Of a stretch of DNA of 64,000 nucleotides, positions 1-64,000 are shown piece by piece. Location of the stretch: NCBI GenBank assembly GCA_036502045.1, contig DASXZG010000081.1, positions 22,599 to 86,598 of the forward strand, in the 5' to 3' direction. Position 1 is the stretch's first letter; each line of letters opens with the position of its first letter. A program made the position numbers and the translations under genes. Source of the DNA: Caulobacteraceae bacterium (GTDB lineage Bacteria > Pseudomonadota > Alphaproteobacteria > Caulobacterales > Caulobacteraceae). Below the pieces are notes generated by a model. The model had not been told where the DNA came from. It did no database searches and worked only from the letters and a program-made list of their open reading frames with translations.

Positions 1-710
1 AGCAGCCGGTAAGGATCGCCCAGCCGCTCCACCGCTTCCACCAGCACCTCGACCCGCTTTTCGCGCGCCGGACGGCCGGCGAAGACCAGCAGCCGCTCGC
101 GCGGCGACAGCTCCAGCCGCCGGCGAAGCGCCATCGGATCGCCGCCAACCGGGTTGAAGGTCTCGACGTCGACGCCGAGCGGCAGCGCGATGGGGTCGTC
201 GACGCCCGCGTCGGCCAGGCGGCTGGCGATGAACTGGCTGGGGGCCACGGCGCGGTCGAAGCGGCGATAGATCTCGCCCCAGTGGCGTCGCACCGGCTTT
301 TCCGCCCATTCGCCGATGTGCAGCGCGGCCAGCGCCCCGAGGTCGGTGTGACAGAAGCCGATCACCGGCACGCCCATGGCTTCGCCCGCCTTCAGCGCCG
401 CCAGACCCGGCGTGTACGGATCGCCCGCCTCGATCAGGGTCGGGCGCTGGCGCATCAGTCGCTTCATCCAGGCGGTCTTGCCCACCGGCCAGCGGTAGCC
501 GTCGCCGAACGGCAGCGGCGCGGCGTAGATCGAGAGCCGGCCGGCGCCGTCGTAAGCGTGCTTCGGCCCCGGAACGACCAGCGTGTGGCGGATGTTCGGA
601 CGGGCTCTGGCAAACCACGCGCGCTTGGCGGTCAGGTAGCGCTTCACGCCGCCACTGCGCGGCGCATAGAGCATCGTGGTGTCGACAAGACGAGGGCCTG
701 TGTCGAACAC
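1..710 (-). CDS. GT4-family (GT-B) glycosyltransferase, running off the left edge of the window
   Basis: Manual minus-strand translation from GTG at 710: ...RLVDTTMLYAPRSGGVKRYL...LIEAGDPY...GFCHTD...PLGVD...LVFAGRP..EKR. These are typical GT4 N-terminal and donor-binding motifs. No stop in the window; the start is uncertain. Confidence 0.85.
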   Translation of the reverse strand, partial: MFDTGPRLVDTTMLYAPRSGGVKRYLTAKRAWFARARPNIRHTLVVPGPKHAYDGAGRLSIYAAPLPFGDGYRWPVGKTAWMKRLMRQRPTLIEAGDPYTPGLAALKAGEAMGVPVIGFCHTDLGALAALHIGEWAEKPVRRHWGEIYRRFDRAVAPSQFIASRLADAGVDDPIALPLGVDVETFNPVGGDPMALRRRLELSPRERLLVFAGRPAREKRVEVLVEAVERLGDPYRL

Positions 711-925
711 AGACTTGGCGATGTGTCCGGCCCGCGAGGAAGCCCAGCTTACAACGCCTCTCGCTAGCACAGCTGGCGCCTCCCGCATCCGAAGCGACCA
801 GCGATACTGGCCCGCACGTCAGAACTGGTTCAAGCCCGTTTCGCTCCTTTGGCCCCGCTGACAGCTAAGTCAAGCGCTTGTCGTCCCGCATTGCACAGCT
901 GGACGGCCCCGCGTAACCCACGACC

Positions 926-2191
926 ATGTCGCGTTTCCTCTTCGCCACCTGGGAAGGCGGCGGCCACGTCCAGCCGATGCTGATGGCCGCGCGCGGTCTC
1001 GAAGCGGCGGGCCACGCGACGCTGACCCTGAGCGACGCCTGCAACGCCCCGGAGGCCACGGCCATCGGGGTTCCGTTCCAGGCCTGGCGGACCGCGCCGT
1101 CGCGCCAGGATCGATCGCCGCAGACCGATCCGATCAAGGACTGGCTGGCGAAGACACCGCTGGAGACCATCCGCGGCCTGACCGACGGGCTGATGTGCGG
1201 GCCCGCGGCCCGCTACGCCGCTGACGCGCTGGCCGCCATCGAGGCGTTCCGCCCGGACGTGGTGGTGACGCAGGAACTGCTGTTCGGGGTGATGGCGGCG
1301 GCCGAGCGCGCCGGGCTGCCGCTGGCGCTGTTCGTCGCCAATGTCTGGCCGTTCCCGACGCTGCGCGAGGCGCCGCCGTTCGGCGGCGGCCTGCCGGCGC
1401 CGGCCACCGAGTTCGACTTCACCTTCTACGGCAGCGTCATGGCCGCGACCCGCACCGCCTTCCAGGCCGGGCTGCCGGCGCTCAACGCCGCGCGCGAAAG
1501 CATTGGTCTCACGCCCCTCGCCGACCTCTTCGACCAGCTGGCGATCGCCAGGCAGGTGCTGCTGGCCACCAGCCGCGCTTTCGACTTCGACCTCGCGCTG
1601 CCCGACCCCTTCGTCCACGTCGGCCCCTATCTGGCCGACCCGGTCTGGGCGCCGGACTGGACGCCGCCCTGGCAGCCGAGTGGCCCGCCGATGGTGCTGG
1701 CCTCGTTCTCGACGATGTACCAGGGGCAGGACACGGCGCTGCGCCACACCATCGAGGCGATGGGCGCGCTGGACGTGCGCGGGATCGTGACCCTGGGCCC
1801 GGTGCTGGAACCCGTCGACTTCCCGGCGCCGGACAACGTCGTCGTCACCCGCGCCGCGCCGCACAGCCGGCTCTTCCCCATACTGAGCGCCGTCGTCACC
1901 CACGCGGGCCACGCCTCGGCGCTGCGGCCGCTGATGGCCGGGCTGCCGCTGGTGTGCATCCCGCTGGGCCGCGACCAGGCCGACAACGCCGCCCGCGTCA
2001 CCGGCCGCGGCGCGGGCCTGCGCCTGCTGCCCGACGCCTCCGCCTCGGACATCGCCAGCGCCATCGAGACGGTGATCGGCGAGCCCAGCTACCGCGCGGC
2101 GGCCGCGGCGCTTGGCTCGCGCATCACCGCCGACGCCGACGCGCGCTCGGCGGAGCGGGAACTCATCGCGCTCGTCGGAGCCGAACCATGA
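926..2191 (+). CDS. GT1-family UDP-glycosyltransferase (macrolide/small-molecule MGT-like)
   Basis: N-terminal FATWEGGGHVQP and C-terminal PHSRLFPILSAVVTHAGHAS...IPLGRDQADNA (UGT signature); 421 aa. Confidence 0.88.
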   Translation: MSRFLFATWEGGGHVQPMLMAARGLEAAGHATLTLSDACNAPEATAIGVPFQAWRTAPSRQDRSPQTDPIKDWLAKTPLETIRGLTDGLMCGPAARYAADALAAIEAFRPDVVVTQELLFGVMAAAERAGLPLALFVANVWPFPTLREAPPFGGGLPAPATEFDFTFYGSVMAATRTAFQAGLPALNAARESIGLTPLADLFDQLAIARQVLLATSRAFDFDLALPDPFVHVGPYLADPVWAPDWTPPWQPSGPPMVLASFSTMYQGQDTALRHTIEAMGALDVRGIVTLGPVLEPVDFPAPDNVVVTRAAPHSRLFPILSAVVTHAGHASALRPLMAGLPLVCIPLGRDQADNAARVTGRGAGLRLLPDASASDIASAIETVIGEPSYRAAAAALGSRITADADARSAERELIALVGAEP

Positions 2192-2547
2192 TCAAGCTCA
2201 CCTTCGCCCTGGTCCGCCTGCCACATCTCAGCCGGACCGAGTTCCAGACCTATTGGTTCGAGAACCACGCGCCGCTGGTGGCCAGCGTCAAGGACACGCT
2301 GCGCATCCGCCGCTACGTCCAACTGCACAGCCTGTCGGCCGAGATGTCCGAACAACTGCGCCAGGCGCGCGGCGGGCCCGAGAGCTTCGACGGCGTCGCC
2401 CAGCTCTGGTGGGACTCGTTCGAGGACATGGCCACCCGCGATCCCGCCGCCGCCGAGGCCGGCCGGCTGCTGCTCGAGGACGAGCGCAGGTTCATCGACC
2501 TCGCCAAGTCTCCGCTTTGGTGGGGCGAGGAAAAGGTGATCTTCTAG
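2188..2547 (+). CDS. EthD-family (dimeric alpha-beta barrel) protein, 119 aa
   Basis: ATG at 2188 overlaps the GT1 stop (ATGA). MIKLTFALVRLPHLSRTEFQTYWFENHAPLV...RYVQLH...FDGVAQLWWDS...DERRFID is the EthD pattern. Confidence 0.85.
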   Translation: MIKLTFALVRLPHLSRTEFQTYWFENHAPLVASVKDTLRIRRYVQLHSLSAEMSEQLRQARGGPESFDGVAQLWWDSFEDMATRDPAAAEAGRLLLEDERRFIDLAKSPLWWGEEKVIF

Positions 2548-2566
2548 CCCCATCCTGGAGGCTTCC

Positions 2567-4516
2567 ATGTCCGACACCCCGCTGATCGAGCGCGTGCGCC
2601 TGTTTGGCCCGCCGTCCCACGCCGCCGCGCAGGTGAGCCCGGACGGACGCTGGCTCTCGTGGCTGGCGCCCGTCGCCGGTGTGCTCAACGTCTGGGTAGC
2701 GCCGACTGGCGACCCAGCCTCAGCCAAGGCGATCACCGATGAGCGGGTGCGGCCAATCCGCAGCTATCTCTGGGCCCCAGACAGCGCACAGGTGCTGTTC
2801 GTCAACGACCAGGGCGGCGACGAGAACTTCAGGCTCTACGCCGTACCGCCCGGCGGCGGCGCCACCGTGACCCTCACGCCGTTCGAGAAGACCCGGGTGG
2901 AAATCCTCAAGGTCAGCCGCCGGCATCGCAACCGCATCCTGGTCGGCCTCAACAACCGCGATCCGCGCTGGCACGACGTCCACGAGCTGGACCTGACCAC
3001 CGGAGCGCTCACGCTCGTCCTCCAGAACGATGGCTTCGGCGGCTTCGTGGTCGACGACGACCTGCAGGTCCGCATCGCCGTCAAGACGCGGCGCGACGGC
3101 GGCACGGACTACCACCGCGTCGAAGGTGGCGTCGCGGCGGCCGACCCGTTCGAGCAGGTGGATTTCGACGACGCTTCGACCACCCAGCCGGTGCGCTACA
3201 CCGCCGATGGCGCGACGCTCTATTGGATCGACTCCCGCGACCGCAACACGGCGGCGATCCTGGCCGTGGACGTCGCCACCGGCGCCCGCACGCTCGTCGC
3301 CGAAGACCCCCGCGTCGACCTGACCACGGCGATCCACAACCCGGCGACGCGGGTGATCGAAGCTTACGGCGTCAACTATCTGAGCACCGAGTGGCGCCCG
3401 CTCGGGCCGGCCATCGCCGACGACCTCGCGTTCCTGCAGCGCGAACTCAAGGGCGAGATCACTGTGGGCTCGCGCTCGGACGCCGACGATCTTTGGGTCG
3501 TGCATGCCGACCCGGTGAGCGCGCCCGTCGCCGCTTATCTCTACGACCGCCCGCACCGCAAGCTGACACAGCTCTACGTCACCCGGCCAGAGCTGGCTGG
3601 CGCGCCGCTGGCGGCGATGCACGGCGTCGAGATCGTCTCCCGCGACGGCTTGGTGCAGCCGTCCTACCTGACGCTGCCGCCGGCCTCCGACCCGCGGGGC
3701 GCCGGTCGGCCGTCAGCGCCCGTGCCGCTGCTGCTGCTTCCCCACGGCGGGCCCTGGGCGCGGGACGTCTACGGCTTCCATCCGTGGCACCAGTTCTTCG
3801 CCAACCGCGGCTACGCGGTGCTGTCACCCAACTTCCGCGGCTCCACCGGCTTCGGCAAAGCCCATCTCGCCGCCGGCTACCTGGAATGGGGCGGGCGCAT
3901 GCACGACGACCTCATCGACTGCGTCAACTGGGCGGTCGAGCAGGGCATCGCCCAGCGCGACAAGGTCGCCATCATGGGCGCCTCCTACGGCGGCTACAGC
4001 GTGCTGGCCGGCCTGGCGTTCACGCCGGACGTGTTCGCCTGCGGCGTCGATATTGTCGGCCCTGTGAACCTGAACACCCTGCTCGCCAGCACCCCTGCCT
4101 ACTGGGAATCGATGCGGGCCATGCTGCACAAGCGGATGGGCGATCCGGGCACCCCCGAAGGGGCGGCCCTGCTGAAGGACCGCTCGCCGCTGACTCGCGC
4201 CGACCAGATCAAGCGGCCGCTGCTGATCGGTCAGGGCGCCAACGACCCCAGGGTGAAGCAGGCCGAGTCCGACCAGATCGTCGCCGCCATGCAGGCCAAG
4301 GGCATCCCGGTGACCTACCTGCTCTTCCCCGACGAGGGTCACGGCTTCGCCCGACCCGTGAACGGTCTCGCGTTCATGGCGGTGGCGGAGCACTTCCTTT
4401 CCGCCTGCCTGGGCGGCGCCACGGAGCCGTTCGGCGATGTGTTGAAGCCATCCTCGGTGAGCGTGCCCTACGGCGCCGAATTCGCACCCGGGCTGGCGGA
4501 AGCGCTGGCGGGTTAG
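2567..4516 (+). CDS. S9-family serine peptidase (prolyl oligopeptidase/acylaminoacyl peptidase-like)
   Basis: Beta-propeller-type N-terminus; catalytic motifs HGGPW, GASYGG (Ser), GANDPRV (Asp), DEGHGF (His); GGAGG RBS; no signal peptide visible. Confidence 0.93.
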   Translation: MSDTPLIERVRLFGPPSHAAAQVSPDGRWLSWLAPVAGVLNVWVAPTGDPASAKAITDERVRPIRSYLWAPDSAQVLFVNDQGGDENFRLYAVPPGGGATVTLTPFEKTRVEILKVSRRHRNRILVGLNNRDPRWHDVHELDLTTGALTLVLQNDGFGGFVVDDDLQVRIAVKTRRDGGTDYHRVEGGVAAADPFEQVDFDDASTTQPVRYTADGATLYWIDSRDRNTAAILAVDVATGARTLVAEDPRVDLTTAIHNPATRVIEAYGVNYLSTEWRPLGPAIADDLAFLQRELKGEITVGSRSDADDLWVVHADPVSAPVAAYLYDRPHRKLTQLYVTRPELAGAPLAAMHGVEIVSRDGLVQPSYLTLPPASDPRGAGRPSAPVPLLLLPHGGPWARDVYGFHPWHQFFANRGYAVLSPNFRGSTGFGKAHLAAGYLEWGGRMHDDLIDCVNWAVEQGIAQRDKVAIMGASYGGYSVLAGLAFTPDVFACGVDIVGPVNLNTLLASTPAYWESMRAMLHKRMGDPGTPEGAALLKDRSPLTRADQIKRPLLIGQGANDPRVKQAESDQIVAAMQAKGIPVTYLLFPDEGHGFARPVNGLAFMAVAEHFLSACLGGATEPFGDVLKPSSVSVPYGAEFAPGLAEALAG

Positions 4517-6417
4517 CCCGCGCCCAGCGCCAGGGCGACGCGGTAGGTGATGAACGCCGCCACGTAGGCCAGCGTCACCATGTAGGCGAAGAGGATCGCC
4601 GGCCACTTCCAGGAGTTGGTTTCGCGCTTCACCACGCCCAGCGTCGAGGCGCACTGCGGGGCGAACACGTACCAGGCCAGGAACGCCAGCGCCGAGGCCA
4701 GCGACCAGTGCGCCGCCAGCGTCGCGCCCAGCGCGCCGGCGGCATTGTCGCCGCCGCCGATAGCGTAGACGGTGCCAAGCGCGCCGACCGCCACTTCGCG
4801 CGCCGCCATTCCGGGGATCAGCGCCACGCTCATCTGCCAGGAGAAGCCGATGGGGGCCAGGAGCGGCTGTAGTGCGTGGCCGATGATGCCGGCGAAGCTG
4901 TAGTCGATAGCCGGCTGCGTCGCCCCGGCCGGCGCCAGCGGCACCTTGGCCAGGGCCCAGACCACCACCATCATTGAAAGGATGATGGTGCCGGCCCGGC
5001 GCAGGAAGATCTCGCCCCGCTGCAGCACCCCGCGCAGCACGTTCAGCGGATCGGGAACCTTGTAGGCCGGCAGTTCCATCAGGAACGGCTCCGAAGCGCC
5101 GCGCCAGAACACGCTGCGGATTACGAACGCCACCGCCAGCGCGCTGGCGATCCCGGTCACGTAGAGCCCCAGCATCACCAGCCCCTGCTCGCTGACCACG
5201 CCCCACAGGTGATGGTTGGGCACGAAGGCGGAGATGATCAGCGTGTAGACGGGAATGCGCGCCGAGCAGGTGGTCAGCGGCGCCACCAGGATAGTGGTCA
5301 GGCGGTCTCGCTTCTGGTCGATCACCCGCGTCGCCATGATGCCGGGAATGGCGCAGGCGTGAGACGAGAGCAGCGGGATGAAGGCGCGGCCGTGCAGGCC
5401 GGCGCCGCCCATGATCTTGTCCATCAGGAAAGCCGCGCGGGCCATGTAGCCCACGTCTTCCAGCAGGATGATAAACGCGAACAGCACCAGGATTTGCGGC
5501 AGGAAGACGATGACGCTGCCGACACCGCTGATTAGCGCGTCGCAGACGAAGCTCTTGATCAGGCCGTCCGGCAGGATCTGGCCGACCGTGGTGGACAGCC
5601 AGTTGAAGCCCGCGGTGATCAGGTCGCTCACCGGGCCGGTGCAGAGGAACACCGCCTGGAACATCACGAACATCAGCACCACCAGGATGGCGAGGCCCGC
5701 CACCGGGTGCAGCAGCACATCGTCCAGCCGGCCGGTCCAGGTGTCCGGGCGCTTCGGCGGCGCGACATAGGCCTTGATCAGCCGTTCGGCCTCGCGGTGC
5801 AGCGCGCGGATTTCGCCGCTGGACGGCTCGGACCAGCTCGGCTGTGCGGGAGCCGCGGCCCGGGCCGCGGCTTGTGCGGCCGCGATCAGAGCGTCCGTGC
5901 CGCGCTTGCGAGTCGCGACCGTCGCCACGATCGGCACGCCCAGTTCGCGGGACAGACCGTCGACGTCGATCTCCAGGCCCTGGCGCGTCGCGATGTCGAT
6001 CATGTTCAGCGCCAGCACCAGCGGCCGGCCGGTCGCTTTCAGCTCCAGCACCAGCCGCAGCGCCACGCGCAGCGAGGTCGCGTCGGCCACGCAGACGATG
6101 GCGTCCGGCGCCGCTTCCCCCACCAACTTGCCCAATACCGCGTCGCGGGTGATGGCCTCGTCCGGGCTGCGAGCGCGCAGGGAATAGGTGCCGGGCAGGT
6201 CGAGCACGGCGATGCGCGCGCCGTCGGGCGCGGTCAAAGCGCCCTCTTTCCGCTCGACGGTGACGCCGGCGTAGTTGGCGACCTTCTGGCGCGCGCCGGT
6301 CAACGCGTTGAACAGCGCCGTCTTGCCGCAGTTGGGCACGCCGGCCAGCGCCAGCCGCAACGGCCGAACCTCCGGCGCGATCGTGGCCGGGGCGGACGCG
6401 ACGTCGGCGGCGGTCAT
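4513..6417 (-). CDS. feoB: Ferrous iron transporter B
   Basis: G motifs GVPNCGKT, NYAGVTVE, DLPG, NMID followed by a multi-TM gate/core region (GFSWQ, LIPGMAAREV). Confidence 0.95.
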   Translation of the reverse strand: MTAADVASAPATIAPEVRPLRLALAGVPNCGKTALFNALTGARQKVANYAGVTVERKEGALTAPDGARIAVLDLPGTYSLRARSPDEAITRDAVLGKLVGEAAPDAIVCVADATSLRVALRLVLELKATGRPLVLALNMIDIATRQGLEIDVDGLSRELGVPIVATVATRKRGTDALIAAAQAAARAAAPAQPSWSEPSSGEIRALHREAERLIKAYVAPPKRPDTWTGRLDDVLLHPVAGLAILVVLMFVMFQAVFLCTGPVSDLITAGFNWLSTTVGQILPDGLIKSFVCDALISGVGSVIVFLPQILVLFAFIILLEDVGYMARAAFLMDKIMGGAGLHGRAFIPLLSSHACAIPGIMATRVIDQKRDRLTTILVAPLTTCSARIPVYTLIISAFVPNHHLWGVVSEQGLVMLGLYVTGIASALAVAFVIRSVFWRGASEPFLMELPAYKVPDPLNVLRGVLQRGEIFLRRAGTIILSMMVVVWALAKVPLAPAGATQPAIDYSFAGIIGHALQPLLAPIGFSWQMSVALIPGMAAREVAVGALGTVYAIGGGDNAAGALGATLAAHWSLASALAFLAWYVFAPQCASTLGVVKRETNSWKWPAILFAYMVTLAYVAAFITYRVALALGAG

Positions 6418-6725
6418 CAGGCGGGGTCGACGATCACAGCGCGCGCCTCGCGGCGGCGCAGAGCGACAGTGCGGTCAGCGAGCTTCACCGCGATCGGATC
6501 GCGGCCCAGAAAGCCCTCGTGCAGGATTTCCACCGGCGCGCCTTCGACAAAGCCCATCTCCAGCAGGCGCCGCTCGATTTCGGACGCGGCGAGGCCGCCG
6601 CTGGCCTGCGCCTCGGCGCGCACCGCCACGATGACGCCGGCAAAGCCCTTACGGCCCGCCGACAGCGGCGACTGCGTCGCTACCGCGCCCGCACCGGGCG
6701 CGTGGAACTCATCGAACTGACGCAA
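6417..6725 (-). CDS. feoA: Ferrous iron transport protein A
   Basis: RRLLEMGFVEGAPVEILHEGFLGRDPIAVKL...VALRRREA (FeoA SH3-like); start overlaps the feoB start region. Confidence 0.92.
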   Translation of the reverse strand: MRQFDEFHAPGAGAVATQSPLSAGRKGFAGVIVAVRAEAQASGGLAASEIERRLLEMGFVEGAPVEILHEGFLGRDPIAVKLADRTVALRRREARAVIVDPA

Positions 6726-6749
6726 GGAGGCTTCTCTCGCACCCGACTA

Positions 6750-6794
6750 ATCGCGAACGATTATCAATATCAGGTATTGCGAATGAATTTCAAT
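6750..6794. promoter_or_regulatory. Two tandem putative Fur boxes upstream of feoAB
   Basis: 19-mers ATCGCGAACGATTATCAAT (6750-6768) and ATTGCGAATGAATTTCAAT (6776-6794). Both are AT-rich imperfect 9-1-9 inverted repeats directly upstream of an iron uptake operon. Confidence 0.65.
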
Positions 6795-6805
6795 GCGGCG
6801 AGGCG

Positions 6806-7480
6806 TCACCAGACGCCGGGCGCCAGCCGATAGCGAACGCGCTGCCGATACGCCTCGTAGCCGCCGAGGTTCGCAGCCAGGAACGTCTCTTCGCGACCCA
6901 GCCGCCACGCCAGCACCGGCGCAAAGCCGGCAGCCACGATCAGACCCCACCAAGATCCCAACGCCAGTGGAATGCCCGCCAGCATCACCAGCGCGCCGGC
7001 GTACATCGGGTGGCGCACCAGCGCGTACGGCCCGGTGTCGATCACCGTCTGGTCGGCCATCAGCTCGATGGTCCCCGCGGTGAAGCTGTTAGCGCGAAAG
7101 GTGACGAACACGATCCAGAACCCGACCACGATCAGACCATCCCCGGCGATCTTGATGCCGGTCGGCACGTGGGACCAGCCCCATCGGTGGTCGAGTCCCG
7201 GCAGGATCACCAGCGCCAGGAACAGCAGGCCCGCCGCGGCCTGCACGACGTTCTGCGCCGGATCCGGCTCAGAACCAGGCCCGGCCTTCACCCGCCGCTC
7301 CAGCAGCGCCTTGTCGTTGAACCAGAGCCAGATCGTGATGGCGCAGGCCGGCGCGAAGAACGCCGCCAGCATCGCCCAGCCTTGCCAATAGGCCACGCCG
7401 CCAGCGGGCACGAACACCGCCAAGCCCATCACCAGGAGGAGCGCCGCCATGCCGAAAAAGGCGCGCAGAAGCAGGCTCAT
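6806..7480 (-). CDS. Isoprenylcysteine carboxylmethyltransferase (ICMT/PEMT)-family membrane methyltransferase
   Basis: Multi-TM protein with NSFTAGTIE...QTVIDTGPYALVRHPMY...EE..L...Y..Y..RVRYRL. Confidence 0.88.
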   Translation of the reverse strand: MSLLLRAFFGMAALLLVMGLAVFVPAGGVAYWQGWAMLAAFFAPACAITIWLWFNDKALLERRVKAGPGSEPDPAQNVVQAAAGLLFLALVILPGLDHRWGWSHVPTGIKIAGDGLIVVGFWIVFVTFRANSFTAGTIELMADQTVIDTGPYALVRHPMYAGALVMLAGIPLALGSWWGLIVAAGFAPVLAWRLGREETFLAANLGGYEAYRQRVRYRLAPGVW

Positions 7481-7516
7481 TGCCGCATGCGTCGCCGGTT
7501 GGCGCGGAATGTCCAG

Positions 7517-9754
7517 CTACTTCGGCTTGAACCGCTTCGACGCTGGGAAGCCCTTCGGCACGAGTCGGCCAGCGCCGGCGCGCTTGCCCAGCCATTCGCG
7601 CCACTCCGGCCAGGCGCGCTGGCGGCCCGCCGCGTCGGTCCAGGCGGCGCCCTCGTCAGACTTGAACACCAGGCCGTCGCGCAAGCCACCCTCGCGGTAG
7701 CTCTGCAGCTTCACGCCCTTGCCGCGAGGCATCTCCGGCAGCTCGCTGAGCGGGAAGATCAGCGCCTTGCCGTTGTCGCCGAGCACCGCCAGATGGTCGC
7801 CGTCGATGGGCAAGCAGAAGCAGGCCTCGCCGTTCAGCACCTGCTTGCCGGCGCGGCGCATGGCCACCGCTTCGTCCTCGGGCATCACGAAGCCGTAGCC
7901 CGCCTTCGACGCCAGCACCCGCTTGGCGCCGGCGCGGTAGGGGAACACCGCCAGGATCTCGACGCGGTCGTCGAGGTCGAGCATCAGCCGCAGCGGCTCG
8001 CCCTGCCCCCGCGCCGACGGCAGTTTGTCGCCTGGCAGCGTGAAGAAGCGCCCGTCCGAGGCGAAGAGCAGCAGCTTGTCGGTGGTCTCGGCGGGCACGA
8101 GGAAGCCCAGCGCGTCGCCTTCCTTGAACTTCAGCTCGGAGGGGTCGTCGATGCGGCCCTTGGCGGCGCGGATCCAGCCGCGCTCGGAGAGGATTACGGT
8201 GATCGGCTCGCGCGCCACCAGCGCCTCGGCGGTCGCGGCGACATCGATGACCGGCGCGTCGGCGAAGGTCGAGCGGCGGCGGCCCACGGCCGTGTCCGGC
8301 CCCAGCACCTGGCGGACGTGACGCAGCCCCTCGCCCACCAGCTTCCACTGCATCTTGTCGGAGGCCAGCATCTTCACGATGCCGTCGCGCTCTTCGGCCA
8401 GGTCGGCGTGCTCGCGCCGCAGCTCCATCTCTTCGAGCTTGGCCAGCTGGCGCAGACGGGTGTTGAGAATGGCGTCGGCCTGCACGTCGTCGATCTCGAA
8501 GGTCGACATCAGCTTGGCCTTGGGCTCGTCCTCGAAGCGGACGATGCGGATCACCTCGTCGAGGTTGAGGAAAACGATCAGCAGGCCGGCCAGGATGTGC
8601 AGGCGCTGCTCGATCTTGGCCAGCCGGAAGCGAGCGCGCCGCACCAGCACCTCGCGCCGATGATCGAGGAACGCCATCAGCGCGGGCTTCAGCCCCATCA
8701 CCTTCGGCGTGCCCCGGTCGAGCACGTTCATGTTGACCGAGAAGCGCCCTTCCAGGTCGGAGAGCTTGAACAGGCTCTCCATCAGCACCTCGGGCTCGAC
8801 GGTGCGGGCGCGCGGCTCCAGCACCAGCCGGATGTCCTCGGCCGACTCGTCGATGACGTCGGCCAGCAGCGGCGCCTTCTTGGCCTCGATCAGGCCCGCC
8901 AGCTGTTCGACCAGGTCGGCCTTTTTCACGTAGTAGGGGATTTCGGTGACGACGATCCGCCAGGTGCCGCGGCCGGTGTCTTCCTTGGTCCACCGCGCCC
9001 GATGGCGCACGCCGCCGCGGCAAGTCTCGTAGGCCTCCAGCAACGACGCGCGTGGCTCGACGATGATGCCGCCCGTCGGGAAGTCCGGCCCCGGCACGAT
9101 CTCCATCAGCTCGGCGGTGGTGGCCTCGGGCCGCTCCAGCAAGAGCAGGCAGGCGTCGATCAGCTCGGCGGCATTGTGCGGCGGGATCGAGGTGGCCATG
9201 CCCACGGCGATGCCGGTCGAGCCGTTGGCCAGCAGGTTGGGGAAGCCAGCCGGCAGCACCACCGGCTCTTCTTCTTCGCCGTCGTAAGTGTCGCGGAAGT
9301 CGACGGCGTCCTCGTCGATGCCGTCGAGCAGCAGTTGCGAGGCTTCGGTGAGGCGGCACTCGGTGTATCGCATGGCGGCGGCGTTATCGCCGTCGATGTT
9401 GCCGAAGTTGCCCTGCCCTTCGACCAGCGGGTAACGCTCGACGAACTCCTGCGCCAGCCGCACCAGCGCGTCGTAGACGGCCACGTCGCCGTGCGGGTGA
9501 TACTTGCCGATCACATCGCCGACCACGCGGGCGGACTTCTTGGTCGAGGAGGCCGGATCCAGACGCAGCTGGCGCATGGCGAACAGCAGCCGCCGGTGCA
9601 CCGGCTTCAGCCCGTCGCGCACGTCGGGCAGCGCCCGCTGGGTGATGGTGGAGAGCGCATACGCCAGGTAGCGGCGCGACAGCGCCTCGGTCAGCGGCTC
9701 GTCAAGGATGCGGCCGGCCCCGTCATCCGGGAGCGGCGGCGATGCGTCGTCCAT
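7517..9754 (-). CDS. parC: DNA topoisomerase IV subunit A
   Basis: [42 protein letters not shown] (catalytic Tyr), and a short C-terminal pinwheel without a GyrA box. Confidence 0.96.
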
Positions 9755-9820
9755 GCGCCCAGGGAATCGCCTGACTCAGGGCGTCTGTCCATGGCCGCTG
9801 CGGCTAGCCGCAGCGGCGGC

Positions 9821-10081
9821 TCAGGCGGCCTTGGCCGGCGGCGCGCCCACGGCGCCGGCGACGGCTTGCGGTCGCCACCACGGCAGCCAGGCCCAGAACT
9901 GCTCGTGAGCGTAGTAGATGCCGATCTTGGTGAAGGTCTCGACCCCCAGAATCATGCCGGCGTACTTCAGCTGGCCGGTCACCAGCCAGCTGATGATGAA
10001 AGTGTCGAGGCTGCCGACGATGCGCCAGCTGATAGCCTTCACGAACGAGCGGCTGTGCGCTTCCGGCACGCGAATGAACAT
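9821..10081 (-). CDS. DUF2061-domain small membrane protein
   Basis: RSFVKAISWRIVGSLDTFIISWLVTG...ETFTKIGIYYAHEQFW matches the DUF2061 pattern; GGGAGG RBS. Confidence 0.85.
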   Translation of the reverse strand: MFIRVPEAHSRSFVKAISWRIVGSLDTFIISWLVTGQLKYAGMILGVETFTKIGIYYAHEQFWAWLPWWRPQAVAGAVGAPPAKAA

Positions 10082-10171
10082 CGGACAGCCTCCCTGCTTC
10101 TAGGACCGGCGAACTCTCTCACGCGGGCTCAGAAACACTATTCCTAGAAATTCTATCGGCTTTTAAAGTTC

Positions 10172-10903
10172 CTAGAGCCGACCGGCCTCGTCCAGCCGCT
10201 GCAGCAGCCAGTGACGCGCCGGCGGCGCGGGTCGGTTGAGCGGGCCGAAAACGAACTGCTCGAGGAAGTGGCCCGTCAGGGTCAGGCCCGAGCCGATGTC
10301 GCCCGCCGCCAGCCCACCCTGCGCCGAGAGCAGGAAGCGCGGCAAGGCAAGCAGCCTCGCCTTGTAGGCCTCGCCCGCCGCGGCGCTCACGGCGCGGCCG
10401 GTGCGCGGGCTGACGTAGATCAGGTCGTCCAGCGCTCCGGTGACCGCGCAGCGGGTCAGATCGAGGCCGAAGCCCAGGTCGGCCAGTAGTCCGGCCTCGA
10501 AGCGCACGTACACGGCCGGCCAGATGTCCGCCGCCGCCAGCGCGCCGATGAATGCCTCCAGGCCTAGAAACGCGCCCGGGTGCGGCTCGCGCTCCGGCAA
10601 TGCGGCGGAAGCGACGGCGGCAGCGGCGCCAAGACCCGCCAACGCCAGTGCATCGTCGAAGAGGGCCGCGGGGCCCTCCCCCACCGGCTCCAGGCTGGCC
10701 GCGCCCAACTGCTCGGCGGTGCGGGCGCGGTAGCGGGCCGTCACCCGAGCGCCGGCCTGCAGGAACGGCTTGGAGCGCCGCGACGCCGCGCCGGCGACGT
10801 GAGCCGCGTACTTGCCGTGCGCCCGGGTCAGCAGCTCGACAATCGCGCCGGTCTCGCCGAACGGCCGCGCCGACAGCACATAGGCGTCGTCCTCAAACTC
10901 CAT
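10172..10903 (-). CDS. recO: DNA repair protein RecO
   Basis: MEFEDDAYVLSARPFGETGAIVELLT, FEAGLLADLGFGLDLTRCAVTG, YVSPRTGRAVS. Confidence 0.95.
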   Translation of the reverse strand: MEFEDDAYVLSARPFGETGAIVELLTRAHGKYAAHVAGAASRRSKPFLQAGARVTARYRARTAEQLGAASLEPVGEGPAALFDDALALAGLGAAAAVASAALPEREPHPGAFLGLEAFIGALAAADIWPAVYVRFEAGLLADLGFGLDLTRCAVTGALDDLIYVSPRTGRAVSAAAGEAYKARLLALPRFLLSAQGGLAAGDIGSGLTLTGHFLEQFVFGPLNRPAPPARHWLLQRLDEAGRL

Positions 10904-10992
10904 GCTGCTGATGTAGCGCCTTCCGCATCCGACGCCACGCGTTGCGATCGCGGGCCTCGCGCCTGGAAAGCCGGGCTTAAGGACTGCCGGGC

Positions 10993-12117
10993 ATGCTGAC
11001 CCGGTTCTTCACGCTCGAGCAGGTCATGGTGTCCGCAACCCGCTTCGCGACTGCCCCACGGTGGGTCGCGTGCCTGATCCTGGCGGCGCTGGCGCTGTTC
11101 GTCGTCGCTCAAGTTCCGCTCACGCCGGCGGCAGCCGCAGCCGCGACGGCGGCCGCGCACCCCGTCGCCGACCAGTCCGACGCGACGCTCTTCCGCGCCA
11201 CGGTCGCCGACATGCGCCATGGCGCCGACTTCTACGCCGCCTCGGTGAACGAGCAGCGCGCCCGCAACTATCCGGTCTGGCCGCCGCAGTGCATCCGCGA
11301 GCCAACTGAGGCGCTGCTGCTCTGGCTGCTGCCGAACGAAGCCGCCGCCCGCGTGGTGCTGGTGGCACTGGGTTTGGTGGCCGCCGAGGCGATGCGGCGG
11401 GCGCTGGCGCGGGCCGTGCTGACGCCGCGCGAGGCGCTCTGGGGGGCGGGTATCGTCCTGATCGGCGTCGCCGATGCGCTCGCGCCGCCGGCCACGGTGC
11501 TGCACGAAGTCTGGGCGTCGGACTTTCTCTTGCTATCGCTGGCGTTGCGCCGCGACGATCGGTGGCTGGCGGCCGTCATCGCTGGCGTCGTCGCTTGCCT
11601 GTTCCGGGAACTGGCCCTGCCCTACCTCTGCCTGATGACCCTTCTGGCCGCATGGGAGCGCCGATGGCGCGAGGCCGCCAACTGGTGCGCCGGATGCGCG
11701 CTGTTCGCGGCGCTCTACGTCATCCACCTCAGTCTCGCCGCCGCGCAGCACCACGCCGGCGATCCGACCAGTCCCGGCTGGATCGCGCTCGGCGGCATTC
11801 CGTTCATCATCGCCACGGCCCGCAGCAACGCCCTGTTCGTGATGGCGCCGGCCTGGGTCATCGCGGCTGGGCTGGGGCTGTCGGCCATCGGCTACGTCGG
11901 CGCCCGCGATCGCCTGATTGGCCGCTGCGGCGCCACCCTCGCCCTCTATGCCGGCCTCTTCATGGTCGCCGGCCGCTCCGACAACGGCTACTGGGGCTTC
12001 CTCTACGCGCCGCTGCTGCCGCTGGGATTGGTGCTCGCGCCGCGCGCGTTGAGTGACCTCGCCGCCCGTTTCAACCGCGCACGCCAGAGGCCGGCCGCCG
12101 TCGCGGCGCCCGGCTAG
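10993..12117 (+). CDS. Hypothetical polytopic membrane protein (possibly GT-C-like)
   Basis: 374 aa with many hydrophobic segments, one early extracytoplasmic loop, and motifs HEVWAS, FRELALPY, DNGYWG; high-GC codon usage on the + strand. Confidence 0.7.
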   Translation: MLTRFFTLEQVMVSATRFATAPRWVACLILAALALFVVAQVPLTPAAAAAATAAAHPVADQSDATLFRATVADMRHGADFYAASVNEQRARNYPVWPPQCIREPTEALLLWLLPNEAAARVVLVALGLVAAEAMRRALARAVLTPREALWGAGIVLIGVADALAPPATVLHEVWASDFLLLSLALRRDDRWLAAVIAGVVACLFRELALPYLCLMTLLAAWERRWREAANWCAGCALFAALYVIHLSLAAAQHHAGDPTSPGWIALGGIPFIIATARSNALFVMAPAWVIAAGLGLSAIGYVGARDRLIGRCGATLALYAGLFMVAGRSDNGYWGFLYAPLLPLGLVLAPRALSDLAARFNRARQRPAAVAAPG

Positions 12118-12126
12118 GCGCTGTCG

Positions 12127-13059
12127 CTAGACGTCGAAATCGAGACCAAGGGCCGTGTAGGCGCCGCGCTCGTCCGCCCAGTTCGACTTCACCTTCACAG
12201 TAAGGAAGAGATGCGTCGGGCGGCCGAGAATCTCGGTCAGATCCTTGCGCGACGCTTCGCCGATCCATTTCAGTGTCTGGCCGCCCTTGCCGATGACGAT
12301 GGCGCGCTGGCTCTCGCGCTGGACGAAGATGGTCTGCTCGATGCGCACGCCGCCGTCCTTGCGCTCCTCGAAGGCCGTGGTCTCGACACTGGCCGCGTAC
12401 GGCAGTTCCTCGTGGACCCGCAGATAGAGCTTTTCGCGGGTGATCTCGGCAGCCAGCAGCTGCGATGGCAGGTCGGCGCTCTGATCCTCGGGATAGAGCC
12501 ATGGCCCTTCCGGCAGCAGCTCGCCCAGCCTGCGCTTCAGGTCCGCGATCCCGGAGCCGTCAGCAGCAGAAATCATGAACACTTCGCCGTAGGCGCCGCT
12601 CTCGTCCAGACGCTGAGTCAGCGCCAGCAGGTCCTCGCGCCGCACACGGTCGATCTTGTTCAGCGCCAGGATGGCCTTGCGTCCGGACTCGACCAGGCCG
12701 GCGATCACGGTGCGGACGTCCTCGGCGGCGCGGCGGTCGGCCGCCTTGGCGCCCGGCTTCGCCGCGGCCAGTTCGGCTTCGGCGTCGACGAGGTGCGCCA
12801 CCACGTCCGCGTCGGCGGCCCCCGACCAGGCGGCGCGCACCATCGCCCGATCCAGGCGCCGGCGCGGGCGGAAGATACCAGGGGTGTCCACCAGCACCAG
12901 CTGCGCCTCGCCTTCGATGGCGACGCCGCGCACCAGAAACCGCGTCGTCTGCGCCTTCTGGGTGACGATGGTGACCTTCGAGCCGACCAAGCGGTTGGTC
13001 AGCGTCGACTTGCCGGCGTTGGGGGCGCCGATGATGGCGACGAAACCGGCGCGGGTCAT
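12127..13059 (-). CDS. era: GTPase Era
   Basis: Start trimmed to ATG 13059 (MTRAGFVAIIGAPNAGKST); DTPG, NKID, KH domain IVIGKGGQ. Confidence 0.96.
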   Translation of the reverse strand: MTRAGFVAIIGAPNAGKSTLTNRLVGSKVTIVTQKAQTTRFLVRGVAIEGEAQLVLVDTPGIFRPRRRLDRAMVRAAWSGAADADVVAHLVDAEAELAAAKPGAKAADRRAAEDVRTVIAGLVESGRKAILALNKIDRVRREDLLALTQRLDESGAYGEVFMISAADGSGIADLKRRLGELLPEGPWLYPEDQSADLPSQLLAAEITREKLYLRVHEELPYAASVETTAFEERKDGGVRIEQTIFVQRESQRAIVIGKGGQTLKWIGEASRKDLTEILGRPTHLFLTVKVKSNWADERGAYTALGLDFDV

Positions 13060-13739
13060 GGCTCGACCTCGGCCAGCAGCGCCAGCGCCGCGGCCTTTTC
13101 GGCCGCCTGCCGCGAACCTGCAATGGCGCTCGCTGCGGGTGTGCCGGCGACCTCGACTTCGACGGTGAACATTGGTGCGTGGTCCGGCCCGGTGCGGCCC
13201 ACAAGGCGATAGACCGGGGCGCTGCGGCCGGCTTCGGCCGCCCATTCCTGCAGCCGCGACTTCGGGTTGGCCGAGCGCTCGTCGTGCGGCCGCGCCATCA
13301 GCGGCGCCCAGGCCGCCAGCACCCGCGCCTTGGCGATGTCCAGCCCCGCGTCGAGATAGAGGGCCCCGATCACAGCCTCGCAGGCGTCGGCGAGGAACCG
13401 CGCCTGCTCCCGCGCGCCGCGCTTGGTCTCGCCGCCCGCCAGCCGCAGCGCCGGCCCTATGCCCAGCGCCGCGCCGACCTCGGCGCAGGCGTCCCGGCTC
13501 ACCAGCACGTGCAGGCGCTTGGAGAGCGGCCCGGCTTCCGCGACCGCGTCGGCAGCCAGCAGGGTCTCGGCCATGACGAGCGCCAGCACCCGGTCGCCCA
13601 GGAACTCCAGCCGCTCGTTGTCGCCTTCCTTGGCGCCGACGCTGGCATGGGTCAGCGCCCGCTCCAGCAGCGCGCGGTCGCCAAAGCTGTGGCCAAGCCG
13701 CCCTTCGAGCTCCGCGACCGCGATGGCGCGCCTATCCAT
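13056..13739 (-). CDS. rnc: Ribonuclease III
   Basis: DNERLEFLGDRVL signature, ADACEAVIGALYLD, C-terminal dsRBD (NPKSRLQEW, GPDHAP). Confidence 0.96.
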   Translation of the reverse strand: MDRRAIAVAELEGRLGHSFGDRALLERALTHASVGAKEGDNERLEFLGDRVLALVMAETLLAADAVAEAGPLSKRLHVLVSRDACAEVGAALGIGPALRLAGGETKRGAREQARFLADACEAVIGALYLDAGLDIAKARVLAAWAPLMARPHDERSANPKSRLQEWAAEAGRSAPVYRLVGRTGPDHAPMFTVEVEVAGTPAASAIAGSRQAAEKAAALALLAEVEP

Positions 13740-13757
13740 GGCGCGGCCCGCCGGAGA

Positions 13758-14663
13758 TCAATGCAGCACCTTGAAAAAGCGATCGAAGCGCAGATCGGTG
13801 AACCAGGTCCAGGGCTTGAACAGCGTCGCCTTGCTGTTGTCGCCCTCGTCGATGCCGGTGTCCCACGAGACCAGCACGATCTGCGCCTTTCCGACCAGGT
13901 TCTCTTCCGGAACGAAACCGACGCCGGCCTCGGGACTGGAGAGGAAGTCGGTGACGCCACAGCCGGCCAGCTTCGGATCGTCCGGCGGCAGCTGCGGGTC
14001 GAAGCGGCTGTCCAGGCTGTCGTCGCGATTGTCGCCCATCATGAAGTAGCAGTGCGGCGGCACCACGAAGACTGGCGTGTTGTTGGCGTTGGGGGCGTCC
14101 AGGCCTGAAGGGTCGGCCGCCGCCGGATCGACCTGGGTCAGGTAGATCTTGCCGTCTGGATTGGTCTCCAGCTGCCCCTTGAGCCCTGGCGGATCGATGG
14201 TGCCTTTGGCCGTCGGCGGCAGCGTCGCGGTCTGTTCTGGCGCTTCCTGCCCATTGATGTAGAGCCGGCCGCCCTTCATCTGCACCTTGTCGCCAGGCAC
14301 GCCGATCAGGCGCTTGATGAAGTTGGTGTGGCCGTCGTGCGGCAGGGCGAAGACGATGATGTCACCGCGCTTGGGCGGCTGGAAGAACAGGCGGCCGGGG
14401 GCGAAGGTCGGCAGCAGGTCGAGGAACGGCACCGACTTCTGGCTCCAGCCGTACGACCACTTCGAGACGATGATGTAGTCGCCGCGGAACAGGTTCGGTT
14501 CCTCCGACGCCGACGGGATGGTGTAGGGCTGGAACAGCACCACCCGCAGCACCAGCGCGATCAGCAGCGCGTAGACGACGGTTTTGACGATCTCCGCCAG
14601 TTCGCCGAGGAAACCTCCGCTCTTCTTCTCGGGCGCGGCAGGCTTGGCTTGGGCGTTGGTCAT
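13758..14663 (-). CDS. lepB: Signal peptidase I
   Basis: QPYTIPSASEEP (Ser), FIKRLIGVPGD (Lys), FMMGDNRDDSLDSR, VPEENLVGKA. Confidence 0.95.
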   Translation of the reverse strand: MTNAQAKPAAPEKKSGGFLGELAEIVKTVVYALLIALVLRVVLFQPYTIPSASEEPNLFRGDYIIVSKWSYGWSQKSVPFLDLLPTFAPGRLFFQPPKRGDIIVFALPHDGHTNFIKRLIGVPGDKVQMKGGRLYINGQEAPEQTATLPPTAKGTIDPPGLKGQLETNPDGKIYLTQVDPAAADPSGLDAPNANNTPVFVVPPHCYFMMGDNRDDSLDSRFDPQLPPDDPKLAGCGVTDFLSSPEAGVGFVPEENLVGKAQIVLVSWDTGIDEGDNSKATLFKPWTWFTDLRFDRFFKVLH

Positions 14664-14708
14664 GCGATGTCCGGTGAGGCGCGGCCGGGCCGCGCGGTGG
14701 GCGCGTAG

Positions 14709-15158
14709 CTAGACGCTGGATACCTGCCGGGCAAGCGTCTCGCCCGTTACATCTCGCTCATGCGGCGCCAGCGCCTCGATGACCACGAACGCCAGCGCGT
14801 AGGGATGGTCGTCGGTGAGGCTGAGGTGAATGTGCGGCTCCAGCCCTGGCGGCGTCAGCGCCGTCAGCCGCTTGGCGGCCCCGCCGGTGAGCTTCAGCGT
14901 CGGGGCGCCGGAGCGGGCGTTGACCACGCCCATGTCGCGCCAGAACACGCCCGCGCGCAGGCCGGTGCCCAGCGCCTTGGCGCAGGCCTCCTTGGCCGCG
15001 AAGCGTTTGGCGTAGCTGGCCGCGCGGTCCTGCTTGCGATCGGAACGGGCCCGCTCCACGTCGGTGAAGATGCGGTTGACGAAGCGCTCGCCGAAACGCT
15101 CCAGCGTCGCCTCGATGCGACGGATGTCGGCAAGGTCGGAGCCCAGGCCGATGATCAA
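14709..15158 (-). CDS. acpS: Holo-[acyl-carrier-protein] synthase
   Basis: [34 protein letters not shown]; TTG start overlaps the pdxJ stop. Confidence 0.95.
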
Positions 15159-15940
15159 GCCGCGGCCTCGTCGCGCGCGGTGTCCATCAGCCCGCGCATG
15201 CGCCGGATAGCCGGGTCGAGCCCGGTGAAGATCGCTTCGCTGATCAGGAAGTGGCCGATGTTAAGTTCGGCCATCTGCGGAATGGCGGCGATCGCGCCGA
15301 CCGTCTCGTAGTCGATGCCGTGGCCAGCGTGGACCTCCAGGCCGGCGTCCGCCGCCAGCCGCGCCCCGTCCTGCAGCGCCGCCAGCAACTCCGCCGCCTG
15401 CGGCCGTCGTTCGCGCACCGCCAGGCAATAGGCGCCGGTGTGCAACTCCACGACCTGCGCGCCGATCTCGGCCGCGGCGCGGATCTGCGCGACGTCCGCC
15501 TCGATGAAGAGCGAGATGCGGATGCCCGCGGCTTTCAGGGTGTTCACGCATGGCGCGATGCGGTTGTGCTGCCCGACCACGTCAAGCCCGCCCTCGGTGG
15601 TCACTTCCTCGCGGCGCTCCGGCACGAAGGCCGCGGCGTGGGGCCGGTGCGCCAGGGCGATGGCCTCCATCTCCTCGGTCACCGCCATCTCGAAGTTCAG
15701 CGGCTTGCCGCGCTTGCGGGTGAGCGTCGCCAGCGCGGCGATGTCGGCGTCGGAAATATGCCGGCGATCCTCGCGCAGGTGAGCGGTAATGCCGTCGGCG
15801 CCGGCCGCCATGGCGATCTCCGCCGCGCGCGCCGGATCGGGATAGCCCTCGCCGCGGGCGTTCCGGATGGTCGCCACGTGGTCGATGTTGACGCCGAGGC
15901 GCAGGCGGCGCGGACGGCCCTGGAACGGACTCGTGCTCAT
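15155..15940 (-). CDS. pdxJ: Pyridoxine 5'-phosphate synthase
   Basis: [49 protein letters not shown]. Confidence 0.97.
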
Positions 15941-15987
15941 GAGCGCCTATGTAGCGAGACGACGCGGCCAGCGCGAGAGCCGCAGGC

Positions 15988-17049
15988 TCAGGCGTCGCCT
16001 TCCTGAGCCAGGCGCCGGAACTCGCTGGGCTGAATGCCGTAAGCCTGCCGGAACCAGCGCGAGAAGGCGCTGAGGCTTGCGAAGCCCACCAGGGCGGTGA
16101 CCTCGCCCAGCGGCGCGGCCCCGTTCTTCAATTGCTCGACCGCCACCTCGCGGCGCGCCGCCTCCAGCAACTGGGTGAACGAGGCGCCCTCGGCGGCCAG
16201 ACGCCGGTGGATCGTGCGCCGGTCGACGCCCAGCCGCTGCGCCACCTCATCGACGCCGCAGATCCCCTCCGGCAACAGGCGCAGGATCAGCGCGGCCACG
16301 CTGTCGACGGCCGTCGCCGCGTGCGGCGTGGTGTTGGTCTCGATGTAGCGGGCGATCTCGCGCGCCATCTCCGCATCGGTCTCGGGCAGCGGCGTGGCGA
16401 GATCGGCGGCGCTCAGCACCAGTCCGTTCACGCCGGCGCGGAACTCCACCTCGCCGAGAACGCGGCGATAGAAGCTGGTGTCCGCCGGCGCGGAGTGGGC
16501 GAAGGTGACGCGCACCGGCCGCCAGTCCTCGCCCAGCAAAGCCCGGAACATCTGCACGTACATGGTCACCGTCAGTTCGACCATCAGCCGGCTGGAGCGC
16601 GTCCGCGGGCTGAGCAGCATCGGCGTCACCATCAGCCCGTCGCCTTCGGCCTCGACCCGCAGTTCGACGTTTTCGTTCTGATAGCGGAGGTAGCGGCGCA
16701 GCGCCTCCAGCGCCTGGCGCACGTTGGGCTGCTCTCGCATGAGTAGGCCCAGCGGCCCCTTCATCGACAACCGGAATGCTCTGCCCACGTACAGGCCGAA
16801 TTCTTCGCAAGAGGCGGCTCTGGCGGAATCGGCGATCAGCGCCTGCACTTTGTCCGCCGGCACCCGCACGTCGGTCCGATCGAGCGCGGCGACCGGCAGC
16901 CCGGCGCGCCGGAGCATGTGGTACGGGTCGAGACCGAACGAGCTGGCTGCCTCTGCGTAAGCGTTCAGGAGGCCGCTGCGGATGAAGCGAGGCCGAGCCT
17001 CATGCTCTCCGATGTCACCGTATGCAAACTTGACGTCACGACTGGACAA
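15988..17049 (-). CDS. AraC-family transcriptional regulator (long N-terminal ligand-binding domain)
   Basis: C-terminal double HTH (VAQRLGVDRRTIHRRL...VGFASLSAFSRWFRQAYGIQPSEFR); the N-terminus resembles OruR/VqsM-type AraC proteins. Confidence 0.9.
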   Translation of the reverse strand: MSSRDVKFAYGDIGEHEARPRFIRSGLLNAYAEAASSFGLDPYHMLRRAGLPVAALDRTDVRVPADKVQALIADSARAASCEEFGLYVGRAFRLSMKGPLGLLMREQPNVRQALEALRRYLRYQNENVELRVEAEGDGLMVTPMLLSPRTRSSRLMVELTVTMYVQMFRALLGEDWRPVRVTFAHSAPADTSFYRRVLGEVEFRAGVNGLVLSAADLATPLPETDAEMAREIARYIETNTTPHAATAVDSVAALILRLLPEGICGVDEVAQRLGVDRRTIHRRLAAEGASFTQLLEAARREVAVEQLKNGAAPLGEVTALVGFASLSAFSRWFRQAYGIQPSEFRRLAQEGDA

Positions 17050-17321
17050 AATTTGAGTTCCTACTGGCCGACGAGCCCGTAAGACAAATGGTTAACGCCC
17101 GCTCTGTCCCTCCAATTAAGCGCAACATGTGCGCTGACCTTGGCGGACTTCGAGGGCCCTCGCCGACCCCCAAAATATCGCAATGCCGCCACATTTCAAC
17201 CTATCCGGCACCCTGGGTAGAGCAGGGGCAACCGCGAATAGGGTTAACGTGCTGACGACGCCCGGAGCGGCGCCGCTTGCCAACTTAGCCGTAATCTGGG
17301 CTTTTCTTTGGCTTTACTGCG

Positions 17322-17340
17322 TTAATCCAATATTCACCAT
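17322..17340 (+). promoter_or_regulatory. Putative CtrA binding site upstream of the gcrA-like operon
   Basis: TTAA-TCCAATA-TTCACCAT: TTAA-N7-TTAA with one mismatch plus a CCAT tail. A TTAACCAT half-site lies on the minus strand at 17088-17095. Confidence 0.55.
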
Positions 17341-17489
17341 GATGCGCGGGCCGTGCGGCAGCTTGTATCATAGTGACATGTCAGAGCCTCCAGTAGCTTC
17401 AAACTACAGCGACCGACCATCGTCACTGGCCCGCCGGACACTTCTTCGACGTCCGTGCACGGGTGAGGCTCAACCTGGAGGCAAGCGTC

Positions 17490-18035
17490 ATGGACTGGAC
17501 CGAAGACCGTATCTCCACCCTCGCCAAATTGTGGCGCGAAGGCTTTAGCGCCAGCCAGGTTGCGCGGCAGCTCGGCGGGGTTTCCCGCAGCGCCGTGATC
17601 GGAAAAGTTCACCGCCTGGGCCTCGCTGGCCGCGAACTGCCCAGCCGGCCCGCCGCCAGCACCCGCGCCGCGGCCCGCGTTCGCGCTTCCGCTGGTGGCG
17701 TCCGCCGCCAGAGCGCGCCGCGCGCCCAGCGCCCTGAAACGCCGGCCGCCCCTCGCGTCGCTTTCGAAGTCGCGCCGACCGCGACGCTGACCTCGCTCAC
17801 CGAGAGCGGCTGCCGCTGGCCCATCGGCGATCCCGGCGAAGCCGGCTTCGGCTTCTGCGGGCGGCTGCGCAACGGCGCCGGCGTCTACTGCGCCGGTCAC
17901 GCCCCGATGGCCACGCGCCGTCGCGAGACGCCGATGAAGACCAAGGAAATCGACCACATCGTCAGCCGCTACGTCGAAAGCGCCAACTGGTCGCGCAGCG
18001 GTGGCGGCCGCGAAGACATCCGCGCCCTGATCTAG
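17490..18035 (+). CDS. GcrA-family cell-cycle regulator paralog
   Basis: GGAGG RBS then MDWTEDRISTLAKLWREGFSASQVARQLGGVSRSAVIGKVHRLGL (GcrA HTH), a low-complexity linker, and CRWPIGDP...FCG...YCAGH. The C-terminal tail diverges from canonical GcrA. Confidence 0.92.
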   Translation: MDWTEDRISTLAKLWREGFSASQVARQLGGVSRSAVIGKVHRLGLAGRELPSRPAASTRAAARVRASAGGVRRQSAPRAQRPETPAAPRVAFEVAPTATLTSLTESGCRWPIGDPGEAGFGFCGRLRNGAGVYCAGHAPMATRRRETPMKTKEIDHIVSRYVESANWSRSGGGREDIRALI

Positions 18036-18058
18036 AACCCGTCAGCCGACTGCTCGCC

Positions 18059-18721
18059 ATGTCCTCCCCCGTCCTCGACAAGCTGCACGTGATGGTAACC
18101 GGTGTCGACACCGCGATCGCCCGCGACGTGGTGCGGCTGCTGGTGGCCGAGGGCGCGAGCGTGATCGCCGCCGACCGCGACGCCGAAAAGCTGGCCAGAC
18201 TGGATCGGGACGTCGGCCTCTACCGCACGCGGGTCGAGACCGCCGCGATCGACCTCTCCAACATCAGCGAGATCCGCCTCTGGGAAACCTCGCTGCGGGC
18301 CTTCAACCGGCTGCCGCACCTGATGGTTTGCTGCTGCGGCTCGCCTGCCTGCGCGCCGGTCGCCAAAACCTCCGGCGCCCGTCGCCACCTGAGCGACGTT
18401 GCGCTCTCCGAACACAAATCCCGCAACTGCCCGGCCGCCGTGGCCGAGCGGGTGCTGGCGCCGACATTGTTCCTGCATGCCGAGCCGCTGCGGCGCTCGG
18501 CGTTCGACCGCGCCCTCTCGGTGCTGCGCCATCCCACGCTTCGCGGCGTGCTGGAGCGCGGACCCGGCCGCGGCGTCTTCAGTCCCGAGAGCGTCACGCC
18601 CTACGTGCGGATCGCCTCTCACGTCTACTCCATGCGCTGTCAGCTCGACGGTGACGCTCCGGCGCGCCTGCGCCTCAGTCCCCCGACCGCGGACGCGCCG
18701 CGGCAGGCCGGCGCCGCCTGA
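18059..18721 (+). CDS. Hypothetical protein with a degenerate SDR/Rossmann-like N-terminus
   Basis: LDKLHVMVTGVDTAIARDVVRLLVAEGASVIAADRD...AIDLS resembles SDR beta1-alpha1-beta2, but the TGxxxGxG glycines and YxxxK are absent; 23 bp downstream of the gcrA-like gene. Confidence 0.7.
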   Translation: MSSPVLDKLHVMVTGVDTAIARDVVRLLVAEGASVIAADRDAEKLARLDRDVGLYRTRVETAAIDLSNISEIRLWETSLRAFNRLPHLMVCCCGSPACAPVAKTSGARRHLSDVALSEHKSRNCPAAVAERVLAPTLFLHAEPLRRSAFDRALSVLRHPTLRGVLERGPGRGVFSPESVTPYVRIASHVYSMRCQLDGDAPARLRLSPPTADAPRQAGAA

Positions 18722-18744
18722 TCGACTTCAGAAGGAAGCTCGCT

Positions 18745-18993
18745 ATGACCACTCTGATCTTCATCGAGAACGTGCTGGGCAGCGGCCAGGTGGTGAAGCT
18801 CACCGAAGACTTCGGCGACTACTCCGTGTCGCGAGACCTTCGCCCCGGCGAGAACGCGCGGCTGGTGGTCAGCCCCTTCAAGTCGATCGCTGTCGAGGAA
18901 GTGCCGATGGCGCAGTCCGAGACGCCCGCCAACGAAGAACGGCGGATCTTCCATTTCCCGGCCCCGCTGACGCTGGAGCGTCGGTTCGGCTGA
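18745..18993 (+). CDS. Small hypothetical protein (82 aa)
   Basis: AGAAGGAAG RBS, ATG start, beta-rich non-repetitive sequence; 23 bp after the previous gene. Confidence 0.72.
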   Translation: MTTLIFIENVLGSGQVVKLTEDFGDYSVSRDLRPGENARLVVSPFKSIAVEEVPMAQSETPANEERRIFHFPAPLTLERRFG

Positions 18994-19005
18994 CCCCGCA
19001 GTACC

Positions 19006-19030
19006 TCCGGCGGCCCCTCCCGCCGCCGGA
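19006..19030 (+). terminator. GC-rich hairpin after the gcrA-like operon
   Basis: TCCGGCGGC-CCCTCCC-GCCGCCGGA, a perfect 9-bp stem; no U-tract, so it is weak as an intrinsic terminator. Confidence 0.4.
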
Positions 19031-19176
19031 TCGGCGCTCCTCGATCCCCTCGGAAGCGCCATCTTAGACAGGGACGTCGGCCGCGCCTCGATCTTGTGCG
19101 GTTTCGAGCGCTCCGGCGTCCCTGTCGACCTTTTCCTTGCAATCGAGCGTAACCGGCGCGTGCTAGCCTTCCGGGC

Positions 19177-19695
19177 ATGGGCGCGATCATCGTCATCTCC
19201 GGCCCCGTCGGCGCCGGCAAGACCACCGTCGCCCGCGAGCTTCTGGCCCGCACACCGCCGCCCGCCGCCTTCGTCGAGGGCGATGCGTTCTGGCCGTTCG
19301 TCGCCAAGCCCCGGCCACAGGCGCCGCGCCAGCAAGCGTTCCAAACCATCATGAAGGCGATGTTCCGCAGCGCCGCGGCCTTCGCCGGCGACGGCTTCAC
19401 CGCCCTGCTCGATTTCTCCATGCCCCCGACGTTCCTCGAGCGCGCCAGCGCCCGGGTCAGCGACCCGATTCATTTCGTGGTGCTGAAGCCGGCGCTGGCC
19501 GTCTGCACGGCGAGGGCGGCCGAGCGCGTCGAGGGGCGCATCGACGACTACGAACCCTACGCGGCGCTCTACGACCTGTTCCAGGTTCCTGAACGCCACG
19601 TCCTCGCCAACGACGAACTGGCGCCAGCCGCTGCGGCCGCGGAGATTGCGGCGGGCGTACGCGCCGGCCGCTTCCGCTACGCCGCTGAGCCCTAA
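19177..19695 (+). CDS. P-loop kinase (AAA_33/shikimate kinase-like small-molecule phosphotransferase)
   Basis: IIVISGPVGAGKTTVARELL Walker A, FVEGDAF, and lid-like CTARAAER. Confidence 0.8.
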   Translation: MGAIIVISGPVGAGKTTVARELLARTPPPAAFVEGDAFWPFVAKPRPQAPRQQAFQTIMKAMFRSAAAFAGDGFTALLDFSMPPTFLERASARVSDPIHFVVLKPALAVCTARAAERVEGRIDDYEPYAALYDLFQVPERHVLANDELAPAAAAAEIAAGVRAGRFRYAAEP

Positions 19696-21857
19696 CCCCG
19701 GGCGCGCTCCACGGTCTCCACCGACGGGCAGGCGCGCAGGGCCGCGGCGATGTGGGTGATGTGCTTGGCGTCCTTCACCTCGATGTCGATGTCGGCGTCG
19801 AAGAACGACGAATGCCGATGATGCATCGACAGGCCAACGATGTTGCCGCCCGCCTCGCCGATGATGGCGCAAGCCTCGCCCAGCACCCCGGGCGCATCGA
19901 GAATGGTCGCGCGCAACGTCGCTCTGGACAGCGTGTCCCGCTCGGCCTCGGGCGTCCATTGCAGGTCGCGCCACAGCTCTTCGCGGTCCTCGTACTTGGC
20001 CAGCTCCGGGCAATCGATGGCGTGCACGGTTAGGCCCTTGCCCGCCGACACGATGCCGACGATGCGGTCGCCCGGCACCGGCTTGCAGCACGGCGCGAAA
20101 TGCAGGGAGACGCCAGGGGTCAATCCGCCGCCGCGGACGAAGACGTGGGCCGAGCGGCCGTCCTCGATCTTGCGCCGCGCCGTCGCCGCGGCGCGCTCGG
20201 TGTCCTTCAGGCCGGGAAACACCGTCTCCAGCACCTCCACCGGCGTCACCCTTCCGCGCCCGATGGCGTCGTAGAGCTCGGCCTCGCTGGCGAGTGCAAA
20301 GCGCTCGAACGCCGGACGCAGCGACACCGCCGTCTTGGCCCGCCCGGCGCGCTCAAAACTCTGGTCGAGCGAGGCTTTGCCCAGGCGCGCGAACTCTTCC
20401 TTCTCCGAGAGGCGGATGTGGCGGCGGATACCGGCGCGGGCGCGCCCGGTGATCGCTAGCGAGGGCCAGTCGGCCGGCGCCTGCGCCTTGGCGCCGCGGA
20501 TCACTTCCACCACGTCGCCGTTGGTGAGCTCGGTGCGCAGCGCGCGCAGCTCGCCGTTGATCTTCACCCCCACGCAGGTGTCGCCGACGTCGGTGTGCAC
20601 CGCATAGGCGAAGTCCAGCGGCATCGCGCCTCGCGGCAGGCTGACCAACCGTCCCTTGGGCGTGAACACGAACACCTGGTCGAGGAACATCTCCAGCTTG
20701 GCGTGCTCGACCAGCTCTTCGGAGTCGCCGCCGTGCTCCAGCACCTGCACCAGCTGCCGCAGGTTCGCCAGCGGGTCGCGCCCGCCTGCCGCCTCCGCCG
20801 CCTCGGGGTCGAAGCCGTACGACTGGTCCTTGTAGCGCCAGTGCGCCGCGACGCCCTCTTCCGCCACCAGGTCCATGCCTTCGGTGCGGATCTGCATCTC
20901 GATGCGCATCCCCTTCGGCCCCACCACAGTGGTGTGGATCGAGCGGTAGTTGTTGCGCTTCGGCGTCGAGATGAAGTCCTTGAACCGCTCGGGCACGCAC
21001 GGCCAGGTGCGGTGGATGACGCCCAGCGCCCGATAGCAATCGGTCTCGGTGTCGACGATCACGCGGAAGGCGAAGATGTCGGAGAGCTGCGAGAAGCCGA
21101 TCGACTTGCGCTGCAGCTTTCGCCAGATCGAATAAGGATGCTTCTCGCGGCCAAAGACCCGCGCGGGCACGCCGGCGTCCTCCAGCTTGGCCGAGACCTC
21201 GCGACTGACAATCGCGACCGCCTCGCCCTGCCCGGCTCTGAGCGTGTCCAGTCGCCGCACGATGGCGTCGCGGGCAACAGGATTGAGCTGCGAGAACGCC
21301 AGCTCCTCCAGCTCGATGCAGATCTGGTGGCAGCCGATCGAGCGCGCCAGCGGCGCGTAGATCTCCAGCGTCTCGCGCGCGATCCGCTCGCGCTTGGCCG
21401 CGCTCTTGATGAAGTGCAGCGTGCGCATGTTGTGCAGCCGGTCCGCCAGCTTCACCAGCAGCACCCGCACGTCCTTGGAGATGGCCAGGATGAACTTGCG
21501 CAGGTTCTCGGCCTGGCGCTTGTGCTCGGCGGTCAGCTCCAGCTTGGAGAGCTTGGTGACGCCGGCGACCAATTCGGCGATCTCTTCGCCGAAGATGCTG
21601 GCGATCTCGTCCTGCGTGACCTCGGTGTCCTCGATCACGTCGTGCAGCAGCGCCGTCACGATGGTGGCGGTGTCCATCCGGTAGTCGGTGAGGATGCCGG
21701 CCACCTCGATCGGGTGCGCGAAGTAAGGATCGCCCGATGCCCGCGTCTGCGAGCCGTGCATGCGGACCGCGAACACGTAGGCGCGGTTGAGCAGCGCCTC
21801 GTCGGCGGTCGGATCGTACGCCCTGACCCGCTCGATCAGCTCGTACTGACGCAGCAT
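19692..21857 (-). CDS. spoT: Bifunctional (p)ppGpp synthetase/hydrolase
   Basis: Intact HD hydrolase (RASGDPYFAHP, LLHDVIED), synthetase (GREKHPYSIW, DIFAFRVI, YRSIHT, EMQIRT), TGS, CC (CCKPVPGD) and ACT domains. The start may extend to CTG 21974. Confidence 0.96.
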   Translation of the reverse strand: MLRQYELIERVRAYDPTADEALLNRAYVFAVRMHGSQTRASGDPYFAHPIEVAGILTDYRMDTATIVTALLHDVIEDTEVTQDEIASIFGEEIAELVAGVTKLSKLELTAEHKRQAENLRKFILAISKDVRVLLVKLADRLHNMRTLHFIKSAAKRERIARETLEIYAPLARSIGCHQICIELEELAFSQLNPVARDAIVRRLDTLRAGQGEAVAIVSREVSAKLEDAGVPARVFGREKHPYSIWRKLQRKSIGFSQLSDIFAFRVIVDTETDCYRALGVIHRTWPCVPERFKDFISTPKRNNYRSIHTTVVGPKGMRIEMQIRTEGMDLVAEEGVAAHWRYKDQSYGFDPEAAEAAGGRDPLANLRQLVQVLEHGGDSEELVEHAKLEMFLDQVFVFTPKGRLVSLPRGAMPLDFAYAVHTDVGDTCVGVKINGELRALRTELTNGDVVEVIRGAKAQAPADWPSLAITGRARAGIRRHIRLSEKEEFARLGKASLDQSFERAGRAKTAVSLRPAFERFALASEAELYDAIGRGRVTPVEVLETVFPGLKDTERAAATARRKIEDGRSAHVFVRGGGLTPGVSLHFAPCCKPVPGDRIVGIVSAGKGLTVHAIDCPELAKYEDREELWRDLQWTPEAERDTLSRATLRATILDAPGVLGEACAIIGEAGGNIVGLSMHHRHSSFFDADIDIEVKDAKHITHIAAALRACPSVETVERARG

Positions 21858-21970
21858 GCGCCGCGCGGCGGGTTTGCCGGCGGCGGACGCAGCTGTGGAA
21901 TTGGAGCCAATCGGAAGCGGGACGGCCTTCAGGGTCGTCTGAGCAGGAGACGCGGCGACGTCGTCCGGGC

Positions 21971-22330
21971 TCAGTAGCGCTCCTCCTGGCCGCCATCGCG
22001 GTCGCTTTGCAGCGCGCGCACCAGTTCCTGCTCGCTCATCTGCATGTGCGTGGGGTCCGCCAGCAGCGCCAGCGTCTCGGCTTCTTCCTCAGCTTCCGAG
22101 TGCTCGTCGACGCGCTGCAGGGTGACGATGACGCCTTCCTTCAGCTCTTCGCCATCGACGACGTCGTCAGCGATCTCGCGCAGCGCCACCACCGGGTTCT
22201 TGTCATTGTCGCGGTCGACCATGATCTGGCCGCCGGCCGAGATGGCCCGCGCCCGATGCGCCGCCAGCAGCACAAGGCCGAAGCGGTTGGGGACCTTGTC
22301 AATGCAGTCTTCGACGGTGACGCGCGCCAT
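21971..22330 (-). CDS. rpoZ: RNA polymerase omega subunit
   Basis: [28 protein letters not shown]...[14 protein letters not shown]. Confidence 0.97.
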
Positions 22331-22390
22331 GAATCTCGCTTTCGGGGATGGAACCCAGGAAGATAAAGCCTGGCGCGCCTTTGCGCAATG

Positions 22391-22807
22391 TTAGCTGGCC
22401 CCGGCTGGGTGGATCAGCCGCAACCGCGGGAAGTAGGTTCGGTAGCGGCGCGCGTCGCGAGTCAGGAGGTCGTAGCCAGCGACGGCCGCGTGTGCGCCGA
22501 TCAGGAAATCCGGCAAGGGAGAGCTTCGGACGCCGCCACGGCGCCGATACGCCAGGAAGGCTTTGCCCGCCAGAAACGCAGCCTCGAACGGTATCTGCTC
22601 GCGCGCGTAGATCGCCGCCGGCAATGCAGCCTCCAGATCCTCGACTCTCTCGAAGCCGACCGAGACCTCGGCGTAGATGACAGCGTTGATGACCAGTTGC
22701 GCCCGCTCGATCGCCGCAGCGAGCGCCCCTTCGGACCACGCAAACCAAGGGCTGTCGGTGGTGAGGGTGTCCAAAAGCACGTTGCTGTCGACGAGGACCG
22801 CCGGCAC
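22391..22807 (-). CDS. vapC: PIN-domain toxin (VapC family)
   Basis: VLVDSNVLLD, YAEVS, PDFLIGAHA, LLTRD acidic PIN motifs; start overlaps the antitoxin stop. Confidence 0.92.
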   Translation of the reverse strand: MPAVLVDSNVLLDTLTTDSPWFAWSEGALAAAIERAQLVINAVIYAEVSVGFERVEDLEAALPAAIYAREQIPFEAAFLAGKAFLAYRRRGGVRSSPLPDFLIGAHAAVAGYDLLTRDARRYRTYFPRLRLIHPAGAS

Positions 22808-23043
22808 TACTCGCCCCGCGTCAGGGCCATGATTTCTTCGGTCGTCATCTTGATGTCGCCCCGATGAGCCCGGAGATGAGCGACCAGCCTTGCGCCTCGG
22901 CCGGGCTTCTTTCCGGCTTCCGAGCGCCTCAGGCGCACATCCACACCATCGAACTCGAACTCGACATCGGTGTTCGGCAGCAGACCCGATCTCTCTCGGA
23001 TTTCGACCGGTATCGTCACTTGGCCTTTGGACGTGATGCGCAT
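22807..23043 (-). CDS. vapB: AbrB/MazE/SpoVT-family antitoxin
   Basis: GGAG RBS then MRITSKGQVTIPVEIRERSGLLPNTDVEF; 78 aa; upstream of the PIN toxin. Confidence 0.9.
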   Translation of the reverse strand: MRITSKGQVTIPVEIRERSGLLPNTDVEFEFDGVDVRLRRSEAGKKPGRGARLVAHLRAHRGDIKMTTEEIMALTRGE

Positions 23044-23052
23044 CTCAGACTC

Positions 23053-23070
23053 CTTACTTCGAAAAGTAAG
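23053..23070. promoter_or_regulatory. Putative vapBC autoregulatory operator
   Basis: Perfect 7-4-7 palindrome CTTACTT-CGAA-AAGTAAG immediately upstream of the antitoxin RBS. Confidence 0.7.
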
Positions 23071-23135
23071 AAATGTTGCGCAGGCGGACAAGCCCGAGCT
23101 TGCACCGAACGGCGGTCGATGAGATTCCTCCGGCC

Positions 23136-24236
23136 ATGAGCGAAACCCCCGTGCGCCGCATCATGCTGGTGACCGACGCCTGGCCGCCGCAGGTGAACGG
23201 CGTGGTGCGCACGCTGCAGCGCCTGGTCGAAGAACTGCGCGCCATGGGCCTGGAGGTCGAGGTGGTCTCGCCGTCCGACGGCTACCTGACCGTGCCGCTG
23301 GTCACCTACAGCGAGATCCGGCTGGCGCTGGGCGCGCGGGCCGACATCGAGGCGCGTTTCACCCGCTTCGCCCCCGACGCCGTGCACATCGCAACCGAAG
23401 GCACGCTGGGTTGGGCGGCGCGCGCCGTCTGCCTGAAGCACGGCTTCCCCTTCTCCAGCTGCTACCACACGCAGTGGCCGGAGTACGTCAACGCCCGCTT
23501 CCCGGTCGTGCCGCTGGCGGCAGGCTACGGCGTGGTGCGAGCCTTCCACAGCCGCTCGGGCCGGGTGATGGTCTCGCTCGACTCGATGCAGACGTTGCTG
23601 GAACAGCGCGGCTTCAAGAACCTCGGCCACTGGCGGCGTGCGGTGGACACCGAGCTCTTCGATCCGGCGCTGCGGGATGCGGACGGCGGCGTCTACGCGG
23701 GTCTGCCCCGTCCGATTTTCGTCAACGTCGGCCGCGTGGCGGTGGAGAAGAATCTGGAGGCGTTCCTGGATCTCGACCTGCCCGGGACCAAGGTGATTGT
23801 GGGCGATGGCCCCGACCGCGAGATGCTGCAGGCGAAATATCCGGGCGTCGTCTTCACCGGCTACAAGTCGGGGACAGAACTGGCGCGCCACTTCGCCGAC
23901 GCCGACGTTTTCGTGTTCCCCAGCCTCACCGAGACCTGGGGCGGGGTGATGGTCGAAGCGCTGGCCGCCGGCACGCCGGTGGCCGGCTTCCCGGCCCCCG
24001 GCCCGCGCGACTTCGACCGCTCCGTCGTGGCTGTCGACGACGATCTGCGCGCCGCCTGCCTAGCGGCGCTGGCGATGGACCGCACGGCGGCGCGCGCCTA
24101 CGCCGAGCGCTTCTCCTGGCGCGCCTGCGCCGAGGATTTCGTGCGCAACCTCTCGCCCCTGCCGCCGGTCCAGCGCCGCCGCCTGTTCAGCCGCCTCAGG
24201 GCGCTGCGCAAACGGCGCTGGCTGAAAGCGGCGTAG
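23136..24236 (+). CDS. GT4 glycosyltransferase, resembling glycosyl-diacylglycerol synthases
   Basis: IMLVTDAWPPQVNGVVRTL, HIATEGTLG, VGRVAVEKNL, FVFPSLTETWGGVMVEALAAGTPV; start trimmed to ATG 23136. Confidence 0.9.
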   Translation: MSETPVRRIMLVTDAWPPQVNGVVRTLQRLVEELRAMGLEVEVVSPSDGYLTVPLVTYSEIRLALGARADIEARFTRFAPDAVHIATEGTLGWAARAVCLKHGFPFSSCYHTQWPEYVNARFPVVPLAAGYGVVRAFHSRSGRVMVSLDSMQTLLEQRGFKNLGHWRRAVDTELFDPALRDADGGVYAGLPRPIFVNVGRVAVEKNLEAFLDLDLPGTKVIVGDGPDREMLQAKYPGVVFTGYKSGTELARHFADADVFVFPSLTETWGGVMVEALAAGTPVAGFPAPGPRDFDRSVVAVDDDLRAACLAALAMDRTAARAYAERFSWRACAEDFVRNLSPLPPVQRRRLFSRLRALRKRRWLKAA

Positions 24237-24242
24237 CGTCGT

Positions 24243-24515
24243 TTGCCGATTATCTCGATCTTCTTCGGGATCGTCGTTCGCATCAACTTCGGCGACCACG
24301 CTCCGCCGCACCTGCACGCCGAGTATCAAGGCGAGGAAGCGTTGTTCGACCTGCGAACTGCCGAGGTGATCGCCGGTCATTTGCCTCGTTCCGCTCGCAG
24401 GTTGGTCACCGACTGGATGACGCGACACCAAGCCGATTTGCTGCGAAACTGGGATTTGGCTTCGAGAGGCCAGCCCACGTTTCGGATTGAGGGTCTGGAC
24501 AATGAGCGTGATTGA
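24243..24515 (+). CDS. DUF4160-family protein (putative TA toxin)
   Basis: MPIISIFFGIVVRINFGDHAPPHLHAEYQGEEALFDL...LLRNWD matches DUF4160; TTG start; codon usage less GC-rich than the flanks. Confidence 0.85.
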   Translation: MPIISIFFGIVVRINFGDHAPPHLHAEYQGEEALFDLRTAEVIAGHLPRSARRLVTDWMTRHQADLLRNWDLASRGQPTFRIEGLDNERD

Positions 24516-24783
24516 CTTGGTGAAGGCTCGAAGTGTCCGCGCCCTACCTGGCCATCAGCTTGAGGTCGAGTTCAGCGATGGTAGCTCCGGCGTCGCATCG
24601 CTGGAGGCATTCGTCCGCCTGGGGCCCATGATGGCGCCGCTGATCGACCCGGAGTTCTTCGTACGAGTGTTCCTTGAGATGGGCGTGCCTACATGGCCGA
24701 ACGGCTGCGACATCGATCCGACAGCGCTCAGAATGCGGATGATCGAGGACGGAACGCTCCATCGGCCGCTTGCGGCGGAATAA
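24502..24783 (+). CDS. DUF2442-family protein (putative TA antitoxin)
   Basis: VRALPGHQLEVEFSDG...L.DP.FF..V......TWPNGCDIDP matches DUF2442; overlaps the end of DUF4160. Confidence 0.85.
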   Translation: MSVIDLVKARSVRALPGHQLEVEFSDGSSGVASLEAFVRLGPMMAPLIDPEFFVRVFLEMGVPTWPNGCDIDPTALRMRMIEDGTLHRPLAAE

Positions 24784-24788
24784 GCTGC

Positions 24789-25349
24789 TCAGGCGTCCTG
24801 CCGCGTCACGATCGAGCCTTCCGGCAGCGCCGTCAGGGCCACGCCGCTCTCCGGCTTGTCGCTCAGCCAATCGGCCCAATCAGCCGGCTTGAGGATCACC
24901 ACCTGGCGGTCATGCAGTGGGGCGATATCCGGGCCAGGATCGCAGGTCAGCAGGGTGAAACGGTCGTCGCGCCGCAGGCCGGCGATGCAGAACATCTCCT
25001 CGCCCGCCACCTCACAGCGCCACTTGGTCTTCGGATACTTGGTCCCGGTGAACTCGAAGAAGTGCGTCGCCGGCACGAGGCAGCGGCCGTGGCTGAAGCG
25101 CCGGCCCTCGGAGCGGAAGTTGATCACTGGGCCCGCTTTCGGCCGCGGCGGCGGAAACCCCCAGCGCATCTGCTCCAGCCGGACGCCATCGCCATCGCCG
25201 ACGATCACCGGCGCCGGATCCGTCGGGTGGATCTCGTCGAGCGGCGCCAGGTTAGGCCGCGCGTCCGGCCAGTGAAACGGCAAGTTCCGGTCAGCGAACA
25301 GCTCCACCAGGCGGCTGAGCGGCGAGTTGTAGCCATAGCGGTTACACAT
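24789..25349 (-). CDS. SOS response-associated peptidase (SRAP/YedK/HMCES family)
   Basis: N-terminal MCNRY (Cys2), IHPTDPAPVI, MRWGF, INFRSE, RCLVPATHFFEF, HDR. Confidence 0.9.
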   Translation of the reverse strand: MCNRYGYNSPLSRLVELFADRNLPFHWPDARPNLAPLDEIHPTDPAPVIVGDGDGVRLEQMRWGFPPPRPKAGPVINFRSEGRRFSHGRCLVPATHFFEFTGTKYPKTKWRCEVAGEEMFCIAGLRRDDRFTLLTCDPGPDIAPLHDRQVVILKPADWADWLSDKPESGVALTALPEGSIVTRQDA

Positions 25350-25381
25350 GGCGGCAAGCCACCACGGATCGCCGCGCGTGG

Positions 25382-25915
25382 CTAGATCGGCTGGGCGTCA
25401 GCCCCCACCGTCGCCGAGGCCGCCAGCGCCGCCGCCGTCTCCCCACTCACGGGGTGGCGCCAGTCCGGCGCGATCTCGGCCAGCGGCCCCATCACGAACC
25501 GCCGCTCAGCGGCGCGCGGGTGCGGCACGATCAGGCCCGGCGCGTCGATCACGCGCCGCCCGTAGGCGATCAGGTCGAGATCGAGCGTCCGCGCTGCGTT
25601 GACCGCCGTTCGGGTGCGTCCGAATTGCGACTCGAGGTCGCGGATCGCCCCCATCAACCCCTCCGGCGCGAGCACAGTCTCGACAATTGTAACGCCATTA
25701 AGATACGCAGGCTGGCTTGGATCGGGCCAGGCGGCGGAGCGCCACCAGCCCGACCGCCGGACAACGCGCAAGCCGGCACGCGGAAAGGCAAAGAGGACCG
25801 CTTCCAAAAGCGCTTCGACGCTGGGATAGTCCCCAGCGAGATTTCCGCCGAGCGCGAGGACGATGGCCTCGTCAGGGGGGGCGGAGCGAACTCCCGGAAG
25901 GATCTCCAGAGCCAT
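25382..25915 (-). CDS. folK: 2-amino-4-hydroxy-6-hydroxymethyldihydropteridine diphosphokinase
   Basis: IVLALGGNL, QPAYLNGV, FGRTR...NAARTLDLDLI, PHPRAAERRFVMGPLAEIAP. Confidence 0.95.
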   Translation of the reverse strand: MALEILPGVRSAPPDEAIVLALGGNLAGDYPSVEALLEAVLFAFPRAGLRVVRRSGWWRSAAWPDPSQPAYLNGVTIVETVLAPEGLMGAIRDLESQFGRTRTAVNAARTLDLDLIAYGRRVIDAPGLIVPHPRAAERRFVMGPLAEIAPDWRHPVSGETAAALAASATVGADAQPI

Positions 25916-26531
25916 GACCTTCTATCCCACGGACCGGATCGCCCTCTTCATCGACGGCGCGAACCTCTACTCGTCCGCCAAGGGGCTGGGCTTCGACATC
26001 GACTACAAGCGGCTCTTGGAAGAGTTCCGCGCCCGCGGCGTGCTGGTGCGCGCCTACTACTACACGGCGCTGGTGGAAGAGCAGGACTATTCGCCGATCC
26101 GCCCGCTGGTCGACTGGCTCGACTACAACGGCTTCACTCTGGTGACCAAGACCGCGCGCGAATACACCGACGCGCAGGGGCGCAAGCGCTGGCGCGGCGA
26201 CATGGATGTCGATCTGGCCGTCGACATGATGGAAATCTGCGACCGCGTCGATCACGTGGTGCTCTTCTCCGGCGACGGCGACTTCCGCCGGCTGGTCGAA
26301 GCGGTGCAGCGCCGCGGCGTCCGCGTGACCGTGGTCTCGACGGTGAAGTCGCAGCCGCCGATGGCGTCCGACGATCTGCGCCGCCAGGCGGACGTGTTCA
26401 TCGACCTCGCCGATCTCGCCGACATCATCGGCCGTCCGGCCCGGCTGCCCGGCGTCATCCGCGAAGCCAAGGCCACCGCCAGAGCCGCGGTCCGCCCCGA
26501 GCATCAGGACGCCGACGCGCACCACGACTGA
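25914..26531 (+). CDS. NYN-domain protein (LabA/DUF88 family)
   Basis: MTFYPTDRIALFIDGANLY, GDMDVDLAVDM, LFSGDGDF, LRRQADVFIDL; ATG at 25914. Confidence 0.92.
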   Translation: MTFYPTDRIALFIDGANLYSSAKGLGFDIDYKRLLEEFRARGVLVRAYYYTALVEEQDYSPIRPLVDWLDYNGFTLVTKTAREYTDAQGRKRWRGDMDVDLAVDMMEICDRVDHVVLFSGDGDFRRLVEAVQRRGVRVTVVSTVKSQPPMASDDLRRQADVFIDLADLADIIGRPARLPGVIREAKATARAAVRPEHQDADAHHD

Positions 26532-27169
26532 TGCCGGCGCCCGAGCCGCCGCGCGACTGCCCGCTCTGTCCGCGCCTCGTGGCCTACCGCGCCGAGAACC
26601 GCGCGGCGCATCCAGACTGGTGGAACGGCCCAGCGCCCAGCTTCGGCGACCCTGACGCGCGGCTGCTGGTCGTGGGGCTCGCCCCTGGCCGCACCGGCGC
26701 CAATCGCACCGGCCGCCCGTTCACCGGCGACTACGCCGGGGTGCTTCTCTACGGGACCCTGCTCAAGACCGGCTTCGCCCGCGGCCGCTACGACGCGCGG
26801 CCCGACGACGGGCTGGAGCTGGTGGACTGCATGATCAGCAACGCTGTCCGCTGCGCACCGCCCGGCAACAAGCCCGAGACCTCCGAGGAAGCCGCCTGCC
26901 GGCGGTTCCTCGCCGCCCGCATCGCCGCCCTGCCCCGCCTCCAGGTCATCGTGACCCTGGGCGACGTCGCCCGCCGCAACCTGGTGCGCGCGCTGGGCCT
27001 GAAGGCGTCCGCAGGGGTCGGCGGCCACGGCGCGCGCTTCGAGGCGGCCGGCTACACGATCCTCAACAGCTACCACTGCTCGCGCCTCAACACGAACACC
27101 GGCCGCCTGACGCCAGCCATGTTCGAAGCGGTGTTCGAGGCCGCGCGGGAAGCGCTGGTTTCACCGTAA
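26531..27169 (+). CDS. Uracil-DNA glycosylase, Fe-S type (family 5/UdgB-like)
   Basis: ATG overlaps the NYN stop. DCPLCPRL, VGLAPGRTGANRTGRPFTGD, VRCAPPGNKP, SYHCSRLNTNTG. Confidence 0.92.
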   Translation: MPAPEPPRDCPLCPRLVAYRAENRAAHPDWWNGPAPSFGDPDARLLVVGLAPGRTGANRTGRPFTGDYAGVLLYGTLLKTGFARGRYDARPDDGLELVDCMISNAVRCAPPGNKPETSEEAACRRFLAARIAALPRLQVIVTLGDVARRNLVRALGLKASAGVGGHGARFEAAGYTILNSYHCSRLNTNTGRLTPAMFEAVFEAAREALVSP

Positions 27170-27201
27170 ATCACCGATAGCAACGGCGCTCCGGCCCGGG
27201 C

Positions 27202-27347
27202 GGAACGCTCGCGGGGACGTGCTCGATTTTCGGAGAAAATTGTACGTGTCCCTAGTTACCCCGTCGCTGTCCCGGGCGCCGGCCACTTCCGGCGGGACGT
27301 TCGCGGGGACTTGCTCGTTTTTCGTACGTGTCCAAGTTACCCCTCGC
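27202..27347. repeat. Imperfect tandem direct repeat (66-bp and 53-bp copies), REP-like
   Basis: Copy 1 27202-27267 GGAACGCTCGCGGGGACGTGCTCGATTTTCGGAGAAAATTGTACGTGTCCCTAGTTACCCCGTCGC; copy 2 27295-27347 GGACGTTCGCGGGGACTTGCTCGTTTTTCGTACGTGTCCAAGTTACCCCTCGC. Confidence 0.75.
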
Positions 27348-27455
27348 GGACGCCTTGCCCAGGCCGTCGTGCGCGTCCGCAATAGTCAGATCGCTTTCCT
27401 AGAAACTTAGCCGCAGCCAGAACGGTTACAGCTCTGACACAGAAGGAGACTGATC

Positions 27456-27629
27456 GTGGCGGATGGTTCAGGCGGCGGCGGCGCCGGCATGGGTGTCATC
27501 GTCGGCGGCCTGGTGGTCGTCGTGGCGGTGATCGGCTTTATGATGTTCTCAGGGGGCAACTTCGGTTCCACCAGGAACGTCAACGTCAACTTGCACGCGC
27601 CCAGCCTGCCGGCGGCCGCGCCAAAGTAG
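27456..27629 (+). CDS. Small single-pass membrane protein (57 aa), not in the ORF track
   Basis: AGAAGGAG RBS, GTG start; MADGSGGGGAGMGVIVGGLVVVVAVIGFMMFSGGNFGSTRNVNVNLHAPSLPAAAPK, TAG stop. Confidence 0.8.
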   Translation: MADGSGGGGAGMGVIVGGLVVVVAVIGFMMFSGGNFGSTRNVNVNLHAPSLPAAAPK

Positions 27630-27714
27630 CGGGTGGCGTTGTGGCGGGCTTGATTTTCACGATGTCAAAGAACGCGGCCCCGTTACCAGGGGTCGCGTGA
27701 TTCGTCAAGCGGAA

Positions 27715-28167
27715 TTACCCGCGGTCACGCATCAGGCGGCCCTGCTCGCGCTTCCAATCGCGATCGGCTTCGGTGGCCCGCTTGTCGTGGGCCTTCTTGC
27801 CGCTGGCCAGAGCGACCTCGAGCTTCACCAGCCCCCGGTCGTTGAAATAGAGCTTGGTGGGGATCAGCGTGCGCCCCTCGCGCTGAGCGGCGCCGATCAG
27901 CTTGTCGATCTGCTTGCGGTGCAGCAGCAGTTTCCGGATCCGTCGCGGCGCGTGGTTGAAGCGGTTGGCCGGGCCGTATTCGGGGATGTGGGCGTTGATC
28001 AGCGCCAGTTCGCGGCCCTCCACCCCGACATAGCTCTCGGCGATGTTGGCGCGGCCTTCGCGCAGCGCCTTCACCTCGGTGCCCGTCAGCAACAGGCCCG
28101 CTTCCACGGTCTCGTCGAGGAAGTAGTCGTAGCGAGCGCGGCGGTTGTCGGCGATCAGCTTGGTCAA
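27715..28167 (-). CDS. smpB: SsrA-binding protein
   Basis: [43 protein letters not shown]. Confidence 0.97.
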
Positions 28168-29051
28168 TTGAGGACGCCAGCAAAGCGCATGGCCTCCAGG
28201 ATCGCCGGCTTGGCGCTCTCGGCGCAGGGCGCGATCGGCAGCCGCGCCTCTTCGCTGCAGAGGCCGAGCTTGGCCAGCGCGAACTTGGTCGGCGCCGGCG
28301 ACGAGTCGAGGAAGAGCCCGAGATGCAGGCGGATCAGCCGCTCGTGCAGGCTCAACGCCTTGGCAAAATCGCCGGCCAGCGCCGCGTCGTAGAACTGGGC
28401 GCAGAGCGCCGGCGCCACATTGGCCGAGACCGAGATGCAGCCGTGGCCGCCGCAGGCCATGTAGCCTAGCCCCGAGGCATCATCGCCACTCAGCATCACC
28501 CAGCCGTCGCCGCAGCTCAGCCGCTGCAGGCTGGCCCGGCCGAGATCGGACGTGGCGTCTTTCACGCCGACGATGTTCGGCTGCGTCGACAGGCGCTCCA
28601 GCGTCTCGTTGGAGATGTCCACCGCCGTCCGGCTGGGCACGTTGTAGACCAGCATCGGCAGGTCCACCGCCTCGGCGACGGCCACGTAGTGCCGGTACAT
28701 GCCCTCCTGGCTCGGGCGGTTGTAGTAGGGCGTCACCACCAGACTGGCGTCGGCGCCGATGTCCTTGGCGTGGCGGCAAAGGTCGATGGCCTCGGCCGTG
28801 CTGTTCGACCCCGCGCCGGCGATCACCGGCACCCGGCCAGCCGAAGTGCGTACGCAAAGCTCGACGACTCGGCGATGCTCCTCGTGGCTGAGCGTGGCCG
28901 ACTCGCCGGTGGTGCCGACCGGGACCAGGCCATGCACCCCGGCGGCGATCTGGCGCTCCACCAGCGCCACGAACGCCGTTTCGTCGAGGGCGCCATCGCG
29001 GAACGGCGTCACCAGCGCGGTGAACACGCCGCGGAAAGAAGGACGGGCCAT
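28164..29051 (-). CDS. dapA: 4-hydroxy-tetrahydrodipicolinate synthase
   Basis: [34 protein letters not shown]. Confidence 0.96.
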
Positions 29052-29111
29052 GTCGTGCAAGAAGCCGTGAATTCACCAGGCGCCGGCCCGGCTGTAAGGG
29101 AGGCGGACAAT

Positions 29112-31364
29112 ATGTCGGCTGGCGGCGCGCCCGCAAGGCGCGCTAGCCTTCCCGCTTCCCACCTTCCGGAGACTTGCCGCTTGCGGAGTGACCCCCTGCG
29201 ACGCTTGCTGATCGGCGCCGCAGCGCTGAGCGCCGTCCTCGGCGCTGGCGCGGCGCTGAGCGCCAGCGCCCAAACCGCACCCCCCCCTCCGCCGGACGTC
29301 AGCGGCGGCGCCAGCGCGCCGGCCCCCGCCATGACGGCGGTCTCTTACACGGTGCGCCAGCCGCTCAGCGATTCGGACTCCCGCACCCTGTCGTCGGCGC
29401 TCGAAGCGGCCCGGCTGGGCGATGCGCCGCGGGTTCGCAACGCCATGGACCAGCTTTCCGACCCCACCGCTCGCAAGATCGCCGAGTGGGCGCTGATCGA
29501 GACCGACCCCAGCGGGCTCTCCTACGCCGAGATGGACGGCGCCCGCCGCGACCTCGCCGGCTGGCCGGGCGCCACGGCCCGCTTGACCGCCACCGAGCGC
29601 ACGTTGTCGACCAGCGCGCTCAGCCCGCAGCAGGTGGTCGACTGGTTCGCCGGCGCTGATCCGATGACGCCGGACGGCGCGATGGCGCTGGCGTCCGCCG
29701 ACCAGGTGCTGGGCCACGCCGACCAGGCCGCCGCCGTCATCCGCAAGATCTGGCGCGCCAAGCCGTTCGGCGCCGACATGCAGGCGCAGATGCTGACCCG
29801 CTTCGGCTCGATGCTGACCGCCGACGACCATGCCGCGCGCGAAGACATGCTGCTCTACGGCCAGCAAGGCCAGGCGGCGCACGATCTGCTGCCCCTGCTC
29901 AGCCCCGATCAGCAAGCCCTGGCGCAAGCCCGGATGGCGGTGCGCGCCGGCGCCTCCAACGCCCAGAGCCTCATCGCCGCCCTGCCCCAGACCCTGCAGA
30001 CCGCGCCAGGGCTCGAGTTCGAGCAGGCCATGGCCTACTCGCGCCGCAACGACCTGACTGACGCCCTCGCCTCGATCCCCGACCTGCCGGAGGCGCTGCC
30101 GACGGCGGAGTCCCAGTCCCGCATGTGGAAGCTGCGCAAGGACCTGGTGGTCACCGCGCTCAAGGCCGGGGACGTCCGCGGCGCCTACCGCGCCGCCGCC
30201 GACAGCGGCTGCGACCAGGGCCAGGACGGCGCCGAGGCCGAGTTCTACGCCGGCTGGATCGCCCTCTCACGCCTGAAGGACCCCAAGCTCGCCGACCTGC
30301 ATTTCGCCAAGCTGCAGGTCATCGGCGCTTCGCCGATCACCCTCAGCCGGGCGCTGTACTGGCGCGGCAAGGCAGCCGAAGCCGAAGGCGACGCCCTCGA
30401 CGCCCAGCTCTACTACGGCCAGGCGGCGCAGTATCAGACCGCCTTCTACGGTCAGCTGGCGGCCATCAAGGTTGGCGTCACCACCCTCAGTATCGGCAAG
30501 GACCCGCAGATCACGGCCGCCGACCGCGCCCGCTTCGAGGACCGCTCGGAGATCCGCGCGGCGCGGATGATGGGCGACATCGGCGCCCAGGACACGCTGA
30601 AGAGCTTCCTGCTCAGCCTCGCCGAGACCCTGCCAAGCGCGGCCGACGCCGCCCAGCTGGTCGACCTGGCCCGCGAATACGGCGACCAGGAACTCTCCAT
30701 GAAGGTGGTGCGCACCGCCGCCCAGCACGGCTACGTGCTGCCGGAGCGCGGTTATCCGGTCCGCACCGCGCCCAACGTGGGCGGCGCGCCGGAAGAGGCG
30801 CTGGTGCTCGGCATCACCCGCCAGGAGAGCGGCTTCGATCCGCACGCCCGGTCCGGCGTCGGCGCCACCGGCATGATGCAGCTGATGCCCTCGACGGCCG
30901 CCATTCTGGCGCGGCGCCTGGGCCTCGACGGCCGGCTCGACGACCCGGATTTCAACATGGAGCTGGGCTCGGCCTATCTCGGTCAGCTGGTCGACCAGTT
31001 CAGCGGCTCGTACGTGATGGCCACCGCCGCCTACAACGCAGGGCCCGGCCGTCCGATCGAGTGGACCAGCTATTGCGGCGACCCGCGCGCCACCTCCACC
31101 GACCCGGCCGACTACATCGAATGCATCCCGATTTCCGAGACCCGCAACTACGTCATGCGAGTGCTGGAAGCGACGCAGGTCTACCGGGCGCGGCTCAACG
31201 GCGGCACGGCCCCGCTGACGCTGGCCACCGACCTGAAGCGCGGCGCTTACGCCGGCTTCGGCTATGTGGCCGGCCCGGCCCAGGCGCCGCCGCCGTCGAA
31301 CGCCCATGCTCCGGCCACCGATGGCCTGGCCGCCAACGGCGGCGGGGCGACCAGCTCGCAGTAG
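29112..31364 (+). CDS. Slt70-like soluble lytic transglycosylase
   Basis: Signal-like N-terminus, long helical region, C-terminal SLT domain (ITRQESGF, GMMQLMP, AAYNAGPG, ETRNYV); next to dapA-smpB. The start is uncertain. Confidence 0.92.
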   Translation: MSAGGAPARRASLPASHLPETCRLRSDPLRRLLIGAAALSAVLGAGAALSASAQTAPPPPPDVSGGASAPAPAMTAVSYTVRQPLSDSDSRTLSSALEAARLGDAPRVRNAMDQLSDPTARKIAEWALIETDPSGLSYAEMDGARRDLAGWPGATARLTATERTLSTSALSPQQVVDWFAGADPMTPDGAMALASADQVLGHADQAAAVIRKIWRAKPFGADMQAQMLTRFGSMLTADDHAAREDMLLYGQQGQAAHDLLPLLSPDQQALAQARMAVRAGASNAQSLIAALPQTLQTAPGLEFEQAMAYSRRNDLTDALASIPDLPEALPTAESQSRMWKLRKDLVVTALKAGDVRGAYRAAADSGCDQGQDGAEAEFYAGWIALSRLKDPKLADLHFAKLQVIGASPITLSRALYWRGKAAEAEGDALDAQLYYGQAAQYQTAFYGQLAAIKVGVTTLSIGKDPQITAADRARFEDRSEIRAARMMGDIGAQDTLKSFLLSLAETLPSAADAAQLVDLAREYGDQELSMKVVRTAAQHGYVLPERGYPVRTAPNVGGAPEEALVLGITRQESGFDPHARSGVGATGMMQLMPSTAAILARRLGLDGRLDDPDFNMELGSAYLGQLVDQFSGSYVMATAAYNAGPGRPIEWTSYCGDPRATSTDPADYIECIPISETRNYVMRVLEATQVYRARLNGGTAPLTLATDLKRGAYAGFGYVAGPAQAPPPSNAHAPATDGLAANGGGATSSQ

Positions 31365-31367
31365 CGC

Positions 31368-32126
31368 CTAAGCCAGGCGGCGCGCCGCCAGCACCGGTCC
31401 TGCCGGCGTCGCCACCAGCGCGCCATCTAGCCCGAACACCTCGGCCAGCACCTTGGGCGACAGCGCCTCCGCCGGCGCGGCAAGCGCCGCCAGCCGGCCG
31501 CCGCTCAGCACCGCCAGCCGGTCGCAACCGCGCGCCGCCGCGGTCAGGTCGTGCAAAGTGACGATCACCGCGGCGCCCTGACTGGCGCGCTGCCGCAGCC
31601 GCTCCAGGATCAGGAACTGCGCGTCAGGATCGAGGCCCGCCGACGGTTCGTCGGCCACCAGCAGCGCCGCCCGCGTCGCCAGCAGTCGGGCCAGCAGCAC
31701 CCGGGCCTGCTCACCGCCGGACATGTCGAGCACGCCCCGCCCGGCCAGCGCCGACACCTCCAGCTCGGCCAGACAATCGGCTGCGACGGCCCGGGCCGCG
31801 GCCGGCGCCAGGTCGGGCGCCCCCAACGCCGCGATCTCCAGCGCCGGCATGTTCCAGGCCACGCGTCGCTGTTGCGGCAGGTAGCCGATCAACCGCGCCC
31901 GCTCGGTCTCGCCGATCTCCGCAAGGCGGCGGCCGTCGATGCGAACGTTGCCAGCGGTCACGGCGCGCTGGCCAAGCGCCGCCTTCAGCAGCGTGGTCTT
32001 ACCGGCGCCGTTGGGACCGACGACGCCGAGCACTTCGCCGGGCGCCAGCTCCAGGGAGACGTCGGCGAGGATCGTCCGATCCCGCTCGGCGGCGCTGAGC
32101 CCGCGGATGTCCAGGCGCGCCGTCAT
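31368..32126 (-). CDS. ABC transporter ATP-binding protein (BtuD/FecE-like)
   Basis: GPNGAGKTT, MSGGEQARV, ADEP, LHDL. Confidence 0.92.
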   Translation of the reverse strand: MTARLDIRGLSAAERDRTILADVSLELAPGEVLGVVGPNGAGKTTLLKAALGQRAVTAGNVRIDGRRLAEIGETERARLIGYLPQQRRVAWNMPALEIAALGAPDLAPAAARAVAADCLAELEVSALAGRGVLDMSGGEQARVLLARLLATRAALLVADEPSAGLDPDAQFLILERLRQRASQGAAVIVTLHDLTAAARGCDRLAVLSGGRLAALAAPAEALSPKVLAEVFGLDGALVATPAGPVLAARRLA

Positions 32127-33100
32127 GCCCGCCAGCTCCGCGACGCCCGCCAGGCGATCAGCGCGAAGAACGGCGCGCCGAACAGCGCCGTCACCACGCC
32201 CAGCCGCAGCTCCTCTTCGCTGGGGATCACCCGCGCCGCCAGATCGGCCAGCACCAGCAGCACCGCCCCGGCCAGCGCCGAGGGCGCCAGCGTCCGCGCC
32301 GGATCGTCGGACACCGACCCGCGAACCAGATGCGGCGCTGCCAGGCCGACGAAGCCGATCACCCCGGCGATCTCCACTGAAGCGCCCGTGAGTAGCGCCG
32401 CGCCGGCGACGGCTGCGACCCGCAACCGCGCCATCGGCAGCCCGGAGAGCGCCGCGGTCTCCTCGCCCAGGGTCAGCATGCGCAGACCCCGCGCCGCATA
32501 GACGCAGAGGCCGGCGCCCAGCGCCATCGGGATCAGCGCCGGCCCAAGATCATTCCAGTCGCGGTTGGCCACCGAGCCTTGCAGCCAGCTCAGCACCTCG
32601 GCCGTGGTCACCGGATTTGGCGACAGGTTGAAGATCAGCGCGGTGACCGCGCCGCCCAGGGCCGAGAGCGCGACGCCGAACAGGATCAGCGTCTCCGGGG
32701 CCCGGAACCGCGCCGCCAGGATCGCCACCACGCCGCCGGCCGCCAACGCGCCGCCCAGCGCCGCCAGTTCCAGCACGCCAGGCGCCGCGCCGAGGCCCAG
32801 CGCGATCACCAGCGCCGCCGCGCAGGCCGACCAGGCCGACACGCCCAGCACGCCTGGCTCGGCGAGCGGATTGCGCAACAGCCCTTGCATCACCGCGCCG
32901 GCCAGACCCAGCGCCGCGCCGACCAGCGCCGCGGCGGCGGCGCGGGGTGCGCGGATGCCCAGCAGAATCTCGCGGATCGGCGAGGCGGGATCGGCCAGCG
33001 CGCTCTGGTATTGCGCCAGGCTGAGCGGCGTCTCGCCCAGCGCGACGGCCATCGCCAGCGCACCCAGCAGCAACGCCAGCAGGATCGCGTTGACCCGCAT
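32123..33100 (-). CDS. FecCD/BtuC-family ABC permease
   Basis: IRAPR, QGLLRNPLAEPGVLGVS, GVIGFVGLAAPHLVR, GAPFF; start trimmed to ATG 33100. Confidence 0.92.
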   Translation of the reverse strand: MRVNAILLALLLGALAMAVALGETPLSLAQYQSALADPASPIREILLGIRAPRAAAAALVGAALGLAGAVMQGLLRNPLAEPGVLGVSAWSACAAALVIALGLGAAPGVLELAALGGALAAGGVVAILAARFRAPETLILFGVALSALGGAVTALIFNLSPNPVTTAEVLSWLQGSVANRDWNDLGPALIPMALGAGLCVYAARGLRMLTLGEETAALSGLPMARLRVAAVAGAALLTGASVEIAGVIGFVGLAAPHLVRGSVSDDPARTLAPSALAGAVLLVLADLAARVIPSEEELRLGVVTALFGAPFFALIAWRASRSWRA

Positions 33101-33927
33101 CAGGCCCCCGGCCTGGCCTTGGCCAACGCCAGCGTTCCATCGGCCGCGAACCACGCCGGGCACCCCAGCATCGATCCGGGGAGCGAGGCAATGGCGCGTT
33201 GTCTTGCCAACGCCTGCAGGTAGCTGCTGCCGCCGATGGTCCAGTGCGAGCGGCCGCCGGCCAGGTCGCGGAAGAAGCCCAGCACCAGCGCCACCGGCGG
33301 GTTCAGCACCAGGCTCTCCAGCGACACCGCCGCGTAATCCGGCCCCGGCGCCGCGTTACTCAGGCCGGCGGCGCTCATCATCGCGCCCACCATCGTGCCG
33401 GGCCCCGCGGTGAAGCCGCCGGGCGTCAGATAGAGCGCCCTCGCCCCGCGCCACGCCCCTTGGCTGGCCGCCAGCTTGGCGTCCATGCGGGCGATCAGCG
33501 CCTCGCCGGCGGCCGATTGGCCGAGCGCGGCGGCGACCTTGCGGATGTCGGCGCGCACTGTGGCGAAGTCGTGGGCGTCGTCGACCTTCACCACAGTCAG
33601 GCCGTGGCGGCTTAGGGCAGCCGGCAGGCTGAGGTCTGTCGTCCAGTTGTAGACGGCCAGGTTGGCGCCGGAGCCAAGCACCGCCTCCAGCGTCTGGCGC
33701 TGTTGCGGCAGGCCCGCCGCCTCGGCGCGCAGGTAGGAGTCCGCGTTCGTCGCCCGCTTCGACAGCGCCACGATCTCATCCCGCGGCGCCAACGCCAGCA
33801 CGTACTGGTCGGCGCACTGGTCGAGCGAGACAACGCGTGGGGCGGCCGCCGCCGCGCCGGCTTGCGAAGCGACGAGCGTCGCCGCCAGGGCGAGGGCCGC
33901 GCCGCGAAGGATGCCTGTCACGCCCAT
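33100..33927 (-). CDS. Periplasmic binding protein (BtuF/siderophore-binding fold)
   Basis: Signal peptide then RVVSLDQCADQYVLALA; C-terminal LGCPAWF; same operon as the permease and ATPase. Confidence 0.85.
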   Translation of the reverse strand: MGVTGILRGAALALAATLVASQAGAAAAAPRVVSLDQCADQYVLALAPRDEIVALSKRATNADSYLRAEAAGLPQQRQTLEAVLGSGANLAVYNWTTDLSLPAALSRHGLTVVKVDDAHDFATVRADIRKVAAALGQSAAGEALIARMDAKLAASQGAWRGARALYLTPGGFTAGPGTMVGAMMSAAGLSNAAPGPDYAAVSLESLVLNPPVALVLGFFRDLAGGRSHWTIGGSSYLQALARQRAIASLPGSMLGCPAWFAADGTLALAKARPGA

Positions 33928-34043
33928 GCCTTCACCGCCCCCTCCGCCTGAGCCGCTTTACACGCCCGAAGCCGCCAGCCGGAAGTCTGGACGCTGGCGG
34001 CCGCCAGTGGTCTGGTTGTCCGGGGCGAGCGAAGGAGGGCCAA

Positions 34044-35381
34044 ATGGCCGAGACCTGGAGCCTGCCCGCCGACGCGCGGATCGCGGAGATGCTGCGCCGG
34101 CGGATCGACGCCGAAAAGGACGGCGTGGGCATCGCGGTCGGCGTGATCGACGCCAACGGCGCGCGGTTCGTCTCCCATGGCCGAACCCGGCGCGGCAGCC
34201 GCAAGCTGGTGGACGCCGATAACGTGTTCGAGATCGGCTCGATCACCAAGGTGTTCACCTCGCTGCTGCTGAGCGACATGGTGCTGCGCGGCGAGACGGC
34301 GCTGGACGAACCGGTGCGCCAATTGCTGGGCCCCGACGCTGTCGCGCCGACCCGTCGCGGCCGCGAGATCACCTTGAACGACCTCGCCACCCACACCTCC
34401 GGCCTGCCGCGCATGCCGGGCAACTTCGCGCCGGCCGACCCGACCAACCCCTACGTTGACTATGGACCGGAGCAGTTGCTCGCCTTCCTCGCCAGCCACC
34501 AGCTGACGCGCGATATCGGCGAGCGCTTCGAGTACTCCAACTACGGCGCTGGCTTGCTGGGCTACGCGCTCTCCCTGCGCGCCGGCAGCGACTACGAGAC
34601 CCTGGTGCGTGAGCGCATCACCACGCCACTCGGCATGACTGACACCGCCATGACGCTGCCGCCGGCGCTGCGGCGCCGGCTCGCGTCCGGCCACGGCATG
34701 GACCTGCGGCCGGTGGCCAACTGGGACCTCTGGGCGATGGCCGGCGCCGGGGCCTTGCGCTCCACAGCGAGCGACATGGCGAAGTTCCTGGCGGCGGTGC
34801 TCGGCCATGTCGATGCGCCCATCAGCGCCGCGATGCGCGCTCAGCGGGCCGCGCCCAGCGTCGACGCCGGACAGCCCGGCGTCACCATCGGCCTGGGCTG
34901 GCTCACCACAACGCCCGCTAGCGGCGACGTCACCGTCTGGCACAACGGTGGCACTGGCGGCTACCGCGCCTACGCCGGCGTCAACCTGGCGCGTGGCTTC
35001 GGAGCTGTGGTGCTCACCAACGCCGCCACCATGCGCGGCGGCGACGACATCGGCGTCCACCTGCTCGCGGGTCGGCCGCTCGCGCCGCGCCCCAAGACAC
35101 CAAAGGTGATCGCGGTGCCGACGGAGGTGCTGGACCGCTACGTTGGGCTCTATCGCTACTCGCCCAGCGTCAGCATCGAAATCACCCGGCAGGGCGAGCG
35201 CCTGATCGCCGACGTCACCGACATCGGCGCATCGCCGGTGCTGGCGATCGCGCCAACCAGGTTCGTCTGGCCCTTCACCAACACGGCGCTGACGTTCGAG
35301 ACCAGCGCAAACGGCCGAGTCGGCGCGCTGACGACACAGCGCGAAGGCCAGGAGCCGAGGCGGGCGATCCGCGAAGCTTAG
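34044..35381 (+). CDS. Serine hydrolase (class C beta-lactamase-like) with a DUF3471-like C-terminal domain
   Basis: GGAGG RBS, FEIGSITK (SxxK), YSNYG (YxN), HNGGTGG; start trimmed to ATG 34044. Confidence 0.9.
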   Translation: MAETWSLPADARIAEMLRRRIDAEKDGVGIAVGVIDANGARFVSHGRTRRGSRKLVDADNVFEIGSITKVFTSLLLSDMVLRGETALDEPVRQLLGPDAVAPTRRGREITLNDLATHTSGLPRMPGNFAPADPTNPYVDYGPEQLLAFLASHQLTRDIGERFEYSNYGAGLLGYALSLRAGSDYETLVRERITTPLGMTDTAMTLPPALRRRLASGHGMDLRPVANWDLWAMAGAGALRSTASDMAKFLAAVLGHVDAPISAAMRAQRAAPSVDAGQPGVTIGLGWLTTTPASGDVTVWHNGGTGGYRAYAGVNLARGFGAVVLTNAATMRGGDDIGVHLLAGRPLAPRPKTPKVIAVPTEVLDRYVGLYRYSPSVSIEITRQGERLIADVTDIGASPVLAIAPTRFVWPFTNTALTFETSANGRVGALTTQREGQEPRRAIREA

Positions 35382-36031
35382 TCGGCGACGAGGCCGTGCA
35401 GCAGCCCGTCGACCATGGTGTGGGTCAAGTCGTCGGCCGAGGCCCAGTCGATCTGCGGACGGGCGATGGTCAGAGCCACTAGCCCGTGACAGGCCGCCCA
35501 CAACGCCTGGGCGGCGACCTTGGCGTCGGCCACGCGCAGGCGGCCTTCGCCGGCGATCTCGCGCACCACGCCGAAGTAGCGCGCATAGCAGGCCGCCCCG
35601 ATCTCCGCCGTCGCTCGCTCGGTGGCCGAGCCCGCGCCGCGCTGCGGGGTGCAGAACACCAGCCGATAGGCGTTCGGGTGCTCCAGCCCCATGCGAATGT
35701 AGGCCTCCAGCATCAGCCGTACCCGGGTGACAGCCTCTACCGGCCGCGCGGCGATCTCGCTGTTCTGCTCCAGCAGCGCCTGCATGGCGCCCAGGCAGAT
35801 CTCGTGCAGGATCTCGTCCTTGTCGCGGAAGTGCATGTAGAGCGCGGTCGACGACACGCCCACTTCGTCGGCGATCTTGCGGATGGTGGCGCCCTCGTAG
35901 CCGGCGGCCACGAAGATGCGCTCGGCGGCGTCGAGAATCTCCGCGCGGCGCGAGTGGCCGTCACCTTTGGCCTTCCGCGCCGATCTCGCCGGCTTGCTCA
36001 GCACCGCTTCCACTGTCAGCACACCACGCAT
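35378..36031 (-). CDS. TetR/AcrR-family regulator (WHG-type C-terminus)
   Basis: ILDAAERIF...ATIRKIADEVGVSSTALYMHFRDKDEIL, and LWAACHG. Confidence 0.92.
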   Translation of the reverse strand: MRGVLTVEAVLSKPARSARKAKGDGHSRRAEILDAAERIFVAAGYEGATIRKIADEVGVSSTALYMHFRDKDEILHEICLGAMQALLEQNSEIAARPVEAVTRVRLMLEAYIRMGLEHPNAYRLVFCTPQRGAGSATERATAEIGAACYARYFGVVREIAGEGRLRVADAKVAAQALWAACHGLVALTIARPQIDWASADDLTHTMVDGLLHGLVAD

Positions 36032-36169
36032 TTCGCTGTCCCCGCCCTAATTAACGGCAATTCGCGTCGGCGGGAAAGCTTGCTAGGCGCCCCTGCCCAA
36101 CAAGCGCCGCGATGCGCGCACTTCGGGCGCCGCTGGACGGCGCGGCGCGGGCCCCGCTAATCCTGCGCC

Positions 36170-37069
36170 ATGGACCGTCCCGCCCCACCGGCGATCGCCA
36201 CCGCGCCCAGCGCGCTGATCACCGATGGCTGGGCCGACTACGCGCTGATCGACTCAGGGAACGGGCGCAAGCTGGAGCGCTACGGCCGCTATCTGGTCGA
36301 CCGGCCAGAGCCGCAGTGCCTGTGGACGCCGCGAGAACCCGATTGGATCGCCGACGCCACCTTCGACCCGGAGGGCGAGGAGGACACGGGACGCTGGCGC
36401 TTCCGTGGCCCGGCTGTGCAGACCTTCCCGCTGGCCTGGCGCGGCGTGCCCTTTCACGGCCGCTTCACTCCGTTCCGCCACCTCGGCTTCTTCCCCGAGC
36501 AGGCCGCCAACTGGGACTGGCTCGAAACGCGGGTTCGTAGTTCAGGAAAACCACTGAAGATACTGAACTTGTTTGGCTATACCGGTGTTGCGAGTCTCGC
36601 CTGCGCCTCGGTCGGGGCGCACGTCACCCATGTCGACGCGTCAAAGCGAGCGGTCGGGTGGGCGCGGGAGAACGCCGAGCTGGGGGGCCTGGCCGAGATG
36701 CCGGTGCGCTGGCTGACTGAGGACGCCCGCAAGTATGTGCAGCGCGAAGTGCGGCGCGGGCAGCGGTACGACGGCATCATCCTCGATCCGCCGAAGTTCG
36801 GCCGCGGCCCCGGCGGCGAGGTCTGGCGGCTGCTGGAGGACCTGCCGGAGCTGATCGCCGGGTGCGCCGCCCTGCTGGCGCCCGACGCATCGTTCCTGCT
36901 GCTCAACGCCTACGCCGAGCGCCTCTCCGGCCTGGCGCTGGCGGGGTTGCTGAGCGGCGCGCTGGCCGGCCGCGGCGGCGCCATCGACTGGGGCGAGCTG
37001 GCACTGATGGAACAGGGCGGCGACCGCGGCGTCGGCGTCTCGTTCTTCGCTCGCTGGAGCGCGACCTGA
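36170..37069 (+). CDS. Class I SAM-dependent rRNA methyltransferase (RlmI/RlmK-like catalytic domain)
   Basis: HLGFFPEQ, ILNLFGYTG, HVDASK, IILDPPKFG. Confidence 0.85.
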   Translation: MDRPAPPAIATAPSALITDGWADYALIDSGNGRKLERYGRYLVDRPEPQCLWTPREPDWIADATFDPEGEEDTGRWRFRGPAVQTFPLAWRGVPFHGRFTPFRHLGFFPEQAANWDWLETRVRSSGKPLKILNLFGYTGVASLACASVGAHVTHVDASKRAVGWARENAELGGLAEMPVRWLTEDARKYVQREVRRGQRYDGIILDPPKFGRGPGGEVWRLLEDLPELIAGCAALLAPDASFLLLNAYAERLSGLALAGLLSGALAGRGGAIDWGELALMEQGGDRGVGVSFFARWSAT

Positions 37070-37854
37070 TGCGAGCGATCACCTCGCTGACCAATCCGAC
37101 CGTGAAGGCGGTGCGGGCGCTGCATATGCGCAAAGCCCGCGAAGAGACCGGAACATTCCTGGCCGAGGGCCTGAAGATCGTCACCGAAGCGGTGGAGCTG
37201 GGCCGCGCGCCGAAGTCGCTGCTGTTCAGCGCCGAGGCGGCGGGTCATCCGCTGTTGAAGCAGGCGCTGGCGGCCGCCGAGCAAGCGGGCGGCGAGGCCA
37301 TCGAAGTGAGTCGCGACGTGCTGGCGAAGATTTCCCGGCGCGATAATCCGCAGACCGTCCTGGCCGTGTTCGATCAGGCGTTCGCGCCGCTGGAGGCGCT
37401 GCACCCAGCGTCGGCGCGCTGCTGGGTGGCGCTGGAGGCGGTGCGCGATCCCGGCAACCTCGGGACCATCATCCGCACCGCGGACGCGGCCGGCTGCGGC
37501 GGCGTCATCCTGGTGGGCGACTGCTGCGACCCGTTTTCGGTGGAAGCGGTCCGCGCGACCATGGGCTCGATCTTCGCCGTGCAAATCGCCCGCGCCGACA
37601 CCACGGCGTTCGTGGGCTGGCGCGCTGGCTGGCCTGGCGCGGTCGTGGGCACGCTGCTCTCCGCGACGACCGACTTCCGCGAGGCGACCTACGCGCCGCC
37701 GACGCTGATCCTGATGGGCAACGAGCAACAGGGCCTCACCCCTGCCCTCGCCGCCGCCTGCGACGTCGCGGTGAAGATCCCCATGCGCGGCCGCGCCGAC
37801 AGCCTCAACCTCGCCGTCGCCACCGGCGTGATGATCTACGCCGCGACCGCCTAA
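37069..37854 (+). CDS. TrmH/SpoU-family RNA methyltransferase
   Basis: ATG overlaps the previous stop. ITSLTNPTVK, VRDPGNLGTIIRT, MGNEQQG, IPMRGRADSLNLAVA. Confidence 0.92.
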   Translation: MRAITSLTNPTVKAVRALHMRKAREETGTFLAEGLKIVTEAVELGRAPKSLLFSAEAAGHPLLKQALAAAEQAGGEAIEVSRDVLAKISRRDNPQTVLAVFDQAFAPLEALHPASARCWVALEAVRDPGNLGTIIRTADAAGCGGVILVGDCCDPFSVEAVRATMGSIFAVQIARADTTAFVGWRAGWPGAVVGTLLSATTDFREATYAPPTLILMGNEQQGLTPALAAACDVAVKIPMRGRADSLNLAVATGVMIYAATA

Positions 37855-40271
37855 GTTCCACGCGGTTTGGCCCGCGTCGTCGGGGCAGAGTTGGCGGGGT
37901 CTTCGGGCCAGACGTGCCTGGGGTAACGGCCGCGCATCTCCTTGCGCACCTCGGCCCAGGCGCCGCGCCAGAAGCCGGGCAGGTCCTTGGTCAGCTGGAT
38001 CGGCCGATGCGCCGGCGAAAGCAGCGCCAGCGTCAGCGGCTGGCCGGCGATGACCGGGTGGGCGTCCAGCCCGTACAGCTCCTGCACCCGAACATCGATG
38101 CGGGGTCCACCTTCGGCGCCGTAGTCGATAGCGAACGTCGACCCGGTGGGCGCGGTGAAGCGGGCCGGCGCGGCGCGATCAAGGGCGCGGATGGCGTCGT
38201 AGCCGGCATGAGCGCGCAGCGAAGCCTCCAGCTCGGCGTCGGTGAGCTGCGCCAGCGCCGACTTGCCCGCCAGCTCCGGCGCCAGCCACGCATCCAGAAC
38301 GGCGAGCAGCGTCTCGTCCGAGAGATCGGGCCCGCTGGCGAAGGCGGCGCGGGCTCGCAGCGCTTGCGATGACTCACCCCAGGGCAGCGCGGCGAGACCT
38401 TGTTGGCGCACCTCATCCAGCAAGGCGCCGACGATCATCGCCTTGTCGGGATCGGCGATGCGCCGTTCCTCCAGCACAAGCCGGCCCAGCATCAGCCGCT
38501 CCAGCGCCCGCAGCCGGCCGCCTGTGTCGCGAACCAGCGACGCGTCGCGGGACAGCCGATCGGCGAAGGTGGTCGTCAGTTCGGCCGGATCGAGTTCGGC
38601 GGCGAGCAGGATGCGGTCTCGCGCCTCGCCGCCGCCCAGCTCCGCCACGGCGAGCCACGCCGCCTTGGCAAGGCTCTCGGTGGCCTCCAGATGCGCGCCG
38701 CGGCCGCTGGCGAGCTGGAACTGGCCGGCGGCGCCGCGCGCCTTGGCGATCCGCTCCGGCCACGCCTCGGCCAGCAGCAACGCGTCGCTAAGCGGGGCCG
38801 CGCCGCTGGCCTTGCCGGCCTCGCGAGCCCAGCGGGCGGCCAGCTGGCCGGCGTCGCGGGCTCGTGGACCGCGGTCGCGGCCGAAGCTCTCCAGCCGGGT
38901 CTCCAGATCGGCGCTGCGCCCGCCGAGGCCCCTTTCGACCATCAGCGCGGCGATCCGCGCCGCCCGCTCGCCCTGCCCGGACGCCGCGCCGCGCAGCACC
39001 ATGTGCGCCAGCCTGGGCGGCAGCGCGATGTTCGACATGCGCCGGCCATGCGGTGTGATCGCACCGGAGGCGTCGAGCGCGCCGAGCCGCTGCAGCAGCG
39101 TCCTCGCTTCGGCCATCGCTGCCCCCGGCGGCCGGTCGAGGAACGCGAGGCCGGCGCCGTCGCCAGCCCCCCACAGCGCCAGGTCCAGCACCAACGCCGA
39201 GAGGTCGGCTTCCAGGATCTCCGGCCGGTCGAACGGGACCAAGCCCCGCGTCTCTCGCTCGTCCCACAGGCGGTAGCAGACGCCGGGCTCAATGCGTCCG
39301 GCGCGGCCACGGCGCTGGTCGGCGGCGGCGGCGGTGACGCGCACCGTTTCCAGTCGGGTCAGGCCGCTGGCGGGGTCGTAGCGCGGCACGCGGGCCAGAC
39401 CGGCGTCGATCACCACCCGCACACCTTCGATGGTCAGGCTGGTCTGGGCGATGGCGGTGGCCAGCACCACCTTGCGGCGGCCCGGCGCGGCTGCCGCGAT
39501 GGCGGCGTCCTGAGCGCGGGGGTCGAGCGCGCCGTAGAGCGGAGCGATGTCCATGGCCGGCGGCAGCGCCTCGGCCGCCAGCCGCTCGGCGACACGCAGA
39601 ATCTCGCCCTGCCCCGGCAGGAAAACCAGCAGACTGCCGGTTTCCGAGGCCAGCGCCCGGCGAATAGCGCGCGCCACCTGGTCCTCGATGCGCAGCGCCG
39701 GGTCGCGGCCGAGGTAGCGGGTCTCGACCGGGAACATCCGGCCCTGGCTCTCGACGATCGGCGCATCGCCCAGCAGCGCCGCTACCGGCGCGGCGTCGAG
39801 GGTGGCGGACATCACCACCAGCTTGAGGTCGTCCCGCAGCACCTCCTGGCTGTCGCGGGCGAAGGCCAGACCCAGGTCGGCGTCCAGGCTGCGCTCGTGG
39901 AACTCGTCGAACAGCACCGCGGCGACGCCATCGAGGCCGGGATCGGACTCGATCATGCGGGTAAAGACGCCTTCGGTGACCACCTCGATGCGGGTGCGGG
40001 CCGAGACCCGGGACGCCAGCCGCACGCGGTAGCCGACGGTCTCGCCGACGGCCTCGCCCAGGGTCGCGGCCATGCGCTCGGCGGCGGCGCGGGCGGCGAT
40101 GCGGCGCGGCTCCAGCAAGATCAGCTTGCCGCCGGCCACCCAGGGCTCAGGCAACAGCTCGAGCGGCGTTACCGTGGTCTTGCCAGCCCCCGGCGGGGCG
40201 ACCAGCACCGCGGCGTCGCGCTCAGCCAGCGCCGCCTTGAGCGCCGGCAACGCGTCGTGGATGGGCAGCAT
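37851..40271 (-). CDS. hrpB: ATP-dependent RNA helicase HrpB
   Basis: APPGAGKTT, DEFHER, MSAT, QRRGRAGR, and the HrpB C-terminus (LSPAHRPIQLTKDLPGFW, GRYPRHVWP). Confidence 0.96.
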   Translation of the reverse strand: MLPIHDALPALKAALAERDAAVLVAPPGAGKTTVTPLELLPEPWVAGGKLILLEPRRIAARAAAERMAATLGEAVGETVGYRVRLASRVSARTRIEVVTEGVFTRMIESDPGLDGVAAVLFDEFHERSLDADLGLAFARDSQEVLRDDLKLVVMSATLDAAPVAALLGDAPIVESQGRMFPVETRYLGRDPALRIEDQVARAIRRALASETGSLLVFLPGQGEILRVAERLAAEALPPAMDIAPLYGALDPRAQDAAIAAAAPGRRKVVLATAIAQTSLTIEGVRVVIDAGLARVPRYDPASGLTRLETVRVTAAAADQRRGRAGRIEPGVCYRLWDERETRGLVPFDRPEILEADLSALVLDLALWGAGDGAGLAFLDRPPGAAMAEARTLLQRLGALDASGAITPHGRRMSNIALPPRLAHMVLRGAASGQGERAARIAALMVERGLGGRSADLETRLESFGRDRGPRARDAGQLAARWAREAGKASGAAPLSDALLLAEAWPERIAKARGAAGQFQLASGRGAHLEATESLAKAAWLAVAELGGGEARDRILLAAELDPAELTTTFADRLSRDASLVRDTGGRLRALERLMLGRLVLEERRIADPDKAMIVGALLDEVRQQGLAALPWGESSQALRARAAFASGPDLSDETLLAVLDAWLAPELAGKSALAQLTDAELEASLRAHAGYDAIRALDRAAPARFTAPTGSTFAIDYGAEGGPRIDVRVQELYGLDAHPVIAGQPLTLALLSPAHRPIQLTKDLPGFWRGAWAEVRKEMRGRYPRHVWPEDPANSAPTTRAKPRGT

Positions 40272-40283
40272 GGGCCCCAGCGT

Positions 40284-41879
40284 CTACTCCGCGGGTGGGT
40301 GCGTGCCCATGGCGGCGACCTCGGCCTGCATCAGGTTGCCCTTGCTCAGCTTCGAGTTCCAGAGGCCAAAGACGAAGTAGACCAGGAAGCCGACGCCGAC
40401 ATAGACGAGGAAGAAGTTGCGGGTCTTCTCGACGCCCATAATCAGGCTGAGCAGCAGCACGATGCACATGATCGCGCCCAGGATCGGCACCACTGGATAG
40501 AGGGGCGCGCGGAACGGCCGCGGCATGTTGGGGTGCGTCACCCGCAGGTAGATGACCGTGCCGCAGACAATGGTGAAGGCCGCCAGCGTGCCGACGTTGG
40601 TCACGTCCGACAGCGTGTCGAGCGACAGGAAGCCGGCGCACGCCGCCGCCACCAGGCCCACGATGATGGTGTTGATCCAGGGCGTCTTGAACCGCTTGTG
40701 CACGGCGGCGAGTTGCGAGGGCAGCAGCCCGTCGTGGCTCATGGTGTAGAAGATGCGGGTCTGGCCGTAGAGCAGCACCAGCATGACGCTGGAGAGCCCG
40801 CAGATCGCGCCCAGCTTCACTAGTTCGGCAAACCAGGTGATGCCGATCTTGTTCACGGCGTAGGCGATCGGCGCGGGCCCATCGAGCTGGGCGTAAGGGA
40901 CGATGCCCACCAGCACCGCGCAGGTGGCGATGTAGAGGATGGTGCACACCAGGAGTGAACCCAGGATGCCGATCGGCATGTCGCGCGAGGGGTTCTTGGA
41001 CTCCGCGCCAGCCGTCGAGACTGCCTCGAACCCGATGTAGGCGAAGAAGATCACGGCCGCGCCGTGGATGACGCCGCCGACGCCGTACTGCGAGCTCTTC
41101 TTGCCGGTAACGATGTCGCCGAGGGCGCTGAGAATCTGGTGCCCCATGTCCATCGGGGTGCCCGGCGGCGGCGCGGGAACCTGCGCCGGGATCAGCGGCG
41201 ACCACAGCGCCGGGTGCACATAGAAGGCGCCGATGCCGATGAAGGCGATCACCACCGTGAGCTTGATGACCACGATGATGTTGTTGACCGTGGCGCTCTC
41301 CGACACGCCCACGATGAGCAAGGTCGTCACGGCCGCAATGCCCAGCACCGCCGGCAAGTTGACGACGCCCGTTCCGATGACGGCGCCGGTGATGGGGTCC
41401 TTCACCGGAGAGCCCGCCGCGGCCTGCAAGGCGACCGGCAGGTGGATGTGCAGGTCGGCCAGCAGGCTGATCAGATAGCCGGACCAGCCGACCGCCACGG
41501 TCGCCGCGGCCAGCCCGTATTCCAGCAGCAGCAGCACGCCCATGATCCAGGCGACGATCTCGCCGGTCGAGGCGTAGCTGTAGGAATAGGCCGAGCCCGA
41601 GACCGGCAGCGCCGAAGCCAGCTCCGCGTAGCAGAGGGCGACCAGGCCGCACAGAATCCCGGTGATCACGAACGAGATCATGATGCCGGGGCCCGCCCAC
41701 TCGGCAGCGGCGTGGCCCGTGAGCACGAAGATGCCGGTCCCGATGATGCAGCCGATGCCCAGCAGCACCAGGTTGAGCGCGCCAAGCGTGCGCTTCAGCT
41801 CGCTATGGTCGGTCTCGGCGTGGATCAGTTCCACCGACTTGCGCTGGAACATCCGCGCGACGATCGAGACGTTCGCCAT
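40284..41879 (-). CDS. APC-family amino acid permease
   Basis: LGIGCIIGTGIF, YAELASALPVSGSAY, FFAYIGFE, GQTRIFY; many TM helices. Confidence 0.93.
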   Translation of the reverse strand: MANVSIVARMFQRKSVELIHAETDHSELKRTLGALNLVLLGIGCIIGTGIFVLTGHAAAEWAGPGIMISFVITGILCGLVALCYAELASALPVSGSAYSYSYASTGEIVAWIMGVLLLLEYGLAAATVAVGWSGYLISLLADLHIHLPVALQAAAGSPVKDPITGAVIGTGVVNLPAVLGIAAVTTLLIVGVSESATVNNIIVVIKLTVVIAFIGIGAFYVHPALWSPLIPAQVPAPPPGTPMDMGHQILSALGDIVTGKKSSQYGVGGVIHGAAVIFFAYIGFEAVSTAGAESKNPSRDMPIGILGSLLVCTILYIATCAVLVGIVPYAQLDGPAPIAYAVNKIGITWFAELVKLGAICGLSSVMLVLLYGQTRIFYTMSHDGLLPSQLAAVHKRFKTPWINTIIVGLVAAACAGFLSLDTLSDVTNVGTLAAFTIVCGTVIYLRVTHPNMPRPFRAPLYPVVPILGAIMCIVLLLSLIMGVEKTRNFFLVYVGVGFLVYFVFGLWNSKLSKGNLMQAEVAAMGTHPPAE

Positions 41880-42002
41880 GCCAAACCAGTCCTGTTGTGA
41901 CTCGGCCCCCCGAGGCCCCGAGCGGGCACGCTACCGGGGCCGTGTCGTCCCCGCAATGCGGCCGGCTTTGCGCTCGGGCCACAGCGCCCTATTCTCTCCT
42001 CC

Positions 42003-42686
42003 ATGGAAGAGACCGAAGACGGCCCGCCGATCCGCGCCATCATCGCGCCGGTGACGCCGCTGCAGCAGAACTGCACCATCGTCTGGTGCGTGAAGACCAA
42101 GAAGGCCGCCGTCATCGACCCGGGCGGCGAGGTTCCGCGCCTGCTGGCCATTCTGGAGGACCAGGGTCTGACCCTGGAAAAGATCTGGATCACTCACGGC
42201 CACATGGACCACGCCGGCGGCACGGCGGCGCTGAAGGCCGCCACCGGGTGTCCGATCGAGGGGCCGCACCCGGACGACCAGTTCTGGATCGAGCGCATCG
42301 ACGAGAGCGGCAAGCGCTACGGCATGCCCGACGCCAAGGCGTTCACCCCCGACCGCTGGCTTTTCGACGGCGACAAAGTGACGCTGGGGGAGACCGAGTG
42401 GGAGGTGTTCCACACCCCAGGACACACGCCCGGCCACGTCGTGTTCTTCAATCGCGAGTCGCGGTTCGCGCAGGTGGGCGACGTGCTGTTCGCCGGCTCG
42501 ATCGGCCGCACCGACTTCCCGCGCGGCAACTTTCAGGACCTGATCGCCTCCATAACCGGCAAACTCTGGCCTCTGGGCGACGACGTCACCTTCGTGCCGG
42601 GCCACGAGCAAATTTCCACCTTCGGACAGGAGCGGCGCACCAATCCGTTCGTCGCCGACGAAGTGCTGGCCGAGACGCGTTCGTGA
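42003..42686 (+). CDS. MBL-fold metallo-hydrolase (YcbL/glyoxalase II-like)
   Basis: VTPLQQNC, THGHMDHAGG, TPGHTPG, GDVLF.GSIGRTD, PGH. Confidence 0.92.
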   Translation: MEETEDGPPIRAIIAPVTPLQQNCTIVWCVKTKKAAVIDPGGEVPRLLAILEDQGLTLEKIWITHGHMDHAGGTAALKAATGCPIEGPHPDDQFWIERIDESGKRYGMPDAKAFTPDRWLFDGDKVTLGETEWEVFHTPGHTPGHVVFFNRESRFAQVGDVLFAGSIGRTDFPRGNFQDLIASITGKLWPLGDDVTFVPGHEQISTFGQERRTNPFVADEVLAETRS

Positions 42687-42779
42687 CCCCCGCCGCGCCG
42701 ATTGCGCAGTTGTTGCAACACCGACATTCTGGAGCCACAGCTGGCCGACAGCTTCCGGCGCATGCCAAGCACTGCTGAA

Positions 42780-43517
42780 ATGCCCCACAACCGCGCGTCC
42801 GCCGAACCTGCCGAACGCATCCTGGTCGTGGATGACGACCCCGGCATCCGTGACGTCGTCTCGGAGTTCCTGCAACGCCACGGCTACGAGGTCGACACCG
42901 CCGCCGATGGCCGCGAGATGGATCGCTCGTTGGCGCGCGCGCCGGCCGACGTCGTCATCCTCGACATCATGCTGCCGGGCGAGGACGGCCTGGCCATCTG
43001 CCGCAAGCTGGCCCGGCCCGACGGTCCGGCCATCATCATGCTGTCGGCCATGGGCGAGGAAACCGACCGCATCGTCGGCCTGGAGCTCGGCGCCGACGAC
43101 TACGTGCCCAAGCCCTGCAATCCGCGCGAACTACTGGCCCGCGTCCGCGCCGTGCTGCGCCGCCGGCGCGAGCCGCGCGGCGACGACAGCCTCGACGCAG
43201 CCTGCGAATTCGCCGGCTGGCGTCTGGACCTCGTCCGCCATGAGCTGCGCTCGCCGGAAGGGGCGGTGGTGAACCTTTCCAGCGGCGAGTTCTCGCTGCT
43301 GCGCGCTTTCGTGGAGCGGCCGCAGCGGGTGCTGTCGCGCGACCAGTTGCTGGAATACGCCCGCGGGCCGCAGTCCGACGCTTTTGATCGCGCCATCGAC
43401 GTGCAGATCAGCCGGCTGCGGCGCAAGCTCGACGACAGCGTCTCCGGCCAGGAGCTGATCCGCACCGTGCGCAACGAGGGCTACATCTTCACCCCGAAGG
43501 TCTCGCGCACGCCATGA
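42780..43517 (+). CDS. OmpR-family response regulator
   Basis: ILVVDDD, ILDIMLPGEDG, ADDYVPKP, winged helix (FDRAIDVQISRLRRKL, IRTVRNEGY). Confidence 0.95.
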   Translation: MPHNRASAEPAERILVVDDDPGIRDVVSEFLQRHGYEVDTAADGREMDRSLARAPADVVILDIMLPGEDGLAICRKLARPDGPAIIMLSAMGEETDRIVGLELGADDYVPKPCNPRELLARVRAVLRRRREPRGDDSLDAACEFAGWRLDLVRHELRSPEGAVVNLSSGEFSLLRAFVERPQRVLSRDQLLEYARGPQSDAFDRAIDVQISRLRRKLDDSVSGQELIRTVRNEGYIFTPKVSRTP

Positions 43518-44917
43518 ACCGAGCGCCGGCGACGACGCTGTTCCTGCAAGCGCTGGGGCTGGTGCTCGCGACCCTCGTCGCCGTAGTCGTCGCAGCGTCG
43601 ATCATGATCATCAACATCCCGCCGCCGCCGCCCGACGTCTACACGGTGGCGGAAGTGGCGCAGGCGGTGCGCACGGGCCACACCGCTCAGAGCGTCGAAG
43701 GTCGCGAGCTGATCGTCGGTCACCAGGCGCCGTCGACGCTGACGCCCCCGCCGGGCCGCCGCCACCTGCAGTTCCGCGAGGGTCTGGCGAAGGTGCTCGG
43801 CATCGACCCGTCGATGATCGTCATCGTTCAGAACCAGACGCGCATCGTGGCTTTCGGCGCCGAGCAGGATCGCCCGCGGCCGCCGAGGCCGCCGGGTGCG
43901 CCGCCAGCGCTCAACGGCCCGCCTCCGGAACAGGCCAACCTGTTCGGGCCGTTCCAGCTCTCGATCCGGCAGCCGGGCGGCCAATGGGTCACCGTCTCGC
44001 CGCGGCGCCCGCTGATCGATGGCTGGCAGCAGCGCTTCCTGCTGGTGCTGGCGGTGGCGGCGTTCGCGGTGACGCCGCTGGCTTGGTGGTTCGCCCGCCG
44101 GATCGCCGCCCCGATCGTCGCCTTCGCCCGGGCCGCCGAGCGTCTGGGCCGCGACCCCGACGCACCGCCCCTCGACATGCACGGCTCCACCGAGGTCGAC
44201 GCCGCCGTCGCCGCCTTCAACCTGATGCAGCAGCGGCTGAAACGCTACGTCACCTATCGCACCACCATGATCGGGGCGATCGCCCACGATCTGCGCACGC
44301 CGCTGACCCGGCTGAAGTTCCGGCTCGAAGCCGCACCCGACGATTTGCGCGCCAAGCTGGTCGCCGACATCGACGAGATGGAAGCGATGATCGCCTCCAC
44401 GCTGGCCTTCGTACAGGACGCCACCCGCCCCGGCAGCCGCACCAAGCTGGAAGTGGCCTCACTGGTCGAGACGGTGATGGACGAGGCCGCCGAGACCGGC
44501 GCCGACGCCGCGGTCGAGTGGGTCGAGCGCACAGTGGTCGACGGCGACCCGATCGCGCTGAAGCGGCTGGTGACCAACCTCGTCGACAACGCCCTGAAGT
44601 TCGGCTCCTGCGCCCGAGGGCGGGTGTTTTCCGAAGGCGGCATGGCCATCCTCGAGGTCGACGACAACGGGCCCGGCGTGCCCGAAACCGAGATAGAGCG
44701 CGCCTTCGAGCCGTTCCAGCGTCTGGAGAGCTCGCGCAGCCGCGAGACCGGCGGCGCCGGGCTTGGGCTGGCCGTAGTGCGCGCCATCGCCCGCGGCCAC
44801 GGCGGCGAGGTGACGCTGCAGAACCGCTCCGAAGGCGGTCTTCGGGCGCGGGTCAGCCTGCCTTTGGCGCTGCGCGGCGGCCGCCGCGAACCAGCGGTCG
44901 CGATCGCCGCCGAGTAA
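43514..44917 (+). CDS. HAMP-domain sensor histidine kinase
   Basis: Two TM segments, HAMP, H-box IAHDLRTPL, N-box NLVDNALK, DNGPG, GLGLA. Confidence 0.95.
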   Translation: MNRAPATTLFLQALGLVLATLVAVVVAASIMIINIPPPPPDVYTVAEVAQAVRTGHTAQSVEGRELIVGHQAPSTLTPPPGRRHLQFREGLAKVLGIDPSMIVIVQNQTRIVAFGAEQDRPRPPRPPGAPPALNGPPPEQANLFGPFQLSIRQPGGQWVTVSPRRPLIDGWQQRFLLVLAVAAFAVTPLAWWFARRIAAPIVAFARAAERLGRDPDAPPLDMHGSTEVDAAVAAFNLMQQRLKRYVTYRTTMIGAIAHDLRTPLTRLKFRLEAAPDDLRAKLVADIDEMEAMIASTLAFVQDATRPGSRTKLEVASLVETVMDEAAETGADAAVEWVERTVVDGDPIALKRLVTNLVDNALKFGSCARGRVFSEGGMAILEVDDNGPGVPETEIERAFEPFQRLESSRSRETGGAGLGLAVVRAIARGHGGEVTLQNRSEGGLRARVSLPLALRGGRREPAVAIAAE

Positions 44918-44970
44918 GCCGCCCGCTTGGCCACAATCTCGTCCCCGAACCAGCGGAACTGGAGCGGGTC

Positions 44971-44995
44971 GCAACCAGAGCTTCAGCTCTGCGTT
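44971..44995 (+). promoter_or_regulatory. Putative EcfG/SigT promoter of the KGG stress gene
   Basis: GCAAC-N16-CGTT, against the GGAAC-N16/17-CGTT consensus. Confidence 0.6.
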
Positions 44996-45101
44996 AGCAA
45001 CCCCGAGACGGCAACGCCGACTCTCGCCGTACACGCGCCGGTTAGCGCTGCACGCGGGAGCACCACGTCGACCGGGCTGGGATCGTGCAAGGAGTAGCTT
45101 G

Positions 45102-45326
45102 ATGGATATGACCAACGAAGGCGCGACGCGCCGCACCGGTCGCCGCGGGTTCGCGGCGATGGACCCCGAACGGCGTCGCGAGATCGCCCGTCGGGGCGGC
45201 GCCAGCGTCCCTAGCGAGAAGCGCAGCTTCGCGCAGAATCGCGACCTCGCGGCCGATGCCGGTCGCAAGGGCGGCGCGGCGTCGCGTGGCGGCGGCCGCC
45301 GCCCCTCGCCCCGCTCGATGGGCTAG
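45102..45326 (+). CDS. KGG-repeat general stress protein (Con-10/GsiB-like)
   Basis: RGFAAMDPERRREIARRGG...FAQNRDLAADAGRKGG; AAGGAG RBS. Confidence 0.9.
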   Translation: MDMTNEGATRRTGRRGFAAMDPERRREIARRGGASVPSEKRSFAQNRDLAADAGRKGGAASRGGGRRPSPRSMG

Positions 45327-47464
45327 CCGAACAGAAACACGGCAAAGGCCGGCGGCGGGCTGATCCAGCGCTCAAGAAGGCGCCAGCCCGCCCGCCGCGC
45401 CATGCCGGTCACATCCTCCACCGTGAACTTGTAGGAGTTCTCGGTGTGCAGGGTTTCGCCAGCGGCGAATGCGAACGAGCGTCCGGCGATGTGAGCCGTC
45501 TGTTCCCGTCGGCTCACCAGATGCATTTCGATGCGGCTGTCGACGGCGTTCCAGCGCGCCGCGTGCGTGAAGGCGCTGAGCTCGAAGTCCGCGCCCAATT
45601 CGCGGTTCATGCGCGCCAGCAGGTTCAGATTGAACGCCGCGGTCACGCCCGCGGCGTCATCGTAAGCGGCGGTGAGCACCGAGGTTTCCTTCACCAGGTC
45701 GGCGCCCAGCAGGAACAGTCCGCCCTCGCCCATCAAAGCCCGCGCCTCGGCGAGCAGCCGCACCGCGGCGTCCGGGTCGAAGTTGCCGATCGTCGAGCCA
45801 GGGAAGAAGCCCACACGAGGTCGCCCGGCGGCCACCGATGGCGGCGCGCCGGGCTGGGTGAAGTCGCGCGCCAGCGGCTCGACCGACAGCTGCGGATAGT
45901 CACGGCGGATCGTGGCCGCCGCCGCTTCCAGCGCCTCGGCGCTGATATCGATGGGCGCGTAGGCGGCGATCTGCGGCGCGGCGTCGAGCAGAAAGCGCGT
46001 CTTGGCGCTGGCGCCGCTGCCATACTCGATCAGCGCCGCGTTCGCCGGGATGCGAGCGGCAATCTCCGGTGCGATCCGCTGCAGCAGCGCCGTCTCGGTG
46101 CGGGTCGGATAGTACTCCGGCAGCTCGCAGATCGCTTCGAACAGCTCAGAGCCGCGCGCGTCGTAGAACCACTTCGGCGGGATGGACTTGCGGCCGCGGC
46201 CGAGGCCCTCCAGGGCGTCGGCAAGGAATGCCGCTGTCTGGTCGCTGTCATCCCGCGCCGTCAGCGCCGGCGCATCTTCGGCCAGCCGCACCCCAGAGAA
46301 CATCCACCGTTGATGCGGGTAGAAGAAGTTGCGGTAGGTCGGCCGCGTGTGTCCGTGCGGGGTGATCGAAGCGCCGCCGCGCAGCGTCATCTGCCCCATC
46401 ATGAACTTGCCGTTGTACTCGCCCACCGCGCCCTTGGCCGGGGCGAAGCCCGGGTAGCCGAGGTAAGCGCTGGCGGTCCATTGCCAGGCGCAGTCGTAGA
46501 GCTGAGCGAACGCCTCCGGCCGGGCGCGCGTCGCGTGCTCCCACTCCACCTCAGTCGGCAACCGCTTGCCGGCCCAGGCCGCATAGGCGTCGGCCTCGTA
46601 GTAGCTGACGTGGGTCACCGGCGCGTCGAGATCGAGCGGCGCCAGACCCGCCAGCGTCATCTCCAGCCAGCCGTCATCGCCCTTGTCCCAATAAAGCGGG
46701 GCCTGCCAGCCCTCCTGACGCACCCGCGCCCAGCCATCGGACAGCCAGAAAACGGCGCGCTCGTAGCCGCCGTCATTGACGAAATCGAGCCATTCGCGAT
46801 TGGTCACCAGCCGGCTCGCCAGCCGATAGGGCCGCAGCATCGCCTGATGGACCGGGCCCTCGTTGTCGAATGCGAAGCCGACGTCGCTGGCGCCAATATC
46901 TACACACCCGCCCTCGAACGTCGCCCAGCCGGCGCCCGGAGCCTTCACCGGCTCATACCCGCGCCCATAGGCTGGCTTGAGCGGCGACTGGGCGAACAGG
47001 TGCAGCACGTCCATCAGGATCAGCTCTTGGTGCTGCTCCTCATGGGCCAGGCCCAGGGTGACCAGGAAAGCCACCTCGTCGGTGACCTCGCCGCCCAGCA
47101 AGCGCTCCATCGCCTCGTCGACATGCCGGCGGTAGCGATGCACCTCGTCGAGGCTGGGACGGGTGATCAGCCCACGCGCCGGCCGCGGATGCCGGGCGCC
47201 CACCGCCTCGTAGTACGAGTTGAACAGATAGCCGAAGGCCGGATCGAACGGGCGATAGCCCGGCAAACTGGGGAGCAGCAGGAAGGTCTCGAAGAACCAG
47301 GTGACGTGAGCCAGATGCCACTTGGTGGGGCTGCAGTCGGGCATCGACTGGGCCTGCTGGTCCTCGGCGCCCAGCGGCCGGGCGCGGGCGACGCTGGCGG
47401 CCCGCACCGCGCGATAGCGATCGGCAAGCGCATCGGCGGCGCGGGTTTCCTGTCTCAGTTGCAT
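45323..47464 (-). CDS. egtB: Fused ergothioneine biosynthesis protein: EgtB sulfoxide synthase (N-terminal) plus EgtD histidine N-alpha-methyltransferase (C-terminal)
   Basis: EgtB: QSMPDCSPTKWHLAH, FNSYY, HEEQHQE, FGE-sulfatase-like domain (EYNGKFM, RNFF). EgtD: PKWFYD.RGS.LFE.IC.LPEYYPTRTE, YGSG, GSTIGN, AYDDAAGVTAAFNLN, TENSYKF. No stop between the halves. Confidence 0.93.
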   Translation of the reverse strand: MQLRQETRAADALADRYRAVRAASVARARPLGAEDQQAQSMPDCSPTKWHLAHVTWFFETFLLLPSLPGYRPFDPAFGYLFNSYYEAVGARHPRPARGLITRPSLDEVHRYRRHVDEAMERLLGGEVTDEVAFLVTLGLAHEEQHQELILMDVLHLFAQSPLKPAYGRGYEPVKAPGAGWATFEGGCVDIGASDVGFAFDNEGPVHQAMLRPYRLASRLVTNREWLDFVNDGGYERAVFWLSDGWARVRQEGWQAPLYWDKGDDGWLEMTLAGLAPLDLDAPVTHVSYYEADAYAAWAGKRLPTEVEWEHATRARPEAFAQLYDCAWQWTASAYLGYPGFAPAKGAVGEYNGKFMMGQMTLRGGASITPHGHTRPTYRNFFYPHQRWMFSGVRLAEDAPALTARDDSDQTAAFLADALEGLGRGRKSIPPKWFYDARGSELFEAICELPEYYPTRTETALLQRIAPEIAARIPANAALIEYGSGASAKTRFLLDAAPQIAAYAPIDISAEALEAAAATIRRDYPQLSVEPLARDFTQPGAPPSVAAGRPRVGFFPGSTIGNFDPDAAVRLLAEARALMGEGGLFLLGADLVKETSVLTAAYDDAAGVTAAFNLNLLARMNRELGADFELSAFTHAARWNAVDSRIEMHLVSRREQTAHIAGRSFAFAAGETLHTENSYKFTVEDVTGMARRAGWRLLERWISPPPAFAVFLFG

Positions 47465-47535
47465 GGGACGGGCTCCAGCGGGCGACCTGAAGATGAAGCG
47501 GCGCCGGCCACCCTCAACCAGCGCAGAACCACTCG

Positions 47536-47561
47536 AACAGCGAGCCGTCGGCATATGTTCC
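47536..47561 (-). promoter_or_regulatory. Possible EcfG/SigT promoter of the egtB-egtD fusion
   Basis: The minus strand reads GGAAC-N17-TGTT, about 70 bp upstream of the ATG. Confidence 0.4.
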
Positions 47562-47633
47562 CCGCCCGCACCCGAATTTGGCAGCAAGGAAACACCGGCG
47601 CAGGCCTGAAGTGGGTAGCCGCAGCCCCGCGCG

Positions 47634-48281
47634 TCAAGCTGCGCCGGACAACTCCGGCGCGTACACCATCAGAAAGACATCCACAGAGTCGGCGACGTGG
47701 GCCCGCAACTCGGCGTCGGTCAGCCCGTCCAGCACGCCCCACATGCGCCGCAGGTAGAGATCTGAGAGCACCAGGTCCTTGAGTCGCTGCCCGACGGCCT
47801 GCGGATCTCCGGCCGGGAAGCGACCGGCGGCCATGGCGTCGACGAAATAGCCGGTGAAGCGCGCCTCGCCCTTCGCCGGACCGGCTTCGTAGAACATCCG
47901 CCCGATCTCGGGGAAGCGCGGGATCTCCGACAGCACCAGGCGGTGCATGGCCATGAAATCGTCGGTCATCAGGAACTGCATCAGCGTCAGGCCGATATCG
48001 ATCAGGCTGTCGCGCACGCTGCGGCCCTGGCCGATGGGCGGGATGCTGCGGAACGCCGTGGCGAGCCTGTCGCAGGTCTCGGTCATGAAGGCGCTGAACA
48101 GCTCCTCCTTGGAGCGGAAGTAGTTGTAGAGCGTGCCCTTGGAGCCGCCGACGCGGGCGGCGATTTCCGACATCGATGCGGCAGCGTAGCCCTGGCTGAG
48201 AAACACCTGGCGCGCCACCTCGACGATGGCGCGGCGTTTGGCGTCAGCTCGGGCGCTCTCGGTGGGCGTTTCGATCGTCAT
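47634..48281 (-). CDS. TetR/AcrR-family regulator of the efflux operon
   Basis: IVEVARQVF..QGYAAASMSEIAARVGGSKGTLYNYFRSKEELF; divergent from the pump genes. Confidence 0.94.
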   Translation of the reverse strand: MTIETPTESARADAKRRAIVEVARQVFLSQGYAAASMSEIAARVGGSKGTLYNYFRSKEELFSAFMTETCDRLATAFRSIPPIGQGRSVRDSLIDIGLTLMQFLMTDDFMAMHRLVLSEIPRFPEIGRMFYEAGPAKGEARFTGYFVDAMAAGRFPAGDPQAVGQRLKDLVLSDLYLRRMWGVLDGLTDAELRAHVADSVDVFLMVYAPELSGAA

Positions 48282-48290
48282 TAGTTTTTC

Positions 48291-48366
48291 TCTGACCGTA
48301 CCGTACGGTTTTTAGCTTGACGAATTGCGAATGTCCACCGCAATATGACCGTACGGTACGGTCAGA
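48291..48366. promoter_or_regulatory. Pair of TetR operators flanking a sigma70-type promoter
   Basis: Perfect 19-bp inverted repeat 48291-48309 / 48348-48366. Core palindrome TGACCGTAC-G-GTACGGTCA at 48346-48364 and a 17/19 copy at 48293-48311; TTGACG -35 at 48317-48322. Confidence 0.85.
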
Positions 48367-48398
48367 TCAAGCTGCTGCCGACGACGAGGGACAAGCCG

Positions 48399-49847
48399 AT
48401 GGCACAGCAACACCTTGCAAAGGCAGGACGCCTGGGCGTGTCGCTGATGGCCGGGGCCGCCGTCGCCGGCCTGGCTGCCTGCGCCGTCCCGAACACGGGC
48501 GCGAAGCCGCAGCTGAACGCCATCGCCAGCTACCAGACCGACCAGAGCTTCGCTGCGCCCGCCGCCGACTGGCCGAGCGACCGCTGGTGGGAAGCCTACA
48601 ACGATCCACAGCTCAGCGGCCTGATCGACGAGGCGCTGAAATCCTCCCCCACCCTCGCCCAGGCCGAGGCGCGGCTGACGTCGGCGGCCGCCGCCAGCGG
48701 CGTGGCCCGCGCCGCCACCCTGCCCACCCTCGATGGTCAAGGCACTGTGTCTGAGACCGAATCCAGCCTCGTGGAGGGCTTCCCGCCCTTCATCCAGGAA
48801 CTGCTGCCGCGCGGCTACATCGACAACGGCCGTCTGGCGCTGGACGCCTCCTACGACCTCGACCTGTTCGGCAAGAACCGCGCGGCGCTGGCCGCCGCCG
48901 TCTCCGAGCAGCAGGCCACCGCCGCCGACCTCGCCGAGGCGCGGCTGACGCTCTCCACAGCCATCGCGCAGGCCTACGCCGATCTCGCTCGCTACGGCGC
49001 GGAGCGCGACGCCGCCGCCGAGGCGGTGCGCAATCGCCAGCAGACCGCGCAGCTCACAGCCGAGCGGGTGCGGAACGGCCTCGACACCCAGGGCGAGCTG
49101 AAGCAGGCCGAAGCCGCGACGCCCGCTTCCCAGGCCGACGTCGACTCGCTGGACGAACAGATCTTGCTGACCCGCCACCGCCTGGCGGCGCTGCTGGGCG
49201 AAGGCCCTGACCGCGGTCTCGCCATCCAGCTCCCCAAGGCCGAGACGGTGAAGGCCTTCGGCTTGCCGGCGGACCTGCGTCTGCATCTGCTCGGGCGCCG
49301 GCCTGACATCGTCGCGGCCCGGCTGCGCGCCCAGGCCGCGGCCAAGCGCATCGATCAGGCCAAGGCGCAGTTCTATCCCGACATCGTGCTCAACGCCTAC
49401 GTCGGCCAGCAATCGCTCGGCATCGCTCAGCTGGTGAACCCGGCTGCCGCGATCGGCTCGATCGGGCCGACGCTGACCCTGCCGATCTTCGAGGGCGGGC
49501 GTCTGCGGGCTCAATACCGCGGCGCGGCCGCCGACTACGCCGCCGCCGTCGACGCCTACAACGCCACGCTGACCCAGGCGCTGCAGGATGTGGCCGACGC
49601 CGCCGCCAGCGCCCAGTCCGCCCAGAAACAGCTCGCCGACCGCAAGGCGGCGCTCGACGCCGGCGAGAAGGCCTACGCCGTCGCCCAGGAACGCTTCCAG
49701 GGCGGCCTCTCCGCTTACGTTTCCGTCCTCACCGCTGAAAACGCGGTAATCGACGAGCGCCGCGCCTATGCTGACGCTCAGGCGCGCGCCTTCACCTTAG
49801 ACATCACGCTGGTCCGCGCCCTGGGCGGCGGATACGTCAGCGCCTGA
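48399..49847 (+). CDS. NodT/OprM-family outer membrane efflux lipoprotein
   Basis: Lipobox GLAAC, WWEAYNDPQL, LLGRRPDIVAA, LVRALGGG. Confidence 0.93.
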   Translation: MAQQHLAKAGRLGVSLMAGAAVAGLAACAVPNTGAKPQLNAIASYQTDQSFAAPAADWPSDRWWEAYNDPQLSGLIDEALKSSPTLAQAEARLTSAAAASGVARAATLPTLDGQGTVSETESSLVEGFPPFIQELLPRGYIDNGRLALDASYDLDLFGKNRAALAAAVSEQQATAADLAEARLTLSTAIAQAYADLARYGAERDAAAEAVRNRQQTAQLTAERVRNGLDTQGELKQAEAATPASQADVDSLDEQILLTRHRLAALLGEGPDRGLAIQLPKAETVKAFGLPADLRLHLLGRRPDIVAARLRAQAAAKRIDQAKAQFYPDIVLNAYVGQQSLGIAQLVNPAAAIGSIGPTLTLPIFEGGRLRAQYRGAAADYAAAVDAYNATLTQALQDVADAAASAQSAQKQLADRKAALDAGEKAYAVAQERFQGGLSAYVSVLTAENAVIDERRAYADAQARAFTLDITLVRALGGGYVSA

Positions 49848-49869
49848 GCCTTCGAGGGACACTCAGCCA

Positions 49870-51057
49870 ATGGATGCTCGCTCCGATACCCCCGCCGGCG
49901 CGCCGCCGGTCACTCACGCGCCTGACCATGTCGGCCAGCGGCCTCCGCATGCGCCGACGCCGCCCCGGCAGGGCCTGACCCGCCAGCGCCTGTTTCTGGG
50001 CCTGGGCGCGGTCGTGCTGATCGCCGCCATCGCGGTCGGCCTGGAATGGCTGGTGGTCGGCTCGCACCACGAGACCACCGACGACGCCTACGTGAACGCC
50101 GACGTCGCCGACGTGACCCCCCTGGTCGGCGGCCAGATCATCTCCGCGCCGGCCAGCGACACAATGCCGGTGAAAGCCGGCGACGTGCTGGCGGTGATCG
50201 ACCCCTCTGATTTCAAGCTGGCATTGGCGCAGGACGAAGCGGCCCTGGACCAGGCCAAGCGACAGATCACCGGCGCGTTCGCTCAGCGGGACGCCGCCGC
50301 GGCGATGACCACCGCCAAAGGCGCCGACGTCACCCATGCCGAGGCGCAGGTGACCAGCGCCGAAGCCGACCTCGACAAGGCCCGCACCGACCTCGCCCGC
50401 CGCCAGGCATTGGCCGGCGACGGCGCTGTGTCGGGCGACGAACTGACCGCGGCGCAGGACAAGCTGCGCGATGAAGAGGCCGACGTCGCCGCCGCCAAGG
50501 CCGCGCTTGCGGAAGCGCAGGCCAACCAGGTGTCCGCCGCCGGTCAGGCCCGCGTCGCCGACGCGGTGGTCGCTGGCGCCGACGTCAACACCAATCCGCA
50601 GGTGGCGGCCGCCGAGGCCAAGGTCGCACAGGCCCAGCTCGACCTGGCTCGCACCGTCATTCGGGCGCCCATCGACGGCGTGGTCGCCAAGAACAACGTC
50701 GAAGTCGGCCAGCGCGTCGAAACCGGCGCTCAGCTGATGACCGTGGTGCCCATCCAGGCCGCCTACGTCGACGCCAACTTCAAGGAAAGCCAGCTGCGCA
50801 AGATGCATCTTGGCCAGGCGGTGACGCTGACCAGCGACCTCTACGGCGGCGCCGTGAAGTTCCACGGCAAGATCGCTGGTCTCGCCGGCGGCACGGGTTC
50901 CGCCTTCGCGGTGATCCCGGCCCAGAACGCCACCGGTAACTGGATCAAGATCGTCCAGCGCCTGCCGGTGCGCATCGCCCTCGACCCCGCCGAGCTGCGC
51001 CAGCACCCGCTGCGCGTCGGCCTCTCGATGACCGTCGACGTCGACACGGCGCAGTAG
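49870..51057 (+). CDS. emrA: EmrA/HlyD-family membrane fusion protein
   Basis: TDDAYV, lipoyl/coiled-coil halves, VDANFKESQL, PAQNATGNWIKIVQRLPVRI. Confidence 0.92.
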   Translation: MDARSDTPAGAPPVTHAPDHVGQRPPHAPTPPRQGLTRQRLFLGLGAVVLIAAIAVGLEWLVVGSHHETTDDAYVNADVADVTPLVGGQIISAPASDTMPVKAGDVLAVIDPSDFKLALAQDEAALDQAKRQITGAFAQRDAAAAMTTAKGADVTHAEAQVTSAEADLDKARTDLARRQALAGDGAVSGDELTAAQDKLRDEEADVAAAKAALAEAQANQVSAAGQARVADAVVAGADVNTNPQVAAAEAKVAQAQLDLARTVIRAPIDGVVAKNNVEVGQRVETGAQLMTVVPIQAAYVDANFKESQLRKMHLGQAVTLTSDLYGGAVKFHGKIAGLAGGTGSAFAVIPAQNATGNWIKIVQRLPVRIALDPAELRQHPLRVGLSMTVDVDTAQ

Positions 51058-51059
51058 CC

Positions 51060-52604
51060 ATGGCCGCGACCTACGCCATTGGCGAGCAGCCGGCGCCGCT
51101 GAAAGGCTCGGCGCTGCTGCTGGCCGGCTTCCTGCTGGCGCTGGGCAACTTCATGGTTGTGCTCGACATGACCATCGCCAACGTCTCGGTGCCCAACATC
51201 GCCGGGGGCCTGGCGGTTTCGCCCAGCCAGGGCACCTGGGTGATCACGTCGTACTCGGTGGCCGAGGCCATCGTGGTGCCGCTCACCGGCTGGCTCGCCG
51301 GCCGTTTCGGGGCGGTGCGCGTGTTCACCTTCGGCATCATCGGCTTCGGCATTTGCTCGGCGCTCTGCGGGCTTGCGCCCTCGCTCGGCTTCCTGGTGCT
51401 GTTCCGGGTGATGCAGGGCCTCTGCGGCGGCCCGATCATGCCGATGTCGCAGACGCTGATGATGCGCATCTTCCCGCCGCAGCAACGCGGCCAGGCCATG
51501 GGCCTATGGTCGATGACCACGGTGGTCGCGCCGATCGCGGGGCCGATCCTGGGCGGGGTGCTGTGCGACGCCGCCGGCTGGCCTTGGGTGTTCTACATCA
51601 ACGTGCCGGTCGCCATCGCCGTGGCGATGTTCGCCGGCCGCATGCTCTCGCACCACGAGACGGCGCTGGAGACCCGCCGCATCGACTTCACCGGCCTTGG
51701 GCTGCTGATCCTGTTCGTCGGCGCGCTGCAGGTGATGCTCGACAAGGGCAAGGAGCTCGACTGGTTCAGCTCGCCGATCATCATCGGCCTCGCCGTGGTG
51801 GCGGTGGTCGGCTTCGCCGCGTTCCTGATCTGGGAGCTGACCGACGACGCGCCGATCGTCGACCTGCGCATCTTCCGCCACCGAGGGTTCACCGGCGCGG
51901 TGATCACGCTCGCCGTGGCCTACGGCGCCTTCTTCGGCAGCATCGTGCTGGCCCCCCTCTGGCTGCAGACCAACATGGGCTACACGGCCAGCTGGGCCGG
52001 TTACACCACGGCGTTCAGCGGCGTGCTGGCCGTGGTGTTCTCGCCCATCGTGGCGCGGCTGGTGGGCAAGATCGACGCGCGCATCCTGGTCAGCATCGGC
52101 GTGCTCGGCTTCGGCGCCGTCGCCTTCGTGCGCGCTCAGTTCGCCAGCAACATCGACTATCCGACCATCTGCCTGACCTACCTGGTGCAGGGCCTGGCGA
52201 CGCCGTTCTTCTTCGTGCCGACGACCCAGATCGCGCTCTCGTCGGTGCTGCCGCAGGAGACCGCCTACGCCGCCGGCCTCTCCAACTTCCTGCGCACCAC
52301 GGCGGCGGCGTTCTCCGCCTCGCTGATCACCACCTTCTGGGACAGCGCCGCCAGCCGCAACCACGCCGACATCGCCGGCGCGCTCAACGATCCAACTCAG
52401 GTGCAGACCACCCTCACCCACGCCGGCCTCACCCACCCTCAGGCGCTGGCCCAGCTCGACTTCATCACCCAGAGCCAGGCGGTGATGCTGGCCACCGACC
52501 AGATGTTCTACCTGGTCGCCGCCGCGTTCCTGCTCGCCGCCGGCGTGGTCTGGCTGGCGCCCAAGCCGAAGCTCGGCGGGGCGCCGGCTGGCGGGGGGCA
52601 CTAG
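51060..52604 (+). CDS. emrB: DHA2-family (14-TMS) MFS efflux permease
   Basis: LDMTIANVSVP, WVITSYSVAEAI, GPILGG..W.WVFYINVP, DKG..LDWF.S. Confidence 0.93.
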   Translation: MAATYAIGEQPAPLKGSALLLAGFLLALGNFMVVLDMTIANVSVPNIAGGLAVSPSQGTWVITSYSVAEAIVVPLTGWLAGRFGAVRVFTFGIIGFGICSALCGLAPSLGFLVLFRVMQGLCGGPIMPMSQTLMMRIFPPQQRGQAMGLWSMTTVVAPIAGPILGGVLCDAAGWPWVFYINVPVAIAVAMFAGRMLSHHETALETRRIDFTGLGLLILFVGALQVMLDKGKELDWFSSPIIIGLAVVAVVGFAAFLIWELTDDAPIVDLRIFRHRGFTGAVITLAVAYGAFFGSIVLAPLWLQTNMGYTASWAGYTTAFSGVLAVVFSPIVARLVGKIDARILVSIGVLGFGAVAFVRAQFASNIDYPTICLTYLVQGLATPFFFVPTTQIALSSVLPQETAYAAGLSNFLRTTAAAFSASLITTFWDSAASRNHADIAGALNDPTQVQTTLTHAGLTHPQALAQLDFITQSQAVMLATDQMFYLVAAAFLLAAGVVWLAPKPKLGGAPAGGGH

Positions 52605-52611
52605 CTCCACA

Positions 52612-52732
52612 CTCCTCCCCCCGCTGGGGGAGGCGTCAGTCCGCGCCGCGGACTGACGGAGGGGGCAAGTCTGAGACTCCCCTGACATGCCCCCTCCGTC
52701 GCTTCGCGACACCTCCCCCTGCGGGGGAGGAG
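52612..52732. repeat. CIR/RIME-like palindromic intergenic element, copy A
   Basis: Terminal CTCCTCCCCC...GGGGGAGGAG arms, an inner perfect 13-bp stem (52655-52667 / 52688-52700), and GANTC (52675-52679) in the loop; between convergent genes. Confidence 0.85.
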
Positions 52733-52738
52733 ATTTCG

Positions 52739-53701
52739 CTACGGAATCAGCAGCACCCGGCCAACTGCTTGCCGGCTCTCGATGTAGGCATGCGCCGCCG
52801 CCGCTTCCGACAGCCGGAAGGTGCGGTCGATGACCACCTTCAGCTCGCCTCGCGCCGCCTCGTTGATCAGACGCTGGATGTTGTCGTGCGCCCGGTCGCC
52901 AGCGATTTCGGCCCCGAGAAACACGCCCTGCAGCGTGCGGTTACCGCCCATCAGACTGCCGACGTCGACCGTCATCGGCTCGCGTCCCGCGGCGCCCACC
53001 ATCGAAACCCGCCCGCGATAGCCCAGCGACAGGATCGAGCCCTGCAGCGTCGAGCCGCCGACGCTGTCGACCACCAGGTCGACGCCCTTCTTGTCGGTGA
53101 TCCGCATCACCTCTTCGACGACGCTGTGAGTGCGGTAGTTGATGCCGATGTCCATGCCCAGCGGCTTCAGCTTCTCCAGCCGCTCGTCGCTGGACGCCGT
53201 CGCCAGCACCCGCGCCCCGGCCCGCTTGGCCAGCTGGATCGCCGCCGTGCCGACGCCGCTCGCGCCTGCTTGCACCAGCACCGTCTCGCCGGCTTTCAGG
53301 TGACCGAATTCGAACAGGCAGTCGTCCGCCGTGCCGAACGCCACTGGCATCACCGACGCCAGCTTCACATCCCAGCCGTCGGGCACGATCCAGGCGCTGC
53401 GGGCCGGCACCGCGCGCAGCTCGGCGTGCGAGCCGAAGGCGTTGCTGGTGGCGACCTTCTGGCCGACCTTCAGATTGGTGACCTCAGACCCAACCTCGAC
53501 GATCTCACCCGCCGCCTGGTAGCCGACGATGTGCGGATGGGTGACCAGCGCGCCGCGGCCGCGGTTCAGCGTGTCGCCGCCCTCGATGCTCACCGCCTCG
53601 ACGCGGATAACGATGCCGCGCGGATGGCAGATCGGGTCAGGCACGTCCTCGTACTTCAGAACCTCGGGGGGACCGTTCTCGTAGTAGACCGCCGCCTTCA
53701 T
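52739..53701 (-). CDS. Zinc-independent MDR-family NADPH:quinone oxidoreductase
   Basis: MKAAVY...GPPEVL, VLVQAGASGVGTAAIQLAK, GVDLVVDSVGG, GRVLLIP. Confidence 0.9.
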   Translation of the reverse strand: MKAAVYYENGPPEVLKYEDVPDPICHPRGIVIRVEAVSIEGGDTLNRGRGALVTHPHIVGYQAAGEIVEVGSEVTNLKVGQKVATSNAFGSHAELRAVPARSAWIVPDGWDVKLASVMPVAFGTADDCLFEFGHLKAGETVLVQAGASGVGTAAIQLAKRAGARVLATASSDERLEKLKPLGMDIGINYRTHSVVEEVMRITDKKGVDLVVDSVGGSTLQGSILSLGYRGRVSMVGAAGREPMTVDVGSLMGGNRTLQGVFLGAEIAGDRAHDNIQRLINEAARGELKVVIDRTFRLSEAAAAHAYIESRQAVGRVLLIP

Positions 53702-53768
53702 GCTGGGGCTCCTTTTCATACGTCCGTTCGAGTGTCATGCAGGCAACGGGAACGCCAGGGAAAACGCC

Positions 53769-54464
53769 ATGCAGCTCGCCAAGCAACAGATCGACTTCGG
53801 GCTCTCGACCAACAACATCGAGCCGATGCTGGCGTTCTGGCAGAACGAGGTGGGCCTGCCCTTCGACCACCTGCTGAAGGTCCGCCGCGGCCACGACCAG
53901 CACCGGCACGACGCCAGGGGCTCGGTGATCAAGATCAACCACCCGCACGACCCGATCCCGGAGGGCCCGCCCAGCGGCTACCGCGAGCTCTACTTCGCCC
54001 GTGACGACATCACCGAGCCGACGCCGCTTGTCGATCCGGACGGCAACAAGGTGACGCTCGTGCCCATCGGCTGGCGCGGCATCGGCCAGATCGGCGTCCG
54101 GCTGGCGGTGCGCGATATCGCCGCTCACCGCAAGTTCTACACCGAGGCGCTGGGCCTGACGGAGGAGCCGTGGCCAGGCGGCGCGGCCTTCCGCGGCGGC
54201 CAGAGCCTGCTGATCGTCGAGCAGTCCGACGACGCGCCGGCGCCGGGCGCGCGTCCCGGCGGCAAGGGCTGGGGCTACATCACGTTCCAGATCTTCAAGG
54301 TCGACCAGGAGCACGCCTTCGTGCTGGCCCACGGCGGCGGCGAAGCCACCGCGCCGGTGACGCTGGGCACGACCGCGCGCATCTCCATGGTCAAAGACCC
54401 CGACGGCAACCGCATCGAGCTCTCACAACGCGCCTCGATCGTCGGCAGCCTGGAGCCGGGCTGA
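53769..54464 (+). CDS. VOC/glyoxalase-family protein (two beta-alpha-beta-beta-beta modules)
   Basis: IDFGLSTNNIEPMLAFW, QIGVRLAVRDIAAHRKFY, YITFQ, KDPDGNRIEL. Confidence 0.85.
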   Translation: MQLAKQQIDFGLSTNNIEPMLAFWQNEVGLPFDHLLKVRRGHDQHRHDARGSVIKINHPHDPIPEGPPSGYRELYFARDDITEPTPLVDPDGNKVTLVPIGWRGIGQIGVRLAVRDIAAHRKFYTEALGLTEEPWPGGAAFRGGQSLLIVEQSDDAPAPGARPGGKGWGYITFQIFKVDQEHAFVLAHGGGEATAPVTLGTTARISMVKDPDGNRIELSQRASIVGSLEPG

Positions 54465-54496
54465 ACTCAGTTTCGCGGACGGTTGGCCACTCGGTT

Positions 54497-54649
54497 CCTT
54501 CTCCCCCTTGCGGGAGAAGGTGTCGGCGGAGCCGACGGATGAGGGGTCGCACGGGCGGCGGTGATTGGCCTGCCCGACACCAACCTCAGCCGACTCGTCG
54601 ACCCCTCATCCGGCGCTGCGCGCCACCTTCTCCCGCAGGGGGAGAAGGG
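54497..54649. repeat. CIR/RIME-like palindromic intergenic element, copy B
   Basis: CCTTCTCCCCCTTGCGGGAGAAGG...CCTTCTCCCGCAGGGGGAGAAGG terminal hairpins, an inner 14-bp stem (54536-54549 / 54599-54612), and GANTC at 54592-54596; between convergent genes. Confidence 0.88.
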
Positions 54650-54675
54650 ACATTGTGAGAGGCGTTGTCGGCGCC

Positions 54676-56106
54676 CTACTCCGCCGCCAGGGCCGCTTCG
54701 CGGGCCGGCCACTCGGCGGGATGCGTGCCCAGCATCACGTTCGGGCGCTGCCAGCGGGCGGGCGTGGCGCTCATGCGGACCGGCGGGCGCAGGTGGCTCA
54801 TCGGCCCGTAGCCGCCGTTGCTGTCGATGATGAAGCCGCGGACCTCATCGCCCTCGAGCTTGGTCGCCGCCGCCACGCGCTCTTCCGGCGCGATGCCCAG
54901 GCTGCGCACCCACATGCCGGTCTGGCAGAGCGAGACCCGCACCAGATAGCTGCCGCCGTAGACCGCCCGACGCTGCAACGCGATCAGGCTGCCGAGCGCC
55001 GCCAGGAACCCCGTCGTGTAGTCGGTGACCGCGCCCGGCTGCAGCTTCGGGCCCTCGGCGCCGCCATGCACGTGCGCCATGCCGGTGACCGTCTGCGCGA
55101 GCTGCTCCCAGCCAGCGCGGCTGCGCCAGGGGCCCTCGTGGCCGTAGCAATTGATCGACGTGTAGACGATGCCGGGCCGCAGCTGCGCGATCTGGGTGGG
55201 GCCGAAGCCCATCCGCTCCATCGCCCCGGTGCGATAGCCCTGCGAGAACACGTCAGCGGTCTTCAGCAGCTCGCGCAGCCGGGTCCGACTGCTTTCATCC
55301 TCCAGATCGAGCCAGGCTGACAACTTGCCGTGGTTGGTGTCCGGCAGGAACCCAGTGGAGGCCGGCAGCTTCGGCGAGGCGAGATAGAGCACGTCGGCGC
55401 CGTATTGGGCGAGCGTGCGGGCGCAGGTCGGGCCGGCGAGCACGCGTGTCATGTCGAGCACGCGAATCCCACTGAGCGGCATGTCGCCAAAGCTCGGCAT
55501 CGGCTCCGGATCGCTGTCGCCGATCTTGATCACTTCCACCACCGGGCGATTGGCCAGCTGCCGCCCCTGCTCGCTGGCGTCCCACTCCTCGGGCGTACGG
55601 ACGACGCCGCAGCAGCCGCGCTCGGCGGCCACCGCGTCCTCGATTTCCTGGGCGGTGCGCGACATGCAGGCGGCGTTGACCGACTCCGCGTCGGGCGTCG
55701 CCTTCAGCGCCCTCAGGATACGCTCCGTACCCGGCGGAAATGAGGGGTGCAGCAGCACATGCCGGCCGTCCTTGGTCGGATGAAAACCCATGACGGCGCT
55801 GCGCACGATGGCCGGATCGCGGGCCGGCGGCGCGCGGGTCTGATCCTCGATGCGCACGAAGGTGTAGCTGGTGAGCGACGCGGCGGCCTCGCGGGTGTTC
55901 ACTTCGACTTCCTGGCTCTCACCAGTGCGCAGCTTCCAGAGATCGGCGGCCACCGCGCCGCCCGCCGCCACCACCGCGCTCACCGCCTCGTCGGCCGCGA
56001 AGCGCGTCGCCAGCACGTGCGGGCCTTCCTTGAACGACACGAAATCGGGCCGCGGGCGTCCGTAGAGCCGCATCAGCTGGCCAAAGGCCTCTTCGGTCAC
56101 AGACAT
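54676..56106 (-). CDS. Family III CoA-transferase (CaiB/BaiF-like, long form)
   Basis: LSGIRVLDMTRVLAGP, ADVFSQGYR, VTDYTTG (catalytic Asp); start trimmed to ATG 56106. Confidence 0.9.
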   Translation of the reverse strand: MSVTEEAFGQLMRLYGRPRPDFVSFKEGPHVLATRFAADEAVSAVVAAGGAVAADLWKLRTGESQEVEVNTREAAASLTSYTFVRIEDQTRAPPARDPAIVRSAVMGFHPTKDGRHVLLHPSFPPGTERILRALKATPDAESVNAACMSRTAQEIEDAVAAERGCCGVVRTPEEWDASEQGRQLANRPVVEVIKIGDSDPEPMPSFGDMPLSGIRVLDMTRVLAGPTCARTLAQYGADVLYLASPKLPASTGFLPDTNHGKLSAWLDLEDESSRTRLRELLKTADVFSQGYRTGAMERMGFGPTQIAQLRPGIVYTSINCYGHEGPWRSRAGWEQLAQTVTGMAHVHGGAEGPKLQPGAVTDYTTGFLAALGSLIALQRRAVYGGSYLVRVSLCQTGMWVRSLGIAPEERVAAATKLEGDEVRGFIIDSNGGYGPMSHLRPPVRMSATPARWQRPNVMLGTHPAEWPAREAALAAE

Positions 56107-56165
56107 CGCGTTCCTCCATCCATGTCGTTGTTTTCCCGCATGATCGCGCAAAGCGCGCGGCGAGC

Positions 56166-56780
56166 CTAGTCGGGATGCGGGCCGCACCAGCCGGGCAGGT
56201 AGCCGGCGTCTTCGCTGCGGGCGAGCGACATGGCCCGCTCCAGCGCCGCGGCGAAGCGGTCCCTGATCAGCTTCGGCTTCACCCGGGTGCGCAGGAAGTC
56301 GGCCCACAGGAACTCACTGAATGGTGTGGTGTCCTTGGCGAAGCCGCCAGCGCGACGCAGCTCGCCCGCCAGGCTGCGGTAGGGATCGTCGGCGAGCTCC
56401 GCGATCCTGGTGGGAATGTCGTCGAAGTCGCGGCGCTTGCCGGCGGCGTCATACGGATGACACCAGGCGCGGTTGTCCATGTAGGTCCAGAACGACGCTT
56501 TGGAGAGGCCGGAGAGGTCGGCCATCACCGTCGCCAGCACCTCCTTCTGCTTCTCCTCGTGCAGGGCCAGCGCCAGATGGTGGTGGTCGACCACATAGTG
56601 CCGCCCCTTCGGCCCCAGCACGGTCGGCACCATGTGGCGGCCGAGGAACTGCGAAGCCTTCTCGCCTGAGCGATCCCGCCACTCGTCGCGCTTGGCCGCC
56701 ACTTCGCGGAAGCCCACGGTGATCTGTGTCGGTCGCAGTTCGGCGATCGAGACGGGTTTGAGGGTCGGCTCGCTGTTCAT
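56166..56780 (-). CDS. ParB/Srx-fold protein (ParBc_2-like)
   Basis: LRPTQITVG, YVVDHHH, DDPYRSLA, PFSEFLWA; no HTH or dimerisation region; start trimmed to ATG 56780. Confidence 0.82.
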   Translation of the reverse strand: MNSEPTLKPVSIAELRPTQITVGFREVAAKRDEWRDRSGEKASQFLGRHMVPTVLGPKGRHYVVDHHHLALALHEEKQKEVLATVMADLSGLSKASFWTYMDNRAWCHPYDAAGKRRDFDDIPTRIAELADDPYRSLAGELRRAGGFAKDTTPFSEFLWADFLRTRVKPKLIRDRFAAALERAMSLARSEDAGYLPGWCGPHPD

Positions 56781-56868
56781 CGCCGCCACGATGGCTCCGG
56801 CGCGGCCAAGCTGCAATCGCCGATCGTGAGCCCTTGCGCCGGGCCACGTCCGGAGCCAACACGCCAGC

Positions 56869-58131
56869 ATGCGCCACCACGCCTTGCTCGCCGCCCTCGC
56901 CGTCGCCGTGATGTCCGCCTGGAGCAGCGTCGCGGCCGCCGCCGATCCAGTTTGGGTGCAGATGACCGGCCGAGGCGCCGAGGCCCGCATCGCCACGTCG
57001 GCGCCCGCCTGTCCCGCCATCCAGATCGACGGCAAGAGCGCGCCGATGACCGAGCGGGGGCCGCCCAGCGGCGATTTCCCGGTGCGGGTCTGTCAGGCAT
57101 CCATTCCGCACGGCGCCAAGTCAGCGTCGATCGACGGCCATCCCTTGCCTCTGCCCATCGCGGCGCCACGCCGCATCGTCATTTTCGGCGACACCGGTTG
57201 CCGGCTGAAAGGCGGCGACGTGCAGAACTGCGATGACCCGGCCCAATGGCCGTTCGCGCAGGTGGCGCGACTGGCCGCGGCCCACCACCCCGACCTGGTG
57301 ATCCACGTCGGCGACTATTACTACCGCGAGAGCGCCTGCCCCGCGGGCCGCGCCGGTTGCGAGGGCAGTCCCTGGGGCGACAACTGGACGACCTGGCAGG
57401 CGGACTTCTTCACCCCCGCCGCGCCGCTGCTGGCCAGCGCGCCCTGGGTGCTGGTGCGCGGCAACCACGAGGACTGCGCCCGCGGCGGCCCCGGCTGGTT
57501 CGCGCTGCTCGATAGCGCGCCGACGCCCGCGGCCTGCCCCGCCACCGCCGCGCCGATGGCGATCGATCTGGGCGGCCTGGACCTCTACATTCTGGACAGC
57601 TCCGGGACCGACGACCGCAGTGCGCCACCGGGCCTCGTCGCCAGCTTCGCCGCCCAACTCGACGTGTTGAAGGCGCATCCGCCCACGGCGCCGGCGTGGA
57701 TCGTCACCCACCGGCCGATCTGGGGGCTGGTGCCCGTAGCGTCGGTCGGTCCCATCGGACCGTTGGAAATCCCCATCAACGCCACCGAGCAGGCTGCGGC
57801 CCGCGAGCGCTCGCTGGCCGGCGTGCAGATGGTCGTCAGCGGCCACATCCACCACTTCGCCGCCATCAGCTTCCACGGGCCGCGCCCCGCGCAGCTGATC
57901 GCCGGGACCGGCGGCGACGTCGGCGAGCCAGCCGACACACCGCGCTTCATCGACGGCGAGGTCGGCATCGACGGCCTGGACGCGCATCGCTTCGGCTTCG
58001 ACCGCTACGGCTTCCTGCTGCTGGAGCGGCAAGGCGCGGGCTGGGTCGGCGACTTCTACGATGTGCGGGACAAGCCCATCGTGCACTGCCGCCTGGCCGG
58101 CCGGGCGCTCAATTGCGCGCCAAATCCCTGA
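56869..58131 (+). CDS. Secreted calcineurin-like metallophosphoesterase
   Basis: Sec signal peptide; IFGDTG, HVGDYYY, VRGNHE, VTHRP, SGHIH motifs. Confidence 0.9.
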   Translation: MRHHALLAALAVAVMSAWSSVAAAADPVWVQMTGRGAEARIATSAPACPAIQIDGKSAPMTERGPPSGDFPVRVCQASIPHGAKSASIDGHPLPLPIAAPRRIVIFGDTGCRLKGGDVQNCDDPAQWPFAQVARLAAAHHPDLVIHVGDYYYRESACPAGRAGCEGSPWGDNWTTWQADFFTPAAPLLASAPWVLVRGNHEDCARGGPGWFALLDSAPTPAACPATAAPMAIDLGGLDLYILDSSGTDDRSAPPGLVASFAAQLDVLKAHPPTAPAWIVTHRPIWGLVPVASVGPIGPLEIPINATEQAAARERSLAGVQMVVSGHIHHFAAISFHGPRPAQLIAGTGGDVGEPADTPRFIDGEVGIDGLDAHRFGFDRYGFLLLERQGAGWVGDFYDVRDKPIVHCRLAGRALNCAPNP

Positions 58132-58243
58132 CGGGCGACCGTTCGATGGCGCGCACCGGAGCAAAATGCGCTAGGCGTCCGCCCCACGCATTGCGGGGAG
58201 CGTCGATGCCCCATCCGGTCACCTTGTCGGGCGGTGAGCGGCC

Positions 58244-59281
58244 GTGATCATCGAGATCGGGCCGCGACCGCTGGTGGCGGCCGCTTTCCCTAGCGAGAGC
58301 CTGTTCTTTTCCACCGAAAGCGCCGGCGCCAGCTTCGACAATGTCGAGATGCTGCGCTCGCTGCCGGCGCTGTGGCGGGCGCTGGGGCGCAGCGACCTGG
58401 AGCTGATCGTCTGTCACCCGAGCTTCTCGGCGCCTTGGAGCACGCGTCACCTGCACCGCTCCATCCTGTCGCGCCGCTTCCTCGCCGGCCGCTCGCCGCT
58501 GTTCCGCGCCATCGGGCCGGAGCTGCTGCGCGCCAAACGCCCGGCGCCGCTGGTGGTGATCGACACCGAGGACCTGCCGGTGATCAACCGCAACAACCTC
58601 TTCCTGCTCGACCGGGCGCTGCTCTACTTCAAGCGCGAGTTGCCCGCGGACCACTGGCGCGTGTTCCTGAAGACCGCTCACGCCAACCTGCCGACGCCGC
58701 GCTGGCGGCTCGGCCGCGCTCACCGCCGCTGGGAAGCCAAGCTGCGGCCGATCTCGCTGGGCTTGCCGGCCGACAGCCTGGGCCTCTTCCCGGAAGTCAC
58801 CATGGACAAGACCGTGGACATCTTCTTTTCCGGCCGCGTGGAGGGCTCCTCCAGCTTGCGCGCCGGCGGCCTGGAGGAAGTGCGCGCGCTGGCCGCGCGG
58901 GGCGCGGTCGTCGACATACCGGCCGCGCATTTGCCTCGCGAGGCGTTCTACCGCCGCTGCGCCGCCGCCTGGCTGGTGTGGTCGCCCGAAGGCTACGGCT
59001 GGGACTGCTTCCGCCACTACGAGGCCGCCGCCTGCGGCTCGGTGGCGCTGATCAACCAGCCGTCCATCGAGCGGCACGCGCCGCTGCTGGCAGGCGAGCA
59101 CGCGGTCTATTACGACCCGGAACCTGGCGGCCTCACCCACGCGGTGATGACCGCGCTCGCCGACCGTGAGCGCCTGCGCGCCATGTCCGACGCCGCCCGC
59201 GCCCACGTGCTGGCGCACCACACGCCGGATGCGCTGGCCCGCTACGTCGTCGAGGAAGCGCGCAAGGCGGCGGCGAGTTAG
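58244..59281 (+). CDS. Putative glycosyltransferase (GT-B-like C-terminus, Glyco_trans_1_2-like)
   Basis: IFFSGR, WSPEGYGWDCFRHYEAAACGSV, GEHAVYY...L.D.E.L..M...AR..VL..HT; the N-terminus is not recognised. Confidence 0.65.
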   Translation: MIIEIGPRPLVAAAFPSESLFFSTESAGASFDNVEMLRSLPALWRALGRSDLELIVCHPSFSAPWSTRHLHRSILSRRFLAGRSPLFRAIGPELLRAKRPAPLVVIDTEDLPVINRNNLFLLDRALLYFKRELPADHWRVFLKTAHANLPTPRWRLGRAHRRWEAKLRPISLGLPADSLGLFPEVTMDKTVDIFFSGRVEGSSSLRAGGLEEVRALAARGAVVDIPAAHLPREAFYRRCAAAWLVWSPEGYGWDCFRHYEAAACGSVALINQPSIERHAPLLAGEHAVYYDPEPGGLTHAVMTALADRERLRAMSDAARAHVLAHHTPDALARYVVEEARKAAAS

Positions 59282-59304
59282 AGTGGCGCGAGGGGGGACG
59301 ACCC

Positions 59305-60132
59305 ATGGACATTGACGCCTATTTCGACCGCATCGGCATGAAGCGCCGGCCGCCGGCGACGCTGGCAGGGCTGACAGCGCTACACCACGCCCATCTGCTG
59401 GCCATTCCTTACGACGGCCTGGACATCCAGCTTGGCCGGCCGGTGACCATTGAGCGGCCGGCGATCTTCGACAAGATCGTCACCCGGCGGCGCGGCGGCT
59501 GGTGCTACGAGATGAACGGCCTCTTCGGCTGGGCGCTGGGCGAACTCGGCTTTGCGGTGACGCGCGCCACCGGCGCGGTGACGGTGAGCGACAACCGCGA
59601 CGCCAATATCGGCAACCACCTGGTGCTGCGCGTCGATCTCGACGAGGGCGCGTATCTTGCGGACGTGGGCCTGAGCCACGGTCCGCGCGACCCCTTCCCG
59701 ATCACGGCGGGCGACTTCGCGTCCGACGGCTTCGCCTACAAGGTGGAGCAGCTGGATGGCCGCTGGTGGCGCTTCCACAACCACAGCCTGGCGAACCCGC
59801 CGGCGTTCGACTTCGACATCAGCCCCGCGGACGAGAGCGTGCTGGCGACCCGCTGCGAGGAGCTGCAGCGCGAATCCTGGTCGCCGTTCGTGCAGAACCT
59901 GATCTGCACCCGCTTCACCGACGACGCGGTGCTGGTGCTGCTGGGCCGCACGCTGACCACGATCAAAGCGAGCGGGAAGACCGAGCATCTCATCGCCAGC
60001 GCCGACGAGCTGGTCAGCGTCCTCAGCACGCGCTTCGGCCTGGACGTGCCCGAAGCGGCTGCGCTGTGGCCGAAGGTTTGCAAGCGGCATGAAGCCATAC
60101 TGGCTCAGCGCGCGGCGGCGGCCGCGAGCTAG
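59305..60132 (+). CDS. Arylamine N-acetyltransferase
   Basis: HLLAIPYDGLD, RRGGWCYEMNGLF (Cys), NHLVL (His), LADVG (Asp). Confidence 0.93.
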   Translation: MDIDAYFDRIGMKRRPPATLAGLTALHHAHLLAIPYDGLDIQLGRPVTIERPAIFDKIVTRRRGGWCYEMNGLFGWALGELGFAVTRATGAVTVSDNRDANIGNHLVLRVDLDEGAYLADVGLSHGPRDPFPITAGDFASDGFAYKVEQLDGRWWRFHNHSLANPPAFDFDISPADESVLATRCEELQRESWSPFVQNLICTRFTDDAVLVLLGRTLTTIKASGKTEHLIASADELVSVLSTRFGLDVPEAAALWPKVCKRHEAILAQRAAAAAS

Positions 60133-61676
60133 GCCGGCGCTGACTGCTTCGCCGGCTCGAAGGTTGTGATCAGCGACTTGCCGTCAGCGCTGGCGACGGT
60201 CACCGACGCGCCCAGCGGCTCTTCGGCAATCATCCGCTTCACCAACGCGGCGTCCTCGACCGCGGCCGCCAGCCGGTCGCCGGTCGGCGTGCGGGCGACG
60301 ATGACGCCGTGCGGCGCAGTCCCTGCGTAGTCGATGGTGTAGGTCTCGACGGTGGCGCGGCCGGAATAGCTCTGGGTGAGCGCTGGGGCCGGCCAGGCGT
60401 CGATCTCGGCCTGCAGCGGCTTCGAGTCGAAGCCGCGCCAGGGCGTCGCCTCGGAGGCGTAGACTCCCACCGAGTACTTCGACAGGAAGCCGCCGTTGGC
60501 GCCGACGACGCCCACCGCGCCCGGCATGGCCCGCAGCGCCCGCACCATGCTGGCGATGGCGTGCATCGAATAGTTGTTCCCCGCCCCGCCGAAGAACGGC
60601 AGCCCGCCGGTCATGGTCAGGCCGCGCGGATCGTCAGGCGCAAGGCCCAGGCCGTCGGTGATGTTGAACACCGCGATGGGGAAGCAGCTGTAGAGATCGA
60701 AAAGATCGACGTCGGCCAGCGCCACGCCGGCGCCGTCCAGCGCCCGCTCGATGGCCTTCACCGAGGCCGGGCTGCGCGACATATCCTGCCGCTCCATCGG
60801 CATGCGCTCTTTCACGTCGGCGCCGCCGGTGAGGAAGATCCAGCGGTCTTCCGGCACGCCCAGCTCGCGCGCCTTGCCCACCGAGGTCAGCAGCACCGCC
60901 GCGCCCTGGTTGGCCTGGTCGCGCGCCACCATGCGGCGCGGGAAAGGATCGGAGGTGAAGCGGTTGTCGGGCGTCACCGTCGCCAAGTCTTCGGCGGTGC
61001 GCGACTCCGGCGACATGGCGTGCGGATTGGCTGCGGCGACGTCGGTGAAGGGGGCAAAGAGCCGACCCATCTCCAGCAGGTAGGCCGGGCGGTCGAGGCC
61101 GAGGCGCGCGCGGCGGGCGTTCTCGAACATCGCGTAGACGTGGATCGGGGTGCGGGCGCCGTGGCTGGGCAGCTCTCGGGTGTTGAGCGGGTCGCCAATG
61201 CCGCGGTCTTCCAGCTGCCCGCCGACGGCCTCGGCCCAGTCGCGGCTCTCGCCCCGCGTCGCCAGCATCCGCACCGTCGAGATGGCTTCCGAGCCCACCA
61301 GCAGCGCCATTTCCGCCTCGCCCCTCGCGATAGCGTGCGCGAACTCGTTGACCAGGTGCTGGGGCCCCTGCCCGCCCACCGGCTCCAGGATGGCCCTGGC
61401 CGGGTCGGCCCCGACGCGGCGACCGACGGCGCGCGCGAAGTTGTCCGCCGCCCCGAACGGCGGCTTGGCGTTGGGGCCGGAGACCTCGAACTGGCGGATC
61501 GCGGCGATCACATCGATGTGGCGGGCGAGATCACGGCCGCCAGCATCGTCGATGGCGGCTTGCGCAGCGCGGCCGGCGAGATCGGCCGGCGACAGCGCGG
61601 CGTAGTCCGGGCTGTCGATCCGCTCCGACGCCTCGCCGACGCCGATCACGATCGGTGTGGAATCCGCGATGTCCAT
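60129..61676 (-). CDS. Thiolase-like acetyl-CoA acetyltransferase family protein with a C-terminal extension
   Basis: TPIVIGVG, RDQANQGAAVLL, DLYSCFPIAV, GGLPFFGGAGNNYSMHA; start trimmed to ATG 61676. Confidence 0.85.
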   Translation of the reverse strand: MDIADSTPIVIGVGEASERIDSPDYAALSPADLAGRAAQAAIDDAGGRDLARHIDVIAAIRQFEVSGPNAKPPFGAADNFARAVGRRVGADPARAILEPVGGQGPQHLVNEFAHAIARGEAEMALLVGSEAISTVRMLATRGESRDWAEAVGGQLEDRGIGDPLNTRELPSHGARTPIHVYAMFENARRARLGLDRPAYLLEMGRLFAPFTDVAAANPHAMSPESRTAEDLATVTPDNRFTSDPFPRRMVARDQANQGAAVLLTSVGKARELGVPEDRWIFLTGGADVKERMPMERQDMSRSPASVKAIERALDGAGVALADVDLFDLYSCFPIAVFNITDGLGLAPDDPRGLTMTGGLPFFGGAGNNYSMHAIASMVRALRAMPGAVGVVGANGGFLSKYSVGVYASEATPWRGFDSKPLQAEIDAWPAPALTQSYSGRATVETYTIDYAGTAPHGVIVARTPTGDRLAAAVEDAALVKRMIAEEPLGASVTVASADGKSLITTFEPAKQSAPA

Positions 61677-61790
61677 CCTGGCGTTCCTCTTCACGACGCG
61701 GCGTCATGCTTGCGCCGCTTTCCACCCCGGCTCTAGGTTTCCAGCAACGACGTCGCCTGTCGATGGTGACGCAGCGGGAGGAGTGGTCGC

Positions 61791-62906
61791 GTGGCGGTGT
61801 TGACGGCCGAAGACCGGGTGCAGCTGACCGACGGCCTCAAGCGGCTGCTGGGCGACCTTTCGAAGGAAAGCGACGTGCGCCGGGCGATGGAGACGCCCGA
61901 AGGCTACGACGCGCCGCTGTGGAAAGAGCTGGCGGACATGGGCGTCGTCGGCCTGATCGTCGACGAGCAATACGGCGGCGTCGGCGCGGGGCCGATCGAG
62001 CTGGAGCTGGTGATGGAGGAAGCCGGCGCGGCGCTGCTCTGCGGCCCGCTGCTGGCAAGCGGGGTGCTGGCGGCGGCGCTGGTGCAGGCGCTGGACGACG
62101 CCGAGGCCAAGAGCCGGCTGCTGCCGCAGATCGCCGACGGCTCGCTGATCGCCACGGCGGCGCTGACCGGCGCCAAGGGCGGCTGGACCGAGACCGATGT
62201 CGCGGTGACCGCAGCGCAAGGCAGCGCGGGCGGCTGGACGCTGGATGGCGTCGCTGGTTTCGTCCTCCACGGCCAGAGCGCAGGCGTGATCCTGGTCGCG
62301 GCGCGCACGCCTGACGGCATCGGCGTCTTCGAGGTCGGCGCGGGCGCGGCCGGTCTGGCCACCAAACCGCTGCCGACTTTCGACCACACGCTGCGTCTTG
62401 CCGAGCTGACCTTCGCCAACACGCCGGCCCGCCGCCTCGCGTCGAACCGCCCGGCCTGGCAGGCGGTGGAGCAGGCGCTGGACCTCGGCCGCGTCGCCCT
62501 GGCCGGCGAGCAGGCCGGCGGCGCGCGCAAGGCGCTGGAGTTCACAGTCGACTACGCCAAGACCCGCGTCCAGTTCGGCCGCCTGATCGGCTCGTTCCAG
62601 GCCATCAAGCACATGGCCTCCGACCTGCTGCTGGAAAGCGAGAGCGCCACCTCCGCCGCCCGCAACGCCGCGCGCCTGCTGGCCGATGGCTCGGTCGATG
62701 CGCCGGCCGCCATCAACCTCGCCGCCTTCGCCTGCGCCGACGCCTTCGCCCAGATCACCGCCACCGCGATCCAGATGCACGGCGGCATCGCCTTCACCTG
62801 GGCCCACCCCGCGCACCTCTACCTGCGCCGCGCCCGCGCCGATGCGCAGCTGCTGGGGGCATCTTCCGTCTACCGCGAGCGCTTCCTCGCCTCGCTGGGA
62901 GCCTGA
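61791..62906 (+). CDS. Acyl-CoA dehydrogenase family protein (likely non-catalytic beta subunit)
   Basis: RVQFGRLIGSFQAIKH, IQMHGGIAFTW; lacks SEPxxGSD and the catalytic Glu (LDLGR). Confidence 0.9.
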   Translation: MAVLTAEDRVQLTDGLKRLLGDLSKESDVRRAMETPEGYDAPLWKELADMGVVGLIVDEQYGGVGAGPIELELVMEEAGAALLCGPLLASGVLAAALVQALDDAEAKSRLLPQIADGSLIATAALTGAKGGWTETDVAVTAAQGSAGGWTLDGVAGFVLHGQSAGVILVAARTPDGIGVFEVGAGAAGLATKPLPTFDHTLRLAELTFANTPARRLASNRPAWQAVEQALDLGRVALAGEQAGGARKALEFTVDYAKTRVQFGRLIGSFQAIKHMASDLLLESESATSAARNAARLLADGSVDAPAAINLAAFACADAFAQITATAIQMHGGIAFTWAHPAHLYLRRARADAQLLGASSVYRERFLASLGA

Positions 62907-62908
62907 CC

Positions 62909-64000
62909 ATGGCCGACACCCTCACCGCCGACGTCACCGACAAGGCCCTGCGCGACGAAGTGCGCGCCTGGCTGGCCGACAACTGGAAAGGCCTGCCGCC
63001 GCGCCCCGCCCGCGAAGGCGGCCCCGGCTGGGGCGTCAGCCCGGAGCAGAAGGCGTGGATGGCCAAAGTGGTCGAGGCCCGCTGGGCCGTGCCGCGCTGG
63101 CCCACCGAGTGGTACGGCCGAGGCCTCCCTGACCCGCAGGCACGCATCGTCGAGCGCGAGTTCGCCGCGGTCGGCGCACCCGGGACCGGCCAGGACCGTT
63201 CCAACCTCTGGGCCAACACCGCGCTGGCCTACGCGACGCCCAGCTTCAAGGCGAAGATCATCCCGCAGCTGCTAAAGAGCGAAGTCGGCATGTGCCTGCT
63301 TTACTCGGAGCCCGGCGCCGGGTCGGACCTGGCCGGCGTGCGCACCCGCGCCGACCTGAAGGGCGACCACTATGTCGTCAACGGCCAGAAGGTGTGGACC
63401 TCGGGCGCCGCCACCGCCGACTACGGCATGCTGATCGCCCGCACCGACTGGGACGTGCCCAAGCATCGCGGTATCAGCTTCTTCTTCTGTCCGATGAAGC
63501 AGCCCGGCGTGGAAGTGCGGCCGCTGCGCCAGATCACCAACGAGAGCCAGTTCAACGAGGTGTTCATCACCGACGCCATCGTGCCGGCGGAGAACCTGCT
63601 GGGGCCGCTGAACGCCGGGTGGGGCGTGTTGCAGACGGCGCTCGCCTACGAGCGCTCGGTCATGGGCGACGGCGGGCGCGGGCCGCGCAGCGGCGTCGCC
63701 GAAGCCGCCAAGGGCGAAGAGCCGCTGATCGGTCTCGCCCGTGAAGCCGGCGTGCTGGACAACCCGCTGATCCGCCAGGAGATCGCCAAGGTGATCGCCT
63801 ATCGCCGGCTCAACGCGCTCAACGCCGCCAGAGCCAAGGCCGACCTGGCGCAAGGCACCTCGTCATCGATCATGAGCCTCGGCAAGCTGGCCATGAGCCG
63901 CATCCTGCACGAGGAAGCGCGGGTGCGGACGCTGATCCTGGGCGCCGGCAGCCTGCTGGAAGGCCCGGACTATCCGCGCGCCGAGGACGCCAACTTCCTG
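62909..64000 (+). CDS. Acyl-CoA dehydrogenase (catalytic alpha-type), running off the right edge
   Basis: Manual translation from ATG 62909: MADTLTAD...YSEPGAGSDLA, NGQKVWTS, FNEVF, LAYERS. Confidence 0.9.
   Translation, partial: MADTLTADVTDKALRDEVRAWLADNWKGLPPRPAREGGPGWGVSPEQKAWMAKVVEARWAVPRWPTEWYGRGLPDPQARIVEREFAAVGAPGTGQDRSNLWANTALAYATPSFKAKIIPQLLKSEVGMCLLYSEPGAGSDLAGVRTRADLKGDHYVVNGQKVWTSGAATADYGMLIARTDWDVPKHRGISFFFCPMKQPGVEVRPLRQITNESQFNEVFITDAIVPAENLLGPLNAGWGVLQTALAYERSVMGDGGRGPRSGVAEAAKGEEPLIGLAREAGVLDNPLIRQEIAKVIAYRRLNALNAARAKADLAQGTSSSIMSLGKLAMSRILHEEARVRTLILGAGSLLEGPDYPRAEDANFL

Follow-up and report, generated by a model that had tools for sequence, protein, structure and literature searches.

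A probable gcrB operon in an uncultured lineage of soil Caulobacteraceae, its conserved partner gene and a candidate CtrA box

GcrA, a sigma70 cofactor that reads m6A-GANTC, has a central role in cell-cycle regulation in the Alphaproteobacteria and is an unusual regulator. The canonical protein (CC_2245; PDB 5YIV, 5YIX and 7YE1) is built from a helix-turn-helix (HTH) domain, a linker of about 50–60 residues and a zinc-finger domain, together with a basic stretch, and its gene lies beside a divergent ABC-2 permease gene upstream, with argD/argF nearby. GcrA-like proteins of the same family are encoded by phiCbK-type Caulobacter phages. A chromosomal paralog, GcrB, was named in 2013, and to our knowledge no role has been assigned to it since. 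The naming of gcrB (CCNA_01269) as a GcrA paralog is due to Murray et al. 2013, with a published GcrB–GcrA identity of 44% and no phenotype reported for the C. crescentus gcrB deletion (PMC3885167). CC_1211 has been described as a direct CtrA target with cell-cycle-regulated expression that rises 2.01-fold under carbon starvation (PMC3073932).

Analysis of a 64-kb stretch of DNA from a Caulobacteraceae bacterium (hereafter the window) identified a locus that is very probably a gcrB operon, belonging to a soil lineage of this family that has not been cultured, with a conserved partner gene and a CtrA box. Its features are as follows:

15988–17049, minus strand: AraC-family regulator gene, divergent from the operon
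17243–17248, plus strand: distal element GTTAAC, similar to a CtrA half-site
17322–17337, plus strand: CtrA-type box, TTAA-N7-TTCAC
17354–17373, plus strand: promoter-region block, an imperfect palindrome around CATG
17387–17415, plus strand: probable 5' leader element
17490–18035, plus strand: GcrA-family open reading frame, gcrB-clade paralog, 181 aa (ATG at 17490, stop at 18033–18035)
Domains of its product: N-terminal HTH DNA-binding domain, residues 1–45; linker; CCCH zinc-finger, sigma70-interacting domain, residues ~96–142; basic stretch; lineage-specific C-terminal tail
18059–18721, plus strand: degenerate SDR-like gene, 220 aa
18745–18993, plus strand: CCNA_01270-family gene, 82 aa
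19006–19030 and 19033–19060, plus strand: two tandem G+C-rich hairpins, probable end of the transcription unit

A preliminary description of this DNA had reported a GcrA-family gene followed at two equal 23-bp gaps by two further genes and closed by a hairpin. All three genes were located accordingly, with gaps at 18036–18058 and 18722–18744, and the hairpin is present as the first of the tandem pair, with a 9-bp G+C stem. The 76-nt stretch 18985–19060 folds at -35.1 kcal/mol (z = -2.8), and paired hairpins were also observed 3' of the 82-aa gene in most related loci. The tandem hairpins after the 82-aa gene were not called by a simple terminator scan because no T-run is present there; in Caulobacter the homolog of this gene precedes a classical terminator that does have such a run. 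Within the three-gene unit, neither promoter nor terminator matches were found on the plus strand, and an Rfam search of positions 16900–19300 returned no family, neither for a leader nor for the 3' end. The sequencing runs containing the locus are of soil DNA only, with no RNA runs among them. The start codon at 17490 was favoured over a GTG at 17463, homologs beginning with M/V/L-(D/E)-W at the former position.

The product of the first gene matched the Pfam GcrA family (PF07750) with an E-value of 1.1e-44 and 153 bits (cut-off 26.9) over profile positions 1–150 of 155, and aligned to PDB chains 7ye1_G and 5yix_B. Its score against the NCBIfam GcrA equivalog NF050816 was 148.6 bits, below the curated cut-off of 280. 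A neighbour-joining tree was built from the window protein, nine related proteins from metagenome-assembled genomes (MAGs) and 10 Caulobacter GcrB proteins, with the GcrA of C. crescentus and 10 further proteins labelled as GcrA for comparison. In this tree, a check proposed in the preliminary description, the window protein, the MAG proteins and the Caulobacter GcrBs, that of C. crescentus included, fell into one clade apart from the GcrAs with a bootstrap of 409/500. Raw identity gives no clade separation, the window regulator being 47% identical to GcrA and 44% identical to GcrB over the full alignment. The Caulobacter loci used for comparison were initially considered as canonical gcrA, which would make the window gene an ortholog; this was rejected because L041, the protein taken as Caulobacter reference, is 167 aa long, is 44% identical to GcrA and has the same sequence as AAK23193.1 and ACL94734.1, which correspond by position to CC_1211/CCNA_01269.

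Functional residues were numbered according to Wu et al. 2018 (PMC5887438), in which R33, I37, G38, K39 and R42 are given as DNA-contact residues of GcrA. None of these five is changed in the window protein or in any of the 20 GcrB-clade sequences, and the four zinc ligands C118, C133, C143 and H146 are all kept in the window protein (CRWPIGDPGEAGFGFCGRLRNGAGVYCAGH), in line with the intact HTH and Cys motif of the preliminary description. The substitutions T32S and N34S in the methyl-reading helix were present in 20/20 GcrB-clade members, whilst position 34 is N in 106 of 121 family representatives; this residue lines both m6A pockets of GcrA and is a Ser in the window protein. The zinc finger is spaced C-X14-C-X10-C-X2-H, compared to X14, X9 and X2 in GcrA, and retains the sigma70-contact residues W120, F130, F132 and Y142. 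Y151, required by GcrA for sigma70 binding in two-hybrid assays, is replaced by T or V in the lineage and by T in the window. The window regulator thus shares the three-part plan, the basic stretch and a linker of similar length with canonical GcrA, and differs from it in N34S and T32S, in T for Y151, in the X10 spacing, in an extra tail of about 30 residues and in lacking the ABC-2 permease neighbour. With C. crescentus GcrB it shares the clade, T32S/N34S and the CCCH zinc finger, although it is only 51% identical to it and its C-terminal tail is different and longer. Judged by the tree, the clade signature residues, the gene neighbourhood and the low equivalog score, the regulator is a GcrA paralog and not canonical gcrA, as had been proposed from the letters of the DNA, and belongs to the GcrB clade.

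The likeness to C. crescentus extends beyond the regulator, as gcrB there also has a homologous small gene directly downstream and then a terminator, with a CtrA-type motif upstream. Over 49 aa the window 82-aa protein shares 51% identity with CCNA_01270, the product of the gene after gcrB (E = 7e-18). When a family HMM was used, an 82-aa homolog was found directly after 44/44 GcrB-clade genes and after 0/36 other gcrA genes. On this homology and gene order the 82-aa gene is an ortholog of CCNA_01270 and a constant genomic partner of gcrB-clade genes, so that, of the two downstream genes of the preliminary description, this one is tightly linked to the regulator gene. The protein has 235 homologs, the best 120 of the 235 being 70–87% identical to it. 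Within the lineage it is 74–83% identical, as compared with 63–70% for GcrB and 81–88% for the housekeeping protein PdxJ, making it the best-conserved product of the unit. No Pfam, NCBIfam or PHROG family was matched by the 82-aa protein, nor did a profile search against PDB sequences give any match. Its structural model (mean pLDDT 60) has five beta-strands at residues 3–52 and a disordered tail, and a Foldseek search with this model gave no match at an E-value below 1; at such low confidence no function can be derived from the fold.

The gene inserted between this pair in the window, by contrast with Caulobacter gcrB loci, encodes a protein that matched Pfam adh_short at residues 10–73 only (28.2 bits, cut-off 26.6; profile positions 2–65 of 195). 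The cofactor loop TGxxxGxG is absent, reading TGVDTAIA in the window and TGVDAAIA in the family consensus with the second and third glycines replaced, and the position of NNAG holds CCCG. For the catalytic Ser-Tyr-Lys, no conserved YxxxK was found anywhere in the 43-sequence alignment A3, whilst D39, the Asp ending strand 2, is invariant. The residues CCC, C124, H140 and H158 are conserved. An AlphaFold2 model had pLDDT values above 85 at residues 11–97, and Foldseek superposed SDR structures over 80–99 columns only (TM about 0.34), short of the full Rossmann fold of about 250 residues of classical SDRs. The model therefore predicts a Rossmann-type N-terminal half without SDR motifs and a C-terminal part without a recognised fold. 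The gene was missing or a remnant in 4/10 related species, with deletion remnants kept in L012 and L015. From these alignments it is an accessory gene of SDR derivation, confined to this lineage, that has lost its cofactor-loop and catalytic motifs. NmrA-type proteins are atypical or pseudo-SDR regulators and offer an analogy. Like them the window protein would have an SDR-origin, Rossmann-type N-terminus without catalytic Tyr/Lys and is encoded beside a transcription regulator; it differs in that superposition on SDRs is limited to the first 80–99 columns and the C-terminal half is without a known fold, and no sequence relationship to NmrA was found.

These data indicate that the conserved unit is two genes and not three. 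The regulator and the 82-aa gene of the three-gene unit originally described are conserved, but the pseudo-SDR gene is lineage-confined and gone or degraded in four of the 10 species. Nor is the unit wholly undescribed, as the preliminary description had supposed, since C. crescentus carries the CCNA_01269–01270 pair and gcrB had already been named. It could be argued that the 82-aa and SDR-like genes are merely co-transcribed with gcrB and functionally unconnected with it, given that neither protein has a recognisable function, that the SDR-like gene has been lost repeatedly and that gene linkage alone is no proof of physical interaction. For the SDR-like gene this is a reasonable reading. 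For the two genes together it is unlikely, as the 82-aa gene follows gcrB in two lineages whose GcrBs are only 51% identical and whose surroundings are entirely different (44/44 against 0/36 after other gcrA genes), is the best conserved of the unit, and was left in place with its upstream spacer in species in which the SDR-like gene has been deleted. Linkage of this kind suggests that the 82-aa gene may be a working partner of GcrB.

The CtrA-type box upstream of the operon reads TTAATCCAATATTCAC, continuing as TTCACCAT, and matches the consensus TTAA-N7-TTAAC at 8/9 specified bases, with 152 nt from its last base to the ATG. This one-mismatch box, which had been noted about 155 bp upstream of the regulator gene, was the sole match with at most one mismatch in the 64-kb window, where 0.20 were expected by chance. 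In the alignment, 10/11 related loci carry a box at the equivalent position (-153 to -168 relative to the start codon); five of these boxes are perfect, whilst the 7-nt spacer varies freely. The box is therefore, on alignment, conserved rather than a match arising by chance. The window copy is among the weaker ones of the lineage, having one mismatch and missing the adjacent GTTAAGC of other loci; between the box and the palindromic block the sequence is GTTAAGCAC in other loci and GCGGGCCG in the window. In the upstream alignment A1 the distal GTTAAC element is the first conserved block and is kept in 11/11 related loci, the palindromic block (lineage consensus CTGCGGCAGCATGTTGCATCG) contains many invariant columns, and the probable leader element (consensus CCCCAGTAGGGTGAAAATACACCGA) lies about 75–100 nt before the start codon. 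The arrangement differs in Caulobacter, where TTAACCAT is invariant about 60–75 bp before gcrB, compared to a full TTAA-N7-TTAAC box about 155–170 bp upstream in the soil lineage. A GANTC site at -125 to -130 was found in most of the Caulobacter gcrB loci examined.

The operon is flanked by pdxJ, acpS, lepB, rnc, era and recO on one side and by spoT and rpoZ on the other. The divergent AraC-family gene (Pfam Arabinose_bd, E = 5e-41, and HTH_18) had QhpR as its best NCBIfam match at 194 bits, below the cut-off of 250. It adjoins the regulator gene in all related MAG loci (59–68% identity) and is absent from Caulobacter gcrB loci, so that the neighbours are an AraC-family gene and pdxJ in the window as against cytochrome c, MarR and arfB genes in Caulobacter. 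Examination of neighbourhood conservation bore out the earlier expectation for the 82-aa gene, which follows every GcrB-clade gene, but neither the SDR-like gene nor placement next to rpoZ-spoT is general; the latter, to which the preliminary description had drawn attention, is absent in L008, L016 and Caulobacter. The ABC-2 permease gene that is the divergent neighbour of canonical gcrA was found neither in the window nor at any of the 44 GcrB-clade loci. It was present at canonical loci L031, L034, L053, L055, L059, L061, L084, L091–93 and L180–187, and also at most of the metagenome loci.

A further interpretation is that the window gene is the only gcrA of its genome, a canonical ortholog that has moved beside pdxJ/spoT and diverged whilst keeping the standard function of GcrA. 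In its favour, the matches listed in a genome scan include a second gcrA locus for none of the 10 related MAG species, identity to canonical GcrA (47%) is not below that to GcrB (44%) over the full alignment, and the residues that contact DNA or bind zinc are almost all retained. The peptide patterns used in the scan (SAVIGKVH and WPIGDPGE) are specific to the window protein, however, and only the matches listed were considered, so that a canonical copy with NAVIGKVH would not be detectable in this way. Caulobacteraceae MAGs of the same soil project do contain canonical GcrAs, and canonical gcrA and gcrB were found together on one contig in Caulobacter sp. Root655. The six canonical GcrAs that were traced to contigs came from assemblies other than the operon-bearing ones, and comparison of NCBI accessions paired no canonical GcrA with an operon gene of its own MAG; with C. 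crescentus GcrA as the protein query, the best 120 matches were filled by Caulobacter and Phenylobacterium. Grouping of the window protein with GcrB in the tree (409/500 bootstraps), T32S, N34S and a CCNA_01270-family gene common to the window and GcrB only, the lack of the permease neighbour and an equivalog score about half of the cut-off all argue against a sole, canonical gcrA, which is considered highly improbable. Scarcely credible is a phage or mobile-element remnant, that is, a domesticated copy with cargo of the GcrA-like host-takeover genes carried by Caulobacter phages, since despite nearby toxin-antitoxin pairs and matches of the regulator to two PHROG families (16311 and 12262, function unknown; E = 3e-22 and 7e-16) the regulator, unlike phage GcrA-like genes, occupies a stable chromosomal site among core housekeeping genes in 10 species, no integrase or phage structural genes were called within 10 kb, and the 82-aa family was not found when viral contigs were scanned for it.

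Identification of the locus as a gcrB operon can be extended to a mechanism, and classification and mechanism together are, on balance, the reading that we favour; the mechanism taken separately is tentative and somewhat more doubtful. By analogy with GcrA, GcrB would sit on RNA polymerase with its zinc-finger domain bound to sigma70 region 2 whilst the N-terminal HTH scans promoter DNA. The Ser in place of Asn34, the residue lining both m6A pockets, suggests that GcrB may read a sequence or methylation state other than that read by GcrA. Expression of the operon would be timed or stress-tuned by CtrA, as suggested by C. crescentus gcrB. The 82-aa protein could serve GcrB as a dedicated partner or modulator, for instance by binding to its clade-specific C-terminal tail or through competition at RNA polymerase, and the SDR-like protein would be an optional accessory that might sense nucleotides or redox state. 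A more elaborate proposal, which is distinctly unlikely to hold in full, is that GcrB and the CCNA_01270-family protein constitute a two-protein sigma70 cofactor system in which N34S re-tunes the methyl-reading pocket, the small protein gates access to RNA polymerase, CtrA sets a cell-cycle or starvation window and, in the soil lineage, a metabolite or redox signal enters through the SDR-derived pseudoenzyme.

Should the pair prove inert, the finding would shrink to a routine paralog annotation. Three handles on GcrB are provided here, namely its constant partner CCNA_01270, the clade-wide N34S substitution and the CtrA-type motifs that lie upstream in both lineages in different arrangements. 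The operon of the soil lineage is in addition a natural experiment, in which the same pair occurs with the SDR-like gene, without it or with its remnants. GcrB thereby becomes open to experiment in C. crescentus, for which a complete genetic toolkit is available.

The GcrA-family gene opens a predicted plus-strand operon in which the second and third genes each follow after a 23-bp gap. All parts of the preliminary description, namely the three genes with their gaps, a closing hairpin and a CtrA box, were found in the sequence:

17322-17337, + strand: CtrA-type box TTAATCCAATATTCAC, one mismatch to TTAA-N7-TTAAC
17490 (ATG)-18035, + strand: GcrA-family ORF, 181 aa (Pfam GcrA, E=1.1e-44)
18059-18721, + strand: SDR-like ORF, 220 aa, preceded by a 23-bp gap
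18745-18993, + strand: 82-aa ORF, preceded by the second 23-bp gap
19006-19030, + strand: hairpin with a 9-bp G+C stem, 3' of the 82-aa gene
19033-19060, + strand: second hairpin, after the first

The window sequence lies on the 483,645-bp contig Ga0376652_0000006 of JGI soil metagenome 3300036780, and the same genes were present both in sister samples and in soil runs assembled by Logan; named relatives are without exception 'Caulobacteraceae bacterium' MAGs. A scan of the window gave no plus-strand promoter or terminator matches between the operon genes, and no Rfam family matched the operon region. In the MAG lineage most loci have a hairpin pair after the small gene; in Caulobacter a textbook terminator takes this place.

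A genome-collection scan yielded at least 80 loci. Ten MAG species encoded a protein 63-70% identical to that of the window in the same setting, flanked on one side by pdxJ and a divergent AraC-family gene. The next-best matches listed, at approximately 50% identity, came from true Caulobacter genomes. Assignment of these Caulobacter loci as canonical gcrA was rejected: the 167-aa C. vibrioides protein (locus L041), identical to AAK23193.1 and ACL94734.1, shares 44% identity with the GcrA sequence of PDB 7ye1. Because arfB, which is CC1214 (PMC4235212), lies three genes downstream, this protein corresponds to CC_1211/CCNA_01269, an uncharacterised gcrA paralog (44% identity) named gcrB by Murray et al. 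2013, whose overexpression partially compensates for gcrA loss and whose deletion has no evident effect (PMC3885167). In the phylogenetic comparison with GcrA and GcrB that had been proposed, run as a neighbor-joining tree on 99 sequences, 409 of 500 bootstraps supported a group made up of the window protein, Caulobacter GcrB and the MAG lineage that excludes C. crescentus GcrA and 10 further labelled GcrAs. The substitutions T32S and N34S were common to all 20 clade members, Asn34 being present in 106 of 121 family representatives, and the window protein scored 148.6 bits against the NCBIfam canonical-GcrA model (cut-off 280). Across Caulobacteraceae, other Caulobacterales and Parvibaculales (loci L091-L093, L180-L187, L031, L034, L053, L055, L059, L061 and L084), a divergently oriented ABC-2 permease gene almost always lies upstream of canonical gcrA, and argD and argF are often found past the permease. 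The permease neighbor was found at none of the 44 GcrB-clade loci and is absent from the window too, making it a handy positional marker distinguishing canonical gcrA from paralogs. Caulobacter sp. Root655 has both genes, gcrB and canonical gcrA, on one contig at a distance of approximately 217 kb. The tree, the paired substitutions, the NCBIfam score, the missing permease and the two genes of Root655 identify the window gene as a gcrB-clade paralog; the proposal of a GcrA paralog is thereby upheld, but the clade is already named. Among the matches listed, no canonical gcrA could be paired with an operon-bearing genome. The genome carrying the operon probably also has canonical gcrA, since this gene is to our knowledge nearly universal in the order and Caulobacteraceae MAGs with canonical GcrAs were found in the same soil project.

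For the 82-aa protein 235 homologs were obtained, with identities of 70-87% among the best 120 of these, and residues 1-52 are nearly invariant in the family. When six-frame ORFs of all loci were searched with a family HMM, a match lay directly 3' of the gcrB-clade gene in 44/44 loci listed (10 MAG species and 34 Caulobacter-type), and none was obtained in the 36 listed loci with other GcrA types. The C. crescentus homolog, ACL94735.1 (51% identity over 49 residues, E=7e-18), is the gene next after CCNA_01269 and hence CCNA_01270; its annotation is hypothetical, and full-text literature searches gave no paper mentioning CCNA_01270. Within the MAG lineage the 82-aa protein is the best-conserved of the unit (74-83% identity; GcrB, 63-70%; pdxJ, 81-88%). 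In an AlphaFold2 model, residues 3-52 form five beta-strands (pLDDT about 60-79) and the tail is disordered; no match was found in Pfam, NCBIfam, PHROG, PDB sequences or Foldseek. The conserved unit is gcrB plus this small gene. Their linkage is kept although surrounding genes have changed completely, which provides the best argument for a putative functional tie, physical contact not being implied.

The SDR-like protein had 101 homologs, all from this lineage, the near-full-length ones being 49-75% identical save for one 99% near-duplicate. Its model was confident at residues 11-97, and the superposition with SDR structures extended over no more than 80-99 alignment columns (TM about 0.34). 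Compared with SDR proteins, the cofactor loop TGxxxGxG reads TGVDAAIA and NNAG is replaced by CCCG; YxxxK was not found in the family alignment. Given the invariant D39 that ends strand 2, some nucleotide binding would be conceivable; that the conserved C91-93, C124, H140 and H158 might bind a metal is speculative. Four of the 10 MAG species (L012, L013, L015 and L018) lack the gene. A remnant in L015 (about 6586-6666) holds its first 27 codons (E=3e-9), and L012-type loci contain a 51-codon ORF matching its C-terminus (L095:3826-3981; same in L096-L099), with the spacer ahead of the 82-aa gene intact in both cases. Judging from these two remnants, the gene is ancestral in the lineage and was deleted at least twice. 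It is accessory and outside the core module, so that of the three-gene unit originally put forward only the linked gcrB and 82-aa genes stand.

Between the operon and spoT there is a 172-aa P-loop kinase-like gene (19177-19695, +; AAA_33 family) with a resemblance to chloramphenicol phosphotransferase; it is restricted to some relatives (the window and loci L006/L014 and L019), indicating a variable intergenic slot. Beyond rpoZ, two small gene pairs at 22391-23043 (-) and 24243-24783 (+) resemble toxin-antitoxin systems (a PIN-domain gene paired with a MazE-like antitoxin, the other pair being DUF4160/DUF2442); a different PIN/VapB pair lies near spoT in L006. Nearly every gene of L019 (CAVPBP010000002.1; pdxJ, AraC, gcrB, SDR-like gene, kinase, spoT) is broken up across several frames, most likely through indel errors of long-read assembly rather than as pseudogenes. 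An 'Alsobacter soli' MAG labelled Hyphomicrobiales (L058, CALRUN020000054.1) carries gcrB and the small gene in a locus that is nearly identical to the one in Caulobacter sp. ErkDOM-C (L029), a probable bin contamination.

Residues were mapped onto the GcrA structures of Wu et al. 2018 (PMC5887438) and a 2023 cryo-EM paper (PMC9976885). The window protein retains the DNA-contact residues R33, I37, G38, K39 and R42, the zinc ligands C118, C133, C143 and H146, and the sigma70-contact residues W120, F130, F132 and Y142. This architecture argues for a GcrA-like working mode, in which GcrB would anchor on sigma70 while its HTH domain scans DNA. Unlike GcrA, the window protein has serine at N34, which lines both m6A pockets, and threonine at Y151 (valine in some relatives, phenylalanine in Caulobacter GcrB), a residue required for sigma70 binding in two-hybrid assays. 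Its zinc-finger loop is longer by one residue, and a basic stretch, RRRETPMKTK, precedes a lineage-specific tail of approximately 30 residues. The N34S change suggests that GcrB may have a different DNA or methylation preference.

The CtrA box described upstream of the operon was borne out and is the only such site in 64 kb (0.20 expected by chance). The upstream regions of 11 related loci could be aligned well, and in 10 of them a CtrA-type box occupies the same position (-153 to -168 relative to the start codon); five of these boxes are perfect, and the seven spacer bases are free to differ. A variable spacer at a fixed position is what a real binding site would be expected to show. The window copy is among the weaker, reading TTCAC and having no adjacent GTTAAGC element. 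Also conserved are a distal GTTAAC, the block CTGCGGCAGCATGTTGCATCG and a leader block. Just 3' of the box stands a strongly conserved imperfect palindrome around CATG (consensus GCAGCATGTTGC; window 17354-17373), to which a second regulator might bind, the divergent AraC-family protein being one candidate. Between box and palindrome the other loci have GTTAAGCAC, and the window has GCGGGCCG. Caulobacter gcrB promoters contain no full CtrA box, having an invariant TTGAC-N5/6-TTAACCAT approximately 60-75 bp upstream. Britos et al. 2011 list CC_1211 as a direct CtrA target (from Laub 2002) that is under cell-cycle regulation and increases 2.01-fold upon carbon starvation (PMC3073932). From box conservation in the MAG lineage, the Caulobacter motif and this target listing, CtrA control of gcrB looks ancestral. 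The CcrM site GANTC is approximately four-fold depleted in the window (1-64000; 65 sites, 248 ± 17 expected) and absent between 16830 and 19467, leaving the gcrB operon and promoter without one. In Caulobacter (L022-L064) GANTC occurs at about -125 to -130 from the gcrB start codon in 24/30 loci examined and this upstream site is absent from the soil lineage, hinting that methylation or GcrA input into gcrB may be specific to Caulobacter.

The initial observation is confirmed and its interpretation partly supported: the locus is a lineage-specific variant of the known, uncharacterised gcrB locus. What is new is the invariant gcrB-CCNA_01270 pairing, the N34S change throughout the clade, the optional SDR-derived insert, and the presence in both lineages of CtrA-type motifs ahead of gcrB, the soil lineage having a full box at a conserved position.
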